A stretch of DNA of 64,000 nucleotides. Origin: Gallionella sp. (lineage in GTDB: Bacteria; Pseudomonadota; Gammaproteobacteria; Burkholderiales; Gallionellaceae). How positions within the stretch are numbered: the first letter of the stretch is position 1; the number at the start of each line of letters is the position of its first letter. The stretch covers positions 59,198 through 123,197 of the forward strand of contig JAQTUP010000002.1 of assembly GCA_028707275.1 (NCBI GenBank), in the 5' to 3' direction. The notes under the pieces are model-generated. The model saw nothing but the letters and a program-made list of their open reading frames with translations, had not been told where the DNA came from and searched no databases. Positions 1-64,000 of this stretch are shown piece after piece. Made by a program: the position numbers and the translations under genes.

Positions 1-1233
1 AACTGCGGTGATTTTCTGCTGGCATTGGAAGCCCGCGAACGGGCACGCACCGGGATCAGCACGCTCAAGGTTGAATATAACCGCGTACACGGTTTTTACA
101 TCGAAGTCAGCGCCGCACAAAGCGTCAACGTACCCGAGGATTACCGTCGGCGCCAGACCCTGAAGAACGCCGAGCGTTACATCACGCCGGAACTCAAGAC
201 CTTCGAGGACAAGGCGCTGTCCGCCAACGAGCGCGCACTGGCTCGCGAGAAATATCTCTATGACCAGTTGCTGGACCAGTTAGCGCCCTATATTTCGCAA
301 CTGCAACGCATCAGCACGGCCATTGCCGAGCTGGACGTGTTAGCCACCTTTGCCGAACGCGCCGCCACGCTGAACTTCAGCGCGCCGCAATTCACGGACG
401 ACGAACAAATCATCATCAAGGAAGGTCGACATCCGGTCGTACAAGCCCAGGTGGACAGGTTCACGCCAAACGATACCGAGTTGTCCTGCGCGCGCCGCAT
501 GCTGCTGATTACAGGCCCCAACATGGGAGGTAAATCCACCTACATGCGTCAGGTGGCGATCATTGTTCTGCTGGCCCATGTCGGCTGTTTCGTTCCGGCG
601 CAGCAGGCGATAATAGGCGAAACAGACCAGATTTTCACCCGTATCGGCGCATCCGACGATCTGGCCAGCGGACGCTCCACCTTCATGGTCGAGATGACAG
701 AAGCGGCCAATATCCTGCACAACGCGACTGACAAAAGCCTGGTGCTGGTCGATGAAATCGGGCGCGGCACCTCCACCTTCGACGGGCTGGCCTTGGCCCA
801 CGCCATCGCCTGCCACCTGCTGGAAAAAAACAGAAGTTACACCCTGTTTGCCACGCACTATTTCGAGCTCACGCGCCTGAATGAGGAATTCGCCCAGCTC
901 GCCAACGTGCATCTGGCGGCGATCGAACATCAGCACAGCATCGTGTTTTTGCATTCGGTCAACGAAGGGGCGGCCAGCCAGAGCTACGGGCTGCAAGTCG
1001 CAGCCCTGGCCGGTGTTCCGGCGCAAGTCATCAAGGCGGCCAAAAAACAACTGCGCGCACTGGAACAAAACAGCGCCGCACAAAACCCACAGGGCGATTT
1101 ATTTGCCGCAGTACCTGACGAACCCGAGGAACACCCCGTGCTTGGCGCGTTACGGGAACTACAGCCGGATGAAATGAGCCCCAGGGATGCACTTGAAAAG
1201 CTGTATCAATTAAAAGCATTAACGCTCGCTTGA
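1..1233 (+). CDS. mutS: DNA mismatch repair protein MutS, C-terminal ~410 aa; the 5' end lies outside the window
   Basis: The translation contains the MutS ATPase Walker A (GPNMGGKST), the [12 protein letters not shown] motif and the C-terminal dimerisation region. The reading frame is open from window position 1. Confidence 0.9.
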
Positions 1234-2147
1234 CCATCATGCACATTTCACTCGATAGTTTTGTAGCTCACCCCTTATTCGTCAAAGGGGTGGAAGCGGC
1301 TTTAGCCACCGTGCTGATCTTTATCGTGGTGCGTTTTGTCCAGACGGCCGCATCGAAGAAGATCGAGGACAAAGAGCTGCGCTACAAGATGCGCAAAACC
1401 GTCGGCCTGTCAGGTTACTTGCTCGCTCTCACCGTCGTGCTGACCATTTTCAGCGCGCAGATGACCAATCTTACGGTGATTATCGGCGCGCTCAGCGTGG
1501 GGATCGGCTTTGCCTTGCGCGAAGTCATACAAAGCCTGATCGGCTGGATCGCCCTGTCATTCTGGGGGCTGTACAAACCCGGCGAGCGGATTCAAATCGC
1601 CGGCATCATGGGGGACGTGATCGACATCGGCCTGCTGACCACCACCGTAATGGAGTGCGGCGGGTGGATCAAGGGGGATTTATACAATGGTCGCCTGGTT
1701 CGTTTATCGAACAGTCTGGTGTTCAGAGAACACATCATCAATTACACCTCGGACTTCCCCTTTTTGTGGGACGAGATTGTCATCCCGGTGAGAACCACGT
1801 CCGACCATCGCTTAGCCCGCACCCTTATCGAACAGGCCGCCATTTCTGCATTGCCCGACATCAGCGACCAATTGAAAGAGGCATGGCGCAACTTTGCGCA
1901 CCACTACCGCGTCGATGACGCCCGGCTGGAGCCTTCGGTGACGATGAATTTCGATGCCAACTGGATTGAGTTCACCTTGCGTTACGTCGTCGATTACCGC
2001 GCGAGGCGGTCGACCAAAGACCTGTTGTTTACGCGGATTCTGACCGCCATCGGCAAAACCGACGGCCAGGTACAAGTCGCATCAGCCACCCTTAAGATTA
2101 CGGAAATCGCGCCACCATCACCTCTGGCGCCGACCAACGGGATTTAA
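1230..2147 (+). CDS. Mechanosensitive ion channel family protein (MscS-like)
   Basis: A 305-aa ORF with N-terminal transmembrane helices and a conserved MscS pore/beta-domain-like region ([18 protein letters not shown]...[21 protein letters not shown]). Confidence 0.7.
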
Positions 2148-2157
2148 TCTCGCAATT

Positions 2158-2550
2158 TCAACGCAGAAGCGTATCTTCTATCTCATGCAGTAACAAAGGC
2201 AGTTCATTTTGGCAGTGTTTGAGGCAACCTGCCCGTTCACCGCCACAGCGCAACCCTATCGAGACACCTGTTTGCAACTTTTCCCACGCCTCGGGTGCGA
2301 TGTGTTTTCCGGCCTGCTGCCGGTTGCGCAGATAACGCGCATAGCGCGCCATGCTGCGAAAATAATGTTCCAGCCGGGGCAAGTGCACAGCACGCGCGCC
2401 GCCGAACAAGGTGTCAAATTCCTGGTGCAACTGATCCAGTTGCACGCGATCCAGCGGTACGCCGGATCGAACAATGGCGGCAGCCCGTTGCATGCGCTCA
2501 CAACAATCCTCACAAAAGGCCTGTGACAGAGCCTCAAAAATCTTATCCAT
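2158..2550 (-). CDS. Hypothetical Cys-rich 130-aa protein, translationally coupled to cheB
   Basis: The ORF overlaps the cheB start by 8 nt on the same strand. It has six Cys residues in CxxCC and CxxxxxxCxxxC spacing. No recognisable family. Confidence 0.5.
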   Translation of the reverse strand: MDKIFEALSQAFCEDCCERMQRAAAIVRSGVPLDRVQLDQLHQEFDTLFGGARAVHLPRLEHYFRSMARYARYLRNRQQAGKHIAPEAWEKLQTGVSIGLRCGGERAGCLKHCQNELPLLLHEIEDTLLR

Positions 2551-3619
2551 CCAAAAGCGCCTGTTCGCGCACCAGGCGACTCAAATAGGCGGGCAGATGA
2601 TCCAGCGCCACCACCTTGTCCACCGCATCCAGTGCAATGGCCGTGCCCGGCATGCCGTAGACGACGGCGCTCATCTCGTCCTGCACCACCGTGTGACTGC
2701 CGGCACTACGCATAGCCAACAAGCCATCCGCGCCATCCTCCCCCATGCCGGTCAGCAATACGCCGATGGCACGATGCTGACAGATCTGCGCCACCGAATT
2801 GAACATGGGGCTGACTGACGGACGAAAGCCATTGCACGGCGACGCCTGACTCAGGCACACCATCAGTCCGGATGAACCGCGACTGAGCAAAAGGTGCTGG
2901 TCGTCGGGCGCAAAATAAATTGTGCCCGCCTTGAGCGTTTCGTCCTGTTCTGCCAGCTTGACGTTGAGCTGGGTATTATCAGACAGCCAGGCTGCCAGGC
3001 CACCGACAAATCCCTTTGAGATATGTTGCGTGACAAGGATGGGCACAGGAAAATGGCCGGGCAACAGCGAAAAAATTTGCTGTAGCGCCTGCGGACCACC
3101 GGTCGAGCAGCCCATTGCCACCAGCTCATATATCTGACCGGGCTGAGGGAGGGGCGCGTCATAGATTTCAGCCTCAATCGTACGCTCGATTTTTTTCCGA
3201 CTGAACAATTTCACCTGTGACATGGCACGCACGGTATCCACCAGATCGCGGCGTATGGACTCGAAATCAGGATGGGCGAAGCCGCGCGGTTTTTCCATGA
3301 CGGCCAGCGCGCCTTCTTCTATGGCTCGAAAAGTGATGCGCAACTCTTCATCATCCACACTGGAACTGACCACCACGATAGGCACCGGATTGTCAGCCAG
3401 AATCAAACGGGTCGCCTCGAAGCCATCCATCACCGGCATGCGGATGTCCATGGTAATCACATCAGGCGTCAGATCATGTGCCATCTGCACGCCTTCCAGG
3501 CCGTTTTTGGCGTGCCCCACCACCTGCATGTCCGCCTGCTGCTCAAAGATCGCCCGAAGCAGGAGCGCTACGACCGATGAATCTTCCACGATGAGAATAC
3601 GTAACATAATTCCTTTCAA
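2543..3619 (-). CDS. cheB: Chemotaxis response regulator protein-glutamate methylesterase CheB (REC plus methylesterase)
   Basis: It has an N-terminal receiver domain (ILIVEDSSVVALLL...MDIRMPVMDG) and a C-terminal CheB methylesterase domain (IAMGCSTGGPQAL...LLTGMGEDGA). Confidence 0.9.
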   Translation of the reverse strand: MKGIMLRILIVEDSSVVALLLRAIFEQQADMQVVGHAKNGLEGVQMAHDLTPDVITMDIRMPVMDGFEATRLILADNPVPIVVVSSSVDDEELRITFRAIEEGALAVMEKPRGFAHPDFESIRRDLVDTVRAMSQVKLFSRKKIERTIEAEIYDAPLPQPGQIYELVAMGCSTGGPQALQQIFSLLPGHFPVPILVTQHISKGFVGGLAAWLSDNTQLNVKLAEQDETLKAGTIYFAPDDQHLLLSRGSSGLMVCLSQASPCNGFRPSVSPMFNSVAQICQHRAIGVLLTGMGEDGADGLLAMRSAGSHTVVQDEMSAVVYGMPGTAIALDAVDKVVALDHLPAYLSRLVREQALLDG

Positions 3620-3641
3620 TTGCGCGCAAAACCAGTTGAGT

Positions 3642-5951
3642 TCAAATCAGCTGTTCCACGACGTCCAGCAATACCTTGGTTTCAAATTGACCCTTGACAA
3701 TATAGGCCTCGGCGCCAACTTCAATGCCGCGCAGCCGGTCTTCCTCGCGGGCGAGCGAGGTCACGATGATGACCGGCACCGCTTTGAGCCGCTCGCTCTG
3801 TTTAATCAGTGCGGTCAGTTCAAACCCGTTCATTTCCGGCATTTCAATATCCGTCACAACCAGATCAAATGTTTGTTCTTGCAGCATGAGCCATCCCTGA
3901 CGTCCGTTAACCGCCACACTGACCTTGTAGCCTGCATGCTCCAGGATACTTTTCTCCAGAGTACGGGTCGTAATGGAATCATCCACCACCAGCACAGACG
4001 GCACCGGAGCACTCTCGGCGCCGTCATCGCGCGGTGTGGCAAGACTTGCGCTCAACGCCGAGTCCACCAGATCCGACGGGTTGAGCACCATGATCACCTC
4101 ACCGCTGCCGGTCAGCGTGCCACCGTTGACATTACGCACTGACAGCAGGGGCGGGCGAAACGGCTTGACGACGATTTCACGCTCACCGATCACTTCATCG
4201 ACCAGAAAAGCCACACTATCCCAGCCTTTGGCCACCACGACCACAGGCATGGATTTTTTATGGCTGACTTCAGATTCGGCCAGGCTCAGGATCGCGGCCA
4301 GATCGCGCAACGGAATACTGTGCCCGCGATGCAAGATGGCATGACTGGCTTCGATTTTGATAATCTGGCAAGACTCGATCTCCATCACCTTGTCCACGGC
4401 TGATACCGGAATGGCAAACACCACCCCGCCTGCGCGTACCAGCACGCCATGCTCGGTGGCCAGCGTGATAGGCAGTCTGAGAATAAAGCGCGTACCATGC
4501 CCCTCTTCGGTTTCCAGCTGCACAGAGCCTTTGAGCTTGCGCAGATTTGCAACGACCACGTCCAGCCCCACGCCGCGTCCGGACATGCTGGTGATGATGT
4601 CACGGCTGGAAAAACCGGGACGAAAGATCAGGTTCATGATTTCCTCGCGCCCCATGGAGGCGAGCTCTGCATCGACGACCAGCTTCTTTTTGCGTGCGCA
4701 GTCCGCAATCTTTTCAGCCGAGATGCCAGCGCCATCGTCCTCTACGGTCAATACGACCTGACTGCCTTCGCTGAGAACCGAAATATGCAGACGACCCTCG
4801 GCGGGTTTACCATCCTCCAGCCTTTGTTGCGGCAATTCAATGCCGTGATCGAGCGCATTGCGCAGCAGGTGAATCAACGGGTCGCGGATACCTTCGAGCA
4901 CCATGCGATCAATTTCAATCTCGTCACCGCTGATTTCAAAATTGATTTTCTTACCCAGCTCACGCGCGATGTCCCGCACCTGGCGCGACAGCGGGCGCAG
5001 TAAACTCGCCACGGGAACCTGCCGCATCATGCGTACATTCTGCTGCAAGGATTCCACCAGCAATCCCAGACGACTGCAACTCGAACGCATTTCCCGGTGT
5101 GTCCGGGCACTGGAAGAATCAAGCTCCGCAATCGCATCTGCACTGCGCTTTTGCGCGGCAGCATCAGGGGGCGACGCCCTGTGGGGCACGACCAGCGCCT
5201 GTACACTGTTGCGCAACTGCTGCAAGGAAGCTAAATGATCGTCCATTTCAATTTTTGTGACCTGCAGCGCTTCCATCATCGCGGCCAGATTTTCGAGCTT
5301 CTCCCGGCTGATCCTCACCACCTCCGCTGACGGCCTGGCACGGGCTGACTCCGAAGTATTAACTGATTCGGCGTCTTCATCAGCGCCCGTCGGCGCGATG
5401 CGTTCGACGGGAGGTACGGCGGGCGCCATCGAAGAAGAGGCGGTTTTCTGCGTCGCATGAACGGGTAACGCATTAATGACAGCTGAATCAGCCGGTCCGG
5501 CGCCCTCCTCTGCCACTGACGTCACGGGCATCGCGGACGGCTGTTCGACGAGTGAGGCGACCTTTTCCAGTCGCAGGATCAGCCCCTCCTTGTCGAAGGA
5601 TCGCCCGGCATCAAAGGCTGCCATCGCCTGACGAATCGCGTCCATGGCTTCGAGCACAATATCGGTCACCTCCCCGTCCGGATTGCGCGACTCCCGTTTT
5701 AACACGGCAAAAATACTCTCCAGATGGTGTGCGATGTCGGATACATCATTCACTTCGACCCCGCGCGCAGCACCCTTGATATTATGCGCGGCACGAAATA
5801 CGCCTTCGAGCACCTGACGCTGCTCGTCGCCCGCCGCCCCCTTCTCCAACACCAGCAAACCATCGGTAATCACCTGGAGTTGCTCCTCCAGTTCGATGGC
5901 AAAGGTGTCCATCAGCATGCGCATCAATTCCTGATCAAATCCTAATGGCAT
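3642..5951 (-). CDS. cheA: CheA-CheY hybrid histidine kinase (Hpt, dimerisation, HATPase, CheW-like, C-terminal REC; WspE-like)
   Basis: The Hpt motif (HNIKGAARGVEV), the HATPase_c G-boxes (GRGVGLDVV), a CheW-like domain and a C-terminal receiver (VLVVDDSITTR...DIEMPEMNG) are all present. Confidence 0.9.
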   Translation of the reverse strand: MPLGFDQELMRMLMDTFAIELEEQLQVITDGLLVLEKGAAGDEQRQVLEGVFRAAHNIKGAARGVEVNDVSDIAHHLESIFAVLKRESRNPDGEVTDIVLEAMDAIRQAMAAFDAGRSFDKEGLILRLEKVASLVEQPSAMPVTSVAEEGAGPADSAVINALPVHATQKTASSSMAPAVPPVERIAPTGADEDAESVNTSESARARPSAEVVRISREKLENLAAMMEALQVTKIEMDDHLASLQQLRNSVQALVVPHRASPPDAAAQKRSADAIAELDSSSARTHREMRSSCSRLGLLVESLQQNVRMMRQVPVASLLRPLSRQVRDIARELGKKINFEISGDEIEIDRMVLEGIRDPLIHLLRNALDHGIELPQQRLEDGKPAEGRLHISVLSEGSQVVLTVEDDGAGISAEKIADCARKKKLVVDAELASMGREEIMNLIFRPGFSSRDIITSMSGRGVGLDVVVANLRKLKGSVQLETEEGHGTRFILRLPITLATEHGVLVRAGGVVFAIPVSAVDKVMEIESCQIIKIEASHAILHRGHSIPLRDLAAILSLAESEVSHKKSMPVVVVAKGWDSVAFLVDEVIGEREIVVKPFRPPLLSVRNVNGGTLTGSGEVIMVLNPSDLVDSALSASLATPRDDGAESAPVPSVLVVDDSITTRTLEKSILEHAGYKVSVAVNGRQGWLMLQEQTFDLVVTDIEMPEMNGFELTALIKQSERLKAVPVIIVTSLAREEDRLRGIEVGAEAYIVKGQFETKVLLDVVEQLI

Positions 5952-5982
5952 GATTGCTCGTTTCAGTTATGGGTTAAGCTGC

Positions 5983-7518
5983 CTACAGTTTGTAAGTGCT
6001 GACGCTGTCGCGCAGCCGCTCGGCCACACGGCGCAGGTCTGCCGACGACTGCTTGCTTTGTTGCGCGGTGGTGACAAATTGCGCCGTCACTTTATTGATT
6101 TCTTTCATCGCCAGGGTCACCTGTTCGATGCCGATAAATTTTTGCCGCACTACAGCCGAAATTTGCTGGCTTGCGATGGCCGTTTCACGCACGACTTCAC
6201 CCAACTTGCGCACCACCTCCCCGCTTTTTTGCACCGACAGCATCCCGGCATCCACCCCTTTGCTGCCCTCTTCGGTGGCCATCACTGCGCGATCCGTTGC
6301 ATGCCGTATATCCTGGAGTATCTTTTGCACCTGAGCGGTCGATTGCTGCGATTGCTCCGCCAGCTCACGCACTTCGGCCGCGACGACGGCAAATCCCTTA
6401 CCTGCTTCGCCGGCTTTGGCAGCCTCAATGGAGGCATTGAGCGCCAGCATCTTGGATTGCTGGGCAAGGTTGGTCACGACAGCCGTAATTTCACCGATTT
6501 GCTGTGTCTGCTCGCTGAGCGCCAGTATGGTTTGCGCGATACCTTCGACGCGCTCGCGGATCGCTATCATACCCAAAATAGCCTGTTCTACCGCAACACT
6601 GCCTTGTTCGCTTTCGCGTCTGGCGCGTTCGGCCGACTCCCCTAACACCTGCATTTTCTCCATGGTCTGAGCCGACATGGCCTTGATTTCATCAAGCGAA
6701 GAAGTGGTTTCGTTGACCGCTGCCGCCTGTTCGGAAGCACCGGCCGACTGGCCGTTGATCGACTGCTGCAATTGCTCCAGCGTGCTGTAAATGGTATTGA
6801 TCGCCTCTGTCGTATCCGAGGCCACATGCGCCAGACTTTCTGTCATGCCATTGAGATTACTGCCCAGCTTTGCCAGATCGTCGCTGCCCACCACATCAAG
6901 CCTATGGCTCAAATCGCCCTCGGCCACGCTTGCAATGAAAGTCTGATAGGTCGCCAGTCTGGCCTCAATCTCATCTTTTGACATGCTGACCCCGTTCAGG
7001 TCAGTCATCAAACCATGTATATAGGTATCCATGGACAACTGGGAATCGATGGAGATGATCTTATGCAAGGCTTGCAAAGCCGCCTCCCGCGCACGGGCAT
7101 TCCACCGGTACTGGCGCTGGATCAACTTGACGATCTGGCAACTGTACACACTGTAACTGCCCAAATACCAGCGCGGAGTAAGACCAATTTTGTTGTGGAT
7201 CACACCGATTTTCAACCGCCGTTCAAAATAGGCGTCGCCATAATCTCCATCGAACATTTCCAGCAGATAGCGTTTCTGGGTCGTCTTGAGCCTGTCAATG
7301 TTTGAACCGGCCTCCCCGATGACATTCATCAGTTCGGTATATCGCTCGATATTGGCGTAAAAAGCATCGACAATGACGTCCGAATGCTGCTGGATAAAGG
7401 GACGCAAGGCTTTTAACGCTTGTATGTCCTGATCGCCAAAATCGACAAACTTCTTGCGCGAGGCCTGTTCGTTCGCATCAATACCCATCAACTGGGTCAG
7501 GGACTGGCTAAATTTCAT
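5983..7518 (-). CDS. Soluble globin-coupled methyl-accepting chemotaxis protein (HemAT-like heme-based sensor)
   Basis: It has no TM segments. The N-terminus is a sensor-globin fold (FYANIERYTEL..., LTPRWYLGSY). The C-terminus carries the highly conserved MCP signalling motif (LALNASIEAAKAGEAGKGFAVVAAEVRELAEQS). Confidence 0.85.
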   Translation of the reverse strand: MKFSQSLTQLMGIDANEQASRKKFVDFGDQDIQALKALRPFIQQHSDVIVDAFYANIERYTELMNVIGEAGSNIDRLKTTQKRYLLEMFDGDYGDAYFERRLKIGVIHNKIGLTPRWYLGSYSVYSCQIVKLIQRQYRWNARAREAALQALHKIISIDSQLSMDTYIHGLMTDLNGVSMSKDEIEARLATYQTFIASVAEGDLSHRLDVVGSDDLAKLGSNLNGMTESLAHVASDTTEAINTIYSTLEQLQQSINGQSAGASEQAAAVNETTSSLDEIKAMSAQTMEKMQVLGESAERARRESEQGSVAVEQAILGMIAIRERVEGIAQTILALSEQTQQIGEITAVVTNLAQQSKMLALNASIEAAKAGEAGKGFAVVAAEVRELAEQSQQSTAQVQKILQDIRHATDRAVMATEEGSKGVDAGMLSVQKSGEVVRKLGEVVRETAIASQQISAVVRQKFIGIEQVTLAMKEINKVTAQFVTTAQQSKQSSADLRRVAERLRDSVSTYKL

Positions 7519-7546
7519 GCAACTCTCCGGTTAATTTTCAGAAATT

Positions 7547-8206
7547 TCAAAGAACCTGACGCTGCACGCGCAACGCCGGATCATCCATCAATGCTGCCAG
7601 ATTTAACAGCGTGACGCAGGCGTTGTGAATACCGAGTACATATTCCATATTCGTCACCCCGTTCGACATGAGAGGCGCGGACACATCAGCCTCATGATAT
7701 TTTTCGTTACCATCCACAGCATCCACCAGCAGGCCTGCGCGCATCTGGCCGTGCTTGACCACGATAATGCGCGCATCAACCCCCGACGGAACCGCTGGCA
7801 TACGAAAAAATTGTTTCAGATCCAGTATCGTCAGCAATTCGCCACGATGATTGATCACCCCGGCCACAAATGCAGGCGTGCACGGCACACGGGCAAGATG
7901 CCCCACATAGAGTAACTCTTCCAAATAAGGATAGGGGATACCATAGCGTTCCGCCCCCAGGCGAAAACGCAGGTACTGGCCCCAGGCTTCGTGCTGTGGC
8001 CCGCTCACGGGCCTGGCAATCAACTCGGCACGCGCGGCCAGCATCTTCTGAGAGGCAGCATCCTGCGGCATCAGTGCCGCTGCAAATTGAACAGGAGCCA
8101 AAACAGAAGGGCCGGGCAGCGGCATATCCCCCGCAGGCGGCGGTTCTGAATCCGGCCTGATATCCCTGGCGCCATGCGGCGGATGTTTTTTTCTGATTTT
8201 CGCCAT
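7547..8206 (-). CDS. cheW: CheW-like coupling protein with a Pro-rich N-terminal extension
   Basis: The CheW domain is in the C-terminal 150 aa (GVINHRGELLTILDL...LLVDAV). The N-terminal ~60 aa are low-complexity and Pro-rich. Confidence 0.8.
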   Translation of the reverse strand: MAKIRKKHPPHGARDIRPDSEPPPAGDMPLPGPSVLAPVQFAAALMPQDAASQKMLAARAELIARPVSGPQHEAWGQYLRFRLGAERYGIPYPYLEELLYVGHLARVPCTPAFVAGVINHRGELLTILDLKQFFRMPAVPSGVDARIIVVKHGQMRAGLLVDAVDGNEKYHEADVSAPLMSNGVTNMEYVLGIHNACVTLLNLAALMDDPALRVQRQVL

Positions 8207-8230
8207 ATTTCCTGCCCGTGTTTCGAAAAA

Positions 8231-9739
8231 TTAACGTGAAGCTCCCCGCCTGCCACTGCGGGCACTGCGGGCACTGCGGGCACTGCCGAGCATGCTGATT
8301 TCATTTTGCAAAACCTGTGCGAAACGGCTATAAGTCATTCCGCCCGCGTTGTGCAGCTTGCGTTCCGGTTCTCCTGATTGTGCAAGCTTCAGCGCCGTCC
8401 CCAGGCTTTTGATGCCCTCTGTTAAATTGCCACTTCGCACTTTTAACATGCCGATTTCATAGTGCGCTTCGAGAAATGAGCGATCCAGATACAACGCGCG
8501 GCGCAGAGCATCCTCTGCCTCCTCGATATGATCGAGCTCTGAGAGAATCAGACTCTGAATCAGGTAAGCATGTTTGTTGCCAGGATCCAGTTGCAAGCTT
8601 CGAACACAAGCTCTTTGAGCCTCGTCCAGACGCCCGAGATTCGCCAGCGCGCGGGCGCTCATTTGCCATAGCTTGCTGTTTTCATCCCCTCTCTTGCAGG
8701 CGGCTTCGACCTGCACCAGCACCGCCGACCAGTCCGCGCGATCGAATAACTCGATCAGCTCATCCATCTGTTCATCGGATTGAACAGCGGCGCTATTTTC
8801 CACGGCCATCGTCGGCGCCGGATCCGGCTCTGAATCTGACGACAGCGCCGCATCCGGACACACTCTGGCCTGGTTCGCGGACGGCGCCCCCGGTGCAGAA
8901 GCTTTGTAAAAATAACCCGCAAAGTTCGTTTGCCGCAATTCAAGTGGCGTATGCATGTATTCGACTGGGTCTGACGCGCCCAGCATCAGCACGCCACCTT
9001 CGACAAGACACGATGCATATTGCGCCATACTGCGCCTGACGGCCTCGCGATCCAGATAGATAAACACGTTGCGGCACAGGATCAGATCCATCGCATTGGT
9101 CTGCCCCAGTATCGACGGATAAACATCTGCACTCAGATTAAGGTAAGCAAAATGCGCCATCTGCCTGATCTGGCTGTGAATTTCATATTTATTCCCCGCC
9201 GGAGTAAACCAGCGCTCGCGCACCGCCTGCGGTGTCGCGCGAAAGGACCAGTCCGAATAGCGCCCGCACATCGCGCGAGCCACGACTTCACTGTTGATGT
9301 CGGTTCCCAGCAAATGGATGCGCCACTGCACAATATCCGGAATAAGCTCCAGCAACAACAAGGCCATCGTGTAGAGCTCCTGCCCCTCCGAGCATCCGGC
9401 ACTCCAGACGCGCAATGACAAATTCCCACTTGCACGCTTTGCGTCTATCATCCGGGGCAGCAACGTCTCTCGCAGCAATTCGATCTGGCAGCTGTCGCGA
9501 AAAAAATAACTCTCGCCTACTGTCACCCCTGAAATCAAATATTGAAGAGGCTCGCTCCAATCAGCAGCGCGTTGAAGCTCATCCAGATAGTGCGCCGCGT
9601 TGCGATAAAAAAAATGTGCACATCCCTTGCGCAGCGTATCGCGCAGATTGGACAACTGATGATCTTGCAGGACGATACCGGTACGCCGCGCAATCAGCCG
9701 ACAAAATGCATCTTCAAGTTCGGCGGCAAGACTATCCAT
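8231..9739 (-). CDS. cheR: CheR-type MCP methyltransferase with a C-terminal TPR domain (WspC-like)
   Basis: CheR SAM-binding motifs (ESYFFRD, RVWSAGCSEGQE, LCRNVFIYL) are followed by TPR repeats. The C-terminal tail contains a 9-mer tandem repeat encoding ARSARSARS. Confidence 0.9.
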   Translation of the reverse strand: MDSLAAELEDAFCRLIARRTGIVLQDHQLSNLRDTLRKGCAHFFYRNAAHYLDELQRAADWSEPLQYLISGVTVGESYFFRDSCQIELLRETLLPRMIDAKRASGNLSLRVWSAGCSEGQELYTMALLLLELIPDIVQWRIHLLGTDINSEVVARAMCGRYSDWSFRATPQAVRERWFTPAGNKYEIHSQIRQMAHFAYLNLSADVYPSILGQTNAMDLILCRNVFIYLDREAVRRSMAQYASCLVEGGVLMLGASDPVEYMHTPLELRQTNFAGYFYKASAPGAPSANQARVCPDAALSSDSEPDPAPTMAVENSAAVQSDEQMDELIELFDRADWSAVLVQVEAACKRGDENSKLWQMSARALANLGRLDEAQRACVRSLQLDPGNKHAYLIQSLILSELDHIEEAEDALRRALYLDRSFLEAHYEIGMLKVRSGNLTEGIKSLGTALKLAQSGEPERKLHNAGGMTYSRFAQVLQNEISMLGSARSARSARSGRRGASR

Positions 9740-9763
9740 GCAGATACAGATATGTGTCGCCCA

Positions 9764-10231
9764 TCATTGCTCGGCGCCCTGATACAGCCCGGAATTGATC
9801 AGCCAGGCCGCATCGAGCAGGAATGCCAGCCCCGTATCCGTATGCGCACAGGCACGAAACGCCGCATCATGGCGTCCCAGTTCGCCGGTAAGCTGCAAGT
9901 CCGACTCTTGCAGCATCTGAATTCCTTTAATGTCCTGAACGATGACCCCCATGCGTTTTAGCCCGTGCATGCACACCACAATAGGCGTATCCAGCGTATA
10001 AGGTAATGACGGCAGACCCAGACGAATCGCAAGATCAATCACGGGCACACTGCTGCCCGCATAATTCATGATACCCGCCACATGCGGTGCACTGCCCGGC
10101 ATGACATGCAGCGCCACAAGCGAAATAGTGCGTTCCACATACCCCAGCTCAATGCAGGCCAGCATCCCCCCCATCTTCAACACCAACACCTGGCAGTTTC
10201 CCGACAAAACCTCGTCAATATCGGCTCTCAT
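9764..10231 (-). CDS. cheW: CheW coupling protein
   Basis: A 155-aa single-domain CheW (VAGIMNYAGSSVPVIDL...IVQDI). Confidence 0.85.
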   Translation of the reverse strand: MRADIDEVLSGNCQVLVLKMGGMLACIELGYVERTISLVALHVMPGSAPHVAGIMNYAGSSVPVIDLAIRLGLPSLPYTLDTPIVVCMHGLKRMGVIVQDIKGIQMLQESDLQLTGELGRHDAAFRACAHTDTGLAFLLDAAWLINSGLYQGAEQ

Positions 10232-10234
10232 GGC

Positions 10235-11311
10235 TTAGTCCTTCGCATACCATTCCATGACCCCGCAGCCCTGAATTTCTTCCAGAACATCGACACTGCG
10301 ATCCTGACTGACTCTCTCTGGCCGCAGCAAGGCTTCGGGACGCTCGCGTACAATAGACAGAAATATTGCCATCAAAGTTGGGTCCCAAAATCCGCTGGCC
10401 GTTTCCTGCTCCATGATCTGTATGACTTTATCTCGCGGGAACGCGGGTTTATAGGGGCGTTCACTGGACAGAGCGTCAAAAATATCGACAATCTGGAACA
10501 CGCGGGCGATCAGGGGGATTTCCTCGCCTGCCAGTCCTGCCGGATAGCCCGTGCCATTCCATTTTTCATGGTGGCATCGCACGATATCGGCCGTGCGTTG
10601 CATGGTACGCAACGGGCTGCACAGCGCCGCGCCTATCACCGTATGCTGCTTCATGATCTGCCATTCCGCAGCATCCAGCGCCCCCTTCTTGAGCAGGATA
10701 TTATCCGGAATACCCAGTTTCCCGATGTCGTGCAGAACCCCGCCGCGCCGCAAGGCATCGAGTTCTTCGGCACCCATCCCCAGCGCCCGGCCAAAGACTA
10801 CCCCGGTGTGAGCCAGGCGATCGCAATGGTCTCCGGTATTGGCATCGCGCGCCTCGACCATGCGCGCCAGCGCGAACAACACCGATTTGGCGTCGTCCAG
10901 CTGGTCGGTCAAACGCTTGCGCTCGATGGCGGCCCTGACTCTTGCTGTGAGCTCGATCGAATTGAATGGCTTGGTGACATAATCGTCCGCCCCCACATCC
11001 ATCCCCCTGACCACATCGTCGGGCGACCCCAAAGACGTCACCATGATGATGGGCAACAATTTCAGGCCGAGTTCCTCGCGGATACGGCGACAGGTTTCAA
11101 AGCCGTCAAGACCTGGCATGATGACATCGAGCAACACCAGATCAAAGGCTTCGTGGCGCAACATTTCCAACGCCTGCATCCCGTCGCAGGCCTCGACGAG
11201 ATGGTATTCCGGAGGTCTCAACACATAACCCAATAGCTTGCGGTTAGTCGCCATATCATCGACGGTGAGCACTTTAGAGCCAGTCAAGGCTGATTCCGAC
11301 ACCAAACTCAT
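10235..11311 (-). CDS. Response regulator with an HD-GYP domain (c-di-GMP phosphodiesterase)
   Basis: It has an N-terminal REC (VLTVDDMATNR...LDVIMPGLDG) and a C-terminal HD-GYP domain (HDIGK, HHEKWNGTGYP). Only 3 nt separate it from the downstream cheW. Confidence 0.85.
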   Translation of the reverse strand: MSLVSESALTGSKVLTVDDMATNRKLLGYVLRPPEYHLVEACDGMQALEMLRHEAFDLVLLDVIMPGLDGFETCRRIREELGLKLLPIIMVTSLGSPDDVVRGMDVGADDYVTKPFNSIELTARVRAAIERKRLTDQLDDAKSVLFALARMVEARDANTGDHCDRLAHTGVVFGRALGMGAEELDALRRGGVLHDIGKLGIPDNILLKKGALDAAEWQIMKQHTVIGAALCSPLRTMQRTADIVRCHHEKWNGTGYPAGLAGEEIPLIARVFQIVDIFDALSSERPYKPAFPRDKVIQIMEQETASGFWDPTLMAIFLSIVRERPEALLRPERVSQDRSVDVLEEIQGCGVMEWYAKD

Positions 11312-11331
11312 ACGACCCCTATCTTCCTTAA

Positions 11332-11452
11332 CCGATGTGACTGCGTCACATCAGTTATGTATTCAAATCAACTTCGCCGGGGGCAGCCCGGCTGCTGGCG
11401 ACTTTCTTTTGTGTCGCCAAAAGAAAGTCGCTAAAGAAAAGGCGCCCCCGGT
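11332..11452. repeat. Truncated copy (5' ~120 bp) of a ~380-bp MITE-like repeat family
   Basis: It shares the terminal palindrome (gatgtgactgcgtcacatcag), the core caaatcaacttcgccgggggcagcc and the hairpin cgactttcttttg-N6-caaaagaaagtcg with the copies at 40900, 52846 and 58093. Confidence 0.6.
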
Positions 11453-11544
11453 AAAAACCTTTTTTCATCCGCCCCGATCTCCGGCCGATGAACCAGTATG
11501 CGCCGACAGGCGGCCAAAACATCTGCCGCGCAGCTGAGCTCACT

Positions 11545-13209
11545 TTATGCAGGATAGCTGGCATCGGCGAGCACCACCTGATTGCGCCCTGCATGTTTGG
11601 CTTTATACAGCGCCATATCTGCCGCATCCGTCAATCTGGATGCATTGTCAAAATTTTTCATCTCGGCCAGGCCACAGCTGAAGCTGGCTGAAAATTCCTG
11701 GTCTTTTGCCAGGTGGCGCAGTTGTGAAAAGTCATGACGAATGGCGTCCATGACTTTCATCGCGGCAGCCCCATCGGCATCGATAAGAACCACGGCAAAT
11801 TCCTCCCCCCCGTAACGCCCGACCAAATCGTTCTCGCGCAGGCGCTGTTTTAGCAGCCTGGACAGGCTCTTTATCACGCGATCGCCCACCGGATGTCCGT
11901 AGCTGTCGTTGACCTTCTTGAAGTGATCGATATCCAGCATCGCGAAGGTGATGCTCCTGGCATGCCTTTTGGCCTGGGCGATTTGACCGACCAGCTGATC
12001 CTTGATGGCGATATGGTTGAGCAACCCGGTCAGACCGTCGCGCACCATGAAAGAACGCAGCAACAAGGAGCGTTTGATCCGGCTGTTAATGGACGAGACG
12101 AGCTGATGAGCCTCGATCGACTTGGTCAGGAAGTCGTCCGCCCCCAGAACGAGCGCTGCAAGCTGCTTGTCCAGATTGGTTTCGGAGGACAAAAATACGA
12201 TGGGGATGCTGACGAAGGCGTCAATTTGCCGGATGACTTTGGCCAACTCAAGCCCGCTGCATCCGGGCATATAAATATCCACCAGAATCAGGTCAGGAGA
12301 AAAATCCTGCAATGGTCGCATCACGTCAAGCGGGTCGTTCACCACCTTGACGGACATACCGGCATGTTCGAGCACGCGGGCGTGATAATTCGACAGATTC
12401 ACATCATCATCCACGATCAAAACTCTGGGAGCCGGTGCGACTGAAGCTGAGGTCAGTTCGTCGAGCTTGTCGACCAGAACACCCAGATTCACGGGTTTCA
12501 TCAGGTAGGCCACGCCGCCTGCCCTTACCGCTTCGAGCCTTACTTCCAGCTCGCTGTGCGACGAAAGGAAAATGACCTGCAGCGGCGTCTGCCGGTTGCG
12601 TTGCAATTCCGGCATGACATGCACCCCACCCAGAGGATCCTCGGGAAAGTTGATGTCCATCAACACCACGCCCCTGGAATCCTGTCGTATGGCACGGCGA
12701 AAATCCTCCAGCGTGTAAAACAGCTTCACGTCATATTCGAAATACTTCAGCTGCGTTTTGAGTTCCCAGGCGAGCTCGCGATCATGCTCCACGACGAAAA
12801 TGCGGCGAGTGTTGCGCGCTTTCGCACGAACAGCCTTGACCGGGATTAAATTAACCTGCGCAGAACCGGGCTTGTCAGGCTGATTTGCCGCCAGGCTCAC
12901 CCCTGCGAGCAGAAGGCTCACCTTGTCGCGCTGCACCGCATTCAACTCCGTTTTTGCCTGTCCCAGAAAATAAAGATAGTTTTCCAGTTCGCGCGCCGAA
13001 TCGCTGAGCGCAGAAAAGCCAAACGTCTTGCCAGACCCCGTCAGGCCGTGCACCAGACGGTGCAAATTCAAAAACTCATCCTGATCCCAGCCTATAATTG
13101 GAAACTGGCGCCAGGACTGTTCTATCTGTTTGATTTTTTCAGGCAACTGCCCGGCATATGCCTGGCTTAACAGCTTTAGCATGAGCTGAAGTTCATTGAC
13201 CTCAGACAT
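11545..13209 (-). CDS. Hpt-REC-REC-GGDEF diguanylate cyclase response regulator
   Basis: An N-terminal Hpt-like motif (LHRLVHGLTGSGKTFG) is followed by two receiver domains and a GGDEF domain (RYGGEEFAVVL). Confidence 0.8.
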   Translation of the reverse strand: MSEVNELQLMLKLLSQAYAGQLPEKIKQIEQSWRQFPIIGWDQDEFLNLHRLVHGLTGSGKTFGFSALSDSARELENYLYFLGQAKTELNAVQRDKVSLLLAGVSLAANQPDKPGSAQVNLIPVKAVRAKARNTRRIFVVEHDRELAWELKTQLKYFEYDVKLFYTLEDFRRAIRQDSRGVVLMDINFPEDPLGGVHVMPELQRNRQTPLQVIFLSSHSELEVRLEAVRAGGVAYLMKPVNLGVLVDKLDELTSASVAPAPRVLIVDDDVNLSNYHARVLEHAGMSVKVVNDPLDVMRPLQDFSPDLILVDIYMPGCSGLELAKVIRQIDAFVSIPIVFLSSETNLDKQLAALVLGADDFLTKSIEAHQLVSSINSRIKRSLLLRSFMVRDGLTGLLNHIAIKDQLVGQIAQAKRHARSITFAMLDIDHFKKVNDSYGHPVGDRVIKSLSRLLKQRLRENDLVGRYGGEEFAVVLIDADGAAAMKVMDAIRHDFSQLRHLAKDQEFSASFSCGLAEMKNFDNASRLTDAADMALYKAKHAGRNQVVLADASYPA

Positions 13210-13621
13210 GACGTCTTTCCCAGATGGTCTGAACCTGGCCGGACAAAGTCATCGGGTCGAATGGTTTCGGGATAACGTCCAGCGCACCCAGCGCCTTATA
13301 GCCTGCGACCTCGCCCGGCTGCACCTTGGCTGTCATGAAGATCACAGGGGTCGTCGCAAATTCCGGGATTTCGCGCAGGTGAGCCAGGGTCGTCGGGCCA
13401 TCCATGCCGGGCATCATCACATCCATCAATATGAGCTGGGGTTTGAATTCGGGCGCGCGTATCAGGGCATCCTTCCCGGAACTGCATATTTCCAGCGTGT
13501 ATCCACCGACCATTTCCAGCGCCAATCTTGCCACCACCTGGATATCCGGCTCATCCTCCACATACAGCACCCGCACCAATTTTTCCGTCATACCCCTCCC
13601 TTTTCGAAATTCCCGATGCAC
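13202..13621 (-). CDS. Single-domain response regulator (CheY-like receiver)
   Basis: A 139-aa REC domain (VLYVEDEPDIQ...MDVMMPGMDG...FMTAK). Its stop overlaps the start of the downstream GGDEF gene. Confidence 0.8.
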   Translation of the reverse strand: MHREFRKGRGMTEKLVRVLYVEDEPDIQVVARLALEMVGGYTLEICSSGKDALIRAPEFKPQLILMDVMMPGMDGPTTLAHLREIPEFATTPVIFMTAKVQPGEVAGYKALGALDVIPKPFDPMTLSGQVQTIWERRHV

Positions 13622-13692
13622 GCGGCATCATATGTGAAAACAGCCCGAAACTCCACGCACCCCTTATCGCCCGAAGCAGCACCCGCATTTTC

Positions 13693-15288
13693 TCATGCTT
13701 CGTCGGCACCGGCAGGGATAGGCTGTCGCCAGAGCGGAAACTCGACATAAAAAACAGTGAGCACATCGGGCTTGGAATCAAAGCCTATCTTCCCGCCCAT
13801 TTGTTCGACGATGGCGCGGGAGATGACCAGCCCAAGCCCCGTTCCGCCCTTCTTGCGCGTATCTGATGAATCAGCCTGAGAAAATTTTTGAAAAATCTGA
13901 CCGCGAAATTGCCCCGGTATGCCGCAGCCTTGATCAGATACAGAGATACGCACACGAGAGTCATCGGCGTTCACCGCCACGAGCACTTTCGCGCCTGCCG
14001 GGGAAAACTTGGCCGCATTGGAGAGCAGATTGGCCATCACCTGCAAAAACCGGTTGATATCCAAAAACAGCGTTACGTCAGATAAATCGCCTGCCAGCTC
14101 GTACGTGACCCCGAACTGTTGTGCATAGGCCATGTTGCCCTCCAGCGCCTGTTTCAACAAGGGAATCAAGCGGATGGTCTGCGGATGAAAATCCATCTTC
14201 CCCGCCTCTATCTTTTCCATATCGAGAATATCATTCACCAGCAAGATCAGGCGCTCGCAATTCTTGTAAGCGACATCGACCAGCGATTTTGCCTGAGGCG
14301 GCAACTCACCGGCGACCCCTCCTGCCATCAGGCCTAAGGATCCTCGTATCGAGGTCAAAGGAGTGCGCAATTCATGACTGACCGTCGAGATAAACTCGGC
14401 TTTCATACGCTCTATTTTGACGCGCCCGGTAATATCGCGAACGATCCTGGATGTGCCTGTAATCTTTCCATCTTCATCCAGAATAGGCGAAATACTGACC
14501 GAGACATCGACCAACTGCCCGCCTTTACTCAGGCGAACCGTTTCAAAATGTTCGATGCGTTCGCCGCGAAGAATGCGCGCAAGAATCCCTGATTCCTCAT
14601 TTTCACGACCTGGCGGGATGAGCATAGCCATCCGCTGGCCGACCGCTTCCTGTTTCGTGTATCCGAACAGAGCGACAGCGGCAGGATTCCAGGTGGTAAT
14701 GACGCCATCCAGCGTCTTGCTGATGATCGCATCCTCGGACGATGCGATGATTGAAACATAACGCGCCTGGAACAGGGCGTGTTCCGAGGCGCGCGCAAGC
14801 TGCCGCCCCCATTCGAGCTCTTCGCTCACGCATTGCGCCAGATCACGCAGCATGTTCAATTGTTCGGCGCTCACCTCGCGCGGCTGGTAATCTATCACGC
14901 ACAGCGTTCCTGCCCGCTGTCCTGTGCGCAGCGTCAGCGGATACCCGGCATAGAAGCGTATATGAGGCACACCACTCACCAGCGGATTGTCGGCAAAACG
15001 CGGATCGAGGGCGGCGTCAGGAATGAGAAAAACCCGGTCATCGAGTATGGCGTGACCACAAAAAGAGATATTGCGAGGGGTTTCAGACACTTCCAGCCCC
15101 TGACTGGATTTAAACCATTGCCGCTGACTGTCGATCAGCGAGACCAGCGCGACGGGTACGCCAAACAGATGCTGAGCCAGCCGGGTCAGGCGATCGAAAC
15201 GCTCTTCAGGTGGCGTATCGAGTATAGCCAGCGCGCGCAGCGCTGCGATACGATCTGCTTCATCAAATGGGTCGGGTGGCTCTAACAA
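13693..15288 (-). CDS. Cytoplasmic GAF-PAS sensor histidine kinase
   Basis: It has GAF and PAS domains, a HisKA H-box (STVSHELRTPLTSI) and HATPase_c (GTGLGLVISRAIVEQMGG). No TM segments. Confidence 0.85.
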   Translation of the reverse strand: MLEPPDPFDEADRIAALRALAILDTPPEERFDRLTRLAQHLFGVPVALVSLIDSQRQWFKSSQGLEVSETPRNISFCGHAILDDRVFLIPDAALDPRFADNPLVSGVPHIRFYAGYPLTLRTGQRAGTLCVIDYQPREVSAEQLNMLRDLAQCVSEELEWGRQLARASEHALFQARYVSIIASSEDAIISKTLDGVITTWNPAAVALFGYTKQEAVGQRMAMLIPPGRENEESGILARILRGERIEHFETVRLSKGGQLVDVSVSISPILDEDGKITGTSRIVRDITGRVKIERMKAEFISTVSHELRTPLTSIRGSLGLMAGGVAGELPPQAKSLVDVAYKNCERLILLVNDILDMEKIEAGKMDFHPQTIRLIPLLKQALEGNMAYAQQFGVTYELAGDLSDVTLFLDINRFLQVMANLLSNAAKFSPAGAKVLVAVNADDSRVRISVSDQGCGIPGQFRGQIFQKFSQADSSDTRKKGGTGLGLVISRAIVEQMGGKIGFDSKPDVLTVFYVEFPLWRQPIPAGADEA

Positions 15289-15346
15289 TATAGCTCTCCT
15301 ACTTTGTCTGTTTCAGGGCTTTCATCTGCGGTGCAATCGGTTCACC

Positions 15347-17278
15347 TCAATATTTCACCTCGTCCTTCCACATCTTTGCTTCAAAACGCACCACGCGGTT
15401 TCTCCCTGCCTCCTTGGCGTGATACATGGCAACATCGGCATATTTTACAGCCTGCCAGAAAGTATCACTGTCCAGCGGAAACTCTGAAATTCCAATGGAG
15501 ATAGTTTTTTGCAGCACTTCGCCGGGCAGCTGCACCTTCATTTTTTCAACGTCGGCGCGTATTTTTTCGGCCACTTTGTCGGTGGCCTCCCCTGTCGAGT
15601 CCTGCATAATCACGAGAAACTCCTCTCCACCATAACGTATCACAAGGTCAGCCGCGCGCACCGATGCCTGTATGGTTCTGGCCAGCGCCTTGAGAACCAG
15701 ATCCCCCGCGTCATGACCGTAGGTATCATTCACCATCTTGAAGTAATCAAGGTCGAGCATCAGCACCGAGAGCTGGCTCTTGCGACGCTGATTGGAAGCT
15801 ACCAGAGTTTCGGCGAATTCTTCCAGAAAACGGCGGTTGTGCAGACCTGTCATGGCATCGGTCAGATTGGAGGCGCGCAACGTATCCATCAGCCGCTTGG
15901 CCTCAATGACGGGTGCGGCTTCGCGCAAATAAACATTCAGATAGGGTAGAAATTCATGGATGCGTTCACCATCGTCCCGATGTGAGACCAGTTGCAGCAC
16001 GCTACCCACCATGCCCGACTGAATAATCGGAATACACACATGCACACGATCAGCCCCATCACGGTCAGATTGAAAGGCGTAACAGATTCCGGGCACGTTG
16101 ATCGAATCGATGATGTGCCCGGTGCGCCGGGCGCGACAACTTTCAGCATGAAGCAGAATTTGTGGGTCGCACCAGCGACAGGGGGCATCGATCTCGCCAT
16201 CTACCACCAGGGGCGCCATTCGACTGGTGCCCGTCACCATTTCATAGATCGAAAAATCATGGATAGCGAAGCGTTCCTGCAAAACCGATGACAGTCGCCG
16301 GTATATTTCCGGCTTGGTTTCATCCTCTTCGATCGCCTGCTTGAAATGCGCGGCCTCAATCAGTCCGGCGACGCGACTGATCGTGGAATTGAGCAAATTC
16401 TCATGCTCGTGTGTCGGCGTTTGCTGCAAAAGTTGTGCGACATCCTGGCTGATGGTTGTCAGTCCATTTTGAATGAATTTCAGCAGACTGTTCAAGTCCG
16501 CCGCAACCTGCCCTATTTCATCATCGGTACGTCGCTCGATATTGGCATGAAAATCCCCCTGAATGGCGCGTTCAACGGTCTCCTGCACATCGCGCGCGGT
16601 GACGATCACAGGTTTGACCAGCCGCCGGAAAAACCACAGCATCACCAGCATAAACGAAACGATTGCCAGCACCATGACAGACGAAGTCATGTAGGCACTG
16701 CGCATCATCTCGCTCATGGACATCGTAATCGTAATCACGCCCAGCACTGTCCCTTCCGCTACATTGTGGCATTGCAGGCAGTTGATATGTCCGGCACGAG
16801 TGGCAATATAGGGCAGCGTGCCGCGAAAGGCCAGTCCGTCGTTTTCGTCGATCAGTTTATAGTAAGCCTGTCCGTCCTGCATGACCTGCGCCTCAATTTT
16901 GTCCCTGATTTGAACTCGTTTCGAGTCCTTGCCAAACTGTGCGGCAACGCTGTCAGAGCGGATCACCCTGACTGTACGCATTCCTTCCACAGAGGCCAGA
17001 TGACCCAGAAAATCATCCCGATTTTCTGCAGAATTGTGCAGCATGGATTCACTAAGACTGATGCCGACAATATCGGCAATTGAACGGATATGCTCACGCT
17101 CGGTTGTAATGGTGAATTGGCGAAATGACAGAAAACTCACCACCACGACGACCACGATCATGGACAGGGTTATTACAATGGAAAAGGTCGTAACTTTGGT
17201 ATCGAGTTTCATTCTGGCAACCCTAAAAAGTCTTTTTGAATTAACTCTGACGTATTGTGACATAACAGATGGCTGCAT
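15347..17278 (-). CDS. Membrane sensor diguanylate cyclase with a periplasmic CxxCH (heme c) motif, HAMP, a Cys-rich cytoplasmic domain and GGDEF
   Basis: Two TM helices bracket a ~140-aa periplasmic domain containing CLQCH. The cytoplasmic part has HAMP and a GGDEF domain (RYGGEEFLVIM). The start codon is uncertain, and an internal Met at 17212 is possible. Confidence 0.8.
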   Translation of the reverse strand: MQPSVMSQYVRVNSKRLFRVARMKLDTKVTTFSIVITLSMIVVVVVVSFLSFRQFTITTEREHIRSIADIVGISLSESMLHNSAENRDDFLGHLASVEGMRTVRVIRSDSVAAQFGKDSKRVQIRDKIEAQVMQDGQAYYKLIDENDGLAFRGTLPYIATRAGHINCLQCHNVAEGTVLGVITITMSMSEMMRSAYMTSSVMVLAIVSFMLVMLWFFRRLVKPVIVTARDVQETVERAIQGDFHANIERRTDDEIGQVAADLNSLLKFIQNGLTTISQDVAQLLQQTPTHEHENLLNSTISRVAGLIEAAHFKQAIEEDETKPEIYRRLSSVLQERFAIHDFSIYEMVTGTSRMAPLVVDGEIDAPCRWCDPQILLHAESCRARRTGHIIDSINVPGICYAFQSDRDGADRVHVCIPIIQSGMVGSVLQLVSHRDDGERIHEFLPYLNVYLREAAPVIEAKRLMDTLRASNLTDAMTGLHNRRFLEEFAETLVASNQRRKSQLSVLMLDLDYFKMVNDTYGHDAGDLVLKALARTIQASVRAADLVIRYGGEEFLVIMQDSTGEATDKVAEKIRADVEKMKVQLPGEVLQKTISIGISEFPLDSDTFWQAVKYADVAMYHAKEAGRNRVVRFEAKMWKDEVKY

Positions 17279-17375
17279 TTTATGCCAATTTCAAAGATAG
17301 CTGAGAATAATTGACTCCATATAAAATCACAGCCAAAGACCGATTAACACACGCGACGAATACCAACTATTTCAG

Positions 17376-18375
17376 TAAGCGGCCAATGCTCCCACATTGA
17401 ATTCGTTGGCGAAAGCTAAGAGCAGTCCACCAATTTTTAAGTGGACACTTTCATGGAATCATCTCATCCCATTCGCCGTCGTCGGCAACATGCGCCAAAA
17501 TTAACATCCGCTGGCCAGTCACTCAGGCTCACGCTTTTGGACAATGCCTGGCTGTGTGGCTCAAATGATTTGGCCGGAACAGGTATTTCTGTACATGGCG
17601 CCGGTGGACATGCGCTGGGGCATGGATCGCTTGTCGTTGCTGATTCAGCAGAGGATGGCCGTTCTCCCTGCGACGGCACGGCCCACGGCTTTACCAACCG
17701 CAACAACTCGCGCTTAAAACTGCTGATCTGGGATGGCACAGGTCTATGGTTGTGTCATCGCCGTCTGCATAAAGTGCGCTTTCGCTGGCCGATTCCCGGC
17801 GAAACTCTGTTCCGCATGAGCGCTGAACAATGGCGCTGGCTGATTGCCGGGGTGGACTGGCAGCGGCTGTGCGCGACGCCTATCTGCGCCGTATGCGCTA
17901 CGGAGTCAAGAGCGAAACGCTGAGTCCGGAGCAACGACAGCTGTTCGAAGACGATGTCATTCAGAATATCGCCGCCGTGGAAGCCGAGCTGCCCGCGACA
18001 CCGGCCAAGCCGAGAGCCCGCAGGCCGCCAGACTTTGCCCGAGTATCTGGAACGGGTTGAAGTGCGCCACGAACCGGATTGCTCAACCTGTCAGTCCGAT
18101 CTGGTCAAGATCGGCGAAGATGTCAGCGAACAGCTGGATATCGAACCGGCCAGATTCTTTGTGATTCGCCACATCCGCCCGCAATATGCCTGCCGCCAGT
18201 ACGAAACCGTGACGGCCGCGCCGGTGGCGCCCGCCACTCAAAGCCTGTTTGCCACCTCAAAACTCAACGGCATCGAGCCCGCCGCCTGGCTCAAAGATAC
18301 ACTGGAAAAACTCCCCGTTTGGACCATGCGGCGCATCGACGAGTCGCTGCCTCTCAAACCCGCCGCATAAACTGG
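17376..18375 (+). mobile_element. Degraded IS66-family element (left IR, TnpB fragment with frameshifts, internally deleted TnpC)
   Basis: A GTAAGCG-type terminal repeat lies at about 17376. There is a TnpB-like peptide (LLIWDGTGLWLCHRRLHKVRFRWP...AEQWRWLIAGVDWQRL). TnpC pieces (zinc-finger CxxC...RHIRPQYACRQYE and the C-terminal LFATSKLNGIEPAAWLKDTL) are fused by a deletion. Confidence 0.65.
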
Positions 18376-18414
18376 CACATCTGAACAGGTGGTATGGCCG
18401 GACACATACATCGC

Positions 18415-18510
18415 CACTTCCTTTCTAAATCCTTCATTCCAAAACGACATGACTTTGTCGGGCTACGCCGACTGCAAGCAAAGGTATTTTGTCCATGCCG
18501 ACAATCATTC
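18415..18510. repeat. Copy 1 of a ~95-nt intergenic repeat (second copy at 27625-27725)
   Basis: About 80% identity to 27625-27725 (ccttcattccaaa...gtcgggctacgcc.acgacaagg.aaaggtattttg...gcaatcat), including a conserved palindrome gtcgggctacgccgac. Confidence 0.4.
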
Positions 18511-19026
18511 TGTCGGAGATATTGGCGAGACTTGCCCCAGCTTCTTCTGCCAGAACATCGCCTTGCCCATCTTGGGATCAAGTTCGTATCCGGCAAAGCC
18601 GCTGGCCTTGTATGCCGCTTGCGCCAGAGTATTGCCCTCCAGCACTTCCAGCGTGAGCTTGCAGCAGCCAAGGCGTAGCGCGATTTCTTCTGCCTTGGCA
18701 AGCAAGCGCTTGGAAATGCCGCGCCCCCGGTATCGGCTCGCCACAATGATGTCGTGAATGTTCAGCAGCGGTTTGCACGCGAAGGTTGAAAATCCTTCAA
18801 AGCAAACCGCCATGCCAGCGGGCGATCCATCCACGAAGGCGAGTACGAGATGCACGCCTTGCCGTTTGCGCAATTCGGTAACGAGATTGTCTTTCACGAA
18901 TTCCGGCAATTCCGCCCCGCCGCCCATGTCGTCTTTGGCATACTCATTCAGCAGATAAACGATGGCCGATGCGTGGGTTGGCAACGACAGGTCAGCGCTG
19001 ATTATTTCTTCTGCGCCAATCAGCAT
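18505..19026 (-). CDS. GNAT family N-acetyltransferase
   Basis: A 173-aa protein with acetyl-CoA binding motif A (IVASRYRGRGISKRLL). Confidence 0.75.
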   Translation of the reverse strand: MLIGAEEIISADLSLPTHASAIVYLLNEYAKDDMGGGAELPEFVKDNLVTELRKRQGVHLVLAFVDGSPAGMAVCFEGFSTFACKPLLNIHDIIVASRYRGRGISKRLLAKAEEIALRLGCCKLTLEVLEGNTLAQAAYKASGFAGYELDPKMGKAMFWQKKLGQVSPISPTE

Positions 19027-19721
19027 GTCACGCCACCATCAACCACGATCACGCTGCCGGTCGAATACGCATTGCCGAACAAATACAGATAGGCTGCGGC
19101 AATTTCTTTAGTGGCGCCCAGGCGGTTCAACGGCAAGCTGGGGGCAAGTTTTTTCACATAATCGACACGTCCGGGAATCGGCGTATCGGCATCCACGAAG
19201 CCGGGACAAACGGTGTTTACGCGAAGGGGTGCTAGCTCAATGGCAATCGCGCTGACGAGCGCCTCGGTCGCGGCATTCATGGCGCTCACCGCCGAATAGC
19301 CCGGGTAACTGCGCCGTGCGGCAACGCCCGACGTGAGCACGATGGAACCGTGCGGGCGGATGTGGCGGACCGCATGTTTTGCCAGGCGATACTGTCCCCA
19401 GAATTTCGCATCAAACGCCGCGCCGACTACGGCCAGATCGTTTTCAAGAAATTTACCGGAGGGTAAATGCGGCTTGATGGTTGCAGCCAAATGGTCGAAT
19501 GGGCCGACGCGCGCAAAAAAATCGATCACCGCTTGCTCGTCCGAAACATCGACTTGCTCCACGGTAACGCTGCCACCGAACTGTTTGGCTGCGGCTTGCA
19601 GTTTGTCCAGCGAGCGCGAGGCAATTACAACCTCCGCACCGGCGTTGAGCGCTTGCTGCGCTACGGCAAAGCCGATGCCGGAACTGCCTCCGACGACGAG
19701 TATTTTTGAATTGCTGAGCAT
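19020..19721 (-). CDS. SDR family NAD(P)-dependent oxidoreductase
   Basis: It has the TGxxxGxG-like N-terminus (VVGGSSGIGFAVA), the YxxxK active site and an NAG-like motif. Confidence 0.85.
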   Translation of the reverse strand: MLSNSKILVVGGSSGIGFAVAQQALNAGAEVVIASRSLDKLQAAAKQFGGSVTVEQVDVSDEQAVIDFFARVGPFDHLAATIKPHLPSGKFLENDLAVVGAAFDAKFWGQYRLAKHAVRHIRPHGSIVLTSGVAARRSYPGYSAVSAMNAATEALVSAIAIELAPLRVNTVCPGFVDADTPIPGRVDYVKKLAPSLPLNRLGATKEIAAAYLYLFGNAYSTGSVIVVDGGVTC

Positions 19722-19865
19722 AACGATTCCCCGAAATGGTTATGCTGAATAGTAACGGACTGTTAGCGAGAATTGGGGAGTATCAAAAGTTATTTTGTTC
19801 CTGCTGCTCCAAAATACCTGCCTGGAAAACATTGATTAAGTCCGTTCGCACTGAGATTATCAAAG

Positions 19866-20000
19866 GGTGTTTCATTTACCCGGCCAGATGAACTCCACCC
19901 GAATGCCGCTCGGCTCAAGACACATCATGTGTTTCGCAGGTCCCGCCCCAGTAGTTCCATCCCCTTTTCAAACGCATTGCCGCTCCTGAAGGCGCGCTCC
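19866..20000 (-). pseudogene. Frameshifted 3' remnant of a VOC/glyoxalase-family gene (paralog of 25433-25834)
   Basis: The reverse strand translates to ...ELLGRDL / KHMMCLEPSGIRVEFIWPGK*, which matches the C-terminus of the intact VOC gene (KHMMCYEPSGIRVEFTWPGN*). Roughly 75% nucleotide identity over about 70 nt. Confidence 0.5.
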
Positions 20001-20042
20001 CCTGCCATCGGGACAGCGCACGGCTCCTGGCAGAGTTTTTAA

Positions 20043-20160
20043 CTGATGTTACGCAGTAACATCCGTCGTGCAATCAACTTCGCCGATGGCAGACCGGCGG
20101 CTGGTTACTGGCACCGCCAAAGTAACTGCCTGCCTGCGGCGGGCAGGCCGATCTGCGCCC
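20043..20160. repeat. Truncated copy (5' ~110 bp) of the MITE-like repeat family
   Basis: It begins with the palindrome ctgatgttacgcagtaacatc, followed by caatcaacttcgccg and a ggctggttactg...caaagtaac hairpin homologous to the copy at 52846. Confidence 0.5.
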
Positions 20161-20163
20161 TGC

Positions 20164-21018
20164 CTATGCGGCAAACCGCCTTGCCCCGAGTACGCATAGC
20201 GCGACCGCCAGCGCGGAGGCGACCATCATCGCGCTGACGTGTTCGCCCAGCAGCAGCGCTGCCAGACCCAGCCCGAAAAACGGTTGCAGCAATTGCAACT
20301 GGCTGATAGCCGCAATACCGCCGAGTGCCAGACCGCGATACCAGAAGAAAAATCCGATCAACATGCTGAACAGCGAGACGTAACCCAAGCCCAGCCAGGC
20401 GGACAAGGGAGCTTGTTGAAGATTGCCCGGCAGCGTCCACAGGCACAGCGGCAACATCAACGGCAACGCTAGTACCAGCGCCCAGCAGATGACCTGCCAT
20501 CCGCCCATGCGGCGCGCCAGACGCGCGCCCTCGGCATAACCCAGGCCGCACACGATCACCGCGACCAACATCAGCAGATCGTCGAACAAGGAAACGCCGA
20601 TACTCTGCCCCATCGCAAAACCTGCCACGACCAGACTTCCCGACAAGGAAAACAGCCAGAACAAACCGCGCGGGTTTTTATCGCCGTGCAACACACCGAA
20701 CATCACCGTCGCCACCGGCAACAACCCGACGAACACCGTGGCATGCGCCGCACTCACATGACGCAACGCCAGCGCGAGCAACAGCGGGAAACCCACCACC
20801 ACGCCAAGCGCCACCACCAGCAACGCGCGGCTGTCGCGGCGAGCTGGCTTTGGCTGGCGCAGAGCCAGCAGGATCAACGCGGCGAGCACCCCGGCAATCG
20901 CCGCCCGCGCCAACGTAAAAAAGATCGGATCGAACGTGGCGACCGCCACACGGGTAGCGGGCAACGTGCCGCTGAAAATCAGCACGCCCAGCAGTCCGCA
21001 GCTCCATCCCCTGAGTCC
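20164..21018 (-). CDS. EamA/DMT family transporter; the start codon is uncertain, possibly GTG
   Basis: Ten predicted TM helices with EamA-like repeats. The annotated long ORF runs upstream through GC-rich palindromic repeats (translated LALPLQGGG x2), which are probably non-coding. Confidence 0.65.
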   Translation of the reverse strand, partial: GLRGWSCGLLGVLIFSGTLPATRVAVATFDPIFFTLARAAIAGVLAALILLALRQPKPARRDSRALLVVALGVVVGFPLLLALALRHVSAAHATVFVGLLPVATVMFGVLHGDKNPRGLFWLFSLSGSLVVAGFAMGQSIGVSLFDDLLMLVAVIVCGLGYAEGARLARRMGGWQVICWALVLALPLMLPLCLWTLPGNLQQAPLSAWLGLGYVSLFSMLIGFFFWYRGLALGGIAAISQLQLLQPFFGLGLAALLLGEHVSAMMVASALAVALCVLGARRFAA

Positions 21019-21019
21019 G

Positions 21020-21260
21020 TTAGCCACCACATCCCCTCCCCCTTGCGGGGGGAGGGCTAGGGAGGTGAAGTCGCACTTGGACGCGCGAATAATATCATCC
21101 CCTCCCCCTTGCAGGGGGAGGGCCAGGGAGGGGGTAGAAACGCTGGCGTTCCACGACGCCACCCCCATCCGAGCGTGTGTTGCTGGGGCGCATGCCCCGT
21201 ACAACCACGGTCTACCCCTTGCGGGTGCAACCTTCCCCCTGCAAGGGGGAAGGAACTGGT
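21020..21260. repeat. Three GC-rich palindromic hairpin repeats (cccctcccccttgc-ggggggaggg type) in the divergent promoter region
   Basis: The copies lie at about 21030, 21097 and 21228. Each is a perfect or near-perfect stem-loop. Confidence 0.5.
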
Positions 21261-21416
21261 TCGGCTCTAATGAGCAATCCGGTTTAAATCCTTTGTCCAT
21301 GTTCACACCCGCCGTTTCATCTAAAGAATACCCGCATCTTCCCCTGAAAATTATCAGAGCAACAGTGACAGTCGGGTACAATTCAAAGATACTGTCCGCA
21401 AAACTTAGGGGTACAA

Positions 21417-22829
21417 ATGACAAAAACACCCAACCCGAAAGAGAGCACCCGTGTAGCAGCGGTGATGCAAACCCTGCGCGCGCAACTGGCCGCCCGCGTG
21501 CTGGTGCCGGGCGAACGGCTGCCCTCCATCCGACAGATGGCCGAACGTTTAAGCGTCGCGAAAAACACCATCGTCGAAGCCTATGATCGTCTGGCTGCCG
21601 ACGGCGTGATCACCGCGAAACGCGGCTCGGGCTTTTATGTGTGCGGGCACCTGCCGCCATTGTCGCTGGCCGAGGTAGGGGCATCGCGGGATCGCAGTAT
21701 CGATCCGCTGTGGATCATCCGCCAGTCGCTCGAAGCCAACGGCGACATGCTCAAGCCCGGTTGTGGTTGGCTGCCACCCTCGTGGTTGCCGGAAGCGGAA
21801 ATCCGCAGCACCCTGCGCCGACTGGCCAGAGACCCGCAAGCCGGGTTACTGGAATACGGGCATCCGTATGGGCACTTAGCCTTGCGCGAACAACTCGCTC
21901 GCCGCATGGGCGAGCGCGGCGTCGCAGCCACTGCGCGCCAGATCATTCTGACCGATTCCGGCACCCAGGCCATCGACCTGATTTGCCGTTATCTCGTAGA
22001 GCCGGGCGACACCGTGCTGATCGACGATCCGGGTTACTTCAACTTTCAGGCGCTGCTGCGCGCGCATCGCGTGCGACTGGTCGCCGTGCCATATACCGAA
22101 CAAGGGCCGGATGTGCAGGCGATGGCCGAGTTGCTGGTACAGCACAAGCCGCGCCTGTACATCACCAATACGGTTTTTCACAATCCGACCGGCGCCGTGT
22201 TATCACCCATCGTCGCGCACCGCGTGCTCAAACTGGCCGAGGATCACAACCTGCTGATCATCGAAGACGACATCTATGCCGAATTCGCCCAAAACACCTC
22301 GCCGCTGCTGGCCTCATTCGACGGCCTGAACCGGGTCATCCACATCGGCAGCTTTTCCAAGGTGTTAACGGCTTCGGCGCGCTGCGGCTACATCGCGGTG
22401 CGACAAGACTGGACGGAGAATATCGTCGATCTGAAACTGGCCACCACGCTCAGCAGCAACGGTTTGGGCGCGGAACTGGTGTATTCCCTGCTGCGTCAGG
22501 GCGCCTATCGCCACCACGTCGAAGCGCTGCGCAGCCGTCTGGCCGACACCATGGGACGCACGCTGCACCGGCTGGAAAAACTGGGCATCACCCCCTGGAT
22601 GAAACCACAGGGCGGCATGTTCCTGTGGATGCGCCTGCCGCACGGACTGGACTCCGCCCGCGTATCGCAAGAAGCCCTGCATGAAGGCGTCGTGCTCGCC
22701 CCCGGCAACGTGTTCAGCCTGAGCCAAACGGCGACGCCGTTCATGCGTTTCAACGTCGCGCAGTGTCAGTCAACAAAGGTTTTTGAAGTGCTGGAAAAGG
22801 CGATGGAACGGAGTGAAAAAGCAATGTGA
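21417..22829 (+). CDS. MocR/GabR-family transcriptional regulator (GntR HTH fused to a PLP-dependent aminotransferase-like domain)
   Basis: It has an N-terminal GntR wHTH (LPSIRQMAERLSVAKNTIVEAYDRL) and a C-terminal class I aminotransferase fold with the PLP lysine region (GSFSKVL). It is divergent from the DMT transporter, the canonical pairing. Confidence 0.85.
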   Translation: MTKTPNPKESTRVAAVMQTLRAQLAARVLVPGERLPSIRQMAERLSVAKNTIVEAYDRLAADGVITAKRGSGFYVCGHLPPLSLAEVGASRDRSIDPLWIIRQSLEANGDMLKPGCGWLPPSWLPEAEIRSTLRRLARDPQAGLLEYGHPYGHLALREQLARRMGERGVAATARQIILTDSGTQAIDLICRYLVEPGDTVLIDDPGYFNFQALLRAHRVRLVAVPYTEQGPDVQAMAELLVQHKPRLYITNTVFHNPTGAVLSPIVAHRVLKLAEDHNLLIIEDDIYAEFAQNTSPLLASFDGLNRVIHIGSFSKVLTASARCGYIAVRQDWTENIVDLKLATTLSSNGLGAELVYSLLRQGAYRHHVEALRSRLADTMGRTLHRLEKLGITPWMKPQGGMFLWMRLPHGLDSARVSQEALHEGVVLAPGNVFSLSQTATPFMRFNVAQCQSTKVFEVLEKAMERSEKAM

Positions 22830-23094
22830 TGCTAATTCGTTATCGATTCAGAAGGGCAGCTAATCGGCCCGAGTGGACTTCGTAGATTTACTGAAAAGAT
22901 TGTCTACGCAGGTCGGAGTGATGTCTGCTCCCAAAATAGAATTGGTCGTTGCTTGGCAACGTTTTGATGTCCATGGAATGTCGCCTGCAAACCCGCAAGC
23001 GGTGCATGCGTCTATCTAAATTCGTTGCCCGATTGACGCTCTACAAACGTCAACGAACTGGCCATAGGGTTTCATGAAAGCTTTCAGCGTTAAG

Positions 23095-25170
23095 CTAAGT
23101 ATCTAGCTCAGCTGTTAACAAGCCAGTCAAAGTGTCCAATAAGTCTTTTGGCAACAATTTAGAATAATCAGCCAAGACCGTCTCGGCAACGTGTCGCATC
23201 AGATCGCCTGCGTGTTTGTTTTTTGGTTTTAAGAAACCGAACGCAGTGATAATGCTTCCCTCAAGTTCATGATCATCTTTATGCAAGTATTCTTTTGCTA
23301 CTTGCATAGTCATGCCATTGAGGTACTCCACCTCAATGGTTTCCCGAGGCAACTGCGCGGGGCCCAATATTAAATTCTGCAAAGCATCAATGGCCCGTTG
23401 CCATCGTTCATGATCCCAGTTAGATATTGACATGTAACTATCCTCTTGATCGAGAATACCTTTGTCTTTTGCAAAGGCCGCATTTTCCCCTGCAATCGTT
23501 ACGACTAGTAATACAGGATCAAATAGTAACGACTCAAGGCCATCTCGAACTCCCGGTGATAAAACGTGCATTCGGCCTTTTGTTGCGCGCTCTCCATCCC
23601 AGTCAACTAGACCGAGAACACTTTGATTTCCTCCGGTAGATAGACCATCAACTAGTCTCATGACTTGTGCGCATCCAGCGTTCTTTTCGCCGCCAGATTC
23701 ATCTGTATTACCCACTTCCACGAAAACCAGCGAACGTTCTGAATTCAAGTGCGCCTTATAGCGCTGAAAAAGCAAGTCGTAGAGATTTGCATCTGTACGA
23801 CTTTCCACAAATATTTGACGTCTTCCATCAAAAGCAATAGAAAGAGTCGGCACGCCAACAGTAAGAAGTGAAAGCGCTAAGCTCTTGCTAACTTTGTCAA
23901 TTCGTGGACCGACAGGGTTCATCGAATAAATTGCTTCCTCAGGTGCGAGCGCTACGGTTGAAGGGCTATGGGTCGTAAGAATGACTGAAACGTTCTTGTC
24001 GCGAACGAGAACATTTTGAATGGTATTTAGCAAAGAAGCCGTCATGGATGGATGCAAGGGCGCATCTACTTCATCAAGTAGCAACAGTTTTGGAAACTCC
24101 TTTGCCTGACGACTGTCCTGTGAGTTGTAAAGACACAAAGCAAACGACATGAGAACTTTTTCACCAGAAGAAAGATCTTGAAATCGCATCTCTACAGTTG
24201 TGGAAAGCTTGTAGAGTTTAGGCTCATACGAGGCGATTTCGTGAAGTGGTGGGTAATCGACTCTAAAATCAAGGCGACATTCTTCTAAGATCTGATTTAC
24301 GAAATCCCAAGGCGGGGAGCCATACTCGGAAACAAACTCTTCTTGAGATAAATATCGCCTTGTAGGTTCCTCCGGTGGGGGATATTTTTGTAATCTGTCA
24401 TTATCGTGGATCAACTCACGATACCTAGTGAAAACGCGGCCAAAAGCTTGTTGAAATGGATCAACACCGCCCCAAAGCAAATTTTTATCTTGAAAAAAAG
24501 TGGACTGTGAAGAAACCAGAAAGGTCTCAGGCGAATACTGTTGAATTTTAGGCACTGCTTTACGCCAATGTTCATCGCCAATTTGATTAAAGGAGTTGCT
24601 ACCTACATTTGAGCCAGCCTGCTTAATATTCTGCTTGATGGAAGCTTCCACTTGCTCCGCTTTTGCGGGATCTGCCAAGACTCCACGCAATACCTCTACA
24701 GTTAGTGAATTAATTTTCTGGATATTAGAACAGTATTCGGCAGGAACTCCTTGATTAAGAGCATGCTGTTTGATGCCCGGCAACTGCTGTTCACGGTGAG
24801 TTTGCATAGTTGTAAACCATTGTGATCGCCTCGATTGATCTTTAGCGGGATCAAAGATGCCGGTATCTGTAGGAATGATTGACGCTGAGTCGAAAAGGCG
24901 AACATCAACGTTTAAATTGTTTGCAAGCGACGACCTTACCTGCCCCCCTTTTATCGCCGTTAGTAAGTGAGTTTTGCCAGATCCATTTCGCCCCGTCAGT
25001 ACTACAAACTTGGGCAAAGTGATCTCCTCCAGTTGCGTTATTGATTTATGAACCGATGCAAAAGTAAGTGTGTTTGACATAGTCTTAAGTTGTGCAAATC
25101 TTTCGTCTTGGAGTTTCAATATACCGGAAGGTATGGAGTAGTGCAGACCTCTGGCATGACAGTTTCCCAA
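23095..25170 (-). CDS. OLD-family ATP-dependent endonuclease (ABC-type ATPase plus C-terminal Toprim), class 1 stand-alone
   Basis: It has Walker A (LTGRNGSGKTHLL), an ABC signature-like LSSGEKVLMSFAL, Walker B (LLLLDEVDAPLH), and C-terminal Toprim-like E (IFVESRTD) and DxD (LVDWDGE) motifs. GC is about 45%, against ~60% in the flanks. An alternative start lies at 25080. Confidence 0.7.
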   Translation of the reverse strand: MGNCHARGLHYSIPSGILKLQDERFAQLKTMSNTLTFASVHKSITQLEEITLPKFVVLTGRNGSGKTHLLTAIKGGQVRSSLANNLNVDVRLFDSASIIPTDTGIFDPAKDQSRRSQWFTTMQTHREQQLPGIKQHALNQGVPAEYCSNIQKINSLTVEVLRGVLADPAKAEQVEASIKQNIKQAGSNVGSNSFNQIGDEHWRKAVPKIQQYSPETFLVSSQSTFFQDKNLLWGGVDPFQQAFGRVFTRYRELIHDNDRLQKYPPPEEPTRRYLSQEEFVSEYGSPPWDFVNQILEECRLDFRVDYPPLHEIASYEPKLYKLSTTVEMRFQDLSSGEKVLMSFALCLYNSQDSRQAKEFPKLLLLDEVDAPLHPSMTASLLNTIQNVLVRDKNVSVILTTHSPSTVALAPEEAIYSMNPVGPRIDKVSKSLALSLLTVGVPTLSIAFDGRRQIFVESRTDANLYDLLFQRYKAHLNSERSLVFVEVGNTDESGGEKNAGCAQVMRLVDGLSTGGNQSVLGLVDWDGERATKGRMHVLSPGVRDGLESLLFDPVLLVVTIAGENAAFAKDKGILDQEDSYMSISNWDHERWQRAIDALQNLILGPAQLPRETIEVEYLNGMTMQVAKEYLHKDDHELEGSIITAFGFLKPKNKHAGDLMRHVAETVLADYSKLLPKDLLDTLTGLLTAELDT

Positions 25171-25432
25171 CTTTCAATTACCAAATTACTCTCCGCAAGA
25201 GCCCACTCGTGCGAACCCGCTTGTGGCTGTTCAGAGCCAATAAGATAATTCTACTGTAAAGGCGGCTTCGGGGTGTGGTGCAGACATTCAAAACAATCTC
25301 GCCAACAGTTATTTTGTAAAACTACGATAGTCCGCTATGGCCGATAACCGGCCCGCCTCCTCATTGCGCAAACTCGTGTCGCCATGCGTACAAGCAGTAT
25401 GGCGAATTTGCACCACATAAGATTCCGTAGGC

Positions 25433-25834
25433 TCAATTCCCCGGCCAAGTGAACTCGACACGGATCCCGCTCGGTTCATAACACATCATGTGTTTCGTCG
25501 GCCCCTTGCCCAGCAGTTCAGGTGCAAACTCGATGGGCGTGCCGTTGTTCAGCAGCGTGGCATGGATGCGATTCAGATCTGCTTCGCTTTCGACCTGGAA
25601 GGCGACATGGTGCAGGCCTGTATTCCTGTCTTTGTCGAACGATGAGCCGGGTTCTTTTCTGATCGCCCAGAGCGTGACCATGGTCTTGCCGTCGCTGACA
25701 TAGATGGCAGGGTATTCAGGGTTCCTGCGCACTTCTTTCCAGCCCAGCAGGGTGATGAAGAAGTGCGCGCTTTCTTCCAGTTTGCTCACGGTAAGACCGA
25801 GGTGGTGTATGCCTTTGGTGACCGGGGTGTTCAT
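25433..25834 (-). CDS. VOC family protein (glyoxalase/bleomycin resistance/dioxygenase fold)
   Basis: A ~134-aa protein (GIHHLGLTVSKLEESAHFF...GLHHVAFQVES). Its start overlaps the isochorismatase-family stop by 4 nt. Confidence 0.75.
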   Translation of the reverse strand: MNTPVTKGIHHLGLTVSKLEESAHFFITLLGWKEVRRNPEYPAIYVSDGKTMVTLWAIRKEPGSSFDKDRNTGLHHVAFQVESEADLNRIHATLLNNGTPIEFAPELLGKGPTKHMMCYEPSGIRVEFTWPGN

Positions 25835-26463
25835 GCGGGCACCGCCAATCCGCGTGCGCGACGGTTGGAGAGGTAGATGGAATCCCGCTCCGGTTTTGTT
25901 CCTGCTGCCTGCATCGCGATCCATTCCCCGGTAGACATGACGGCGGCGAAGCGCGATTGCAGCACGACGCACATCACGCTGTGGATCTCTTCGGCGCTCG
26001 CGCGGCCAGCCCGGTTCTCATAGGGGACGGAACCCGAGGCATCGCTGATGTACTCCACTGCGTAGCCGTCGTGGAAGGCGTGCAGCATGGTCGAGAGGTT
26101 GCAGTTGTGGCTCATGTAGCCGGTCACGGTGAGCGTGTCGATGTCATGCGCGCACAGCCATTTATCCAGATCGGTATTCGCGAATGCACTCGGCATCATT
26201 TTGATCACAAGATGGTCGTGCGGACGCGCGGCAATTGTTTCGTGCAGCGCGCAACCGCTGCTGCCTTCCGCCATGATGGGGGACTGCTTGGGCAGGATGT
26301 TCTGCACGACAACGACCGGGATACCGGCACTGCTGGCCGCATCCATCATCTTGCCAATATTGGCGAGCGACTGTTGCGGGTCGGGGTGTTCGATAGGCAG
26401 TGCGTCCCCGAAGTAATCGTTCTGTACGTCGATGACGATCAAAGCGCGTTTGGGTTGAGGCAT
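25831..26463 (-). CDS. Isochorismatase-family cysteine hydrolase
   Basis: The conserved D-K-C triad context is present (ALIVIDVQNDY...TVTGYMSHNCNLSTM). Confidence 0.8.
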   Translation of the reverse strand: MPQPKRALIVIDVQNDYFGDALPIEHPDPQQSLANIGKMMDAASSAGIPVVVVQNILPKQSPIMAEGSSGCALHETIAARPHDHLVIKMMPSAFANTDLDKWLCAHDIDTLTVTGYMSHNCNLSTMLHAFHDGYAVEYISDASGSVPYENRAGRASAEEIHSVMCVVLQSRFAAVMSTGEWIAMQAAGTKPERDSIYLSNRRARGLAVPA

Positions 26464-26568
26464 GGTGGTCTCCTTGTGGGTGATGGAATGTAAGGTGACG
26501 CATCATCGCCTTGGGCGCGCATTTCAATCAGTGGCCCGAATGACTTTTTTAGATACAATCAGGCCATC

Positions 26569-27540
26569 ATGAAAAAACCAGCCCGCAACGCGGATAGTTA
26601 CGCGGTCGTCGTCTACGACGGCATCAGCCCATTCCATTTGTCGGTGCCGTGCATCCTTTTCAAAAAGGGCGGTAAGGACAACAGGGTGCCGGACTTCAAG
26701 GTGAAGCTGTGCGCAGTCGAGCCGTCTGTCATACAAACCAATGCCGGATACGCTATCCAGGTCACACAAGGCCTTGCCGCACTCAAAGGCGTCGGGACGA
26801 TCATCGTGCCCAGCTGGAACGACACCTCGGTGCCGCCGCCGAAGAGCCTGCTGGATGCCTTGCGCAAGGCGCATCAGCACGGCGCGCGTATCGTCAGTTT
26901 TTGTCTGGGCTCGTTCGTGCTGGCTGCGGCCGGGTTGCTGGCGGGACGGCGGGCGACGACGCACTGGGAATGGGCGGCCGAGTTGGCCGAACGCTATCCG
27001 GATATCGACGTGGAGCCGGATGTTTTGTACGTGGATGAAGGCGACATCGTCACCTCCGCCGGATGTGCGTCCGCCATCGATTGCTGCCTGCATCTGATAC
27101 GCAAGCAGCACGGCGCAGAGGTTGCCAATTCCATCGCGCGACGCATGGTCGTATCGCCATTCCGGCAGGGCGGACAAGCGCAATTCATCGAGCAGCCGGT
27201 ATTCGATTCCGCCGCACCGGACAGGCTGTCGCAGGTGATGGACTGGATGACGCAGCATCTGGATGTCGCGCATACGCTGGATGATCTGGCGGAACGTGCC
27301 TTGATGAGCCGCCGGACTTTTACTCGCCGGTTTCGCCAGGTGACCGGAACGACCGTTGGGACATGGTTGCTGAATCAACGTCTGGCATTGGCGCAACGCA
27401 TACTGGAAATGACCGACAAACCGATTGAGCTGGTGGCGGAAACGGCGGGATTTGCCTCGCCCGCCCTATTCCGCCGCAGTTTTGGACAGGCGTTCGGCGT
27501 AAAACCTTCAGTCTATCGCAGGGAGTTTCGCGGCGAGTAA
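26569..27540 (+). CDS. GlxA-family transcriptional regulator (DJ-1/PfpI domain plus AraC HTH)
   Basis: The N-terminal DJ-1/PfpI-like domain has a Cys (SFCLGSFVLA). The C-terminal AraC-type HTH is present (RRTFTRRFRQVTGTTVGTWLLNQRLALAQRIL). Confidence 0.8.
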   Translation: MKKPARNADSYAVVVYDGISPFHLSVPCILFKKGGKDNRVPDFKVKLCAVEPSVIQTNAGYAIQVTQGLAALKGVGTIIVPSWNDTSVPPPKSLLDALRKAHQHGARIVSFCLGSFVLAAAGLLAGRRATTHWEWAAELAERYPDIDVEPDVLYVDEGDIVTSAGCASAIDCCLHLIRKQHGAEVANSIARRMVVSPFRQGGQAQFIEQPVFDSAAPDRLSQVMDWMTQHLDVAHTLDDLAERALMSRRTFTRRFRQVTGTTVGTWLLNQRLALAQRILEMTDKPIELVAETAGFASPALFRRSFGQAFGVKPSVYRREFRGE

Positions 27541-27624
27541 ATCAGGCCGTCGATGAAATGAGCGTCCGCTACCGGGAAAATTTTTGAATGGGCAAAACTA
27601 AATAAGCCAGATCCGCCGCCGAGC

Positions 27625-27725
27625 CCTCCCTCTTACTTTTTCAATCCTTCATTCCAAACTGGCATTACTTTATCGGGCTACGCCAACGACAAGGAAAGGT
27701 ATTTTGACCAGGTCTGCAATCATCC
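27625..27725. repeat. Copy 2 of the ~95-nt intergenic repeat (see 18415-18510)
   Basis: Alignment to 18415-18510 at about 80% identity. Confidence 0.4.
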
Positions 27726-27879
27726 TGAGTTCAAAAAGCAAGCCACGTAATTACACTGATTATCACGGATAATCAAAAAATTAACTCGAACTCACCATCA
27801 CCTTTTTGATGATGGAACGAAAACTTATAACTTGATGTTTTATCTGATTTTATCCGCGCCCATATGTGGCGCAGAGTTT

Positions 27880-29475
27880 TTAAGGTTTATCGCTCACCGA
27901 GTGAAAATCCAGATCAAAGCGCTGCAAGTATTGTTTGAGTCGATGCGAGTCGTTGGCGCTGGTTTTTTGCATGCGGCTCCGGTTGAACAGGGTGCGCCCG
28001 GCCTCAGCCAGATTCCGGCTGTTTCGGCAAACCTGTATGACTTTTGCAAGCTGTAACTGATCGAACAAGTCGAGTTCGTCCAGAGCCTGTGGCGACAGCA
28101 CTTCGCGCAGTATGTCGGTGGACGCCGCATCACTCTTCGCGAAACTCGACCAGCCTTTTTGCAAGCGCAATATTTCTTCTGCGACAACCTCTTCCGTGAT
28201 GCGACCACCGGTCGCCAGTGTCGCCATACGCGTGATGCTGGAGTTGAGATCGCGAAAGTTGGCGCGCCACAACGCGGCTACAGAATTCGCAAAAGCCAGA
28301 TAGACTGCCCGGGCTGCCTTGTTGAAGCTGACCTTGTGACCGGCCTTGACGGTGAACTGGTGCAACTCGTGCTCAATGTTGGGTTCAAGGTCTTCAAGCC
28401 GATTTTTCAGCGAGGGCAATTCGTATGTCCACAAGTTGATGCGCGCGAGCAAATCTTCGCGAAATCTTCCCTGCAGGACCTGCTCATACAAATCGCGATT
28501 GGTTCCGGCAATCAACTGAAAGCTGCTGCTGACTTCATGATCTGAGCCGAAAGGCATGAAGGATTTCTCTTCTATCGCCCTGAGCAACATCGCCTGTTCG
28601 TCTGTACCCAATTCGCCCACCTCATCCAGGAACAGCAGTCCTCTGTCTGCTTCGCGCAGCAGCCCTGCGCGCGGACTCTGTGCGCCGGTAAAGGCGCCTT
28701 TGACATGGCCGAACAGTGCCGACATTGCGTTGTCGCCGCGCAGCGTGGCGCAGTTGACTTCAACCAGACGGCCGGTCAATTGCCCGCGTTGCTTCTTGAG
28801 TTCATAGATGCGTTTAGCGAGGCGCGATTTGTCGGCGCCAGTAGGTCCGGTCAGCAGAATCGGCGACGATGACTTGATAGACACGCGCTCCAGTTGCGAG
28901 ATCAGACTATTGAAGGCGGCGTTGCGGGTTTCGATGCCGCTTTTGAGATAGGTGATGCCATCCATCGCCTCGCGCTCGAAACGCTGAGCGATTTGATCGT
29001 AGCGCGACAGATCCAGGTCGATGACCTGATAACTGCCCCTCGGGTCATTATCTGCGGGCGAGGTTTGCAGCAGTTTGCCCGGGATGTAGCGCGCCTCGGT
29101 TAACAAATAAAGGCAGATTTGCGCAACATGTGTGCCCGTGGTGATGTGCACGTAATAGGAATTTTGCTCGGGATCGAAGCTATAGCTGCGGGTGAAATCC
29201 AGAAGCTGGCTGTACACCTCTTCAAAATCCCACGGGTTCTGGTAGTTCACAATGTAAGGCGTGATCCGCGTTTGTGGCGAGAGCGCCTGCATGTCGCGCA
29301 CCGTGAGGGCAGCCAGTTCAGCCTCATCCGGGTGGTGGATCAGGACAAATTCCGCGACGGGCAGCTCGGCTTGCATCAGTAACGAAACACTGGGTCGCCA
29401 GCGCTGGGAGCGGCAGCGTCCCAACCCGCCGTGATCCAGCCTCGAACCCAGAATGCCGATAACCACATTATTCAT
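27880..29475 (-). CDS. rtcR: Sigma-54-dependent transcriptional regulator RtcR (N-terminal CARF domain, AAA+ sigma-54 activator, C-terminal HTH)
   Basis: Colinear similarity to E. coli RtcR across the CARF region (NPWDFEEVY...HITTGTHVAQICL...IDLDLSRY), the AAA+ core (ILLTGPTGADKS, the GAFTGA motif) and the C-terminus. Confidence 0.9.
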   Translation of the reverse strand: MNNVVIGILGSRLDHGGLGRCRSQRWRPSVSLLMQAELPVAEFVLIHHPDEAELAALTVRDMQALSPQTRITPYIVNYQNPWDFEEVYSQLLDFTRSYSFDPEQNSYYVHITTGTHVAQICLYLLTEARYIPGKLLQTSPADNDPRGSYQVIDLDLSRYDQIAQRFEREAMDGITYLKSGIETRNAAFNSLISQLERVSIKSSSPILLTGPTGADKSRLAKRIYELKKQRGQLTGRLVEVNCATLRGDNAMSALFGHVKGAFTGAQSPRAGLLREADRGLLFLDEVGELGTDEQAMLLRAIEEKSFMPFGSDHEVSSSFQLIAGTNRDLYEQVLQGRFREDLLARINLWTYELPSLKNRLEDLEPNIEHELHQFTVKAGHKVSFNKAARAVYLAFANSVAALWRANFRDLNSSITRMATLATGGRITEEVVAEEILRLQKGWSSFAKSDAASTDILREVLSPQALDELDLFDQLQLAKVIQVCRNSRNLAEAGRTLFNRSRMQKTSANDSHRLKQYLQRFDLDFHSVSDKP

Positions 29476-29611
29476 ATCGATAGAGCGCTATCCGAAAAGA
29501 TATCTAATTCTACTGCGAAACCATGCCAGACATATACCACGAAAATTATCATCCAGAAAATAACCATAATTATCAATTAGATGTAAAATTTATGGATTGC
29601 ATCAGCTTTGC

Positions 29612-29627
29612 TGGCACAGCGATTGCA
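29612..29627 (+). promoter_or_regulatory. Sigma-54 (RpoN) -24/-12 promoter for rtcB
   Basis: TGGCAC-N5-TTGCA matches the consensus exactly, about 55 nt upstream of the rtcB ATG and divergent from rtcR. Confidence 0.7.
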
Positions 29628-29682
29628 ATGTAACCGGTACGCAGCAGAGATACCGAATAACAAAAATACCAGAGGTTGAACA

Positions 29683-30909
29683 ATGAATACACCATACGAA
29701 GTTATACACGATGCAGGGTCGCACCTTATCAAATCCTGGACGCGCGGCGTTCCGTTCGACGACAACTCCAGGCAGCAATTGCGCAATATCGCGCGGATGC
29801 CGTTTATTCACAAATGGGTAGCTGCGATGCCGGACGTACATTTGGGTAAAGGCGCCACGATAGGCAGCGTGATCCCGACCCTGGGTGCGGTAATCCCGGC
29901 AGCGGTAGGCGTGGATTTGGGATGCGGGATGATGGCGGTAAAAACCTCGTTGACGGCAGCGCAATTGCCGGATTCGCTGGGTGCGATGCGTAGCCAGATC
30001 GAGAAACGTGTGCCGCACGGGCGCTCGGCAGATTTGCGCGGTGGGCGCGATACCGGAAGCTGGGGGCGCGCGCCGGACGAAGTAATGACGGCGTGGGAGC
30101 CGCTGCGCGCAGGGTTTGAACGCCTGTGCGAAAAGCACCCGTTCCTGAAGAACACCAACAACCTCTGCCACCTTGGAACTTTGGGTACGGGCAACCATTT
30201 TGTGGAAATTTGCCTGGACGAATCCGATGCGGTTTGGGTGATGTTGCACAGCGGTTCGCGCGGCGTGGGGAATCGCATCGGCACACACTTTATCGAGGCC
30301 GCAAAGAAGGACATGGAGCGCTGGTTTATCAGCCTGCCGGACAAGGATTTGGCATATATCCCGGAGGGTAGCGAAAACTTCAGTGCTTATATCAGGGCTG
30401 TTTCCTGGGCGCAGGATTTTGCCCGCGTGAACCGCGAGCTGATGATGGCGAATACCTTGAGCGCGATGCGCGAAGTGATGAAAGTAAATTTTATCGTCGA
30501 CGTGGAGGCCGTGAATTGCCACCACAACTACATCAGCCAGGAGCACCATTATGGCAAAGACGTCTGGGTCACGCGCAAGGGCGCGGTGAGCGCGCGTCTG
30601 GGCGAGATGGGCATCATCCCGGGAAGCATGGGGGCGAAATCCTTCATCGTGCGCGGGCTGGGCAACGAGGAAAGTTTTTGTAGTTGCAGCCACGGTGCCG
30701 GCCGCGTGATGTCGCGTACCGAAGCCAAGCGTCGTGTGACGCTAGCCGAACATATCAAAGCCACGGAAGGCGTGGAATGCCGCAAAGATGCTGACGTAAT
30801 TGATGAAACGCCATCCGCTTACAAACCCATCGATCAGGTGATGGCGGCGCAAGCGGATCTGGTAGAAATCGTGCATACCTTGAAGCAGGTGGTCTGCGTC
30901 AAGGGATGA
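29683..30909 (+). CDS. rtcB: RNA-splicing ligase RtcB (3'-phosphate/5'-OH RNA ligase)
   Basis: A 408-aa protein with the conserved RtcB metal and GTP-binding histidines and the Cys-containing N-terminal motif. It is the canonical divergent partner of rtcR. Confidence 0.95.
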   Translation: MNTPYEVIHDAGSHLIKSWTRGVPFDDNSRQQLRNIARMPFIHKWVAAMPDVHLGKGATIGSVIPTLGAVIPAAVGVDLGCGMMAVKTSLTAAQLPDSLGAMRSQIEKRVPHGRSADLRGGRDTGSWGRAPDEVMTAWEPLRAGFERLCEKHPFLKNTNNLCHLGTLGTGNHFVEICLDESDAVWVMLHSGSRGVGNRIGTHFIEAAKKDMERWFISLPDKDLAYIPEGSENFSAYIRAVSWAQDFARVNRELMMANTLSAMREVMKVNFIVDVEAVNCHHNYISQEHHYGKDVWVTRKGAVSARLGEMGIIPGSMGAKSFIVRGLGNEESFCSCSHGAGRVMSRTEAKRRVTLAEHIKATEGVECRKDADVIDETPSAYKPIDQVMAAQADLVEIVHTLKQVVCVKG

Positions 30910-31015
30910 CAAGAGTTTGGTGCAAGGCTATGGCCTGCGGTGCAGATTCAACAGTCTGCCTGACGCCGCCGCCTCTGGCGACCTGCGTATCGGTGATAGC
31001 CCGACACTAAATAAT

Positions 31016-31088
31016 GCCGCCATAGCTCAGTCTGGTAGAGCACCGGGTAAAACCGGGCGTCGCGGGTTCGAATCCCGCTGGCGGCGCC
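31016..31088 (+). ncRNA. tRNA-like element with canonical acceptor, D and T arms but a shortened anticodon arm (4-bp stem, 6-nt loop GUAAAA); tRNA mimic or tRNA pseudogene
   Basis: GCCGCCA/TGGCGGC acceptor, GCTC-AGTCTGGTA-GAGC D-arm, GCGGG-TTCGAAT-CCCGC T-arm. The anticodon arm is 14 nt (CCGG-GTAAAA-CCGG) rather than 17. There is no encoded CCA. It abuts the next element with no spacer. Confidence 0.45.
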
Positions 31089-31162
31089 TTCGCTATAGCT
31101 CAGCCGGGTAGAGCGCTGAACTCATACTTCAGTTGTCGCCGGTTCGATTCCGGCTAGTGAAA
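31089..31162 (+). tRNA. tRNA-Met/Ile2-like (anticodon CAU) with an unusual U1-A72 first pair and a G4-U69 wobble
   Basis: A full cloverleaf: acceptor TTCGCTA/TAGTGAA, D-arm GCTC-AGCCGGGTA-GAGC, anticodon arm CTGAA-CTCATAC-TTCAG (CAU, A37), T-arm GCCGG-TTCGATT-CCGGC. Confidence 0.5.
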
Positions 31163-31414
31163 CTACCCTGTCACGGTAGTTGTAGAAAAGCATGACACCG
31201 GCAAGTCTCCCGGTGAAAGGTGTAATAAAACCGGGGCGTAACAGCAACACCCAAACCTCGATTTCTGCACACCCGACATCAGCCCGGAGGTTGCCTTGTA
31301 GCAAGGTTAGACGTGCGCGCGATTGGCTTCAGGCAGCTTGCCCGCACGCCACGACGTTATAAGCCGACAAACGGGCGGAGGCTTGCCACTTTAATTATGC
31401 AGAAGGGACGCATC

Positions 31415-32587
31415 ATGAAGTTGTTTGACATCGAATACAAAGAAATCATCATTTCCGAATCGCAACGCGGGTTGCTGTTCAAGGACAAGCAGTTCGCCAG
31501 GGTATTGATGCCCGGCGTACACAAGATGCTCGATTACATGAACCGCTACCAGGTGCAGGTGTTCGAGGTACTGAAAACTTTGCAGGAGGGCGTATCCAAA
31601 GAGGTCATTTACCTGGCAGAGCTGCACACCGGGGCTTTTGCAGCGCACTTGCAGGCATGGGAAACCGCCGAGAACGAAATCGGGCTGGTGTACCAGAACA
31701 ACGTACTCAAAGACATCAAGGCACCTGCGCTGCGCGGCGCATACTGGAAAACGCAGCATGAAATCCGTGTCGAAAAAATCGACATCGGCGAGGATTTTGC
31801 CGTCGACAAAAAACTGGCGGCCTTGCTATCCAATTGCAAGGATGATCTGCTGAAACTGGCCGCAGCCAATGCTATCGCGAGTGCCACCGTACCCGAGCGC
31901 CATGTCGGTTTTATGGAGGTGGACGGTGTAGCGGTTGCAACGCTGGCTACAGGAGCGCATGTTTGGTGGAAGTTCAACCGCAAAATCGCGGTGACACTGC
32001 TGGATTGCCGTTTGCAGAACATGGAAGTCAACGGGCAGGAAATCCTGACCAGAGATCGCGTGAGCCTGCGTGTCAATTTGTCCGCTACCTGGCAGATCAA
32101 GCAGGCCGAGGTGGTAAAGGCCGAGTTGGCCGATGCCCGGGACTTTTTGTACCGCGAACTACAGCTGGCTTTGCGCGCTGTTGTCAGTACGCAGACGCTG
32201 GATGAACTTCTGGTCGACAAAAACTCGTTGAACCAGCAAGTGCAGGCCATCGTAGCGAACAAAGCGGCAGAATATGGGATCGAGGTCAAATCCGTCGGTG
32301 CGCGCGACATCGTGTTGCCCGGAGAAATGAAAGCCATCCTGACGCAGGTCGTCGAGGCGCAAAAAGTGGCCGAAGCCAACCTGATCAGGCGTCACGAAGA
32401 AACCCAGGCCACGCGCTCGCTGCACAACACGGCCAAGGTGATGGAGGGCAACCCCGTATTGCTGCGTTTGAAGGAGCTTGAGATTCTGGAGAAGATTTCA
32501 GGTCGCATCAGCACGCTGAATGTTTATGGCGGACTGGACGGTGTCATGAACGATATGGTCAGATTGACTGACCGTAGCGCAAAGTAG
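31415..32587 (+). CDS. Soluble SPFH/band-7 domain protein with a ~180-aa inserted domain
   Basis: An SPFH N-terminal strand (IISESQRGLLFKDKQFARVLMPGVHKM) and a C-terminal SPFH core plus coiled coil (DRVSLRVNLSATWQI ... IVLPGEMKAILTQVVEAQKVAEANLIRRHEE) are present. No TM segment. The longer annotated ORF start at 31313 is unlikely. Confidence 0.7.
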   Translation: MKLFDIEYKEIIISESQRGLLFKDKQFARVLMPGVHKMLDYMNRYQVQVFEVLKTLQEGVSKEVIYLAELHTGAFAAHLQAWETAENEIGLVYQNNVLKDIKAPALRGAYWKTQHEIRVEKIDIGEDFAVDKKLAALLSNCKDDLLKLAAANAIASATVPERHVGFMEVDGVAVATLATGAHVWWKFNRKIAVTLLDCRLQNMEVNGQEILTRDRVSLRVNLSATWQIKQAEVVKAELADARDFLYRELQLALRAVVSTQTLDELLVDKNSLNQQVQAIVANKAAEYGIEVKSVGARDIVLPGEMKAILTQVVEAQKVAEANLIRRHEETQATRSLHNTAKVMEGNPVLLRLKELEILEKISGRISTLNVYGGLDGVMNDMVRLTDRSAK

Positions 32588-32753
32588 CGCCCGGTGTCAG
32601 ACTGGTCGCCCCGAAAGTCTGAATTAAAATTCAAGCAACGATGACATAGCCTTTGGGTTTGAAATCCGGGCACCGGATGAGCCGCGCAAGGGGAGCGCAG
32701 CAGGGAATACCGGCGATAAAAAAGGAGCCAGGCGATTGACCTGACTCCTTGTT

Positions 32754-32798
32754 TGGCAGGAACGAGCAGACTCGAACTGCGGACCCCTTGGATGTCGA
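32754..32798. repeat. 45-nt direct repeat of the tRNA-Val 3' end (distal attachment-site-like boundary of a genomic island)
   Basis: The sequence tggcaggaacgagcagactcgaactgcggaccccttggatgtcga matches 37937-37981, the 3' part of the intact tRNA-Val, at 43 of 45 positions. Confidence 0.7.
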
Positions 32799-32938
32799 AA
32801 TAGCATTCAGCCTGTAACACATTGATTTAATTTATAATGCGCCATGGTCTTCCGTTACAACCATGCACTACAACGCACAACGATGCATAACCAAAACCGT
32901 CAAAAGTCCGGCAGACTAACATAACTCATTCACAGCAC

Positions 32939-33469
32939 TCATTCCCATTCAGTCTTAGCCCGTGCAATCACTTCACTGAGCAGACTGGGACGGATGTGCA
33001 AAGTTGTTTGTTGCGGGATGGCAGCTAAAAGCGCTAAAATTTCAAAGGAAGTACGTAGCTTTTGGCGAACCGCACGGAGCAACAGCCCCAAAGTGCCATG
33101 CGCACTGATATTCAAACTTTTAGCAGCTAATCGTGCAGCAGTATCATCGGTGAGCAACATTCCGACTGAGTGATCCAAACATAGCGTCAGCGCTTCCCGC
33201 TCGCCGTTATGCAAAGTATAAATCGCCGCCATGGCATTAATTCTGGCTGAAGGTGTCGGCGGTAACTGACGAATCAAATTGACGTTTGCATGTTGCAATG
33301 CCTGCGGGCGATGATGCTGTACCTCAAGCCAAACCGCATTGGGTACAAATACAGCTGCGTAATCACTCAACACGTCCAAGGCATTCAACTCATCCAAATG
33401 TATCAATGGACCAGCATCAGCAACAACCACAGAGTGCCTAGTTACTGCCATGCAATCCCCACTCAACAT
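32939..33469 (-). CDS. PIN-like toxin (DUF3368 family) of a type II toxin-antitoxin pair
   Basis: PIN-like acidic residues (VVADAGPLIHLDEL...LLTDD). It overlaps the upstream small antitoxin gene, the typical UPF0175/DUF3368 pairing. Confidence 0.6.
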   Translation of the reverse strand: MLSGDCMAVTRHSVVVADAGPLIHLDELNALDVLSDYAAVFVPNAVWLEVQHHRPQALQHANVNLIRQLPPTPSARINAMAAIYTLHNGEREALTLCLDHSVGMLLTDDTAARLAAKSLNISAHGTLGLLLRAVRQKLRTSFEILALLAAIPQQTTLHIRPSLLSEVIARAKTEWE

Positions 33470-33635
33470 CTTCCTGAATAAAAGACTCAGTTAGTACATC
33501 TTGATGCGATTCCAAATAGCGGCGAAGTGACTCATTGACCACTTCTTCCATGTTACTTGCCCAACCTTGTCTCACTAGGGTTTGCGCCTGCTGCCAAAGT
33601 TGATCGGGTATTTCAGCGTGAATAGCGCTACTCAT
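33438..33635 (-). CDS. UPF0175-family antitoxin
   Basis: A 65-aa protein (IPDQLWQQAQTLVRQG...EEVVNESLRRYLESH) lying immediately upstream of the PIN toxin and overlapping it. Confidence 0.55.
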   Translation of the reverse strand: MSSAIHAEIPDQLWQQAQTLVRQGWASNMEEVVNESLRRYLESHQDVLTESFIQEDVEWGLHGSN

Positions 33636-33767
33636 GACTAGCCTCCTAATTAACTCTACAAATACACACTGTGACTATATCGTTAATCCACACTTTGCGC
33701 AGTAGATTGTCGATTATTAAAATAAGATCACCGTGGCGGTAACTTTCTACGGCCTTTTTTGAGAAAC

Positions 33768-34322
33768 TTAAACCCCCTCAGGAAGAGGTTTAAACCTATC
33801 TCCTTCTTGCGGCCAGCGCTTTGCTCGGCTTTGGAATGCCCGTAGTTCATCAATATCCAAAGTGGCGGCAATAACGAAATCATTATCCCCACCCCGCACA
33901 CGTGCAATATCTCGCATAAATGGCTCTTTAGCTGGCGATCTGACGCGACTATCGCCGTACTTCCGATTATTTACCAGAATGGTATATGCATGCACATCGA
34001 GTGCGGCAGATTCAATCAGGGCGGAAAAAGTATCTAAATCCTGATTCCAGCTTAACACCATCAAAGCGTCAACTTTACCTTGGAACTTCACTCGCTCTTT
34101 ACTGTTCTGCAACTCAGAACAAGCCATGACACCAAAGTATGCATCATTGTGAATATATACAGGCTTAGTGCGCTTGTATTTTATCTTTGAAAAGGCCCAA
34201 GTCTTACCAAATCTAGAGGTGAGCTGTTTATCCTCACCGACAGCAGGTTCCAGTTTTGGCTGCCAAATCTTTACAGTAGAGGGAAAACCAAGCCGGTTGT
34301 CTAATGTGGACCCTGTAGTCAA
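33768..34322 (-). CDS. Hypothetical protein (184 aa) on the island, with an IS3 insertion 14 bp upstream of its start
   Basis: An ORF with no recognisable family. GC is about 45%. The annotated start may not be the original one, because IS3 abuts it. Confidence 0.45.
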   Translation of the reverse strand: MTTGSTLDNRLGFPSTVKIWQPKLEPAVGEDKQLTSRFGKTWAFSKIKYKRTKPVYIHNDAYFGVMACSELQNSKERVKFQGKVDALMVLSWNQDLDTFSALIESAALDVHAYTILVNNRKYGDSRVRSPAKEPFMRDIARVRGGDNDFVIAATLDIDELRAFQSRAKRWPQEGDRFKPLPEGV

Positions 34323-34340
34323 GACAGTTATGTGCTGAGT

Positions 34341-35363
34341 TTAAGCTATGTACTCGACTTCACTTACAGCTGGACGGCGCTGCCCCGGTTTTGCCTTTGC
34401 TTTTTCTTCTGCTTTTACCTTGCTTATTGGTGCTTTCCCCGTCTCTGATTCAGATTCTGTTTCTGATTTTTCTTTTTTTCCGGCGCGAGGATATTTGTCC
34501 AGAATCATTGCGCCTCCGCCGATTGCGGTTCGATACACGACGTCAGGCGTCACGTTTTTCAACGACTGGTGCGGACGTCTGACGTTGTAAAAGTCAAAGT
34601 ACTCCGTCAGCCCGATCATCAGTTCGACCATCGTGGAATAGCCCTTCAGATAGACATCCTCATGCTTGACGCTGCGCCAGAGCCGCTCAACGCAGAGCCG
34701 CTCAACGAAGATGTTGTCGAAGGCTCGCCCCTGGCCATCCATGCTAATGACGATCCCCTCCCTTTGCAAAACACCTGTAAAGGCCTCGCTGGTGAACTGC
34801 GAGCCCTGGTCGCTGTTGAAGATCTCCGGCTTGCCATGGGCGCGAATAGCCTCTTCAAGGCAATCGACGCAAAACGTCGCATCCATGCTGTTGCTGATTC
34901 GCCAGCCGAGCACGCGCCGAGAGTACCAGTCGATAATCGCCACCAGGTACACGAAGCCTCGCGGCAACCGGAGATAGGTGATATCCGTACTCCAGACCTG
35001 GTTCGGCCTGACCACCGCAACCCCGCGCAGCAGATAGGGATAGACCTTGTGCTCAGGGTGCGCGCGACTGGTGTTCGGCCCCGGCGCAATAGCCGCCAAA
35101 CCCATTGCCTGCATCAAGCGTTGTACCCGTTTTCGATTGACGATGTGTCCTGCGGTCTTGAGAAAAATCACCATCTTGCGGCTGCCGTAAAACGGATGGA
35201 GGGTATATTCTTCGTCAATCAGGCGGCTGTGCAACAGGTCAAGCTCGTCCAGCGGCTTCGGCTTTTGATGCGCATAGATGGTGGCTCGCGATACCGCCGA
35301 CAGCCGACATTGCTGCGCTACGCTCATCGTGTCCGCATGCGTAACCCATGCTTGCCGCATCAT
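34341..35363 (-). CDS. IS3-family transposase OrfB (DDE integrase core)
   Basis: The rve domain is present (WSTDITYL...DWYSRRVLGW...HGKPEIFNSDQGSQFTS). Confidence 0.85.
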   Translation of the reverse strand: MMRQAWVTHADTMSVAQQCRLSAVSRATIYAHQKPKPLDELDLLHSRLIDEEYTLHPFYGSRKMVIFLKTAGHIVNRKRVQRLMQAMGLAAIAPGPNTSRAHPEHKVYPYLLRGVAVVRPNQVWSTDITYLRLPRGFVYLVAIIDWYSRRVLGWRISNSMDATFCVDCLEEAIRAHGKPEIFNSDQGSQFTSEAFTGVLQREGIVISMDGQGRAFDNIFVERLCVERLWRSVKHEDVYLKGYSTMVELMIGLTEYFDFYNVRRPHQSLKNVTPDVVYRTAIGGGAMILDKYPRAGKKEKSETESESETGKAPISKVKAEEKAKAKPGQRRPAVSEVEYIA

Positions 35364-35659
35364 GACAGGCTGATCCCAGACTTTTTTTTGAGCCAGTCCA
35401 GTTCCACCTTCAGTTTGCCAATCTCGCTGTACAGCAATTCTGGTTCCTTATACGCGGCCACCGGTTTGGGGCCGCGCTTGCCTTCAAACAGCGTCTTGGC
35501 CTGATCCTGGATCTCCTTCTTCCACAAACCTACTTGCGCCGGATGAACGCCGTACTCCAGACCAATCTGATTGACCGTCTTCGTTCCTCGAATTGCTTCA
35601 AGACCCACCTTCGCCTTAAGTTCCGGCGTGTGGAACTGCCGCTGCTTTGATTCGCTCAT
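35360..35659 (-). CDS. IS3-family transposase OrfA (HTH)
   Basis: A 99-aa protein with an HTH and a leucine-zipper tail (KLKVELDWLKKK). Its end is at the frameshift site. Confidence 0.8.
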   Translation of the reverse strand: MSESKQRQFHTPELKAKVGLEAIRGTKTVNQIGLEYGVHPAQVGLWKKEIQDQAKTLFEGKRGPKPVAAYKEPELLYSEIGKLKVELDWLKKKSGISLS

Positions 35660-35752
35660 TTTGCTTATTCCCTATGAACAGCGCACAGCTTAAACCATTG
35701 TCTTAAAAACTGGGGCCACTATAGGCTCATGCGATCCCCAAGGTCAGCAACA

Positions 35753-37600
35753 TTAAGCCGCCCAAATTAAGCGACATAGTTCGAAAAGCAATTTTTGCCT
35801 GTCTTCCAACTCTTCTTTCCCAAATTTATCCATTGCCCGAAAAGTAAGCCCATGAGCATCGGAAAAACCAGCAAAATCTAATTTACTTTTATAACTATCC
35901 TCACGAAGTGTCTCATTCCAATACAGAGTATTGGAATAGGATTTTAGTTTTGCCGAATATATCTCGTTATTGCTGGATTGATTGTCCCGGCCCTTTAACA
36001 GTAATACACCACCAAGACGATTACGCTCTTGCTCGAAACGCTCCTCATCTCCATCAAACAGAGCTAAATTTTCAGCATTACGCGAAAGGATATGTTCGAC
36101 ATGAAAACCGTTTTTCGCACCGCGTAAAGTTACCAAATCCTTTAACTCATGCTTCATTTTCAACTTCATTCCATCGGCGAGGAGACGTTCTACTCTTCCA
36201 AATAGATATCGAACGAAACGGGTATTCAAACGGTCAATCGACATTTGACGGAATAGCGGATAACCGAACGCATTGCCAATAGGAATTGCTCTTCGCTCTG
36301 CCAGCTCCGCAATCAGGTGTGTCTCAATAATTGCAGAAATATCTGCGGCGGGTTTTTCCCTAATCTCAATACTAATGTCGTACAGACGAGATGCAAATTC
36401 ATTTGAATCGTATCCGCCTTGTATCTGCAAAAGCGAGAACATCCTGTCAAGCCCTGCCGAAACGGCATGGATTTTTTCAACCTCCTCTGGGTCATTAACG
36501 GCACATGCCGAAATGATGAGCATAAACTGGGTGTCCAACTCGTTGAGGTTGTTGAAATAGACTGCTGGGTATGCCGAATTCACCTGCGTTGTGGCACTCC
36601 ACAAACGAGCATACAAACTGGTGAAATATTTAAACGCACCATTCAGGAACAACTTAACTTCACCCGTGTTGTGATCAAGCTTCAATGACGCGTTTATATC
36701 GGATTTGAACATCTCACGGTGGTAATCACCATCGAAACGCTGTCCAGATTTTTTGTTGCTAGCAAACTTTGCTTTCAGCCAGTAACGAAAGAAGCTATCG
36801 ATTTCATCTCCCCTGAATGAATTGACTGCTTGTAGCTGATTTTCCCAGAGTTCGTTGAACTTACCGCTATCAAGTTCAATCTTATCAATCTGCCCAAGCA
36901 ATTTTCCTTTCAGAATTTCATAAGGTTTGAGTCGAACACCTCTGTCATTGATAACCTCAAATACCATTGGCACATGATTGGTTTCTACGGACAGGTTTAT
37001 CAAAACCAAGCGGAATAAAAAATAATGAACAAATGTATCAAATTGATGCAACGAGCCCAACCGTTTATCTAATTCCAAACTTATTAATTGATAATTTTTA
37101 ACCATATTGGCAGCAGTAATGCCCGTACTAATGTTTATCCCCGATGGATCACTGCCCGCCATCAAAGCTTCAAGTACAAGCCTATGCTTCACATGGTTCA
37201 TCCAGAACTCATGCTCAGTGCCTGAGTACCCTGAAATTTTTCGCTCTATCCAACCTGCTGTTTTTGAGCCCAGCAATTTTGCTTTGGTTAACAGACTAAA
37301 CAGAATCAGCGTCAAGGTTGTTAACCTTTGTTGACCATCAACCACAAATACCCGACCGCCTACTGTGTTAGTCACATAAGTATTGAGGTAGTACCACGGG
37401 TAGCGAGAATTAATATTCTCCTTGTTCGGCTCCAAGGAAGAGAATTTCTTGTAAGCATCATCAAATTGATAAAATACATCATCAAGAAGCCGTTTGACTG
37501 GCTCCTCAGTCCATTTGTAATCTCGTTGATAAAAATCTATGAAATAGACTGTTGTTGAAAAGGTTTGATCTAAATTCTGTTTGTCTGGCTGAATTTCCAC
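35753..37600 (-). CDS. GmrSD-like type IV (modification-dependent) restriction endonuclease: DUF262 (ParB-like NTPase, DGQQR) plus DUF1524 (HNH-like)
   Basis: The N-terminal FVVDGQQRLTTL motif and the C-terminal HNH-like FHVEHILSRN...N...N motif are present. GC is very low, about 36%. Confidence 0.75.
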   Translation of the reverse strand: MEIQPDKQNLDQTFSTTVYFIDFYQRDYKWTEEPVKRLLDDVFYQFDDAYKKFSSLEPNKENINSRYPWYYLNTYVTNTVGGRVFVVDGQQRLTTLTLILFSLLTKAKLLGSKTAGWIERKISGYSGTEHEFWMNHVKHRLVLEALMAGSDPSGINISTGITAANMVKNYQLISLELDKRLGSLHQFDTFVHYFLFRLVLINLSVETNHVPMVFEVINDRGVRLKPYEILKGKLLGQIDKIELDSGKFNELWENQLQAVNSFRGDEIDSFFRYWLKAKFASNKKSGQRFDGDYHREMFKSDINASLKLDHNTGEVKLFLNGAFKYFTSLYARLWSATTQVNSAYPAVYFNNLNELDTQFMLIISACAVNDPEEVEKIHAVSAGLDRMFSLLQIQGGYDSNEFASRLYDISIEIREKPAADISAIIETHLIAELAERRAIPIGNAFGYPLFRQMSIDRLNTRFVRYLFGRVERLLADGMKLKMKHELKDLVTLRGAKNGFHVEHILSRNAENLALFDGDEERFEQERNRLGGVLLLKGRDNQSSNNEIYSAKLKSYSNTLYWNETLREDSYKSKLDFAGFSDAHGLTFRAMDKFGKEELEDRQKLLFELCRLIWAA

Positions 37601-37936
37601 GATTTAATTCCTGATTATTGTTGTTCTATGAGGATGCAGTGCCTGTCGCAACCAAACCCCTTAGCTTTGGCAGAAACTTTGATGAAAGTAATTTAGGCTA
37701 TTCTTTTAGTGTTGCTGGGGCGGGTAAGCTAGTGCGAAGTAATGGAAGCAACTTATCAAAAAACTCAGATGGAACAGCTACAGTTCCTATATTACGATTT
37801 AAAGCGAAAAAAGAGGAGAAAAAAAAGTGGGGGGGGCAAATTTTTTGTATGTTCCTTTGTATGTTCAAAAACAACCACAAATCAAAAAAGGACTTGCGGA
37901 GATTATCCGTAAGTCCTTAATTTTAAACATAAATTC

Positions 37937-38013
37937 TGGTAGGAACGAGCAGACTCGAACTGCTGACCCCTTGGATGTCGACCAAGTGCTCTAACCAACT
38001 GAGCTACGCTCCT
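37937..38013 (-). tRNA. tRNA-Val (anticodon GAC), CCA encoded
   Basis: The reverse complement, AGGAGCGTAGCTCAGTTGGTTAGAGCACTTGGTCGACATCCAAGGGGTCAGCAGTTCGAGTCTGCTCGTTCCTACCA, folds as a canonical cloverleaf with GAC in the anticodon loop. Confidence 0.9.
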
Positions 38014-38064
38014 TTTGAAGAGCGCGAATTATATCCACATCCCTCGCACTTGGCAACCTCAATA

Positions 38065-39462
38065 TTATTCGGACGAATCTCTGAAGCCGCCGGACGCCAG
38101 ATTGTCGAAGCGGGTGAACTCACCGCGAAAGGCCAGCGCCACCGTACCGATAGGGCCGTTACGCTGCTTGCCGATGATAATTTCGGCAATCCCCCGCTCG
38201 TCCGTGTCCTTGTTGTAGACTTCGTCGCGGTAAATAAACAAAATCAGATCGGCATCCTGCTCGATCGCACCCGATTCGCGCAAATCCGACATCACCGGGC
38301 GCTTGTTCGGACGCTGCTCCAGACTACGGTTGAGCTGCGAGAGCGCCACTACCGGACATTGCAACTCCTTCGCCAGGCTCTTCAAACCGCGCGAGATTTC
38401 GGAAATTTCCGTCGCGCGGTTCTCGCTGGCCTTGCCCGCGTTGGAGCTCATCAGTTGCAAATAATCGACCACAATCAGCCCCAGCTGACCGTGCTGGCGG
38501 TGCAGGCGGCGCGCGCGCGCGCGTAAATCCAGAGAAGACAAGGCGGCTGATTCGTCGATAAACAGCGGCGCATCGTTGAGCTTGCCCAGCGCGTGGGTCA
38601 GCCTCCCCCAGTCGTCATCTTGCAGCTTGCCTGAACGCAAATCATGCTGGTTGAGCTTACCTACCGAGCCCAACATACGCATCGCCAGCTGTGCCGCGCC
38701 CATTTCCATACTGAAAATAGCCACCGGCAGCTTGCTGTCCAGCGCAATGTTTTCGGCAATATTGATCGAGAAAGCCGTCTTACCCATACTGGGCCGACCC
38801 GCCACGATCACCAGATCGCCCGGCTGCAAGCCTGAAGTCATTTTATCCAGATCGGTAAATCCGGTGGGCGTACCCGTGACATCGCTGGTGTTCTCGCGCC
38901 CGTACAGCGTCTCGATGCGCTCGACCACCTGGGTCAGCAGGGGCGGCATGGACATGAAGCCCTGCTTGCCTTTTGATCCGGCCTCGGCAATCTCGAAAAC
39001 ACGACCCTCGGCCTCATCCAGCAACTGCGCGGCATCTCGCCCCGTCGGATTGTAGGCGCTGGCAGCAATCTCAGTCCCCACTTCCACCAGTTTGCGCATG
39101 ATGGAACGCTCGCGCACGATTTCGCCATAGCGGCGAATGTTGGCCGCCGAGGGCACGTTCTGCACCAGACTACCCAGATAAGCCAGGCCACCGGCCTTGC
39201 CCAGCTCGTCGCTGTTTTCCAGGGCTTCTGCCACGGTAATCACGTCCACAGGCTTGGCCTGTTCGCTCATGCGCACGATATGCCGGTAGATCAGCCTGTG
39301 CTCGCGACGATAAAAATCGTCCTCGGTAATCAGGTCAGCGATTTTATCCATAGAACTGGATTCGAGCATCAGCCCGCCCAGCACCGATTGCTCGGCCTCT
39401 ACCGAATGTGGCGGCAGTTTAATCTGATCGACTTGCGCGTCTGAATTGGAAAAATTTTGCAT
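38065..39462 (-). CDS. dnaB: Replicative DNA helicase DnaB
   Basis: The N-terminal DnaB domain and the RecA-like C-terminus are present (GRPSMGKTAF, ...VVALSQLNR..., IIIGKQRNGPIG). The likely start is MQNFSN, and the longer ORF extension is unlikely. Confidence 0.9.
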   Translation of the reverse strand: MQNFSNSDAQVDQIKLPPHSVEAEQSVLGGLMLESSSMDKIADLITEDDFYRREHRLIYRHIVRMSEQAKPVDVITVAEALENSDELGKAGGLAYLGSLVQNVPSAANIRRYGEIVRERSIMRKLVEVGTEIAASAYNPTGRDAAQLLDEAEGRVFEIAEAGSKGKQGFMSMPPLLTQVVERIETLYGRENTSDVTGTPTGFTDLDKMTSGLQPGDLVIVAGRPSMGKTAFSINIAENIALDSKLPVAIFSMEMGAAQLAMRMLGSVGKLNQHDLRSGKLQDDDWGRLTHALGKLNDAPLFIDESAALSSLDLRARARRLHRQHGQLGLIVVDYLQLMSSNAGKASENRATEISEISRGLKSLAKELQCPVVALSQLNRSLEQRPNKRPVMSDLRESGAIEQDADLILFIYRDEVYNKDTDERGIAEIIIGKQRNGPIGTVALAFRGEFTRFDNLASGGFRDSSE

Positions 39463-39599
39463 AACGATGAACGGCGAATTAACGAGCGCTATTTTACCTT
39501 GCCGCACGATAAAACAACGGAAATAAAAAAAGGACTGTTTCCAGTCCTTTTTTTGCAAGCTACGCCTGTCCACGAGGCGGGGTTGAACCCGCCTTGTTT

Positions 39600-40049
39600 T
39601 TAGTGTTCGCCGAGTACCGAAACCGTGATGTCCACAATAACGTCTGTGTGCAACGCAACGCTGACTTGATGATCGCCCACATTCTTCAGGTGACCTTCAG
39701 CCATACGCACTTGCGCCTTATCGACTGCGAAACCAGCAGCTGCCAGCGCTTCAGCGATGTCAGCATTGGTGACGGAACCGAACAGACGACCGTCCACACC
39801 CGCTTTTTGCGAGACTTGTACGGTCAAACCAGCCAGCTTTTCGCCGCGTGCCTGAGCATCAGCCAACTTGGCTTTATCGGCGGCTTCAATTTCAGCGCGA
39901 CGCACTTCGAATTCAGCCATATTGGCTGTCGTAGCGCGCTTTGCCTTGCCTTGAGGGATCAAGAAGTTACGTGCATAACCATTCTTGACATTGACAACAT
40001 CACCCAATTGACCCAGGTTGATGACTTTTTCCATCAAAATTATTTGCAT
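39600..40049 (-). CDS. rplI: 50S ribosomal protein L9
   Basis: [36 protein letters not shown] is the hallmark L9 N-terminus. Confidence 0.9.
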
Positions 40050-40060
40050 GTCCGATACTC

Positions 40061-40336
40061 CTAGTGCAAATCAGTATAGGGCAGCAAAGCCAGGAAACGC
40101 GCGCGCTTCACGGCAGTGCTCAATTGACGCTGGAAGCGTGTCTTGGTGCCGGTGATGCGAGCCGGAATCAGCTTGCCATTTTCAGATACGAATTCCTTGA
40201 GGATATTCACATCCTTGTAATCTACTTCTGCGATCTTCTCTACTGTGAAGCGGCAGAATTTGCGACGCTTGAACAGATTGTTACGAGAAAAACGCTTCTT
40301 CTTGTCATCGTTACTTTTGCCTGATGGACGAGCCAT
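40061..40336 (-). CDS. rpsR: 30S ribosomal protein S18
   Basis: The S18 motif is present (RRKFCRFT...[25 protein letters not shown]). Confidence 0.9.
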
Positions 40337-40413
40337 GATGTTCCCTTTTACCAAATGTTGATAAGCTAAACCGGTGCGCGAAAAACCGCGTAACCCCGGT
40401 CAGGCGACTAGAT

Positions 40414-40794
40414 TTAAGCTTCTACGCTTTCTTCTTTAGCCGGAACAACCTCTTCACTCAGCACTGAACGGGATTTTTCTTCCTTCATCATTGCCGATGG
40501 GATCGTAACAGCTGTCTTGGTCTTGACTGTCAGATGACGCAATACTGCATCATTGAAGCGGAACGCGTGTTCCAGCTCATCCAATGTTTCCTGATTGCAT
40601 TCGATATTCATCAGGACATAGTGTGCCTTGTGAATTTTCTGAATAGCGTAAGCCAATTGGCGGCGGCCCCAATCTTCCAGACGGTGAATTTGACCGCCCT
40701 TGGATGTGACCAGTGTGCGATAGCGCTCGATCATTGCAGGCACTTGCTCGCTTTGATCTGGATGCACGATAAACACGATTTCGTAATGTCGCAT
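40414..40794 (-). CDS. rpsF: 30S ribosomal protein S6
   Basis: [25 protein letters not shown] is the hallmark S6 N-terminus. Confidence 0.9.
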
Positions 40795-40899
40795 TACATC
40801 TCCTTGTGGTTATGAAAGCCCCCTGCCATGCGAGACAGTGGAGCAAGGCTGTTTTGGCCGACTATCGGCCCAACAGGGGCGCGGATTATATATGAATGA

Positions 40900-41278
40900 C
40901 AGATATTACGCCATCAGTTATTCAGATAAATCAACTTCGCCGGGGGCAGCCCTGTCTGCCGACAGGCAGGCCGACGGCTGGTCACTTTCTTTTGTGTCGC
41001 CAAAAGAAAGTAATCCAAGAAAAGGCGACCCCGGTTTGCCGCGCCGCCAGGCTGCCAGCAGTCAGGCGGTGTACCCTCGGTAGTCGCAAACAAGCGGAGC
41101 TGCGCAACTCGCACGAACCGCACAGCGGCCACGCGCTCAAACAGTGCTCGCCTAACCCCACCGCTTGTTTGCGGCTATCTTCGGCGGCGCACAGGGGCTG
41201 TGAGTGACGCGCAACCCGCCTTAAAACAGATCTGATGACTCATCAAGCCTGATTTTTAGAGCGTGTGCGTAACATCAG
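40900..41278. repeat. Full-length (~380 bp) copy of the MITE-like repeat family
   Basis: It contains the caaatcaacttcgccgggggcagcc core, the cgactttcttttg/caaaagaaagt hairpin, the long cagcaaacaa...ttgtttgc inverted repeat and the terminal gcgtaacatcag. It is colinear with the copies at 52846-53202 and 58093-58500. Confidence 0.7.
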
Positions 41279-41490
41279 TGAATAACAAAAAATCAATCAC
41301 CAATTGCAGGCAGACAATGGTAAGCGCCAGACAGCCTCATGCAAACCCGCACAACCTCACAGGAACAGGCAACTGATTTCAAGGGGGAGAAGTAAAGAGA
41401 AGGCCTGACAGGTCAGGCAGGTCAGATATGCAGAACGCGCGAACTGAACAATGCTAAAGAAGCAATCTGCACGCGAAACATCAATTTGAC

Positions 41491-41579
41491 TGGTGCCCAG
41501 AACCGGAATCGAACCGGTACGGAGATCGCTCCCCGACGGATTTTAAGTCCGTTGTGTCTACCAATTTCACCACCCGGGC
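41491..41579 (-). tRNA. tRNA-Leu (anticodon UAA), long variable arm
   Basis: The reverse complement folds with an ACGGA-CTTAAAA-TCCGT anticodon arm and a long extra arm. 89 nt including CCA. Confidence 0.85.
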
Positions 41580-41586
41580 GGATGTT

Positions 41587-41660
41587 TGGAGGTGCGTCCC
41601 AGAGTCGAACTGGGCTAACTGGATTTGCAATCCAGGGCATAACCGATTTGCTAACGCACC
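41587..41660 (-). tRNA. tRNA-Cys (anticodon GCA)
   Basis: The reverse complement is GGTGCGTTAGCAAATCGGTTATGCCCTGGATTGCAAATCCAG...CTCCA, which is close to E. coli tRNA-Cys. Confidence 0.9.
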
Positions 41661-41707
41661 GTACTTCTGAAGAACAAAAGGGAAAGCGTGATGCTTTCCC
41701 TTGAATA

Positions 41708-41783
41708 TGGAGCGGGAGAAGAGGCTCGAACTCTCGACCTATACCTTGGCAAGGTATCGCTCTACCAACTGAGCTACTCCCGC
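41708..41783 (-). tRNA. tRNA-Gly (anticodon GCC)
   Basis: The reverse complement is GCGGGAGTAGCTCAGTTGGTAGAGCGATACCTTGCCAAGGTATAGGTCGAGAGTTCGAGCCTCTTCTCCCGCTCCA. Confidence 0.9.
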
Positions 41784-41825
41784 AGTGGAGCATCGCAAAA
41801 CGTAAAAACTAAACTCCGGTGCAAC

Positions 41826-41901
41826 TGGAGCGGGAGAAGAGGCTCGAACTCTCGACCTATACCTTGGCAAGGTATCGCTCTACCAACTGAGCTACTCCCG
41901 C
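41826..41901 (-). tRNA. tRNA-Gly (anticodon GCC), second identical copy
   Basis: Identical in sequence to 41708-41783. Confidence 0.9.
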
Positions 41902-41961
41902 TTTGCGAGGCGCGAATTATAAGGGTTTACAGAACCGTGTCAACTACTTTTTTAAAAAATT

Positions 41962-42738
41962 TCACAATTTAAATAAACGGGAGAAGTTTTCGCAGGTAGC
42001 CTGCCCTACTTCTGCCACACTGACACCACGCAGCAGCGCGATTTCTTCGGCCACATGTTTGACGTAGGCCGGCTGATTGAGCTTGCCGCGAAAAGGCACT
42101 GGCGCCAGATAAGGCGAGTCGGTTTCGATCAGGATACGCTCCAGCGGCACGCGCTGTGCGACCTCCTTGATCTGCACGGCGTTCTTAAACGTCACAATCC
42201 CCGAGAATGAAATATAAAATCCCATGTCGAGCGCGGCCTGAGCCACCTCCCAGTTTTCAGTAAAGCAGTGCATCACCCCGCCCGCTTCTGCAGCATTTTC
42301 TTCCTTCATGATGCGCAAGGTATCCTCTGCCGCCGAACGGGTATGCACAATCAGCGGCTTGCCACATTCGCGGGCGGCGCGGATGTGGTTGCGAAAACGC
42401 TCGCGCTGCCACTCAAGGTCTCCGGTCAGACGAAAGTAATCGAGTCCCGTCTCACCGATGGCGATAATTTTCGGATGTTGCGCCAGTTCGACCAGACGCG
42501 CGACTGTCGGTTCTTCAACCGCTTCGTAGTCAGGATGCACGCCCACCGAAGCGTAAATATTGGGATACCGGGAGGCTAACGCCAGCACTTGCGGAAAATC
42601 GGCCAGATTGACCGAGACACAAAGGGCGCTTTGAACGTCGTTCTGCTGCATTTTCGCCAGCACGTCGTCGATATTCTCCGACAGCTCGTGAAAATTGATG
42701 TGGCAATGGGAATCTATGAAGGGCATGTGAGCTGACAA
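41962..42738 (-). CDS. tatD: TatD-family metal-dependent hydrolase/DNase
   Basis: The [12 protein letters not shown] start and the TIM-barrel His motifs are present. It is adjacent to holB, as in E. coli ycfH. Confidence 0.85.
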   Translation of the reverse strand: MSAHMPFIDSHCHINFHELSENIDDVLAKMQQNDVQSALCVSVNLADFPQVLALASRYPNIYASVGVHPDYEAVEEPTVARLVELAQHPKIIAIGETGLDYFRLTGDLEWQRERFRNHIRAARECGKPLIVHTRSAAEDTLRIMKEENAAEAGGVMHCFTENWEVAQAALDMGFYISFSGIVTFKNAVQIKEVAQRVPLERILIETDSPYLAPVPFRGKLNQPAYVKHVAEEIALLRGVSVAEVGQATCENFSRLFKL

Positions 42739-43706
42739 TAAGTAAACAGGAGTGATTCCATGAAAAGTTTGGGGTTCAACGTGTGCTGCGCCTCACGTTT
42801 GGCCGTTTGCAAACAGCCTTGCAACCGCGCCAGATTCAGCGGGTCCAGCGTTGCGACCAGCTGGATGATAGCGGCCTGTTCAGCAGGATGATAGCGCAGT
42901 CTGCCGGTCAGTTTTTGCGAGGAAAGATCGTAACACCATTGCTGCAACCATTGTACCACCTGCACCTGCTCGGTCTTTTGCAGAGCGTCCGCCAGCGCAA
43001 ACACGTCCATCTTTGCAGGCAGCCTCAAGGCGCGCAGCAATTTGGCGCGAGCATCCTGACTGACGTCCGCCGCGCTTTGCATTGCCTGCAAAGGCGAGAA
43101 GCCGGAAATCGCCAGTACGTCAGCCGGATTTTTCACCCCCTGAGCGCCCAGCCAGCGCGCAGCGGTCGCCGCATCCGGTGTCGCAAGACCAAAGGACAAA
43201 CAGCGACTGAGCAAAGTCGGCAACAAGGACTGCGGTTTGTGCGTCACCAGAATGAACAGCAATCCTGCCGGGGGTTCTTCGAGATTTTTCAGCAAGGCAT
43301 TCGCCGCGTTGGTATTCATCGCTTCGGCCGGATGAATGATCACCACCCGCCGCCCTCCCTGATGCGCCGTCATCCCCAGAAAGTCATTCAGGCCGCGAAT
43401 CTGATCCACGGATATCTGGCGACTGGGTTTCTTGCCGACCTCGGCCTCTTCGGTCAGGGATTCAGGCTGCAAGGAACGAAAATCAGGATGCGTGCCTTGC
43501 TCGAACCAGTGACACGCCGGACACTTGCCGCAGGCAAAGCCGTTGCCCTGCGGGTGTTCACACAACAAGGCGCGCGCATAATTCATCGCAAGATCGAACT
43601 TGCCTATGCCTTTTTGCCCCTGAAACAGCAAGCCTTGCGAGGCGCGACCGCGCAGGGACTGCAAACGCGCCCAGTCATCCGTCTGCCAGGGATAGAGTTC
43701 GCTCAT
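42714..43706 (-). CDS. holB: DNA polymerase III subunit delta'
   Basis: An AAA+ clamp-loader fold with a Zn-finger-like region ([10 protein letters not shown]). Conserved position between tmk and tatD. Confidence 0.8.
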
Positions 43707-44302
43707 TCAATGGCCTCAATAATTACAGCCAGCTGCTGCTGCACCGACGCCAGCGATTGCGCCGCATCGATCACGACATAACGCGCTGGATTTTCCGCCA
43801 CACGCCGGTGATAGCCTGCGCGCACCCGCTCGAAGAACTCGCCCTGCTCTTGTTCGAAGCGATCCAAAGAGACATTGTTTGCCAGACGCTGCCGCGCGAC
43901 TTCGATGGGCACATCGAAAAACAGCGTCAGGTCAGGCTGCAATGGCACCCACTGTTCGAGTTGGGCCAGCTTCTCCCAGCTCATACCGCGTCCCGCGCCC
44001 TGATAAGCAAAGCTCGCGTCACTGAAGCGATCCGAGATCACCCGTTTGCCCGCACGCAAAGCGGGCTGAATGACTTGCTCCACATGCTCCAGACGGGAGG
44101 CAAACATCAACATCGCCTCCGTGCCCATGCTCATCGGCTGATTGAGCACGATTTCGCGCAGTTGCTCGCCCAGCGGCGTGCCGCCCGGCTCGCGCGTGAC
44201 GATCACATCCATACCACGCTCGCGCAGCGCATCGGCAAACCAGGCCAGATGCGTGCTCTTGCCCGCCCCGTCCACACCTTCAAAAGTAATAAATTTGGTC
44301 AT
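43703..44302 (-). CDS. tmk: Thymidylate kinase
   Basis: P-loop [14 protein letters not shown], the DRF motif, and the lid region are present. Confidence 0.9.
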
Positions 44303-44385
44303 TGGAAACAGTTGATAGTTGATAGTTGTCAGCTGGTAGCTGGATTTACTGCTCGGTTGTGTTCATGCTCCCGACATGAAGCATA

Positions 44386-44796
44386 CTATTCAAAGGGATT
44401 CTTGATTTCCACACCGGTTCCGCGAAAATCATCCACATTTCGCGTCACCACGGCCAGATCGTGAATCAGCGCAATCGCGGCAATCTGTTTATCTATCGGA
44501 TGTTCAGGGTGAGGTGACATCAATCGCCCCCACACTTGAGCGCACTCTTCATCAAAGGTCAAAATTTTATCGGCATAATCAGACACCAGCAAATCCAGCC
44601 ATTTTTCAAGCTTCCTGGTTTGTGGCAGATCACCACGATGACGAAGGTTTTCTAATCCCCGCCGAATTTCACCTATCGTTTGCGCAGAGAGATAGAGATC
44701 CTCGGGAGCTGTGGTTTGGAAAAATTTCTGAACGCCTGAGTTTGCCTTGATGCCTTTGCGAGCCTCGCTGATGACATTGGTATCGACCAGGTACAT
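44386..44796 (-). CDS. vapC: Type II toxin VapC (PIN-domain ribonuclease)
   Basis: MYLVDTNVISE...PIN acidic residues, with a small upstream partner gene. Confidence 0.8.
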   Translation of the reverse strand: MYLVDTNVISEARKGIKANSGVQKFFQTTAPEDLYLSAQTIGEIRRGLENLRHRGDLPQTRKLEKWLDLLVSDYADKILTFDEECAQVWGRLMSPHPEHPIDKQIAAIALIHDLAVVTRNVDDFRGTGVEIKNPFE

Positions 44797-44799
44797 GGA

Positions 44800-45012
44800 T
44801 TATGAGTTCCGAAAATTAAAGTCGGCATCTTCACCCACATTGGGCATGCTGGACAACACCTCGGCAACCGTGCGACGTTTTGGACGCTGCAAAACCATAC
44901 GCAAAATTTCTCGATGCTCCGCTTCCGCGCTTCTTCCGTGGGAAGCTGCCAGTTGCTTCAGCGCAAGGGCTACATCTTCCTCAACATTGCGAACAACTAA
45001 GTTGGTAGCCAC
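44800..45012 (-). CDS. vapB: Antitoxin (VapB/FitA-like, ribbon-helix-helix)
   Basis: A 70-aa protein (MATNLVVRNVEEDVALALKQLAASHGRSAEAEHREIL) lying 3 nt upstream of vapC. Confidence 0.6.
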   Translation of the reverse strand: MATNLVVRNVEEDVALALKQLAASHGRSAEAEHREILRMVLQRPKRRTVAEVLSSMPNVGEDADFNFRNS

Positions 45013-45109
45013 TTCAATCCCTCATCATGTAATCAATGATTACAGACTACCGGATAAATGATTGCATTGCAATCACCCCTCCAACGGTATAACAGTTACC
45101 GGCTACTGG

Positions 45110-46090
45110 CTATTTTTGGTATTGATTCACCGCCCGGTTATGTTCATCCAGATTACCGGAGAACTTTGAGCTGCCATCGCCGCGCGCGACGAAATACAGG
45201 GCATCCGTTACCGCCGGATGAAGCGCGGCATCGAGCGAGGCTCGCCCCGGCATGGCAATCGGCGTGGGCGGCAACCCGCTGCGGGTGTAGGTGTTATAAG
45301 ACGTGTCGGCGATCAAATCGCGCCGCCTGAGATTCCCGTCAAAACTCAATCCCAGCCCGTAAATCACAGTCGGATCTGTTTGCAGCAACATATGCGTGCG
45401 CAGGCGATTGAGAAACACGGCGGCAATCATGGGACGATCGCCCGGGGTGCCGGTTTCCTTCTCCACGATGGAGGCCAGAATCAGCGCCTGATAAGGCGTG
45501 GCAAGAGGCAGGTCCGGATTTCGCGCCTGCCATGCTTCATCGAGTCGTTTTTGCATCAGGCGGTAGGCAGACTTCAACAATGCCAGATCGCTGCTGCCTG
45601 CTGCGACAAAATAGGTTTCCGGAAAGAAAAGCCCTTCGGGGTGCATTTCTGATGCACCGATGCGCTGCATAATTTCGCTGTCAGACAAATTAAGCGTGTC
45701 ATGCCGGAGGTTGGGACTGGCGTCGAGCGTACTGCGCAACTGCCTGAAATTCCAACCCTCGATGATCTTGACCTGACTCTTGCTGGCGCTGCCCTGGACA
45801 ATCAACTCCAGCAGCTCCTTTTTAGAGACCGCATGATCAAGCAGATAGACACCCGCCTTTATTTGTCCGGCATGCCCCAACAGGCGGGCAAAAAGGACAA
45901 ACAACCTGGGGTGCTCCAGCAATCCTGCCTGTTCCAGTTTTCGTGCGACCGCAGTCAGGCTGCTGCCCTGATTCAGCGAAAATTCCAGAGGCAAGCTGGG
46001 GGGCGTCACCGGAGTATAAACATAGTAAAGCACACCGCCCGCAAGGAGCACCAATACCAGCAATAACGCCTTGAATTTACCCATTCTCAC
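45110..46090 (-). CDS. mltG: Endolytic murein transglycosylase MltG (YceG)
   Basis: An N-terminal TM helix and the YceG domain are present. It sits downstream of pabC, as in E. coli. Confidence 0.85.
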   Translation of the reverse strand: MRMGKFKALLLVLVLLAGGVLYYVYTPVTPPSLPLEFSLNQGSSLTAVARKLEQAGLLEHPRLFVLFARLLGHAGQIKAGVYLLDHAVSKKELLELIVQGSASKSQVKIIEGWNFRQLRSTLDASPNLRHDTLNLSDSEIMQRIGASEMHPEGLFFPETYFVAAGSSDLALLKSAYRLMQKRLDEAWQARNPDLPLATPYQALILASIVEKETGTPGDRPMIAAVFLNRLRTHMLLQTDPTVIYGLGLSFDGNLRRRDLIADTSYNTYTRSGLPPTPIAMPGRASLDAALHPAVTDALYFVARGDGSSKFSGNLDEHNRAVNQYQK

Positions 46091-46890
46091 TCCACGTCAA
46101 GCGCTGTGCGCAGCTTCGCCACACCGTCAAAACTGCCCCAGCATTTTTGCTCAAAACGGGCGACCGGCCACAAACCGAATACGCTGTTGGTCAAAAACAC
46201 TTCGTCGGCCGCAGACAATTCATCAAGCGCTACCTCCCGCACCTCGACCGGCATGCCAGTTTTCCCGGCAGCTGCCATCACGCGATCGCGCGCCACGCCC
46301 GCCACACCACAGCGCGACAAATCAGGCGTAATCAGGCGATTGTTGCTGATTAAAAATATGTTGCTGCGCGTGCCTTCGATCACCCTGCCGCGATCATCCA
46401 GCAGCAGGCCTTCGGCGGCATCAGAGCCTGCGAACTCTGCGGCCGCCAGCACGTTTTCCAGACGATTCAGATGTTTGATTCCGGCAAGCCTTGGCTGGTG
46501 CCCCAGGCTCAAGGCACAAAGGTGCAGCGCAACGCCGTACACCGCCCAATGTTCAGGATATACCGGCACAGGCGCAACATCCCAAAGATGGGTAGGCGCG
46601 ACACATGAATCGGGCGCGTAGCCTCTGGCACCCGAACCGCGCGTGACTATCAGCTTGAAAACAGCATCGGGATGATGCTGCAACAAACCGTCCAACTCGG
46701 CTGACAGGCAGGAGAAATCCGGGCATGCAATACCCAGAGCGGCGCAATCGCGCAGAAGTTTTTGGTAATGCAACGGCCAGTGCAGCGGCGCCCCATTTGC
46801 GACGCGCAGGGTGCGAAACACCCCGTCGCCATAGAGCAGGCCGCGATCACGGATGCTGATCAGATTGCCTGGTGAACCGTTGACCAGCAT
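46087..46890 (-). CDS. pabC: Aminodeoxychorismate lyase (class IV aminotransferase fold)
   Basis: A 267-aa fold-type IV PLP enzyme in the conserved fabF-pabC-mltG context. Confidence 0.75.
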   Translation of the reverse strand: MLVNGSPGNLISIRDRGLLYGDGVFRTLRVANGAPLHWPLHYQKLLRDCAALGIACPDFSCLSAELDGLLQHHPDAVFKLIVTRGSGARGYAPDSCVAPTHLWDVAPVPVYPEHWAVYGVALHLCALSLGHQPRLAGIKHLNRLENVLAAAEFAGSDAAEGLLLDDRGRVIEGTRSNIFLISNNRLITPDLSRCGVAGVARDRVMAAAGKTGMPVEVREVALDELSAADEVFLTNSVFGLWPVARFEQKCWGSFDGVAKLRTALDVE

Positions 46891-46907
46891 GGCAATTTAA
46901 CGGTTCA

Positions 46908-48152
46908 TCAGACCTTGCTGAACACCAGCGTACCGTTAGTTCCGCCAAAACCGAAGTTATTGTTCATCGACACGTCGATCTTCATGTCGCGGGCTTCATT
47001 GGCACAGTAGTCCAGATCGCACGCCGGATCCTGCTCGAAGATATTGATGGTAGGCGGAGAAATTTGATGGTGGATGGCCAGTACCGAGAAAATCGACTCG
47101 ATACCCCCGGCGCCTCCCAGCAAATGTCCCGTCATTGACTTGGTCGAGTTAACGACCAGACGGCTTGCGTGAGCGCCAAAGGCCAGCTTGATCGCCTCTG
47201 TTTCGTTCTTGTCGCCCAGCGGGGTGGACGTGCCATGCGCGTTAACGTACTGCACCTCGTCAGGATTCAGCCCTGCATTCTTCAGCGCGTTCAGCATGCT
47301 GCGCTTCGGGCCGTCGCTGTTGGGAGACGTGATGTGATACGCATCGCCGCTCATGCCATAGCCTGTGACTTCGGCATAAATTCTGGCGCCGCGCGCCTTG
47401 GCGTGCTCATACTCCTCCAGCACCAGCGCGCCTGCTCCCTCACCGATCACGAAGCCATCCCTGTCCTTATCCCACGGACGGCAGGCTGTCGCCGGATCGT
47501 CGTTGCGCGTACTAAGCGCGCGCGCAGAAGAGAAGCCGCCCACAGCCAAAGGACCGATAGTCGCTTCCGAACCGCCCGCGATCATCACGTCCGCATCGCC
47601 GTATTCGATCATGCGAGCCGACTCGCCGATACAATGCGTGCCGGTCGTACAGGCAGACACCATCGCCAGATTCGGCCCCTTCAATCCGTACATCACAGAC
47701 AAATTGCCGGAAATCATATTGATGATCGTCCCGGGAATGAAGAAGGGGGAAATTTTGCGCGGACCCGACGCCAGATAATCGTTATGTGTATCTTCGATCA
47801 TGGGCAAGCCGCCTATCCCCGAACCGATGTTCACCCCTATGCGCTCCGCGTTCTGTTCTGTCACTTCCAGACCAGAATCCGCAAACGCCTCCATACCGGC
47901 TACCAGCCCGAAATGGATAAAACGCCCCATACGACGGGCATCCTTGGCCGGCAGGTATTGTGTCACGTCAAAATCACGCACTTCACCCGCAATCTGGCTG
48001 GCAAACTGACTCGCATCGAAATGCGAAATTTTAACGATCCCCGACTTGCCAGCGACAATGTTCTGCCAGGCAAGCGGAATACCGATACCGACAGGGGAGA
48101 CTATCCCCAGGCCGGTCACAACAACTCTACGTTTAGACAAATTATCCGCCAA
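46908..48152 (-). CDS. fabF: 3-oxoacyl-ACP synthase II
   Basis: The KAS II active-site Cys (SACTTGTH) and the His-His motifs are present. It lies downstream of acpP. Confidence 0.95.
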   Translation of the reverse strand: MADNLSKRRVVVTGLGIVSPVGIGIPLAWQNIVAGKSGIVKISHFDASQFASQIAGEVRDFDVTQYLPAKDARRMGRFIHFGLVAGMEAFADSGLEVTEQNAERIGVNIGSGIGGLPMIEDTHNDYLASGPRKISPFFIPGTIINMISGNLSVMYGLKGPNLAMVSACTTGTHCIGESARMIEYGDADVMIAGGSEATIGPLAVGGFSSARALSTRNDDPATACRPWDKDRDGFVIGEGAGALVLEEYEHAKARGARIYAEVTGYGMSGDAYHITSPNSDGPKRSMLNALKNAGLNPDEVQYVNAHGTSTPLGDKNETEAIKLAFGAHASRLVVNSTKSMTGHLLGGAGGIESIFSVLAIHHQISPPTINIFEQDPACDLDYCANEARDMKIDVSMNNNFGFGGTNGTLVFSKV

Positions 48153-48169
48153 CTCAAAAAATGAAACGG

Positions 48170-48415
48170 TTACTTTTGATGTGCCAATACGTAATCAATC
48201 GCTTGCTGCACAGTGGTAATTGTTTCTGCATCTTCGTCAGGGATTTCGCATTCGAACTCTTCTTCCAGCGCCATGACCAGTTCAACGGTGTCGAGGGAAT
48301 CAGCACCCAGATCATTCACAAAAGAAGAATCGTTCTTAACTTCAGATTCGTTCACGCCAAGTTGCTCGGATACGATCTTTTTTACGCGTTGTTCAATAGA
48401 CATTTGAGACTCCAC
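48170..48415 (-). CDS. acpP: Acyl carrier protein
   Basis: The [20 protein letters not shown] phosphopantetheine attachment motif is present. Confidence 0.95.
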
Positions 48416-48514
48416 CCTGTTGTAAGTTTATAAAGCGGATGGAATTGTATCAAAGTTGCTGCAAATTCCCAACAACATCCGCAAATTGAAAAATAAATCT
48501 GTCAAATCAGCTCA

Positions 48515-51073
48515 TTATTCACCACGTAAAATGCGCATGGGCGAGATTTCAGCCAGCCTTCGGGTATTTAACCATCCTGCGAGCATCACCAGCGCCAGGC
48601 CGCCTGCGACGCCGAGCAGCCAGACCAGGCCGTTTGACCGGTAGGGAATTTCAAGAACATGACGCGCCAGCACCCAACCCAGCAAGGAGGCGCTCGCTGC
48701 CGAAAACAGTCCGCTAATCGCTCCCAGCACCGCAAATTCCGCCAGATACAAGCGGCGCAGATAAGCGCCCTCTGCACCCAGGGTGCGCAAAATCGCCGCC
48801 TCCTGCATGCGCTCGTCCCTGGTCGCCAGCAGCGCCGCATACAGCACTACCACACCGCACAACAAGGTATACAGAAACACCGCGCTGACTGCCTGAGTAA
48901 TTTGTCCGATAATGGCGCGAACCTGCGCAATCACAGCCCCGGTATCGATGAGCAGCAAATTGGGAAAATTCAGCGCCAGCTCATCGCCCGAGCGCAGCTT
49001 GTCGGGCGGCAGGTAAAAACTGGCGAGGTAGCTTGCCGGAAAATCCTGCAACAGGTGCGGTGTGCCTATCACAAAAAAATTCACCCGCATCGAATCCCAA
49101 TGCACTTTTCGCAAGCTGGTGATACGCGCCGAAAAGCGACTGCCTGCCACGTCATAGCTAAGTGTATCGCCCAGATGAATCCCCAGCGTCCTGGCAATAC
49201 CTTCTTCGACAGAGAGCTGGCCGCTGTTTGCTGAATCCTGATTCCTGAATCCTGAATCCTGTTTTCCGCCCCACCATTTACCCTGCACCAGCTCGTTCCA
49301 CACCGGCATCTTGTCCGCATAGGACAGGTTGAATTCGCGCTCGACCAGCGCCCGCGCACGAGGCTCAGGATAATGTTCGCCGCTGACAGGGCGGCCATTG
49401 ATTGCCACCAGCCGCCCTTTTATCATCGGCAACAGTTCGGGCGCCGGGACAGACTGGTGCTTGAAAAAATCCAGCACCGCTACCCGTTGATCGGGCTGGA
49501 TATTCACCACGAAGCGGTTCGGCGCATCGGCCGGCAACTTTCCCTGCCAGCTGTCGAGCAGGTCGCCGCGCACCAGCGTCAACACCAGCAAGGCCATGCC
49601 GCCCAGACTGAGCGCTACCACCTGGACGGCCACACTGCGCCCGTGCCGCACCATGTTATTGAGCGCATGTCGCCAATGCGAAGTAAAAAAAGACGCGTGA
49701 CGCGCCAGCAGCTTCAGCAGCAGCCAGGCCAGCGCGCCGAACACCGGCAACCCCACAAGCAATCCTGCCAGCACAAACAATCCCAGCTTCAGGGAACCTG
49801 CCTGCCACAAAAACAGACCCGAAATCACCAACCCTGCCAGGCCGTAGATCAGCCACACGGATGCCTCGGGCGCACCCAATTCGCGGCGCAACACCCTGAG
49901 CGGCGACACCCGGCGCAATTGCAGCAGGGGCAGGTAGGCGAAACCTGCCAGCAGCGCAAAACCGCTGACGGCCGCCTTTACCATCGGCCAGATTGAAGGT
50001 TGCGGCAGCGTCGAGTCGGGCATGATAAGGGAGACCAACATCGCCTGCGTGACATAACCTGACAACAGCCCCGCCAGGACGGACAGACCTCCTGCGAGCA
50101 AAAACTGGTACAAAAACAGGCGCAATACTTGTCCTTGCTGCGCCCCCAGACAACGCATCACCGCACATCCGTCCAGATGGCGCGCGACATAACGCCTGGC
50201 CGCGAGCAAAATAGCCACTCCGGCAAGAATGGCCGTGGTCAGCGCGGCAAGACCTAAAAAGTGCTCGGCGCGTTCCAGAGCCGTGCGTATCTCGGGTCGC
50301 GCGTCCGTCACATCCTCCAGTTTTTCATTGCCGGTCATCACAGGCTCCAGCGCGGCGCGCAAAGCCACGACCGCCCCGGCATCTCCTGCGAACATCAGGC
50401 GATACGACATCCGGCTGCCTTCCTGAAGCAGCCCTGTGGCGGCAAGGTCGAGCTCATTCATCAACACGCGCGGCGCGAAGCTGGCAAAACCCACCGACTG
50501 ATCTATGTCGCGGACGATACGCGCGGCCACACGCAAGCGTCGCGCACCGACCCCCAGCTCATCACCAGGATGCAACCCCAGCCTGCGCATCAAACGATCA
50601 TCCACCCACACCGTGCCGGGCAGAGGACTCAACGATTGATCTTCATGATCGCCTCCTCGCCCCTTTAAGGGAGAGGGTAAAAGCCTTTTGCTCTCCGCCC
50701 CCCCCAGCCCATCGTCAGCCACTATCTTGCCGCGCAGCGGATACCCCGCCTCCACGGCCAGAATGTCGGCCAGCAGCACCTGTTCGCGGTGCGACACCAT
50801 GCTGGGAAACTCCCGGCTCTGCACCACGCGCACGCCCTTTGCGCGCGCTGTCTCACGATAGCTCGGCGAAAACGGGCGCGTGGACGTGATGCGCAGATCC
50901 GCACCCAGCAGGCTCGTGGCCTGTTGCACCAGCCCCTCGCGCACCCGGTCGGCGAACAGTCCCACCGTTGAAAGACTGCCGACGGCCAGCACCAGCGCCA
51001 GCAACAACACGCGCCATTCGCCTGACTGCCAGTCGCGACGCATTAAATTGAGAGACAGACGGAGCAGTTTCAT
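48515..51073 (-). CDS. FtsX-like ABC transporter permease (YbbP-like, two FtsX domains)
   Basis: An 852-aa protein with ten TM helices and duplicated FtsX architecture. It carries an in-frame GC-rich palindromic insertion around 50650-50700 (SPLKGRGGDHEDQSLSPLPG). Confidence 0.8.
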   Translation of the reverse strand: MKLLRLSLNLMRRDWQSGEWRVLLLALVLAVGSLSTVGLFADRVREGLVQQATSLLGADLRITSTRPFSPSYRETARAKGVRVVQSREFPSMVSHREQVLLADILAVEAGYPLRGKIVADDGLGGAESKRLLPSPLKGRGGDHEDQSLSPLPGTVWVDDRLMRRLGLHPGDELGVGARRLRVAARIVRDIDQSVGFASFAPRVLMNELDLAATGLLQEGSRMSYRLMFAGDAGAVVALRAALEPVMTGNEKLEDVTDARPEIRTALERAEHFLGLAALTTAILAGVAILLAARRYVARHLDGCAVMRCLGAQQGQVLRLFLYQFLLAGGLSVLAGLLSGYVTQAMLVSLIMPDSTLPQPSIWPMVKAAVSGFALLAGFAYLPLLQLRRVSPLRVLRRELGAPEASVWLIYGLAGLVISGLFLWQAGSLKLGLFVLAGLLVGLPVFGALAWLLLKLLARHASFFTSHWRHALNNMVRHGRSVAVQVVALSLGGMALLVLTLVRGDLLDSWQGKLPADAPNRFVVNIQPDQRVAVLDFFKHQSVPAPELLPMIKGRLVAINGRPVSGEHYPEPRARALVEREFNLSYADKMPVWNELVQGKWWGGKQDSGFRNQDSANSGQLSVEEGIARTLGIHLGDTLSYDVAGSRFSARITSLRKVHWDSMRVNFFVIGTPHLLQDFPASYLASFYLPPDKLRSGDELALNFPNLLLIDTGAVIAQVRAIIGQITQAVSAVFLYTLLCGVVVLYAALLATRDERMQEAAILRTLGAEGAYLRRLYLAEFAVLGAISGLFSAASASLLGWVLARHVLEIPYRSNGLVWLLGVAGGLALVMLAGWLNTRRLAEISPMRILRGE

Positions 51074-51453
51074 ACCCCCTCCCCTCGCCCGTTTACGGGA
51101 GAGGGGACTAAGGAGAGGGTATTTTGGATAAGCGCAAGCCGTATCTGCTCCAGCACTCTCTCCATTTCACCCAGCACCTCGTTATCCCAGAAACGCAGGA
51201 CGGTGTAACCTTCGCCTCTCAACCACGAATCGCGTTGTTGATCATAATCGACACTCTCAGCATGTTGTCCGCCATCCAATTCAATGATTAATTTTTCTTC
51301 CGAGCAGATAAAGTCCACAATAAATCGACCTGCGGGCTTTTGCCGTTTGAATTTTATTCCCATAAATCGATGAGCACGAAGGTGATACCAAAGTCTTCGC
51401 TCCGCATCAGTTTGATTGCGACGTAATATTTTTGCATTGTCCAGCAAGCTCAT
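51070..51453 (-). CDS. DUF559 (Vsr-like endonuclease-fold) domain protein
   Basis: A 128-aa core (LRRNQTDAERRLWYHLR...FKRQKPAGRFIVDFICSEEKLIIELDGGQHAE). The gene is bracketed by palindromic hairpins and wedged between ybbA and ybbP. Confidence 0.7.
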   Translation of the reverse strand: MSLLDNAKILRRNQTDAERRLWYHLRAHRFMGIKFKRQKPAGRFIVDFICSEEKLIIELDGGQHAESVDYDQQRDSWLRGEGYTVLRFWDNEVLGEMERVLEQIRLALIQNTLSLVPSPVNGRGEGV

Positions 51454-51499
51454 ACCCCCTCTCCCCCCACCCTCTCCCGTAAACGGGCGAGGGTGCAAC

Positions 51500-52204
51500 T
51501 CACACCACGCGCCCTGCAAAAAGGCGCAGCTGTCTGGCGCAGCGCCCGGCCAATGACTCGTCATGCGTCACCAGAATCAGGGTAGTGCCCTGCGAGCGAT
51601 TTAACTCGAACATCAAATCGACGATCTGCGCGCCGGTGGCCGCGTCCAGATTGCCGGTCGGCTCGTCGGCAAACAGAATTTTGGGGCGGACGACGAAGGC
51701 GCGCGCCAGGGCCACCCGCTGCTGCTCGCCTCCTGAGAGATGTTTGGGCAGATGGTGGGCGCGGCTCGACAGCCCGACCTGGCTTAGCGACTCGGTGGCG
51801 CGCGCCCGCGCATCCGCTACACCCTGCAATTCCAGCGGCAACATGACGTTTTCCAGCGCGCTGAGCGCCGGCAGAAGCTGAAACGACTGAAACACGAAGC
51901 CCGAGAGCGCCCCCCGCAGGCGGGCACGCCCGTCTTCATTCAGGACAAACAGATCCTCCCCCCGGAGCCGGACCGTGCCACTGCTGGGTTCATCGAGCCC
52001 CGCCAGCAAGCCGAGCAGGGTGGATTTTCCCGAACCCGACGCGCCCAAAATGGCGAGACTCTCGCCCGCCAACACCGTAAAACTGACTTCGTGCAAAATA
52101 GTCAGGGGCAGCTCACCACTTAACACTTGCTTACTTAGGCTCACCGCCTGCACAATTGCTGTCATGAAAAATATTGTTCTCTCGAAAAGTTCAGGTTTGG
52201 TCAT
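51500..52204 (-). CDS. ABC transporter ATP-binding protein (YbbA/LolD-like)
   Basis: Walker A (GASGSGKSTLL), LSGGEQQRVALARA and Walker B are present. Confidence 0.85.
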   Translation of the reverse strand: MTKPELFERTIFFMTAIVQAVSLSKQVLSGELPLTILHEVSFTVLAGESLAILGASGSGKSTLLGLLAGLDEPSSGTVRLRGEDLFVLNEDGRARLRGALSGFVFQSFQLLPALSALENVMLPLELQGVADARARATESLSQVGLSSRAHHLPKHLSGGEQQRVALARAFVVRPKILFADEPTGNLDAATGAQIVDLMFELNRSQGTTLILVTHDESLAGRCARQLRLFAGRVV

Positions 52205-52211
52205 TCACGGA

Positions 52212-52832
52212 ATGACCGCATTCATTTTCATCCTGCTGTGGGTCACGGGCACAGCACAGGCGGCACCAGCCGCTAAAACGGTGCAAACCGCAAAAAACAT
52301 TCTGATATTCGGGGACAGCCTGTCAGCAGGATATGGCATAGACTCCACGCAAAGCTGGCCTGGCCTGTTACAGCAGGAACTCGACAAAAACCGTATCGGA
52401 TTTAAAGTGCTCAATGCCAGCATCAGCGGCGAGACCTCCCTGGGAGGCAGGCTGCGCATTACAAAATTACTGGAGCAATACCAGCCTAGCATCGTTGTCG
52501 TGGAACTCGGCGCCAACGATGGCCTGCGCGGATTCAGCACGGCAGACATCGAAGACAATCTGAATGAGATTCTGGTACAAATCAACCAGCTGGGCGCTAA
52601 AAGGTTGTTGATCGGCATGAAACTTCCGCCCAATTACGGTGAACCCTACATCACTCAGTTTCAAAGCGTCTTTCCCCGCCTCGCGGCTAAGCACAGGATC
52701 AGCCTGCTGCCCTACCTTTTGGAAGGCGTGACAGCCGACCAATTTCAGGCCGACAACCTGCACCCCACCGCCGCCTCACAACCGCAAATCATGCGCAACG
52801 TGCTGCAAGCCTTAAAACCGCTGCTGCGATGA
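52212..52832 (+). CDS. tesA: GDSL-family thioesterase/arylesterase (TesA-like), secreted
   Basis: A signal peptide is followed by GDSLSAGYG and the C-terminal DxxH catalytic pair (DNLHPT). It is divergent from ybbA, as in E. coli. The exact start is uncertain, and 52164 is also possible. Confidence 0.8.
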   Translation: MTAFIFILLWVTGTAQAAPAAKTVQTAKNILIFGDSLSAGYGIDSTQSWPGLLQQELDKNRIGFKVLNASISGETSLGGRLRITKLLEQYQPSIVVVELGANDGLRGFSTADIEDNLNEILVQINQLGAKRLLIGMKLPPNYGEPYITQFQSVFPRLAAKHRISLLPYLLEGVTADQFQADNLHPTAASQPQIMRNVLQALKPLLR

Positions 52833-52845
52833 CCTGAAACAGGAT

Positions 52846-53202
52846 CTGATGTGACGCAGTCACAATCAGTCCTGTGTTCAAATCAACTTCGCCGGGGGCA
52901 GCCCGGCTGCTGGTTACTTTTTCTTGTATCGCCAAGAAAAAGTAACCCAAAAGAAGGCGACCCCGGTTTGCCGCGCCGCCAAGCTGCCAGGCGGCGTTCC
53001 CTTGATACTCAGCAAACAACGGGGCTGCGGAACTCGCACGATCCGCACAGCGCCCACGTGCTCAAACAGTCCTCGCCCAAAAGCGCCGTTGTCTGCTGAC
53101 TATCTTCGGCAGCGCACAGGGGTTGTAGGTGGAGCGCCAGGGTTACTTCTCAAAATAACTCATCAACCCTGATTTTTAGAGCTTGTGCGTAATATCAATC
53201 AG
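52846..53202. repeat. Full-length copy of the MITE-like repeat family
   Basis: It begins with the palindrome ctgatgtgacgcagtcaca and is colinear with 40900-41278 at roughly 85% identity. Confidence 0.7.
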
Positions 53203-53234
53203 GACTCAGGAAACTGAAAACTGAAAACCGGCAC

Positions 53235-54176
53235 TTATCGCAGCGTGATTTTGCTCTGGGTTGAAAAACCGGTCGCACTCATGACACCCGCGCCGAAGCG
53301 TTTTGCCAGCCGGTCAGCAAAACCTTCCTTCACGGTGAAGTCCACCACTTCTTCGGCCTTGATCACATCGCGCGCCACCGATTCCACACTGCCATAGCCG
53401 TCTGCCAGCCCCATCATTACACCCGCCTGACCATTCCAGACCAGACCGCTGAAGGTATCCGGCGTTTCCTTAAGACGCTTGCCGCGCCCGGTTCTCACCA
53501 CATCGATGAACTGCTGGTGTATCTGGGCCAGCATTTGTTTGGCATATTCCTGCTGGTCGGGACGCATCGTCGAGAAGGGATCCATGAACCCCTTGTTGGC
53601 ACCCGCAGTCACCAGGCGGCGTTCCACGCCCAGTTTTTCCATCGTTCCGGTAAAGCCGAAGCCATCCATCAACACGCCGATGGAACCGATCAGACTGGCC
53701 TTGTCCACAAAAATCTTGTCGGCGGCGACCGCCACATAATAACCGCCGGACGCGCAGACATCGTCAACCACCACATACAGGGGAATCGCCGGATACTTGA
53801 CGCGCAAACGACGAATCTCGTCGTTGATTTGCCCGGCCTGCACAGGACTGCCGCCCGGACTGTTGATACGCAGGATCACCCCTTGCGTTCCCTTATCCTT
53901 GAAGGCTTCTTGCAAACTCGGAATCAGATTGTCGGCGCTGGCCGCACTATCGGATGAAATCACGCCCTGCATATCCACCAGGGCTGTGTGTCGGCCGGTG
54001 CTCAAAGGAGTTTCGCTCTTGCCTGTCCACCCCATGACGACAAACAGGATGATAAAAAGGTAGCCGAAGGTCAGCACCTTGAAGAAAATACCCCAGTGCC
54101 GCGCACGACGCTGCTCCTGAATCGCCGACATCGCCAACTTCTCCAGCACATCGCGTTCCCAATTTTGCTCTGCCAT
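53235..54176 (-). CDS. sppA: Signal peptide peptidase SppA (S49, 36K type)
   Basis: An N-terminal TM helix and the S49 catalytic Ser/Lys region are present (INSPGGSPVQAG...GSIG). Confidence 0.85.
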   Translation of the reverse strand: MAEQNWERDVLEKLAMSAIQEQRRARHWGIFFKVLTFGYLFIILFVVMGWTGKSETPLSTGRHTALVDMQGVISSDSAASADNLIPSLQEAFKDKGTQGVILRINSPGGSPVQAGQINDEIRRLRVKYPAIPLYVVVDDVCASGGYYVAVAADKIFVDKASLIGSIGVLMDGFGFTGTMEKLGVERRLVTAGANKGFMDPFSTMRPDQQEYAKQMLAQIHQQFIDVVRTGRGKRLKETPDTFSGLVWNGQAGVMMGLADGYGSVESVARDVIKAEEVVDFTVKEGFADRLAKRFGAGVMSATGFSTQSKITLR

Positions 54177-54202
54177 TTTACTTCCTTAAAAAATCAGTGA
54201 AT

Positions 54203-54868
54203 TTAAGCGCAGGCTTTAAACCAGGCTCGTAATTGTGCAAAATCATTCATTAACGCCAGCGGTTCCAGTTCCAGCAACTGTTCCGCAGGATGCGCGCCGA
54301 AAGCGACCGCGACCACATCGACACCTGCATTTTGCGCCAACAACACATCGTGCGTGGTGTCCCCCACCATCAGGGTGCGCTCAGCACTGACAGCCAATTC
54401 CTCCATCAGTTCAATCAACATGGCAGGATTCGGCTTGGAAAAAGTCTGCTCGGCCGTGCGCGTGGCGTGAAAATAGGACTTCATCCCGGATGATTCAAGC
54501 GCCCTTTGCAAGCCGGCCGTGTTCTTGCCTGTGGCCACGCCCAGCGCATAACCTGCCTCGTGCAGCTCAATAATCGTCTCGCGCGCGCCCTCGAACAGGG
54601 GAATCATCTGATCCTGCGACAAAAAATGGTGGCGATAACGCGCAACCAAAGGTTCATACATCGCCTCCGGCGCGTCCGGCACGGCATGGCGCAGCGCCTG
54701 CATCAACCCCAGACCGATCACATGGCGCGCAGTTTCATCGGAAGGGATGGTCAGGCCAAGATCGCGGCAGGCCGACTGAATCGAACCTGCGATAATCGCC
54801 GTAGAATCCATCACCGTACCGTCCCAGTCGAACACAATTAAATCGTAGCGTTTACTCATTACTGTCAA
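54203..54868 (-). CDS. HAD-IA family hydrolase (phosphoglycolate phosphatase-like)
   Basis: DLIVFDWDGTV motif I, with motifs II and III also present. Confidence 0.8.
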   Translation of the reverse strand: MTVMSKRYDLIVFDWDGTVMDSTAIIAGSIQSACRDLGLTIPSDETARHVIGLGLMQALRHAVPDAPEAMYEPLVARYRHHFLSQDQMIPLFEGARETIIELHEAGYALGVATGKNTAGLQRALESSGMKSYFHATRTAEQTFSKPNPAMLIELMEELAVSAERTLMVGDTTHDVLLAQNAGVDVVAVAFGAHPAEQLLELEPLALMNDFAQLRAWFKACA

Positions 54869-54932
54869 CTATGCAAAGCGAGGATAATACCACCTTCGAA
54901 CATCCCTCCCAAACCTGTGCCACAATACGCGC

Positions 54933-56387
54933 ATGAAAAAGACACCACACACAAAATCAAACGGAGTTTCAGCTAAGACAGGTGAACCCCGTCGCACTGA
55001 TACATCACCTCGCACAAGCCGTCCGGCAAAACCCGGGCTCACCGGGGCCAAACCGGCTCAACCGACAAAACCCGGGAGTGGGAGTGCAAAACACGATACG
55101 GCAAAGCCGCGTCGCGCCGAAACCAAAACAGCACCCGGCAGATCGTCGACTCAGGCCAATGCCGCGCGTCGCCCGACAAAACCGGCTCCCGCAAAACTGC
55201 CCGCTCAGGCCGAAGGCGCAAAGCCGCGTCGCGTCGGCACCAAACTCACCCGGCTACTCAGCCTGAATGTCGCCGCGCCCAAAGCTGCAACCCCGGCGGC
55301 TGCCCGGCATCAGACCGAGACAATTTCTCATGCAAACTGGCTGCTGTATTGTCGCCCAGGCTTCGAACAGGATTGCGCGCAGGAGGCGGTCGCTCAGGCA
55401 AGATCACAGCGCCCGGTGCTGGCCGAACAGCCCGAGATCACGGCTAACAGCGGCTATGCGGTGGTCACACTCAACGAGCAGGCATTAAGCTATCGCGAAC
55501 TGATTTTCGCACGCCAGTTAATCCGCCTGCATCACACCATAGATCAGCTGCCCGAACGCGACCGGCTCACCCCGATACTCGCCGCCATCCTCGCCCTGCC
55601 CGGCAACTTTAGTGCGCTGTGGCTGGAAGTGCCTGACACCAACGACGGCAAAACCCTCTCGGCCTTTATCCGGCGTTTTCAGCCGCTGCTCGAAGACGCT
55701 TTGCGCGAACGAGGACGATTGACGGCAGACGCAGGGAGCGAAAAGTTGCCCCGCTTGCATATTTTCTTCACCGACAAGTCCTCAGCGCTGATAGGCACGA
55801 GCGATCCTTACAACAGCGCCGCCGCCATCATGGGGATCGTGCGCCAGTCCATGCCGGGCGAAGCGCCCAGCCGCTCGACGCTGAAACTGGCCGAGGCGAT
55901 CGAGGTATTTCTGGACAAGAGCGAGCAGACTCGATTGCTCAGAGCCGGGATGACAGCGGTGGATCTTGGCGCAGCGCCAGGCGGCTGGACATGGCAGATG
56001 GTCAGGCGCGGTATCCGCGTGACAGCCGTGGACAATGGCGATATGAAAGGCGCGATGGCGAAAAACCCGCTGGTCGAGCATCTCAAGCAGGACGGCTTCA
56101 AGTACGCACCCCGAAAAACCGTGGACTGGCTGATCTGCGACATGGTGGAAAAACCTGCAAAAGTTGCCGAACTGATCGGCACCTGGTTCACTTCCGGGTG
56201 GTGCCGCAATGCTATTTTTAACTTGAAACTGCCGATGAAACAGCGCGTACAAGCGCTCGATGGCGCTCTGGGCGGCATCAAAAGCCGCCTCGACATGGAG
56301 GGGATCAGCTACAAGATGACCGCCAAACAGCTCTACCACGACAGGGAGGAAGTCACAGTCTTCCTCTCCAGGACCAAAAACAGGTAA
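54933..56387 (+). CDS. rlmM: 23S rRNA (cytidine2498-2'-O)-methyltransferase RlmM with a ~130-aa Lys/Pro/Ala-rich N-terminal extension
   Basis: The core is colinear with E. coli RlmM (LYCRPGFEQDCAQE, PSRSTLKLAEA, AVDLGAAPGGWT, LICDMVEKPAKVAELI, FNLKLPMKQR, QLYHDREEVTVFL). The upstream in-frame region is a basic low-complexity sequence. Confidence 0.85.
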   Translation: MKKTPHTKSNGVSAKTGEPRRTDTSPRTSRPAKPGLTGAKPAQPTKPGSGSAKHDTAKPRRAETKTAPGRSSTQANAARRPTKPAPAKLPAQAEGAKPRRVGTKLTRLLSLNVAAPKAATPAAARHQTETISHANWLLYCRPGFEQDCAQEAVAQARSQRPVLAEQPEITANSGYAVVTLNEQALSYRELIFARQLIRLHHTIDQLPERDRLTPILAAILALPGNFSALWLEVPDTNDGKTLSAFIRRFQPLLEDALRERGRLTADAGSEKLPRLHIFFTDKSSALIGTSDPYNSAAAIMGIVRQSMPGEAPSRSTLKLAEAIEVFLDKSEQTRLLRAGMTAVDLGAAPGGWTWQMVRRGIRVTAVDNGDMKGAMAKNPLVEHLKQDGFKYAPRKTVDWLICDMVEKPAKVAELIGTWFTSGWCRNAIFNLKLPMKQRVQALDGALGGIKSRLDMEGISYKMTAKQLYHDREEVTVFLSRTKNR

Positions 56388-56477
56388 TCTGCGTGGCGAT
56401 ATTTTTGAGCGTCACTGATATGTCTGGATCACATCAGTTATCATTAAACCTGTCGCCATACAATTGAGAGTCTGACC

Positions 56478-57674
56478 ATGAACGAACTGGTATACCCGCG
56501 CGAACGCACACTCGGCACCATCACCCTGGTGCTGGGTCTTCTGGCCTGGCTGGCTCTTATCCTTGGCACCTTCGGTGGTGCACTGATAGGACTCGCGCTG
56601 GGGTTCCTCTTCTACCTGTTCGCTCAATCTGCGCTGATAGCTCATCTGAAGGGAAATGGCGTCGAACTGTCCGAATCCCAGTTCCCCGACCTGTACGCGC
56701 AATTTACAGCCTGTTGCGATCAACTACAAATAAAGACTCGCCCACAGGCATACATCCTCAACGGCAACGGCGGACTCAACGCGTTCGCCACCCGGTTTCT
56801 CGGCACGCAATACGTGGTATTGATGTCGGACGTCATCGATGCGATGGATCAACATACCGATGGCGTACGCTTCTACATCGGACACGAACTGGGTCACCTG
56901 CGCATGAAACATCTGAGCGGACACCTGTTACGCTGGCCTGTGCTCTGGCTGCCCCTCCTGGGGGCGGCCTACTCCCGCGCACGCGAGAGCACCTGCGACC
57001 GCCACGGACGGGCCTGCTGCGCATCACCCGAAGGCGCGCTCAGAGCGCTCGCGGCGCTCTCAGCTGGCACTGAGCGCTGGAAACAACTCGATATCTCAGC
57101 CTATCTTGACCAGATCAGATACTCATCAGGCTTTTGGATGTCATTTCACGAACTGACCGCAGGCTACCCCTGGATCACCAAACGCGCAGCCCGAGTGATG
57201 GACACGGGCGCACCGATGCCCCGGCGGAATGTATTCGCCTGGCTGCTGGCAGCGATCACGCCCTATGCGGGACGACTGGGCGGAGGATACGGCCTGCTGA
57301 TCATGATCTATATCGCAGGCGTTCTGGCCGCCATTGCGATTCCAGCGTATCACGACTACACGACCAAGGCCAGGCTCAGCACCGCTGTCACCGCTACAGA
57401 AAACGCCCGCACAGTGCTTGCCAACTATTACCGGGCCAATCAAAAGACACCGGAATCGCTGGAAACAGCAGGTATCCGCTCGCCGATGACCGATGGCACA
57501 CGGCTTGCACTCGACGCGGAAAAAATGATACTGACCGTTGGCACCGACCGTGGAGATCTGGTCTTCACCCCGGTTGTTGACGCCGAAGGGCTAATTAGCT
57601 GGGATTGTACGAACGGCGAAGGTCTGGAGCCTGCACAGCTGCCCGCCTCATGCCGCAGCAGCCAAAATGACTAG
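56478..57674 (+). CDS. M48-family zinc metallopeptidase fused to a C-terminal type IV pilin-like domain
   Basis: N-terminal TM helices and a HEXXH motif (FYIGHELGHLRMKH) are present. The C-terminal ~140 aa have a pilin alpha1-like hydrophobic helix (LLIMIYIAGVLAAIAIPAYHDYTTKA) and a C-terminal disulfide-loop pattern (WDCTNGEGLEPAQLPASC). Confidence 0.7.
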   Translation: MNELVYPRERTLGTITLVLGLLAWLALILGTFGGALIGLALGFLFYLFAQSALIAHLKGNGVELSESQFPDLYAQFTACCDQLQIKTRPQAYILNGNGGLNAFATRFLGTQYVVLMSDVIDAMDQHTDGVRFYIGHELGHLRMKHLSGHLLRWPVLWLPLLGAAYSRARESTCDRHGRACCASPEGALRALAALSAGTERWKQLDISAYLDQIRYSSGFWMSFHELTAGYPWITKRAARVMDTGAPMPRRNVFAWLLAAITPYAGRLGGGYGLLIMIYIAGVLAAIAIPAYHDYTTKARLSTAVTATENARTVLANYYRANQKTPESLETAGIRSPMTDGTRLALDAEKMILTVGTDRGDLVFTPVVDAEGLISWDCTNGEGLEPAQLPASCRSSQND

Positions 57675-57891
57675 CGGGCTGCTGCAAAACTATTGCGCTT
57701 GTCGATACTGCGTCAAAAGTGACTCAAAATGCTCATTTACTACATGTAAACTCCGCTTTTTCGTCGCTTTTTTCCTTGCCTCGGCTTCGCTCGTAACGTT
57801 TTTCAGCAGCCTGCCAGCTGGGCCGTGGGGCTGTAAAATGCTGTTGTCCGCAGATTAACGCGCCACGTTCAACCCATAGAAACAGAAATTT

Positions 57892-58089
57892 ATGCACATA
57901 AACGAAGCGCAGGATAAAAGAAGAAGCGAAACCATAGGCGAGTTATCCGCATTGCTTTTGCTCGCACAAGAAACAGGGAGCCGTCTGGCCTGCGAAACAC
58001 ACGAAGACACCTACGATCTGGTGCAGGAACTCAACCAGCTCCTGCACCAATCCCGCGTAAAACTGGAACTGATACGAAAATTAAAATAA
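57892..58089 (+). CDS. Small hypothetical protein (65 aa)
   Basis: An isolated ORF in an AT-richer intergenic region. No family recognised. Weak support. Confidence 0.3.
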   Translation: MHINEAQDKRRSETIGELSALLLLAQETGSRLACETHEDTYDLVQELNQLLHQSRVKLELIRKLK

Positions 58090-58092
58090 CCT

Positions 58093-58500
58093 CACTGATG
58101 TTACGCACAAGCTTCAAAAATCAGAGGGGTGATAAGTTTTTTGAAAGATAACCTTGGCGCTTCACCTCAAGCCCCTGCGAGCCGCCGAGGATAGCCAGCA
58201 AACAACGGTGCTTTTGGGCGAGGACTGTTTGAGCACGTGGACGCATAGCGGATCGTGCGAGTTCCGCCGCCCCGTTGTTTGCTGACTGTCGAGGGCACCC
58301 CCGCCTGCATGCCCTGTCTGCCGACAGGCAGGCGCAGGTAGGGTCGGCGGGAGCGGCAAGCCGGGGTCGCTTTTTCTTTAGCGACTTTCTTTTGGCGACT
58401 CAAAAGAAAGTCGCCAGCAGCCGGCCTGCCTGTCGGCAGACAGGGCTGCCCCCGGCGAAGTTGATTTTGATACACGACTGATGTGACTCGGTAACATCAG
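58093..58500. repeat. Full-length copy of the MITE-like repeat family, inverted orientation
   Basis: Its reverse complement is colinear with 52846-53202 and 40900-41278. The terminal palindromes are cactgatgttacgca and gactcggtaacatcag. Confidence 0.7.
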
Positions 58501-58518
58501 TCGCCTCAATTTTGCCCC

Positions 58519-59478
58519 TTACGCAGGCGTTTCGTCCAATCTCGCAATAAAACTCGCCAGCTCCGGCGGCAGCGGGGCGCTGATATGCATCGCCTCCCCG
58601 GTTAACGGATGGGTGAACGCGATACTTTGGGCATGCAAAAACATGCGTTTTAGCCCCCGCTTCATCAGCTCACGGTTGCGTGCAAAATCGCCATACTTGT
58701 CGTCCCCGGCAATCGGGAAGCCCAGATGCGACAGATGAACCCGTATCTGATGGGTGCGACCGGTTTTTAACTGCGCCTCCAGCAGGCTGAATGCGGGCAG
58801 AGCGGTTGCGGGCCAGTTCTTTTGCAGCGTGAAAATGGTGTGCGAGGCCTGACCGCCTTCGCGGACGGTCACGCGCTTCTCGCCCTCAGGGGTATCGAAT
58901 TTATGCAGCGGCAATTTGACATGCTGCTTGACGTTCAGCCATTTTCCCAACACCAGCGCGAGATAACGCTTGTCGCTGTTGCCCTCCCTCATGATCTCGT
59001 GCATCGCCGTGAGCGCTGAACGCTTTTTCGCCAGCAGCAACACGCCTGAGGTCTCCCTATCCAGCCTGTGCACCAGTTCCAGAAATTTGGCCTGCGGTCG
59101 CGCCCGGCGCATTTGTTCGATCACGCCAAAGCTCACCCCGCTGCCGCCGTGCACGGCCAGACCAGATGGTTTGTTAATTACCAGCAGCGCGTCATCTTCA
59201 TAGATGATGGGCAATTCCAGCGCAGGAATGTAGACCTCGCTCACTTCCTGTTTTTGTGCGACGCGCACAGGCGGGATGCGCAACAAATCGCCCAGTTTGA
59301 GGCGATAGGTCTGATCGACACGTTTCTTGTTGACCCGCACTTCTCCTCGCAAAATGCGGTAAATATGGCTCTTGGGCACGCCTTTCAAGTGGCGAAACAG
59401 GAAGTTGTCGATACGCTGTTCTTCCCCACTTTCGTCGATTGTCAGGAAAGTCACAGATTCTTTGCTTAAACTATTCAT
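58519..59478 (-). CDS. rluC: 23S rRNA pseudouridine synthase RluC (RluA family, S4 domain)
   Basis: The S4 N-terminus and the catalytic HRLDRETSG motif are present. It is divergent from rne, as in E. coli. Confidence 0.9.
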   Translation of the reverse strand: MNSLSKESVTFLTIDESGEEQRIDNFLFRHLKGVPKSHIYRILRGEVRVNKKRVDQTYRLKLGDLLRIPPVRVAQKQEVSEVYIPALELPIIYEDDALLVINKPSGLAVHGGSGVSFGVIEQMRRARPQAKFLELVHRLDRETSGVLLLAKKRSALTAMHEIMREGNSDKRYLALVLGKWLNVKQHVKLPLHKFDTPEGEKRVTVREGGQASHTIFTLQKNWPATALPAFSLLEAQLKTGRTHQIRVHLSHLGFPIAGDDKYGDFARNRELMKRGLKRMFLHAQSIAFTHPLTGEAMHISAPLPPELASFIARLDETPA

Positions 59479-60065
59479 TATGCTTATACTTCGCCGTTCG
59501 CGCGTTTTGGATTGGGTAAGTTTGGGATATATTCCCGCCGAATATTATCTGAATCAGTCCTATGAATTGGTTCAGACAGCTGGCAAAGGCGCGATGCGCC
59601 GCCCCCACCAACCGCAGCCCGGTTAATATCGCTCACCGGAACCAGCAGTGATAGTAATTGATTTACGCGCTCAAAGCACCTGTGGATTTTTGTGACAGGG
59701 CAGACGAGTTGCAGCACCTTGCTGATTGAGCCAGATATATACAGGAGCCGCCTCCTGGCCGCCCTGTAAAAATCCAGGAATTCTCCTGTGTTGCAACGAA
59801 TGCCGCATCACCCGAAACATTTTTGACCAGACTACTTAAAGAGAACCGATTTGACAAACCATTAACGTAAATCTCGCGTAGCGATTCGTTTGCCTCCTCG
59901 CCCACTTGTGGGAGAGAATTGGGGCTAAGGAAACGGGTACGGCGAGCTTTATCATCAGGTATACACCATACCCGTTAGTGTGCGCTGTCAGCAGTGCCTC
60001 TCACACGCCCAACCCGCGTGTAGCTTGAGTCTTGCCCGTGTCAGAGCGCGGGAGAAAAATATAAA
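59479..60065 (+). promoter_or_regulatory. Long rne leader region (promoter and structured 5'UTR, probable autoregulatory element)
   Basis: A 587-nt non-coding gap lies upstream of rne. The family is known for long autoregulated leaders. No ORF of note. Confidence 0.45.
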
Positions 60066-62645
60066 ATGAAACGCATGCTATTCAATGCGACACAACCGGA
60101 AGAACTCCGTGTCGCCATCGTAGACGGTCAGAAACTCATTGACCTCGACATTGAAATCGCCGGTAAAGAACAACGCAAAAGCAACATCTACCAGGCCGTC
60201 ATCACCCGCATCGAGCCCAGCCTGGAAGCCTGCTTCGTCGAATACGGCGGAAACCGCCACGGCTTCTTGCCCTTCAAGGAAGTAGCCCCCCAGTTTCACC
60301 AGCCCGGCTGCGGCCCTCGCCCTTCCATCAAGGAAGCCCTGCGCGAAGGCCAGGAGTTGCTGGTCCAGATTGAAAAGGACGAGCGCGGCAACAAGGGAGC
60401 GGCCTTAACCACTTACATCAGTCTGGCAGGTCGTTACATCGTGCTCATGCCGAACAACCCGAACGGCGGAGGTGTTTCACGCCGCATCGAGGGCGATGAA
60501 CGCGCCGAATTACGAGAAGTGCTCTCCCATCTTGAAGTACCGGCAGGCATGAGCATCATCGCACGCACCGCAGGTATCGGGCGCAACGAAGAAGAACTGC
60601 AATGGGATCTTAACTACCTGAACCAGCTCTGGACGGCCATTGCCGATGCGGCAAAGACAGAGAAGGCGCCTTCCCTGATTTATCTGGAAAGTTCTCTGGT
60701 GGTGCGCGCGATCCGCGATTATTTCAACCCGGAAATCGGCGAAATCCTGATCGACACAGACGAGGTCTACCAGCAGGCGCACGCGTTCATGAGCACGGTG
60801 ATGCCGGACAATGTCAATCGCATCAAGCGCTATGTGGATGACGTGCCGCTGTTCTCCCGCTTCCAGATCGAACACCAGATCGAATCGGCTCACGCGCGCG
60901 AAGTACGCCTGCCCTCCGGCGGTGCCATCGTCATCGACCATACCGAAGCATTGACTGCGATCGACATCAACTCGGCGCGCGCCACCAAAGGCTCCGACAT
61001 CGAAGCGACCGCGTTCAACACCAACCTGGAAGCGGCAGAAGAAATTGCGCGTCAAATGCGCCTGCGCGACCTGGGCGGCCTGATCGTGATCGACTTTATC
61101 GACATGGAAAACAGCAAGAACCAGCGCGATGTGGAAAACCGTCTGCGCGACTCGCTGCGTTTTGACCGCGCCCGCGTGCAAACAGCCAAGATCTCGCGTT
61201 TCGGCCTGCTCGAATTGTCCCGCCAGCGTTTGCAGCCCTCCCTGGGCGAGAGCAACTACATCACCTGCCCGCGTTGCAGCGGAATCGGTCACATCCGTGG
61301 CACCGAATCGTCCGCCTTGCACATCCTGCGCATTATTCAGGAAGAAGCGATGAAGGACAGCAGCGCGGCGATACACGCTCAGGTACCGGTCGATGTTGCA
61401 ACCTTTTTGCTCAACGAGAAGAGAGGCGATCTGCACCGCATCGAATCGCGTCTGGGTGTGCCCATCACGCTGATCCCGAACCCGCACCTGGAAACGCCCA
61501 ACTACAGCATCAACCGCCTGCGCCAGGATGAGTTGAGCGGGGATACGCATCTGCCCAGTTACAGCATGGTAGAAAAACCTGAAGAAGGCAAGGCTGCACA
61601 GGAACCGCAAAAAGGCGTTCGCGCGCAAGCCGCCGTCAAGGGTATTACACCTGTCGCACCGGCTCCGATGAAAGTCGAACCGGTAGCCACACCTGCCGCA
61701 CCTACGATCTTCGGTCAGATTACCGGATGGTTTAAATCCCTGGTGGCAGCGGAACCTGCTCAGCCGACAGTCGCGCCCCCTCGCCCTCAGCGTGAACGCA
61801 CGACCGAACGCGGCGAACGCAGCGAAGGCGGCCAGCGCAAGCGACGCGAACGCGGCGACAAGCCGGAGCGCAGCGCTGCACAGGCGTTTGCCAAACAGGC
61901 AGAGAAAGCCATGGAGAAGCAGGCTGCGCCTGAAAAACCGGTAGAAAAAGCGATCGAGAAGTCAGCGCCGACAGAAGCCAGACAGCAAAAACCCCGTCCG
62001 CCCAGGAAGCCTGCCGAGCCTCGCATTGTGGAGGAAAAGGCCGTCATCGAAGCACCGGTTGTTGCAAGCGATGTCGAAACCGAAGCGGAAAAAATGGAGA
62101 AGAGCAGCGCTCGTCGCCGTGGTCGCCGTGGCGGTCGTCGCGAACGTGAAAAGCGCGATGTCATTCCCGGTACAGAAATGAACGCGGAAGAGACCTCTGA
62201 AAACGCGACGAATGCCAGCGTTGCCGCACCTCAGCGGGCAAAGCCGACAGAATATGTCGCGATGCCCAGGGTTAAAACTGTGGCAGCGGCACCCGTTGCG
62301 GCAGTTACACCTGTTGAAACAGCGGTAGTTGAAACGGCTGAAATGGCAGAAGCGGTTGCCGCACCTGCTGTTGAAGTTGCAGCGGCTGTCGAAGTTGCCG
62401 CAGTTGAAGCCGTTGCCGAAGCCGTTTCCGTGCCTGTTGTCGAAGTTGCAACAGTTGCCGCCGTTGCAGCAGCTCCGGCAAAAACAGAATCGCTGGTTCA
62501 GATCGAAACAGTATCTGCAAGACCTGCGGTTGATACGCCGACCAACCGCTCGCAACCTGTCAACCGTCGCCGCACACGCAAACTTGAAGTGTATGTAGAA
62601 AATGAACCGCTGGTTCAGATCGAAACACAACACCCCAAGGGTTAA
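60066..62645 (+). CDS. rne: Ribonuclease E
   Basis: The N-terminal catalytic domain is colinear with RNase E ([18 protein letters not shown]1, DNase I-like, Zn-link [12 protein letters not shown]). The C-terminal half is an Arg- and Ala-Val-Glu-rich scaffold. Confidence 0.9.
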
Positions 62646-62660
62646 GTTTCACCTGTAAAT

Positions 62661-62692
62661 AAAAAAGCCTCACAGTTGTGAGGCTTTTTTAT
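62661..62692. terminator. Bidirectional rho-independent terminator between convergent rne and the LMW-PTP gene
   Basis: An aaaaaagcctcac-agtt-gtgaggctttttt hairpin with A-run and T-run on both sides. Confidence 0.7.
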
Positions 62693-62699
62693 TGGGCGC

Positions 62700-63203
62700 T
62701 TACAAAAATCTATCCGGTTCGTGCTGCCGAATGTGTTGCAACAGGCCTTGCGCCGCATCTTCCACCATATCCAGCACTGTTTCAAAGCCTTGCGCGCCCC
62801 CGTAATACGGATCGGGCACTTCACGCTCTCGGTAGTGACGGGAAAAATCGAGAAATAAACCCGGTGTCTTCTTGCATCCGCGCGGCGCCAGGCGTTGCAA
62901 AATGGCAAGATTAGCCTGATCCATCGCCAGCACATAATCAAAACGCTCGAAATCCGAACTTTCCACCTGCCGGGCGCGCAAGCCGCTCATGTCATAACCG
63001 CGCTGCCCCGCCGCCTGCTGTGAGCGCGAATCCGGTGCATGACCGATGTGATAATCATGCGTGCCCGCCGAATCGATCAAGATTGAATCCGACAAACCGG
63101 CACGCTCCACGTAATGGCGAAACACCGCCTCCGCCGTGGGAGAGCGGCAGATGTTGCCCATACAAACCAGTAAAACGGAAATCTTGTTATTCATCTCACT
63201 CAT
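62700..63203 (-). CDS. Low-molecular-weight protein-tyrosine phosphatase
   Basis: The P-loop VCMGNICRSP and a DP motif are present. Confidence 0.85.
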   Translation of the reverse strand: MSEMNNKISVLLVCMGNICRSPTAEAVFRHYVERAGLSDSILIDSAGTHDYHIGHAPDSRSQQAAGQRGYDMSGLRARQVESSDFERFDYVLAMDQANLAILQRLAPRGCKKTPGLFLDFSRHYREREVPDPYYGGAQGFETVLDMVEDAAQGLLQHIRQHEPDRFL

Positions 63204-63223
63204 ACCAGACCCGAACTCGAAAA

Positions 63224-63250
63224 ACCGAAAAACCGGCCTGCAGCCGGTTT
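63224..63250. terminator. Putative rho-independent terminator downstream of the PFK gene
   Basis: An aaaaaccggcc-tgcag-ccggttttt hairpin. Confidence 0.45.
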
Positions 63251-63272
63251 TTCAGAGGAGGTTAGTCGTAAA

Positions 63273-64000
63273 TTACAGGCGTCCGATCACCGGCAACTCG
63301 CCGACCAGGGGCGCTGCATAATCTATCCACGCCTGTGTCACGTCGTTGCCTGCCGCGTTGATGTATTCATCCTTCATGTGAGTCGCTTCCCGGGCGACGG
63401 ACGAGAGCGGCGTGATGAAGCATTCGCTGGCATAAGGCGTGCTCGACAGGCGCCGGATAGCCACGGAACCGGGTTGGCCGGTAGTCGCGGCGTGATTCAC
63501 GGCATACTCGCCCACCTCTCGCGCCTCCCTCGCATCCACCGCAGAGATGACCGTCGGGAAAGAGCGCTGCAAATAGCCGAAGGTATCGGCGCGCACGCGC
63601 ATTTTCTGCCCCGGGAATGCAGCCTTGACCAATGCTGCCAGTGTATCGCCCAACGCGCCGCTGCCGGACAACTGGATATTGCCGTGCGAATCGCGCTCGC
63701 CGCTGGTGGAAATCGGATTGCCCTCCTTGTCGGTAATTCCTTCGGAAACGGCGATCACGCAGCGACCGTACTGAGCCATGGTGTCGCGCACATCCTGCTG
63801 GAAGGACTCGACATTGAAGACGCGCTCCGGCAGATAGATCAGATGCGGGCCGTCCCCGTCAGCCTGACGCGCAAGCGCTGAGGCTGCGGTCAAAAATCCT
63901 GCGCTGCGCCCCATCACCACGTTGACCTTGATGCCCTGCAAGGCGTTATTGTCGCGATCATCGCCCATGAATGCCAGCGCCACGAAGCGCGCAGCGGAAG
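63273..64000 (-). CDS. pfk: 6-phosphofructokinase (likely PPi-dependent), C-terminal part; the N-terminus is beyond the window end
   Basis: PFK-A family motifs are present (MGR, GGDGS-context loss, GYxxR; ...SFDTVISAVDAREA...). The ORF stays open to the window edge. Confidence 0.8.
   Translation of the reverse strand, partial: SAARFVALAFMGDDRDNNALQGIKVNVVMGRSAGFLTAASALARQADGDGPHLIYLPERVFNVESFQQDVRDTMAQYGRCVIAVSEGITDKEGNPISTSGERDSHGNIQLSGSGALGDTLAALVKAAFPGQKMRVRADTFGYLQRSFPTVISAVDAREAREVGEYAVNHAATTGQPGSVAIRRLSSTPYASECFITPLSSVAREATHMKDEYINAAGNDVTQAWIDYAAPLVGELPVIGRL

What the first reader, a model, noticed from the sequence alone, without database searches (positions are those of the whole stretch)
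40900..41278. A ~380-bp MITE-like repeat family with terminal palindromes and conserved internal hairpins: three full and two truncated copies in 64 kb
Full copies lie at 40900-41278, 52846-53202 and 58093-58500 (the last one inverted). The 5' ~120-bp fragments lie at 11332-11452 and 20043-20160. All are intergenic. All begin with a palindrome of the type ctgatgtKacgcagtMacatcag. They share the core caaatcaacttcgccgggggcagcc and a 13-bp hairpin (cgactttcttttg-N6-caaaagaaagtcg). They also share a long inverted repeat (cagcaaacaacgg...ccgttgtttgctg) and a terminal gcgtaacatcag that is complementary to the start. The conserved secondary structure and the high local density suggest either a non-autonomous transposable element or a family of structured small RNAs. 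The truncated copies imply repeated insertion or decay.
Basis: seen in the sequence. Interest (0 to 1): 0.65.

Follow-up and report, generated by a model that had tools for sequence, protein, structure and literature searches.

The report
MITE carrying a triple-helix pseudoknot RNA
The repeat is real: it is a small cut-and-paste mobile element in a Gallionella genome, and its interior belongs to a widespread, uncatalogued family of intricately folded RNA-like modules, which is more unusual than an ordinary repeat.

Summary

**Mobile shell.** The full copies have 13-bp terminal inverted repeats (CTGATGTTACGCA) and ~8-bp target-site duplications. The duplication is perfect (TCAATTAA) in a related Gallionella contig. 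This makes the element a true MITE. No matching transposase lies in the window.

**Conserved interior.** The ~250-nt interior also occurs without these ends, in unrelated flanks, in many Betaproteobacteria. Modules of it occur in Ralstonia, Variovorax, Ilyobacter (Fusobacteria) and more than 120 metagenome contigs.

**Structure.**
- Across 41 sequences, 88% of cells are paired, against 37-49% in slid controls.
- 46 pairs show compensatory changes on both sides.
- Two H-type pseudoknots covary.
- The tract next to the long hairpin covaries as a mirror image of the hairpin's purine arm. This is the rule for a major-groove triple helix (U•A-U, C+•G-C, G•U-A).

**Not catalogued.** There is no Rfam 15, Pfam or NCBIfam match and no conserved neighbouring gene.

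**Function.** All five window copies sit just downstream of a gene or tRNA cluster on the inferred RNA strand. A role in stabilising or insulating 3' ends is inferred, not shown.

The parts
52846..53198 (-). Full copy B (MITE). The strand given is that of the inferred folded RNA. It lies between a GDSL lipase gene (+, ends 52832) and an S49 peptidase gene (-, ends 53235).
40900..41278 (-). Full copy A (MITE). It lies between the tRNA-Leu/Cys/Gly/Gly cluster (-) and rpsF (-). Its left end sits 8 nt upstream of the rpsF -10 box.
58095..58500 (+). Full copy C (MITE), inverted relative to A and B. It lies between a small + strand ORF and a pseudouridine synthase gene (-, ends 58519).
11332..11452 (-). 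Truncated copy. It keeps the left-end palindrome, the 3' pseudoknot and the triple-helix pseudoknot, and ends exactly at the boundary with the closing stem. It is downstream of a GGDEF response-regulator gene (-, ends 11545).
20043..20126 (-). Truncated, degenerate copy. It has the left-end palindrome and a mutated 5' box, and the hairpin is mostly deleted. It abuts the stop codon of an EamA transporter gene (-, ends 20164).
52846..52858 (.). Left terminal inverted repeat of copy B (CTGATGTGACGCA). It is followed by a second inverted half (52859-52869) that makes a 23-24 bp palindrome. The equivalents are 40900-40912 (degenerate) and 58488-58500.
53186..53198 (.). Right terminal inverted repeat of copy B (TGCGTAATATCAA). 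The equivalents are 41266-41278 and 58095-58107 (TGCGTAACATCAG).
52839..52845 (.). Target-site duplication of copy B, left half (ACAGGAT). The right half is 53199-53206 (TCAGGACT). Copy A: 40893-40899 TGAATGA / 41279-41285 TGAATAA. Copy C: 58501-58508 TGAGGCGA / 58087-58094 TGAGGTTA (read on the - strand).
   Evidence: A perfect 8-bp duplication, TCAATTAA, is seen in L002. TGAAAAAA/TGAATCAA is seen in L138.
52880..53122 (-). Conserved structured core of copy B. This part is also found without inverted repeats in other genomes. The equivalents are 40928-41197 and 58172-58467.
52913..52961 (-). Triple-helix H-type pseudoknot of copy B. Hairpin arms are 52913-52926 and 52933-52946. The hairpin loop (52928-52933) pairs with 52956-52961. 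The third strand is 52948-52955 (UUCUUUUG on the RNA strand), which mirrors the purine arm AAGAAAAA.
52891..52912 (-). Second, compact H-type pseudoknot. One stem is GCCGG 52891-52895 with CCGGC 52903-52907. The other is CAGC 52899-52902 with GCTG 52909-52912. Both stems covary.
53023..53077 (-). Invariant junction. On the + strand it reads GGCTGCGGAACTCG - variable hairpin (53037-53060) - CTCAAACAGTCCTCGCC. The G/C at GCG[G/C]AAC covaries perfectly with CAGT[C/G]CTC.
   Evidence: (pair 193-247: CG 20, GC 19)
52999..53104 (-). Long stem enclosing the junction (arms 52999-53022 and 53086-53104). Its sequence is completely different in other family members while pairing is kept.
52962..53122 (-). 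Closing stem of the multi-helix domain (52962-52974 pairs with 53108-53122), together with the variable hairpin at 52975-52995.
40951..40970 (.). A 20-nt palindromic mini-insert, CCTGTCTGCCGACAGGCAGG, nested in copy A. Identical 20/20 copies lie at 58425-58444 (same site in copy C) and 58313-58332 (tip of the variable hairpin of copy C).

Best explanation
**What it is.** The element is a composite with two layers.

1. *Mobile shell (shown).* In this Gallionella genome, and in at least two related organisms, the unit that moved is a ~360-410 bp cut-and-paste MITE. It has 13-bp terminal inverted repeats and an 8-bp target duplication. The transposase must act in trans and is not in the window.

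2. *Structured core (shown by comparative analysis).* The ~250-nt interior belongs to a widespread family of interspersed modules under selection for a single-stranded fold.
   - a closing stem;
   - a long stem capped by an invariant junction, GGCGAGSACUGUYYGAG-hairpin-CGAGUUSCGCAGCC;
   - a short variable hairpin;
   - an H-type pseudoknot whose U/C-rich loop 1 lies in the major groove of a 14-bp stem, forming about 8 base triples;
   - a second compact H-type pseudoknot.

**How it probably works (inferred).** The copies lie immediately downstream of genes and are transcribed by read-through as part of the 3' UTR. The mechanically stable triple-helix and pseudoknot block at the RNA's 3' side would act as a barrier to 3'-to-5' exonucleases, as a transcript-end insulator, or both. 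That would give each insertion a selectable effect. It would also explain why old, diverged paralogues keep the fold through compensatory changes.

**Confidence by part.** About 0.9 that it is a MITE. About 0.8 that the core is under selection for a single-stranded, most likely RNA, fold with pseudoknots. About 0.65 for the triple helix and the strand assignment. About 0.25 for the specific 3'-end stabiliser or insulator role. The overall figure of 0.55 reflects the whole chain.
For: **MITE shell.**
- Inverted-repeat and target-duplication data.
- No coding potential: indels break reading frames, and there are no Pfam or NCBIfam hits.

**The core is separable from the shell and widespread.**
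- Eleven GTDB species genomes carry it, mostly Gallionellaceae, Nitrosomonadales and other Betaproteobacteria. Most copies lack the inverted repeats and have unrelated flanks.
- More than 120 metagenome contigs carry the junction motif.
- Ralstonia, Variovorax and Ilyobacter plasmids or chromids carry modules of it.

**Fold.**
- 88.2% of cells are paired, against 37-49% with partners slid.
- 46 pairs have changes on both sides, against 17-22 in the slid controls.
- Both pseudoknots covary.

**Triple helix.**
- The tract beside the hairpin is a mirror image, not a complement, of the purine arm in 35 of 40 distinct haplotypes. The rate is 15% when arms and tracts are paired across haplotypes.
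- Asymmetric variants fit the rule: AAGAAAAAG|AAAAGAA, AAGAGAAAG|AAAGAGAA, AGGAAAAG|AAAAGGA.
- T interruptions in the arm are matched by C in the tract, which is G•U-A on the RNA strand.

**Strand.**
- A·C mismatches 86 against G·U 27 in the written orientation, leaving out one near-invariant pair.
- U·G in 16 of 41 sequences at one hairpin position once the strand is flipped.
- The complement strand is more stable in 44 of 46 cores, by a mean of 8.7 kcal/mol.
- Only on the complement strand is the third strand loop 1 of the pseudoknot, which runs through the major groove.

**Context.** All five window copies are directly downstream of a gene or tRNA cluster on that strand.

**Age.** Window paralogues are only 72-79% identical to each other, and degenerate target duplications point the same way. 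They nevertheless differ by compensatory changes.
Against: - No transcript data are available, and no sigma-70 promoter or canonical terminator is detected at the copies.
- In metagenome loci, crude gene calls show a preference for gene 3' ends but no clear strand preference. In the written orientation, the gene to the left points towards the element in 28 of 38 cases and the gene to the right in 13 of 22.
- One AT-rich example (L059) sits between two genes on the opposite strand.
- One pair is G·U in 36 of 39 sequences in the 'wrong' orientation.
- The triple helix rests on covariation alone.
- No autonomous element with the same inverted repeats was found, and no empty site could be recovered.
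- The stabiliser or insulator role rests on analogy with REP, ERIC and Correia elements and with ENE-type triple helices. That analogy is my own knowledge, not a test.
Confidence: 0.55

Rival explanations
1. It is a purely selfish MITE. The internal hairpins matter only for transposition, for example as folded single-stranded DNA recognised by the transposase, or they are simply inherited from a few master copies. There is no RNA-level or host function.
For: Inverted repeats and target duplications are present. No promoter was detected. Orientation bias outside the window is weak. G·T wobbles are also tolerated in single-stranded DNA, so the strand asymmetry alone does not prove RNA.
Against: The core occurs in many genomes without these inverted repeats and with unrelated flanks. 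Cut-and-paste elements with inverted repeats and target duplications do not need about 250 nt of internal pseudoknotted structure. Two pseudoknots and a base-triple rule covary. Diverged paralogues with decayed ends still keep the fold.
Confidence: 0.17
2. It is a family of independently transcribed, trans-acting small RNA genes that merely became trapped inside a MITE in this lineage.
For: The ~250-nt unit is discrete and conserved across genera with sharp boundaries. The invariant junction suggests a common protein or ligand partner.
Against: No conserved promoter-like sequence lies upstream on either strand (and by inspection). There are many copies per genome, with three full copies in 64 kb. 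The copies are placed tightly against gene ends. No intrinsic terminator with an adjacent U-tract is present.
Confidence: 0.12
3. It is the partner RNA of an enzyme encoded elsewhere. Examples would be a template or scaffold for a reverse transcriptase, or a guide-type RNA like the omega RNAs of IS200/IS605 elements. The triple-helix pseudoknot plus three-way junction recalls telomerase RNA.
For: The architecture combines a triple-helix pseudoknot with a distal junction. The three truncated copies seen all keep the RNA 3' domain.
Against: No conserved protein-coding neighbour was found in about 130 loci; the neighbours are housekeeping genes. There are no Rfam hits to HEARO or IS605-orfB RNAs. 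Inverted repeats plus target duplications argue for DNA transposition. The only transposase in the window is an IS3-family element with unrelated ends.
Confidence: 0.05
4. It is a DNA-level structure. The purine mirror repeat forms an intramolecular DNA triplex (H-DNA) and the palindromes form cruciforms, which affect supercoiling, replication or recombination.
For: AAAAGAAAG-TAACC-AAAGAAAA is a textbook H-DNA-type mirror repeat. Long perfect palindromes are present.
Against: Pseudoknot pairings between hairpin loops and distal segments covary, which has no meaning in duplex DNA. Strong strand asymmetry is seen in A·C against G·U mismatches. Many stems carry mismatches or bulges, which are poorly suited to cruciform extrusion.
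Confidence: 0.04

Closest known systems
Bacterial MITEs, such as Correia/NEMIS of Neisseria, RUP, Nezha and ERIC-like elements
   Same: Small, non-coding, with terminal inverted repeats and target-site duplications. Dispersed in intergenic regions, often at gene ends. Co-transcribed hairpins in those families can affect mRNA fate (my own knowledge).
   Different: The inverted-repeat sequence (CTGATGTTACGCA) and the 8-bp duplication match none of those I know. The interior is not a simple long hairpin but a ~250-nt multi-helix fold with two pseudoknots. That fold is conserved across genera and also exists outside any inverted-repeat shell.
REP / BIME / REPIN elements
   Same: Intergenic, enriched at gene 3' ends, with hairpins that covary. 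REP-like GTAGG...palindromes lie next to many family members in other genomes.
   Different: REPs are 20-40 nt single hairpins with a GTAG head and are mobilised by RAYT transposases. Here the unit is ten times larger, lacks the GTAG head and has inverted repeats plus target duplications.
BRE, the ~90-bp Betaproteobacterial repeat element (Hot et al. 2011, PMC3110155)
   Same: An undocumented, GC-rich, intergenic, partly transcribed repeat in Bordetella, Polaromonas, Delftia, Acidovorax and other Betaproteobacteria. The GC-rich subfamily found here (L001, L004, L010) comes from the same kind of organisms. Its junction domain is flanked by direct repeats about 90 nt apart.
   Different: BRE is described as 75-91 bp and often tandem. 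Its sequence is not in the text or the held supplements, so identity could not be tested.
Triple-helix H-type pseudoknots: telomerase RNA, SAM-II and preQ1-II riboswitches; and triple-helix RNA stability elements (ENE of PAN and MALAT1, transposon ENEs of plants and fungi)
   Same: A U-rich strand lies in the major groove of a helix, parallel to its purine strand, with U•A-U and C+•G-C triples. In the pseudoknot examples this strand is loop 1. ENE-type elements protect RNA 3' ends, and some are carried by transposable elements (my own knowledge).
   Different: There is no sequence relation. The element is not upstream of metabolic genes as a riboswitch would be. There is no poly(A) partner and no telomerase. 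It is bacterial and multi-copy, at gene 3' ends, and joined to a second pseudoknot and a long junction-capped stem.
Omega/HEARO RNAs of IS200/IS605-type elements (IscB/TnpB)
   Same: Multi-copy, highly structured, pseudoknotted RNAs of about 200-300 nt that travel with mobile DNA and often occur without the protein gene.
   Different: No Rfam match was found. No TnpB or IscB gene lies near any of about 130 loci. IS200/IS605 elements have neither inverted repeats nor target duplications.

Membership tests
MITE (miniature inverted-repeat transposable element) | Short (under ~600 bp) and non-coding | tested here: met
   Copies are 353-406 bp. Indels break all reading frames between copies. Spurious ORFs have no Pfam or NCBIfam hit.
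MITE (miniature inverted-repeat transposable element) | Terminal inverted repeats | tested here: met
   13-bp inverted repeats match 13/13 in L002, 12/13 in L138, 11/13 in copy C and 10/13 in copy B. They are degenerate in copy A.
MITE (miniature inverted-repeat transposable element) | Target-site duplication of fixed length | tested here: met
   Duplications are 8 bp: TCAATTAA 8/8 (L002), 6/8 in L138, 6/8 in copy C, and 6/7 with a 1-nt shift in copies A and B. The chance of >=6/8 per copy is about 0.004 (my calculation).
MITE (miniature inverted-repeat transposable element) | Multiple dispersed copies in a genome | tested here: met
   Three full and two truncated copies lie in 64 kb.
MITE (miniature inverted-repeat transposable element) | A cognate autonomous element with the same inverted repeats, and empty sites in relatives | tested here: inconclusive
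   No other instance of the inverted repeat lies in the window. The only transposase is an IS3-family element with unrelated ends. Flanking proteins are not on record. Regions upstream of rpsF are rearranged in all relatives fetched.
REP/BIME | A 20-40 nt imperfect palindrome with a conserved GTAG head | tested here: not met
   The unit is 350-400 bp and has no GTAG head. REP-like sequences are separate neighbours in other genomes.
Correia/NEMIS | A 26-bp inverted repeat (TATAGCGGATTAACAAAAATCAGGAC, from memory) and a TA duplication | tested here: not met
   The inverted repeat here is CTGATGTTACGCA and the duplication is 8 bp.
Any Rfam 15 family (including HEARO, IS605-orfB, SAM-II and the toxic small RNA of Betaproteobacteria) | Covariance-model score at or near the gathering threshold | tested here: not met
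   Only tRNAs, a 16S fragment and a SAH riboswitch reach threshold in the window and 21 loci. The elements give only chance-level miRNA-type hairpin hits.
BRE (Hot et al. 2011) | Sequence identity to the ~90-bp Bordetella consensus | not testable with these tools
   The consensus is given only in a figure. No matching strings are in the text or supplements. Bordetella genomes are not in the searchable collections.
Triple-helix H-type pseudoknot (structural class, not a homologous family) | H-type topology: a hairpin loop pairs with a segment outside the hairpin | tested here: met
   The loop-to-distal helix has 4 of 5 pairs with changes on both sides, for example UCGCC/GGCGA, UUGCC/GGCAA, CGGCC/GGCCG and UGGAC/GUCCA.
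Triple-helix H-type pseudoknot (structural class, not a homologous family) | Loop 1 runs parallel to the purine strand with Hoogsteen-compatible bases | tested here: met
   Mirror covariation is seen in 35 of 40 haplotypes and 10 of 12 arm types. The geometry fits: 8 triples plus 6 bp bridged across the deep groove equals the 14-bp stem. This is inference; there is no physical test.
IS200/IS605 palindrome-associated elements / omega RNA | No inverted repeats, no target duplication, and association with TnpA/TnpB/IscB | tested here: not met
   Inverted repeats and target duplications are present. No such genes lie in the flanks of about 130 loci.

The most novel reading that the evidence does not exclude
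The ~250-nt core would be a new, multi-phylum class of structured non-coding RNA. Its features are a telomerase- or ENE-like major-groove triple-helix pseudoknot, a second pseudoknot and an invariant K-turn- or T-loop-like junction. It has escaped cataloguing because it looks like a repeat. It would have a dedicated molecular function, such as protecting or insulating 3' ends, or partnering a protein encoded elsewhere. It would spread by hitch-hiking in different mobile shells, of which the MITE in this window is one.
Probability: 0.35. Interest if true: 0.85.

Novelty: new variant of a known kind. Interest (0 to 1): 0.7.

Why it matters
Interspersed bacterial repeats are usually written off as simple hairpins. 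This one carries a tertiary fold of riboswitch or telomerase-RNA complexity. The fold is maintained by compensatory changes in old paralogues and across genera, and modules of it reach other phyla.

If the fold works at the RNA level, three things would follow:
- It would be a rare bacterial example of a triple-helix element at mRNA 3' ends.
- It would be a clear case of a mobile element distributing a ready-made RNA module to many genes.
- It would be a family missing from Rfam.

There are also practical points. The element breaks assemblies: a 1.4-kb contig ends at the copy upstream of rpsF. It generates spurious ORF calls (P0001-P0005). It can rewire promoters: copy A has displaced the -35 box of rpsF.

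Tried and rejected
- **Rfam 15.** Searched at gathering and E-value thresholds on the window and 21 loci. Nothing relevant was found.
- **Coding potential.** A protein-database search with a spurious ORF gave 5 unnamed hits. Pfam and NCBIfam gave none.
- **Literature.** A search for sequence strings gave only chance matches. Keyword searches gave only the BRE paper. A bioRxiv preprint that looked relevant could not be opened.
- **Conserved neighbouring gene** (transposase, RT, TnpB). None was found; recurring neighbours are ArgJ, XerD, RlmI-like, DUF815 ATPase and Bug proteins.
- **Promoter and terminator scans.** No sigma-70 consensus was found. The terminator-like hits are internal hairpins. 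Sigma-54-like matches seen by eye are not conserved between copies.
- **Empty-site test.** Exact-protein look-ups of flanking genes failed. RpsF relatives have different upstream neighbours, so no orthologous empty site exists.
- **Hammerhead ribozyme.** Rejected: CUGUYYGAG...CGAGUU does not fit CUGANGA...GAAA.
- **Alternative Watson-Crick pairing of the A-rich tract.** Rejected: it is impossible for the asymmetric haplotypes.
- **Viral origin.** The 5' box gave 0 hits in IMG/VR contigs and the junction motif gave only 2.
- **Plasmid BLAST.** It finds only the hairpin region, in Ralstonia, Variovorax and Ilyobacter, and none of it is annotated.
Full report
**Observation**

The sequence at the stated coordinates is as described.
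- A repeat search and BLAST recover three full copies (40900-41278, 52846-53198 and 58095-58500, the last inverted) and two 5' fragments (11332-11452 and 20043-~20126).
- A profile built later from 39 family members finds exactly these five places in the window and nothing else.
- The terminal motif occurs 8 times, against 1.6 expected.
- All copies are intergenic.
- The host is a Gallionella. The window's RpsF is 100% identical to a protein that NCBI names '30S ribosomal protein S6 [Gallionella sp.]', and 96% identical to that of G. capsiferriformans ES-2.

**It is a true MITE**

- In L002, a Gallionella sp. MAG contig, the element is bounded by perfect 13-bp inverted repeats (CTGATGTTACGCA...TGCGTAACATCAG) and a perfect 8-bp direct duplication, TCAATTAA.
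- A third organism (L138-L147) has 12/13 inverted repeats and a duplication of TGAAAAAA/TGAATCAA.
- The window copies have 10-11/13 inverted repeats and degenerate duplications: TGAGGCGA/TGAGGTTA, TGAATGA/TGAATAA and ACAGGAT/TCAGGACT.
- No other instance of the inverted repeat lies in the window.
- The only transposase in the window is an IS3-family element at 34341-35659, and its ends are unrelated.
- The window paralogues are 72-79% identical to each other. They are no closer to one another than to copies in other species, so the insertions are old.

**The interior is a separable and much more widespread module**

- A scan of one genome per species with the 5' box found 11 loci. Most are Gallionellaceae, Nitrosomonadales or other Betaproteobacteria.
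- In nearly all of these loci the ~250-nt core lies in unrelated flanks without the inverted repeats. The core runs from AAATCAACTTCGCCGGGGGCAGCC to GGCGGCGCACAGGGG.
These include AT-rich organisms in which only the stem-and-junction module is present.
- BLAST against plasmids found the hairpin domain in Ralstonia megaplasmids (two inverted copies between cobalamin genes), a Variovorax chromid and Ilyobacter polytropus (Fusobacteria). None of these is annotated.
- Viral contigs almost never carry it.
- No protein family recurs next to it. The neighbours are housekeeping genes.

**Structure**

RNAalifold and inspection gave a model that I tested by pair counting.
- On 39 sequences in the written orientation, 87.2% of cells pair, against 36-47% when partners are slid. 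47 pairs have changes on both sides, against 17-22.
- On 41 sequences in the complementary orientation, 88.2% of cells pair, against 37-49%. 46 pairs have changes on both sides, against 17-22. The well-aligned helices reach 96-99.7% paired.

The model has these parts:
- a closing stem;
- a short variable hairpin;
- a long stem whose sequence is entirely different between members (for example L008, L003 and the window);
- an invariant junction in which GCG[G/C]AAC covaries perfectly with CAGT[C/G]CTC (20 against 19 sequences);
- a variable hairpin inside the junction, with 111 distinct sequences;
- the 14-15 bp polypyrimidine/polypurine hairpin;
- two pseudoknots.

One pseudoknot joins the loop of that hairpin to a segment 22 nt away; seen pairs include UCGCC/GGCGA, UUGCC/GGCAA, CGGCC/GGCCG and UGGAC/GUCCA. 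The other is a compact 4+5 bp H-type knot (UAGC-U-GCCGG-GCUA-CCC-CCGGC), and both of its stems covary.

**Base-triple signature**

The purine tract between the hairpin and the distal pseudoknot strand is neither constant nor complementary to anything. It is the mirror image of the hairpin's purine arm, and it changes with that arm:
- AAAAGAAAG|AAAGAAAA
- AAGAAAAAG|AAAAGAA (copy B of the window)
- AAGAGAAAG|AAAGAGAA
- AGGAAAAG|AAAAGGA
- AAAGAAAG|AAAGAAA

T interruptions in the arm are matched by C in the tract. Of 40 distinct haplotypes, 35 show at least 7 consecutive mirrored positions. The rate is 15% when arms and tracts from different haplotypes are combined.

Polymerase copying cannot create mirror symmetry, and Watson-Crick pairing cannot explain the asymmetric cases. 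On the complementary strand the rule reads U•A-U, C+•G-C and G•U-A, with the third strand parallel to the purine strand. This is the pyrimidine-motif triple helix.

On that strand the tract is loop 1 of the H-type pseudoknot, the loop that runs through the deep groove of stem 2. Eight triples, plus the roughly 6 bp that a direct link can bridge across the deep groove, equal the 14-bp stem. This last point rests on established pseudoknot geometry and is inference.

**Which strand folds**

- In the written orientation, A·C/C·A mismatches outnumber G·U by 86 to 27, once one near-invariant helix-end pair is set aside.
- After flipping, a U·G appears in 16 of 41 sequences at one hairpin position.
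- The complement strand folds more stably in 44 of 46 cores, by a mean of 8.7 kcal/mol. It also does so in 77 against 25 of the junction hairpins.
- In two sequences with a mismatched hairpin (L111, L126), the third strand still matches the purine arm of the complement strand.

The folded molecule is therefore most likely an RNA read 5'-CCCCUGUGCG...GUUGAUUU-3'. That is the '-' strand for the copies at 40900, 52846, 11332 and 20043, and the '+' strand for 58095.

**Context and likely function**

On that strand all five window copies lie directly downstream of a transcription unit:

| Copy | Upstream unit |
|---|---|
| A (40900) | tRNA-Leu/Cys/Gly/Gly cluster |
| B (52846) | S49 peptidase gene |
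| C (58095) | small + strand ORF |
| 11332 | GGDEF response-regulator gene |
| 20043 | EamA transporter gene |

- No sigma-70 promoter or canonical terminator is detected at the copies.
- In metagenome loci the elements prefer gene 3' ends and avoid divergent promoters, but crude gene calls give no clear strand bias.
- I therefore infer read-through transcription into a 3'-UTR module whose pseudoknot and triple-helix block resists 3' exonucleases or insulates neighbouring units. This would explain why diverged paralogues keep the fold.
- This step is inference by analogy with REP, ERIC and Correia elements and with ENE-type triple helices. It is the weakest part of the account.
- Rivals are scored separately: a purely selfish MITE, independent sRNA genes, a partner RNA of an unlinked enzyme, and DNA-level H-DNA.

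**Comparison with known families**

- There is no Rfam 15 match at any threshold, and no Pfam or NCBIfam match to the spurious ORFs.
- The element meets the defining features of a MITE, except that a cognate autonomous element and empty sites could not be found.
- It fails the definitions of REP/BIME, Correia and IS200/IS605-type elements.
- The ~90-bp 'BRE' repeat of Bordetella and Comamonadaceae (PMC3110155) may correspond to the junction domain of the GC-rich subfamily.

**Verdict**

The element is more layered than described: a new MITE whose cargo is an uncatalogued, widely distributed, pseudoknotted RNA-like module with a triple-helix signature. I rate it a new variant of a known kind, with interest 0.7. 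There is about a one-in-three chance that the core is a new class of functional structured RNA.

Noticed in passing
window 40951-40970, 58425-58444 (-), 58313-58332: A 20-nt palindrome, CCTGTCTGCCGACAGGCAGG, is 20/20 identical at three places, all inside copies of the element. Two are at the same site (loop 2 of the 3' pseudoknot) and one is at the tip of the variable hairpin. The host copies are only ~74% identical to each other. This points to a nested mini-insertion or gene conversion at positions the fold tolerates.
   Followed up: partly
window 40795-40912, compared with L148-L155 positions 1870-2000: Related Gallionella genomes have a textbook rpsF promoter: TTGACx, 17 nt, TATAAT. In the window, homology stops at the -10 box. 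The end of the MITE lies 8 nt upstream of it, so the ancestral -35 box is gone. The genes upstream of rpsF differ in every relative fetched.
   Followed up: partly
window 32754-32798 and 37937-38013: A 45-nt direct repeat of the 3' half of tRNA-Val (96% identical) lies 5.1 kb from the gene. The interval holds an IS3-family insertion sequence (orfA 35360-35659, orfB 34341-35363), a GmrSD-type restriction endonuclease gene (35753-37600) and a DUF3368 protein. It looks like a small integrated defence islet at tRNA-Val.
   Followed up: partly
window 31016-31088: ARAGORN and Rfam call a tRNA with an undetermined anticodon immediately upstream of tRNA-Met (31089-31163).
   Followed up: no
window 18414-18512 / 27629-27727, 19872-19944 / 25433-25505, 7334-7378 / 16524-16568: Three pairs of 45-99 nt direct repeats, 76-81% identical, are spaced 5.6-9.2 kb apart. 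They suggest paralogous gene or regulatory segments. The region is rich in GGDEF, response-regulator and chemotaxis-receptor genes.
   Followed up: no
L003, L004, L008, L070, L080, L131 and others (flanks of the core): REP-like hairpins with a GTAGG head (GTAGGGTGGGCAnnnnTGCCCACC and GTAGGTTGGGTTAGC...GTAACCCAAC types) lie next to many family members in other Betaproteobacteria. This suggests shared intergenic hot spots or co-mobilisation.
   Followed up: no
L006 3488-3760; L008 5292-5879; L104; L134 710-1140: Family members often occur as inverted pairs. In L006 the core is flanked by an inverted extra copy of its own 5' box, which may be an alternative inverted-repeat-like arrangement in other lineages.
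   Followed up: no
L012 (ENA contig k141_1802829, 1422 bp): A metagenome contig encoding the identical RpsF-RpsR-RplI proteins ends 89 bp upstream of rpsF. That is just before the MITE, so the repeat breaks short-read assemblies.
   Followed up: no

Follow-up and report, generated by a model that had tools for sequence, protein, structure and literature searches.

A membrane M48 zinc protease joined to a leaderless type IV pilin-derived module in Gallionella, from a widespread and uncharacterised M48 subfamily

Results

A single gene for a protease and a pilin-derived module

The DNA analysed here (the window) is a stretch of 64 000 nt from a Gallionella sp. contig; all features given with coordinates below lie on its forward strand (+). 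At positions 56478..57674 we found one ATG-initiated ORF of 398 codons plus a stop, with zero internal stops in its translation; an identical protein is already public (P0001), where it is called 'MAG: M48 family metalloprotease [Gallionella sp.]'. Pfam assigned two domains to the product, Peptidase_M48 (PF01435) at 58 bits against a gathering score of 20.3 (E 1.4e-15) and Pilin (PF00114) at 27.5 bits against a cut-off of 22, the latter over aa 296-393, and NCBIfam returned weak matches to HtpX equivalogs and to pilin and pseudopilin N-termini. The 398-aa protein is a membrane zinc protease joined to a type IV pilin-derived module. A preliminary description of this DNA had proposed just such a protease-pilin architecture, quoting the motifs HELGH, AAIAIPAYHDY and SWDC...PASC; all three are present, both Pfam domains score above their gathering thresholds, and the reading of the gene as a single continuous ORF also stands, with no stop or frameshift splitting it and with full-length homologues and a conserved junction in agreement.

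The protein opens with a membrane hairpin (aa 14-57; 56517..56648), recognised from hydropathy and from the structure model as two helices joined by a Gly-Gly turn, which leads into a zinc-metalloprotease core of the M48 (HtpX-like) type (aa 61-241; 56658..57200) on the predicted cytoplasmic side. Besides a NAFAT motif, the core holds the zinc-binding and catalytic motif HELGH with His136, Glu137 and His140 (aa 136-140; 56883..56897), recognised by sequence and conservation, as well as the segment ESTCD (aa 170-174; 56985..56999), in which conservation marks Glu170 and Asp174 of the M48 E-x-x-[A/C]-D motif; by analogy with other members of the M48 family, Glu170 would be the third zinc ligand. 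Next come a juxtamembrane segment, PxRNxFAWLLAxxxPYAGR, delimited by conservation and by a short helix in the model, and a Gly-rich linker, GGG, occupying the place of pilin residues 1-5 (57219..57284 for the two together). From here the pilin alpha1 helix runs over aa 270-321 (57285..57440), as judged by hydropathy, model and alignment, with AAIAIPAYHDY at aa 284-294 and with its N-terminal half (aa 270-292) as the predicted third membrane span. The head (57441..57656) is made up of an alpha-beta loop, a four-stranded sheet and a C-terminal D-region loop of pilin type, closed by the pair Cys377...Cys392 (57606..57653), which SWDC...PASC supplies and which was assigned by its invariance and its alignment with PilE.

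Directly upstream on the same strand lies rlmM, and the 90-bp gap that follows it contains a promoter-like site overlapping the palindrome CACTGATATGTCTGGATCACATCAGT (56415..56444), identified by consensus match only (3 found against 1.2 expected). On the downstream side there is an interspersed repeat. The other neighbours are rluC and rne, fabF, an FtsX-type permease, an S49 peptidase and a HAD hydrolase, so that the gene has housekeeping surroundings. An Rfam scan of the window returned tRNAs only.

Structure model and membrane topology

Given only the 27 close homologues, AlphaFold2 at first produced a good pilin part and a poor protease part (pLDDT 59); this run was replaced by a second one with 54 sequences at 30-77 % identity, the model from which reached a pLDDT of 92.5 and a pTM of 0.80; the latter value suggests that the modelled domains are held in a defined mutual arrangement. 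In order, this model contains helices 7-30 and 34-60 (the hairpin), a mixed alpha/beta core (61-241), a short helix (252-260) and, in its C-terminal part, one long helix at about 269-321, four strands (342-379) and a C-terminal loop. When it was compared with the PDB using Foldseek, full-length N. gonorrhoeae PilE ranked first (5vxx_A and 1ay2_A, E about 3e-5), with about 150 of 156-158 columns aligned at 25-26 % identity, and there were additional matches of the protease part to Ste24, BepA and BlaR1. At the sequence level, the family profile matched PilE at an E-value of 3.4e-19, PilE residues 4-152 corresponding to profile positions 277-406 with both D-region cysteines included, and a PDB sequence search with the protease part retrieved BepA alone (E 0.04). 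The C-terminal 130-140 aa, which had been expected to form a pilin head and helix, do adopt a pilin fold according to AlphaFold and then Foldseek.

Only two stretches of the protein, aa 14-57 and 270-292, are strongly hydrophobic by hydropathy analysis, and five Lys/Arg residues are found within 235-253, just ahead of the pilin helix. In HtpX the active site faces the cytoplasm. By analogy with HtpX, and from hydropathy and charge bias, the active site is placed in the cytoplasm here too; the most economical topology is predicted to have the N-terminus and the protease core on that side, a pilin helix that spans the membrane once and a periplasmic head. The preliminary description had likewise seen the pilin helix as an extra anchor, and its role as a third membrane span presenting the head to the periplasm is predicted here too, from hydropathy, the five Lys/Arg residues and the conserved cysteine pair. 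Such a topology would be that of an unprocessed prepilin, with the protease standing in the place of the leader.

The protease part is HtpX-like and probably active

The family model, the motifs and the fold all place the protease part in M48: PF01435 matched 84 of the 86 family representatives, and the modelled structure has the M48 fold. HELGH is invariant in the 27 close homologues and at least 90 % conserved in sets of 54 and of 86 diverse sequences; in the same three alignments Glu170 is conserved to at least 90 % and Asp174 is invariant. Taken together, the catalytic residues His136, Glu137, His140, Glu170 and Asp174 are retained at 90 % or more, though the representatives share only 30-57 % identity. 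From the conservation of these residues, together with the purifying selection described below, we infer that the protease part is proteolytically active. Four cysteines, predicted to be cytoplasmic, are also invariant in this M48 subfamily.

The HtpX equivalog cut-off was not reached, the best score being 28.8 bits against a cut-off of 369 (NCBIfam cut-offs 341-422). Scores so far below these cut-offs mark the protein as HtpX-like rather than as an HtpX orthologue, and on sequence grounds the protease appears to constitute a separate HtpX-like subfamily of M48.

What the pilin module keeps and what it has lost

Pilin positions were numbered back from an invariant proline equated with pilin Pro22. 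In the family alignment, positions 7-27 follow the pilin consensus, being hydrophobic and including Gly14, Ala17-Ala18, Pro22, Tyr24 and Tyr27. As in a type IV pilin, the module has a hydrophobic alpha1-N that contains Gly14 and Pro22 and runs on into an amphipathic alpha1-C, and it shares with the type IVa class an alpha-beta roll head, an antiparallel sheet and a C-terminal D-region of the disulfide type. Cys377 and Cys392 are both invariant in the 27 close homologues and align with the D-region cysteines of PilE.

Positions 1-5 are Gly, Ala or Ser across the family, Gly is the commonest residue at both -1 and +1, and position 1 is almost never Phe or Met; in the Gallionella protein, positions -1 to +5 read L-G-G-G-Y-G, with Phe1 absent. 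Glu5, which type IV pilins need for assembly, was found in none of 118 close homologues, 63 divergent representatives or 66 genome loci, and is Gly in the Gallionella protein. A class III signal peptide is likewise missing, the pilin helix beginning at aa 270, behind a 269-aa protease and without a leader. The absence of a prepilin cleavage site, asserted from the outset, is therefore borne out in that there is no leader, no Phe1 and no Glu5. Judging from the alignments, the processing and assembly determinants of a prepilin have been systematically removed and the remainder of the pilin kept. As the class III leader and Glu5 are both missing, we refer to a pilin-derived module and not to a pilin. 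With its N-terminus continuous with a 270-aa protease, pilin-style N-methylation and filament assembly would not be open to the module, and its incorporation into a filament is unlikely given the blocked N-terminus and the missing Glu5.

An internal start at Met247, which would give rise to a separate prepilin, was rejected. Met247 is kept only in close homologues, Pro248 and Arg250 are conserved throughout the family, and members devoid of a pilin keep the same segment.

A widespread family with a variable tail

The best 120 database matches (NCBI, JGI, ENA, Logan) are all full-length proteins of about 398 aa with 72-78 % identity, and the junction PYAGRLGxGFG is conserved among the 27 close homologues. 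Beyond these, an exhaustive HMMER search of 1.84 billion cluster representatives gave 4488 matches at E ≤ 1e-3, of which 341 had E ≤ 1e-30, and a scan in which each GTDB species was represented by one genome placed relatives in at least 384 species. Cultured carriers include Methylophilus, Undibacterium, Variovorax paradoxus, Duganella, Massilia, Marinobacter nauticus, Shewanella, Dyella, Thiospirillum, Desulfoluna, Azovibrio and Iodobacter, and complete chromosomes are represented as well. JGI product names cover both halves of the protein ('Zn-dependent protease with chaperone function/type II secretory pathway pseudopilin PulG' or '...PilE'), and precomputed Pfam matches in the databases pair PF01435 with PF00114; for annotation pipelines, then, the architecture holds nothing new, both domains being shown together in the databases already. 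The earlier statement that it had not been described can accordingly be upheld for the literature searched and must be given up for the databases, where the fusion is common (thousands of sequences). Full-text searching of the literature, in so far as it is searchable, found no paper that describes or tests an M48-pilin fusion. One 'M48' match, PMC11656802, was discarded as unrelated, the string belonging to residue numbers such as M487. The M48-pilin proteins make up a widespread, uncharacterised subfamily of M48 whose anchor and ectodomain derive from a pilin.

We could recognise a clear alpha1 at 71 of the 80 genome loci and in 51 of the 86 full-length representatives, and several further representatives have a degenerate alpha1 and keep the W-x-C...C head. 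In about 25-40 % of the representatives a plain third helix or another tail takes the place of the pilin: the juxtamembrane segment, here PxRNxLAYxLAxFxPR, leads into a plain hydrophobic helix, after which comes an unrelated tail made up of Sel1 repeats, GYF_2, DUF6693 or acidic low-complexity sequence. The plan common to the family is a hairpin, an M48 core, a third membrane helix and a variable extracytoplasmic tail, and a pilin is the commonest form of that third helix and tail. Since such members lack a pilin altogether, the protease module is able to function on its own.

Rough dN/dS values against the nearest DNA relatives were 0.06-0.11 for the M48 part and about 0.2 for the head; with dS near saturation they are indicative only, and they point to purifying selection on protease and head alike. 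Among 45 pilin-bearing representatives, the protease modules matched one another at E < 1e-20 in 1980 of 1980 ordered pairs, and the heads matched at E < 1e-3 in only 256 of the same pairs; where the proteases are 50-59 % identical, a match between the heads persists in only 34 % of cases. By this measure the heads are hypervariable, as are real pilin heads, and diverge much faster than the protease.

The type of module also differs between members. That of Gallionella resembles the PilE of the Neisseria/Pseudomonas type, and that of another representative, P0237, classed by matches of the module alone, is of the Myxococcus type (M. xanthus PilA, 8tj2, E 1.6e-17, with a near-identical alpha1; 80 bits to typeIV_PilA_Myxo). 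In a Verrucomicrobiota locus (L084), alpha1 reads ...AAMAIPAFSKVRETAQLKACANNERMI, which is presumably of PVC type. These sequences suggest, in two cases, that the type of alpha1 or module follows the lineage. The two alphaproteobacterial members sampled (Rhodospirillales and Micavibrio; n = 2) both lack a pilin module, and alphaproteobacteria mostly use Tad/Flp rather than type IVa pili.

To sample genomic neighbourhoods, we clustered all ORFs of 90 aa or longer at 82 loci. No neighbour is conserved, any one neighbouring family being present in at most 9 of the 82 loci and the recurring ones reflecting within-genus synteny; the Propionivibrio and Polaromonas neighbourhoods are unlike each other and unlike that of Gallionella. 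A prepilin-like ORF was found nearby at one of the 82 loci only (Desulfoluna), and neither linkage to a pilus operon nor a neighbouring BlaI/MecI-type repressor was seen at any of them. With no recurrent neighbour, the M48-pilin gene is a stand-alone unit outside pilus operons. In Propionivibrio, and there only, a FimV gene lies 7 kb from the copy. The PADLOC defence models gave zero matches, the sole PHROGs match was that of the pilin helix to a family of unknown function, and plasmid and phage collections contained no full-length copy.

Discussion

A possible link between proteolysis and the pilin pool

Type IV pili draw on pilin subunits that are kept as a pool in the inner membrane, and the turnover and monitoring of this pool are known in part only (PilS-PilR in Pseudomonas, PilA-PleC in Caulobacter); for the reading of the pool by PilS, PMC6058289 cites Kilmury and Burrows (2016). 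We know of no dedicated pilin-pool protease. The M48-pilin family may link proteolysis to pilus subunits, and we tentatively propose, as a reading that could well be right although we would not yet lean on it, that these proteins are active, cytoplasm-facing membrane proteases which a non-polymerisable pilin module couples to the inner-membrane pilin pool or to the pilus machinery. The two-helix hairpin would anchor the N-terminus, with the catalytic core on the same side of the membrane as that terminus, and the pilin alpha1-N, after the basic segment and the Gly linker, would cross the membrane to a disulfide-bonded periplasmic head. Owing to its blocked N-terminus and absent Glu5, the tethered module would not be extractable into a filament. 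By way of the pilin surfaces that it retains (the head, and alpha1 with Gly14, Pro22, Tyr24 and Tyr27), it would either bind the resident pilins or assembly platform of the inner membrane or partition together with them, and so localise the protease to the pool or platform. The cytoplasmic active site might in this way be brought beside the cytoplasmic ends of pilins or prepilins or of machine components, the outcome being turnover, quality control or regulation of the pilin pool.

In favour of this coupling we count the architecture, the conserved catalytic residues, the predicted topology, the systematic loss of assembly determinants, the precedent of other membrane proteins that read the pool, and what appears to be selection for pilin-like character over a plain anchor, as seen in the frequency of a recognisable alpha1, the hypervariable heads, the hints of lineage matching and the pilin-less alphaproteobacteria. 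Against it are the absence of genomic linkage to pilus genes and the sizeable minority of the family that is pilin-less.

Other explanations have to be weighed against the same observations. That adjacent protease and pilin genes were merged by an error of sequencing or assembly, or by a frameshift, is refuted by the continuous frame, by more than 100 independent full-length homologues of about 398 aa from NCBI, JGI, ENA and Logan, and by 80 genome loci, isolates and complete chromosomes included, with the junction conserved. Of more substance is the view that the protein is a general membrane quality-control protease, an HtpX paralogue, in which the pilin-derived helix and tail serve merely as an anchor or stabilising ectodomain and have no connection with pili. 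It would explain why neighbours are not conserved and pilus operons not linked, why some members carry plain helices and unrelated tails, and why the head is the least constrained part, and it fits the HtpX-like arrangement of motifs and N-terminal helices. A plain anchor, however, needs no Pro22, Tyr24, Tyr27, full head or disulfide loop, and most members keep these; the Gallionella and P0237 modules resemble distinct pilin classes, and the head, at its dN/dS, is not decaying. Moreover, an unrelated DUF2628 membrane protein bears the same kind of leaderless module, which suggests that the module itself contributes function. We judge this explanation unlikely on balance, yet serious enough to be kept in view.

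Two further proposals give the pilin part a more specific task. The protein might be a one-component transducer of the BlaR1 kind, in which the cytoplasmic protease, activated once the periplasmic pilin head has sensed a ligand or the condition of the pilus, cleaves itself or a cytoplasmic regulator. The predicted overall layout is similar, and the model matches BlaR1 among other proteases; Peptidase_M56 and blaR1 models nevertheless gave no match to the Gallionella protein and weak ones in 5 of 86 relatives, and the adjacent repressor gene of BlaR1-type systems is absent near M48-pilin genes (82 loci), and we regard the proposal as improbable. Alternatively, the protease could be the giant leader of a pilin precursor, cut within the Gly linker by its own active site or by prepilin peptidase so as to free a pilin-like subunit for the pilus or its base. 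HtpX does cleave itself, and prepilin peptidase mainly requires Gly at -1, which together with +1 is most often Gly in the family; the linker also sits where a prepilin cleavage site would be. With Glu5 never present and Phe or Met almost never at position 1, however, any subunit so freed would be without the residues that assembly requires; the supposed leader is a three-part membrane domain of 270 aa under strong purifying selection, and pilin-less members retain the same linker region. Such a precursor seems to us very improbable indeed.

Returning to the coupling of an active protease to the pilin pool, a bolder version can be formulated, in which M48-pilin proteins would be widespread, unrecognised pilus-associated proteases: the non-extractable module would dock among pilins or at the base of the type IV pilus, so that the cytoplasmic protease could degrade or process pilins, prepilins or the platform and set the size of the pool or stall or terminate assembly. 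In this specific form the idea is speculative and, we think, doubtful. The family itself, with a conserved protease physically fused to a pilin that has lost exactly the residues for processing and assembly, offers a concrete candidate for a pilin-pool protease, and since it occurs in at least 384 species, genetically tractable ones included, the candidate role is testable. Even if the pilin part is a mere anchor, the family demonstrates that a pilin module can find new use as a membrane-anchored ectodomain at a C-terminus; and if the pilus-associated reading is true, then together with the DUF2628-pilin protein it would make 'leaderless pilin modules' a general device for targeting inner-membrane proteins. 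An uncharacterised M48 subfamily with four invariant, predicted cytoplasmic cysteines is of interest in itself, and the systematic loss of Glu5, with hints of a lineage-matched alpha1, should strike pilus specialists.

Comparison with known systems

Among proteases, HtpX (MEROPS M48B), the inner-membrane quality-control protease of E. coli, resembles the Gallionella protein in its NAFAT/HExxH/ExxxD layout and two N-terminal helices. The M48-pilin family differs in a distinct conserved C-terminal region and in its four invariant cysteines, predicted to be cytoplasmic; in addition, HtpX is without a third membrane helix and a periplasmic domain, both of which are predicted here. BlaR1 and MecR1, the beta-lactam sensor-transducers of MEROPS family M56, are similar in predicted layout only: the present protease belongs to M48 and not M56, it has three predicted membrane helices rather than four, and it carries a pilin in place of a penicillin-binding sensor domain.

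On the pilin side, the type IVa major pilins (Neisseria PilE, Pseudomonas PilA; PF00114) have the same fold and belong to the same sequence family as the module, which lacks their short basic leader, their Gly-1/Phe+1 site and their Glu5. The closest parallel in construction is a Variovorax Zn-ribbon-DUF2628-pilin protein (WP_068674268.1), which ends in the same kind of leaderless, Glu5-less PF00114 module; its N-terminal part consists of DUF2628 and a zinc ribbon, with no protease, and it is likewise uncharacterised. This second, unrelated fusion suggests that leaderless pilin modules are a reusable device.

The nearest conceptual relatives are membrane proteins by which the pilin pool is read. 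One is PilS of P. aeruginosa, an integral membrane protein that does so in the inner membrane (PMC6058289), and PilA signalling via PleC in Caulobacter is reportedly a further instance (PMC7196804). Both are integral inner-membrane proteins proposed to contact the pilin alpha1-N within the bilayer, a concept similar to that put forward here. PilS and PleC, however, are histidine kinases that bind free pilins; in the M48-pilin proteins the interaction is hypothetical, the pilin is built in and the output would be that of a protease.

Cysteines of the protease core

Four cysteines lie within the predicted cytoplasmic protease core of the M48-pilin protein: the adjacent pair Cys79 and Cys80 (window positions 56712-56717), Cys173 (56994-56996) and Cys180 (57015-57017). 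All four were found to be invariant among 27 close homologues, and Cys173, which is positioned three residues beyond the third zinc ligand, is at least 90 % conserved in the wider family of M48-pilin relatives. These residues could bind a second metal or act as a redox switch.

Sequence context of the M48-pilin gene

The window contains an interspersed repeat family of at least four copies (11331-11452, 40912-41045, 52865-53155 and 58139-58501), which are found in both orientations and share 83-94 % identity. Between the stop codon of the M48-pilin gene and rluC, the downstream gene, most of the intergenic space is taken up by one copy. Spurious ORFs called over the copies translate as '...QLRRGQPCLPTGRP..GDFLL.RQKKV..EKATP.CR...', and the repeat ends bear a hairpin, ACTGATGTGA...TCACATCAGT; the element looks like a MITE or a REP-like sequence. 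A short way 5' of the M48-pilin start codon we observed a palindrome, CACTGATATGTCTGGATCACATCAGT (56413-56438), that is similar to this terminal hairpin and also overlaps a promoter-like site (56415-56444). It could be a remnant of the repeat or, alternatively, an operator.

In the upstream neighbour, an RlmM-like methyltransferase ORF (54933-56387, forward strand), the first Pfam domain (RlmM_FDX, from aa 136) is preceded by an N-terminal extension of ∼130 aa that is basic and contains many Lys, Pro, Ala and Thr residues. Either this is a genuine disordered extension or the start codon has been over-called. Elsewhere in the window there are two tRNA clusters, one of two genes on the forward strand (31016-31162) and one of four genes on the reverse strand (41494-41901), with two members of the latter (41711-41783 and 41829-41901) sharing 94 % identity over 87 nt.

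Tail variants and a second pilin fusion

In some members of the M48-pilin family, including the representatives P0254 and P0164, the periplasmic part is replaced or extended by Sel1/TPR-like repeats that match MerG, AlgK and MotX-like models; in P0254 the pilin alpha1 helix is retained ahead of them. Additionally, the gammaproteobacterial MAG MFD02923.bin.3.140 encodes, on two contigs, near-identical M48-module paralogues without pilin (loci L082 and L083), in each of which the third helix is plain and is followed by a short His-rich tail.

A leaderless pilin fusion different from M48-pilin was found on plasmid 2 of Variovorax sp. WDL1 (locus L085, 3380-4357). This protein, WP_068674268.1, annotated solely as 'DUF2628 domain-containing protein', joins a zinc ribbon and a DUF2628 membrane domain to a PF00114 pilin module; the fusion is present on four Variovorax megaplasmids and, like M48-pilin, is without Glu5.
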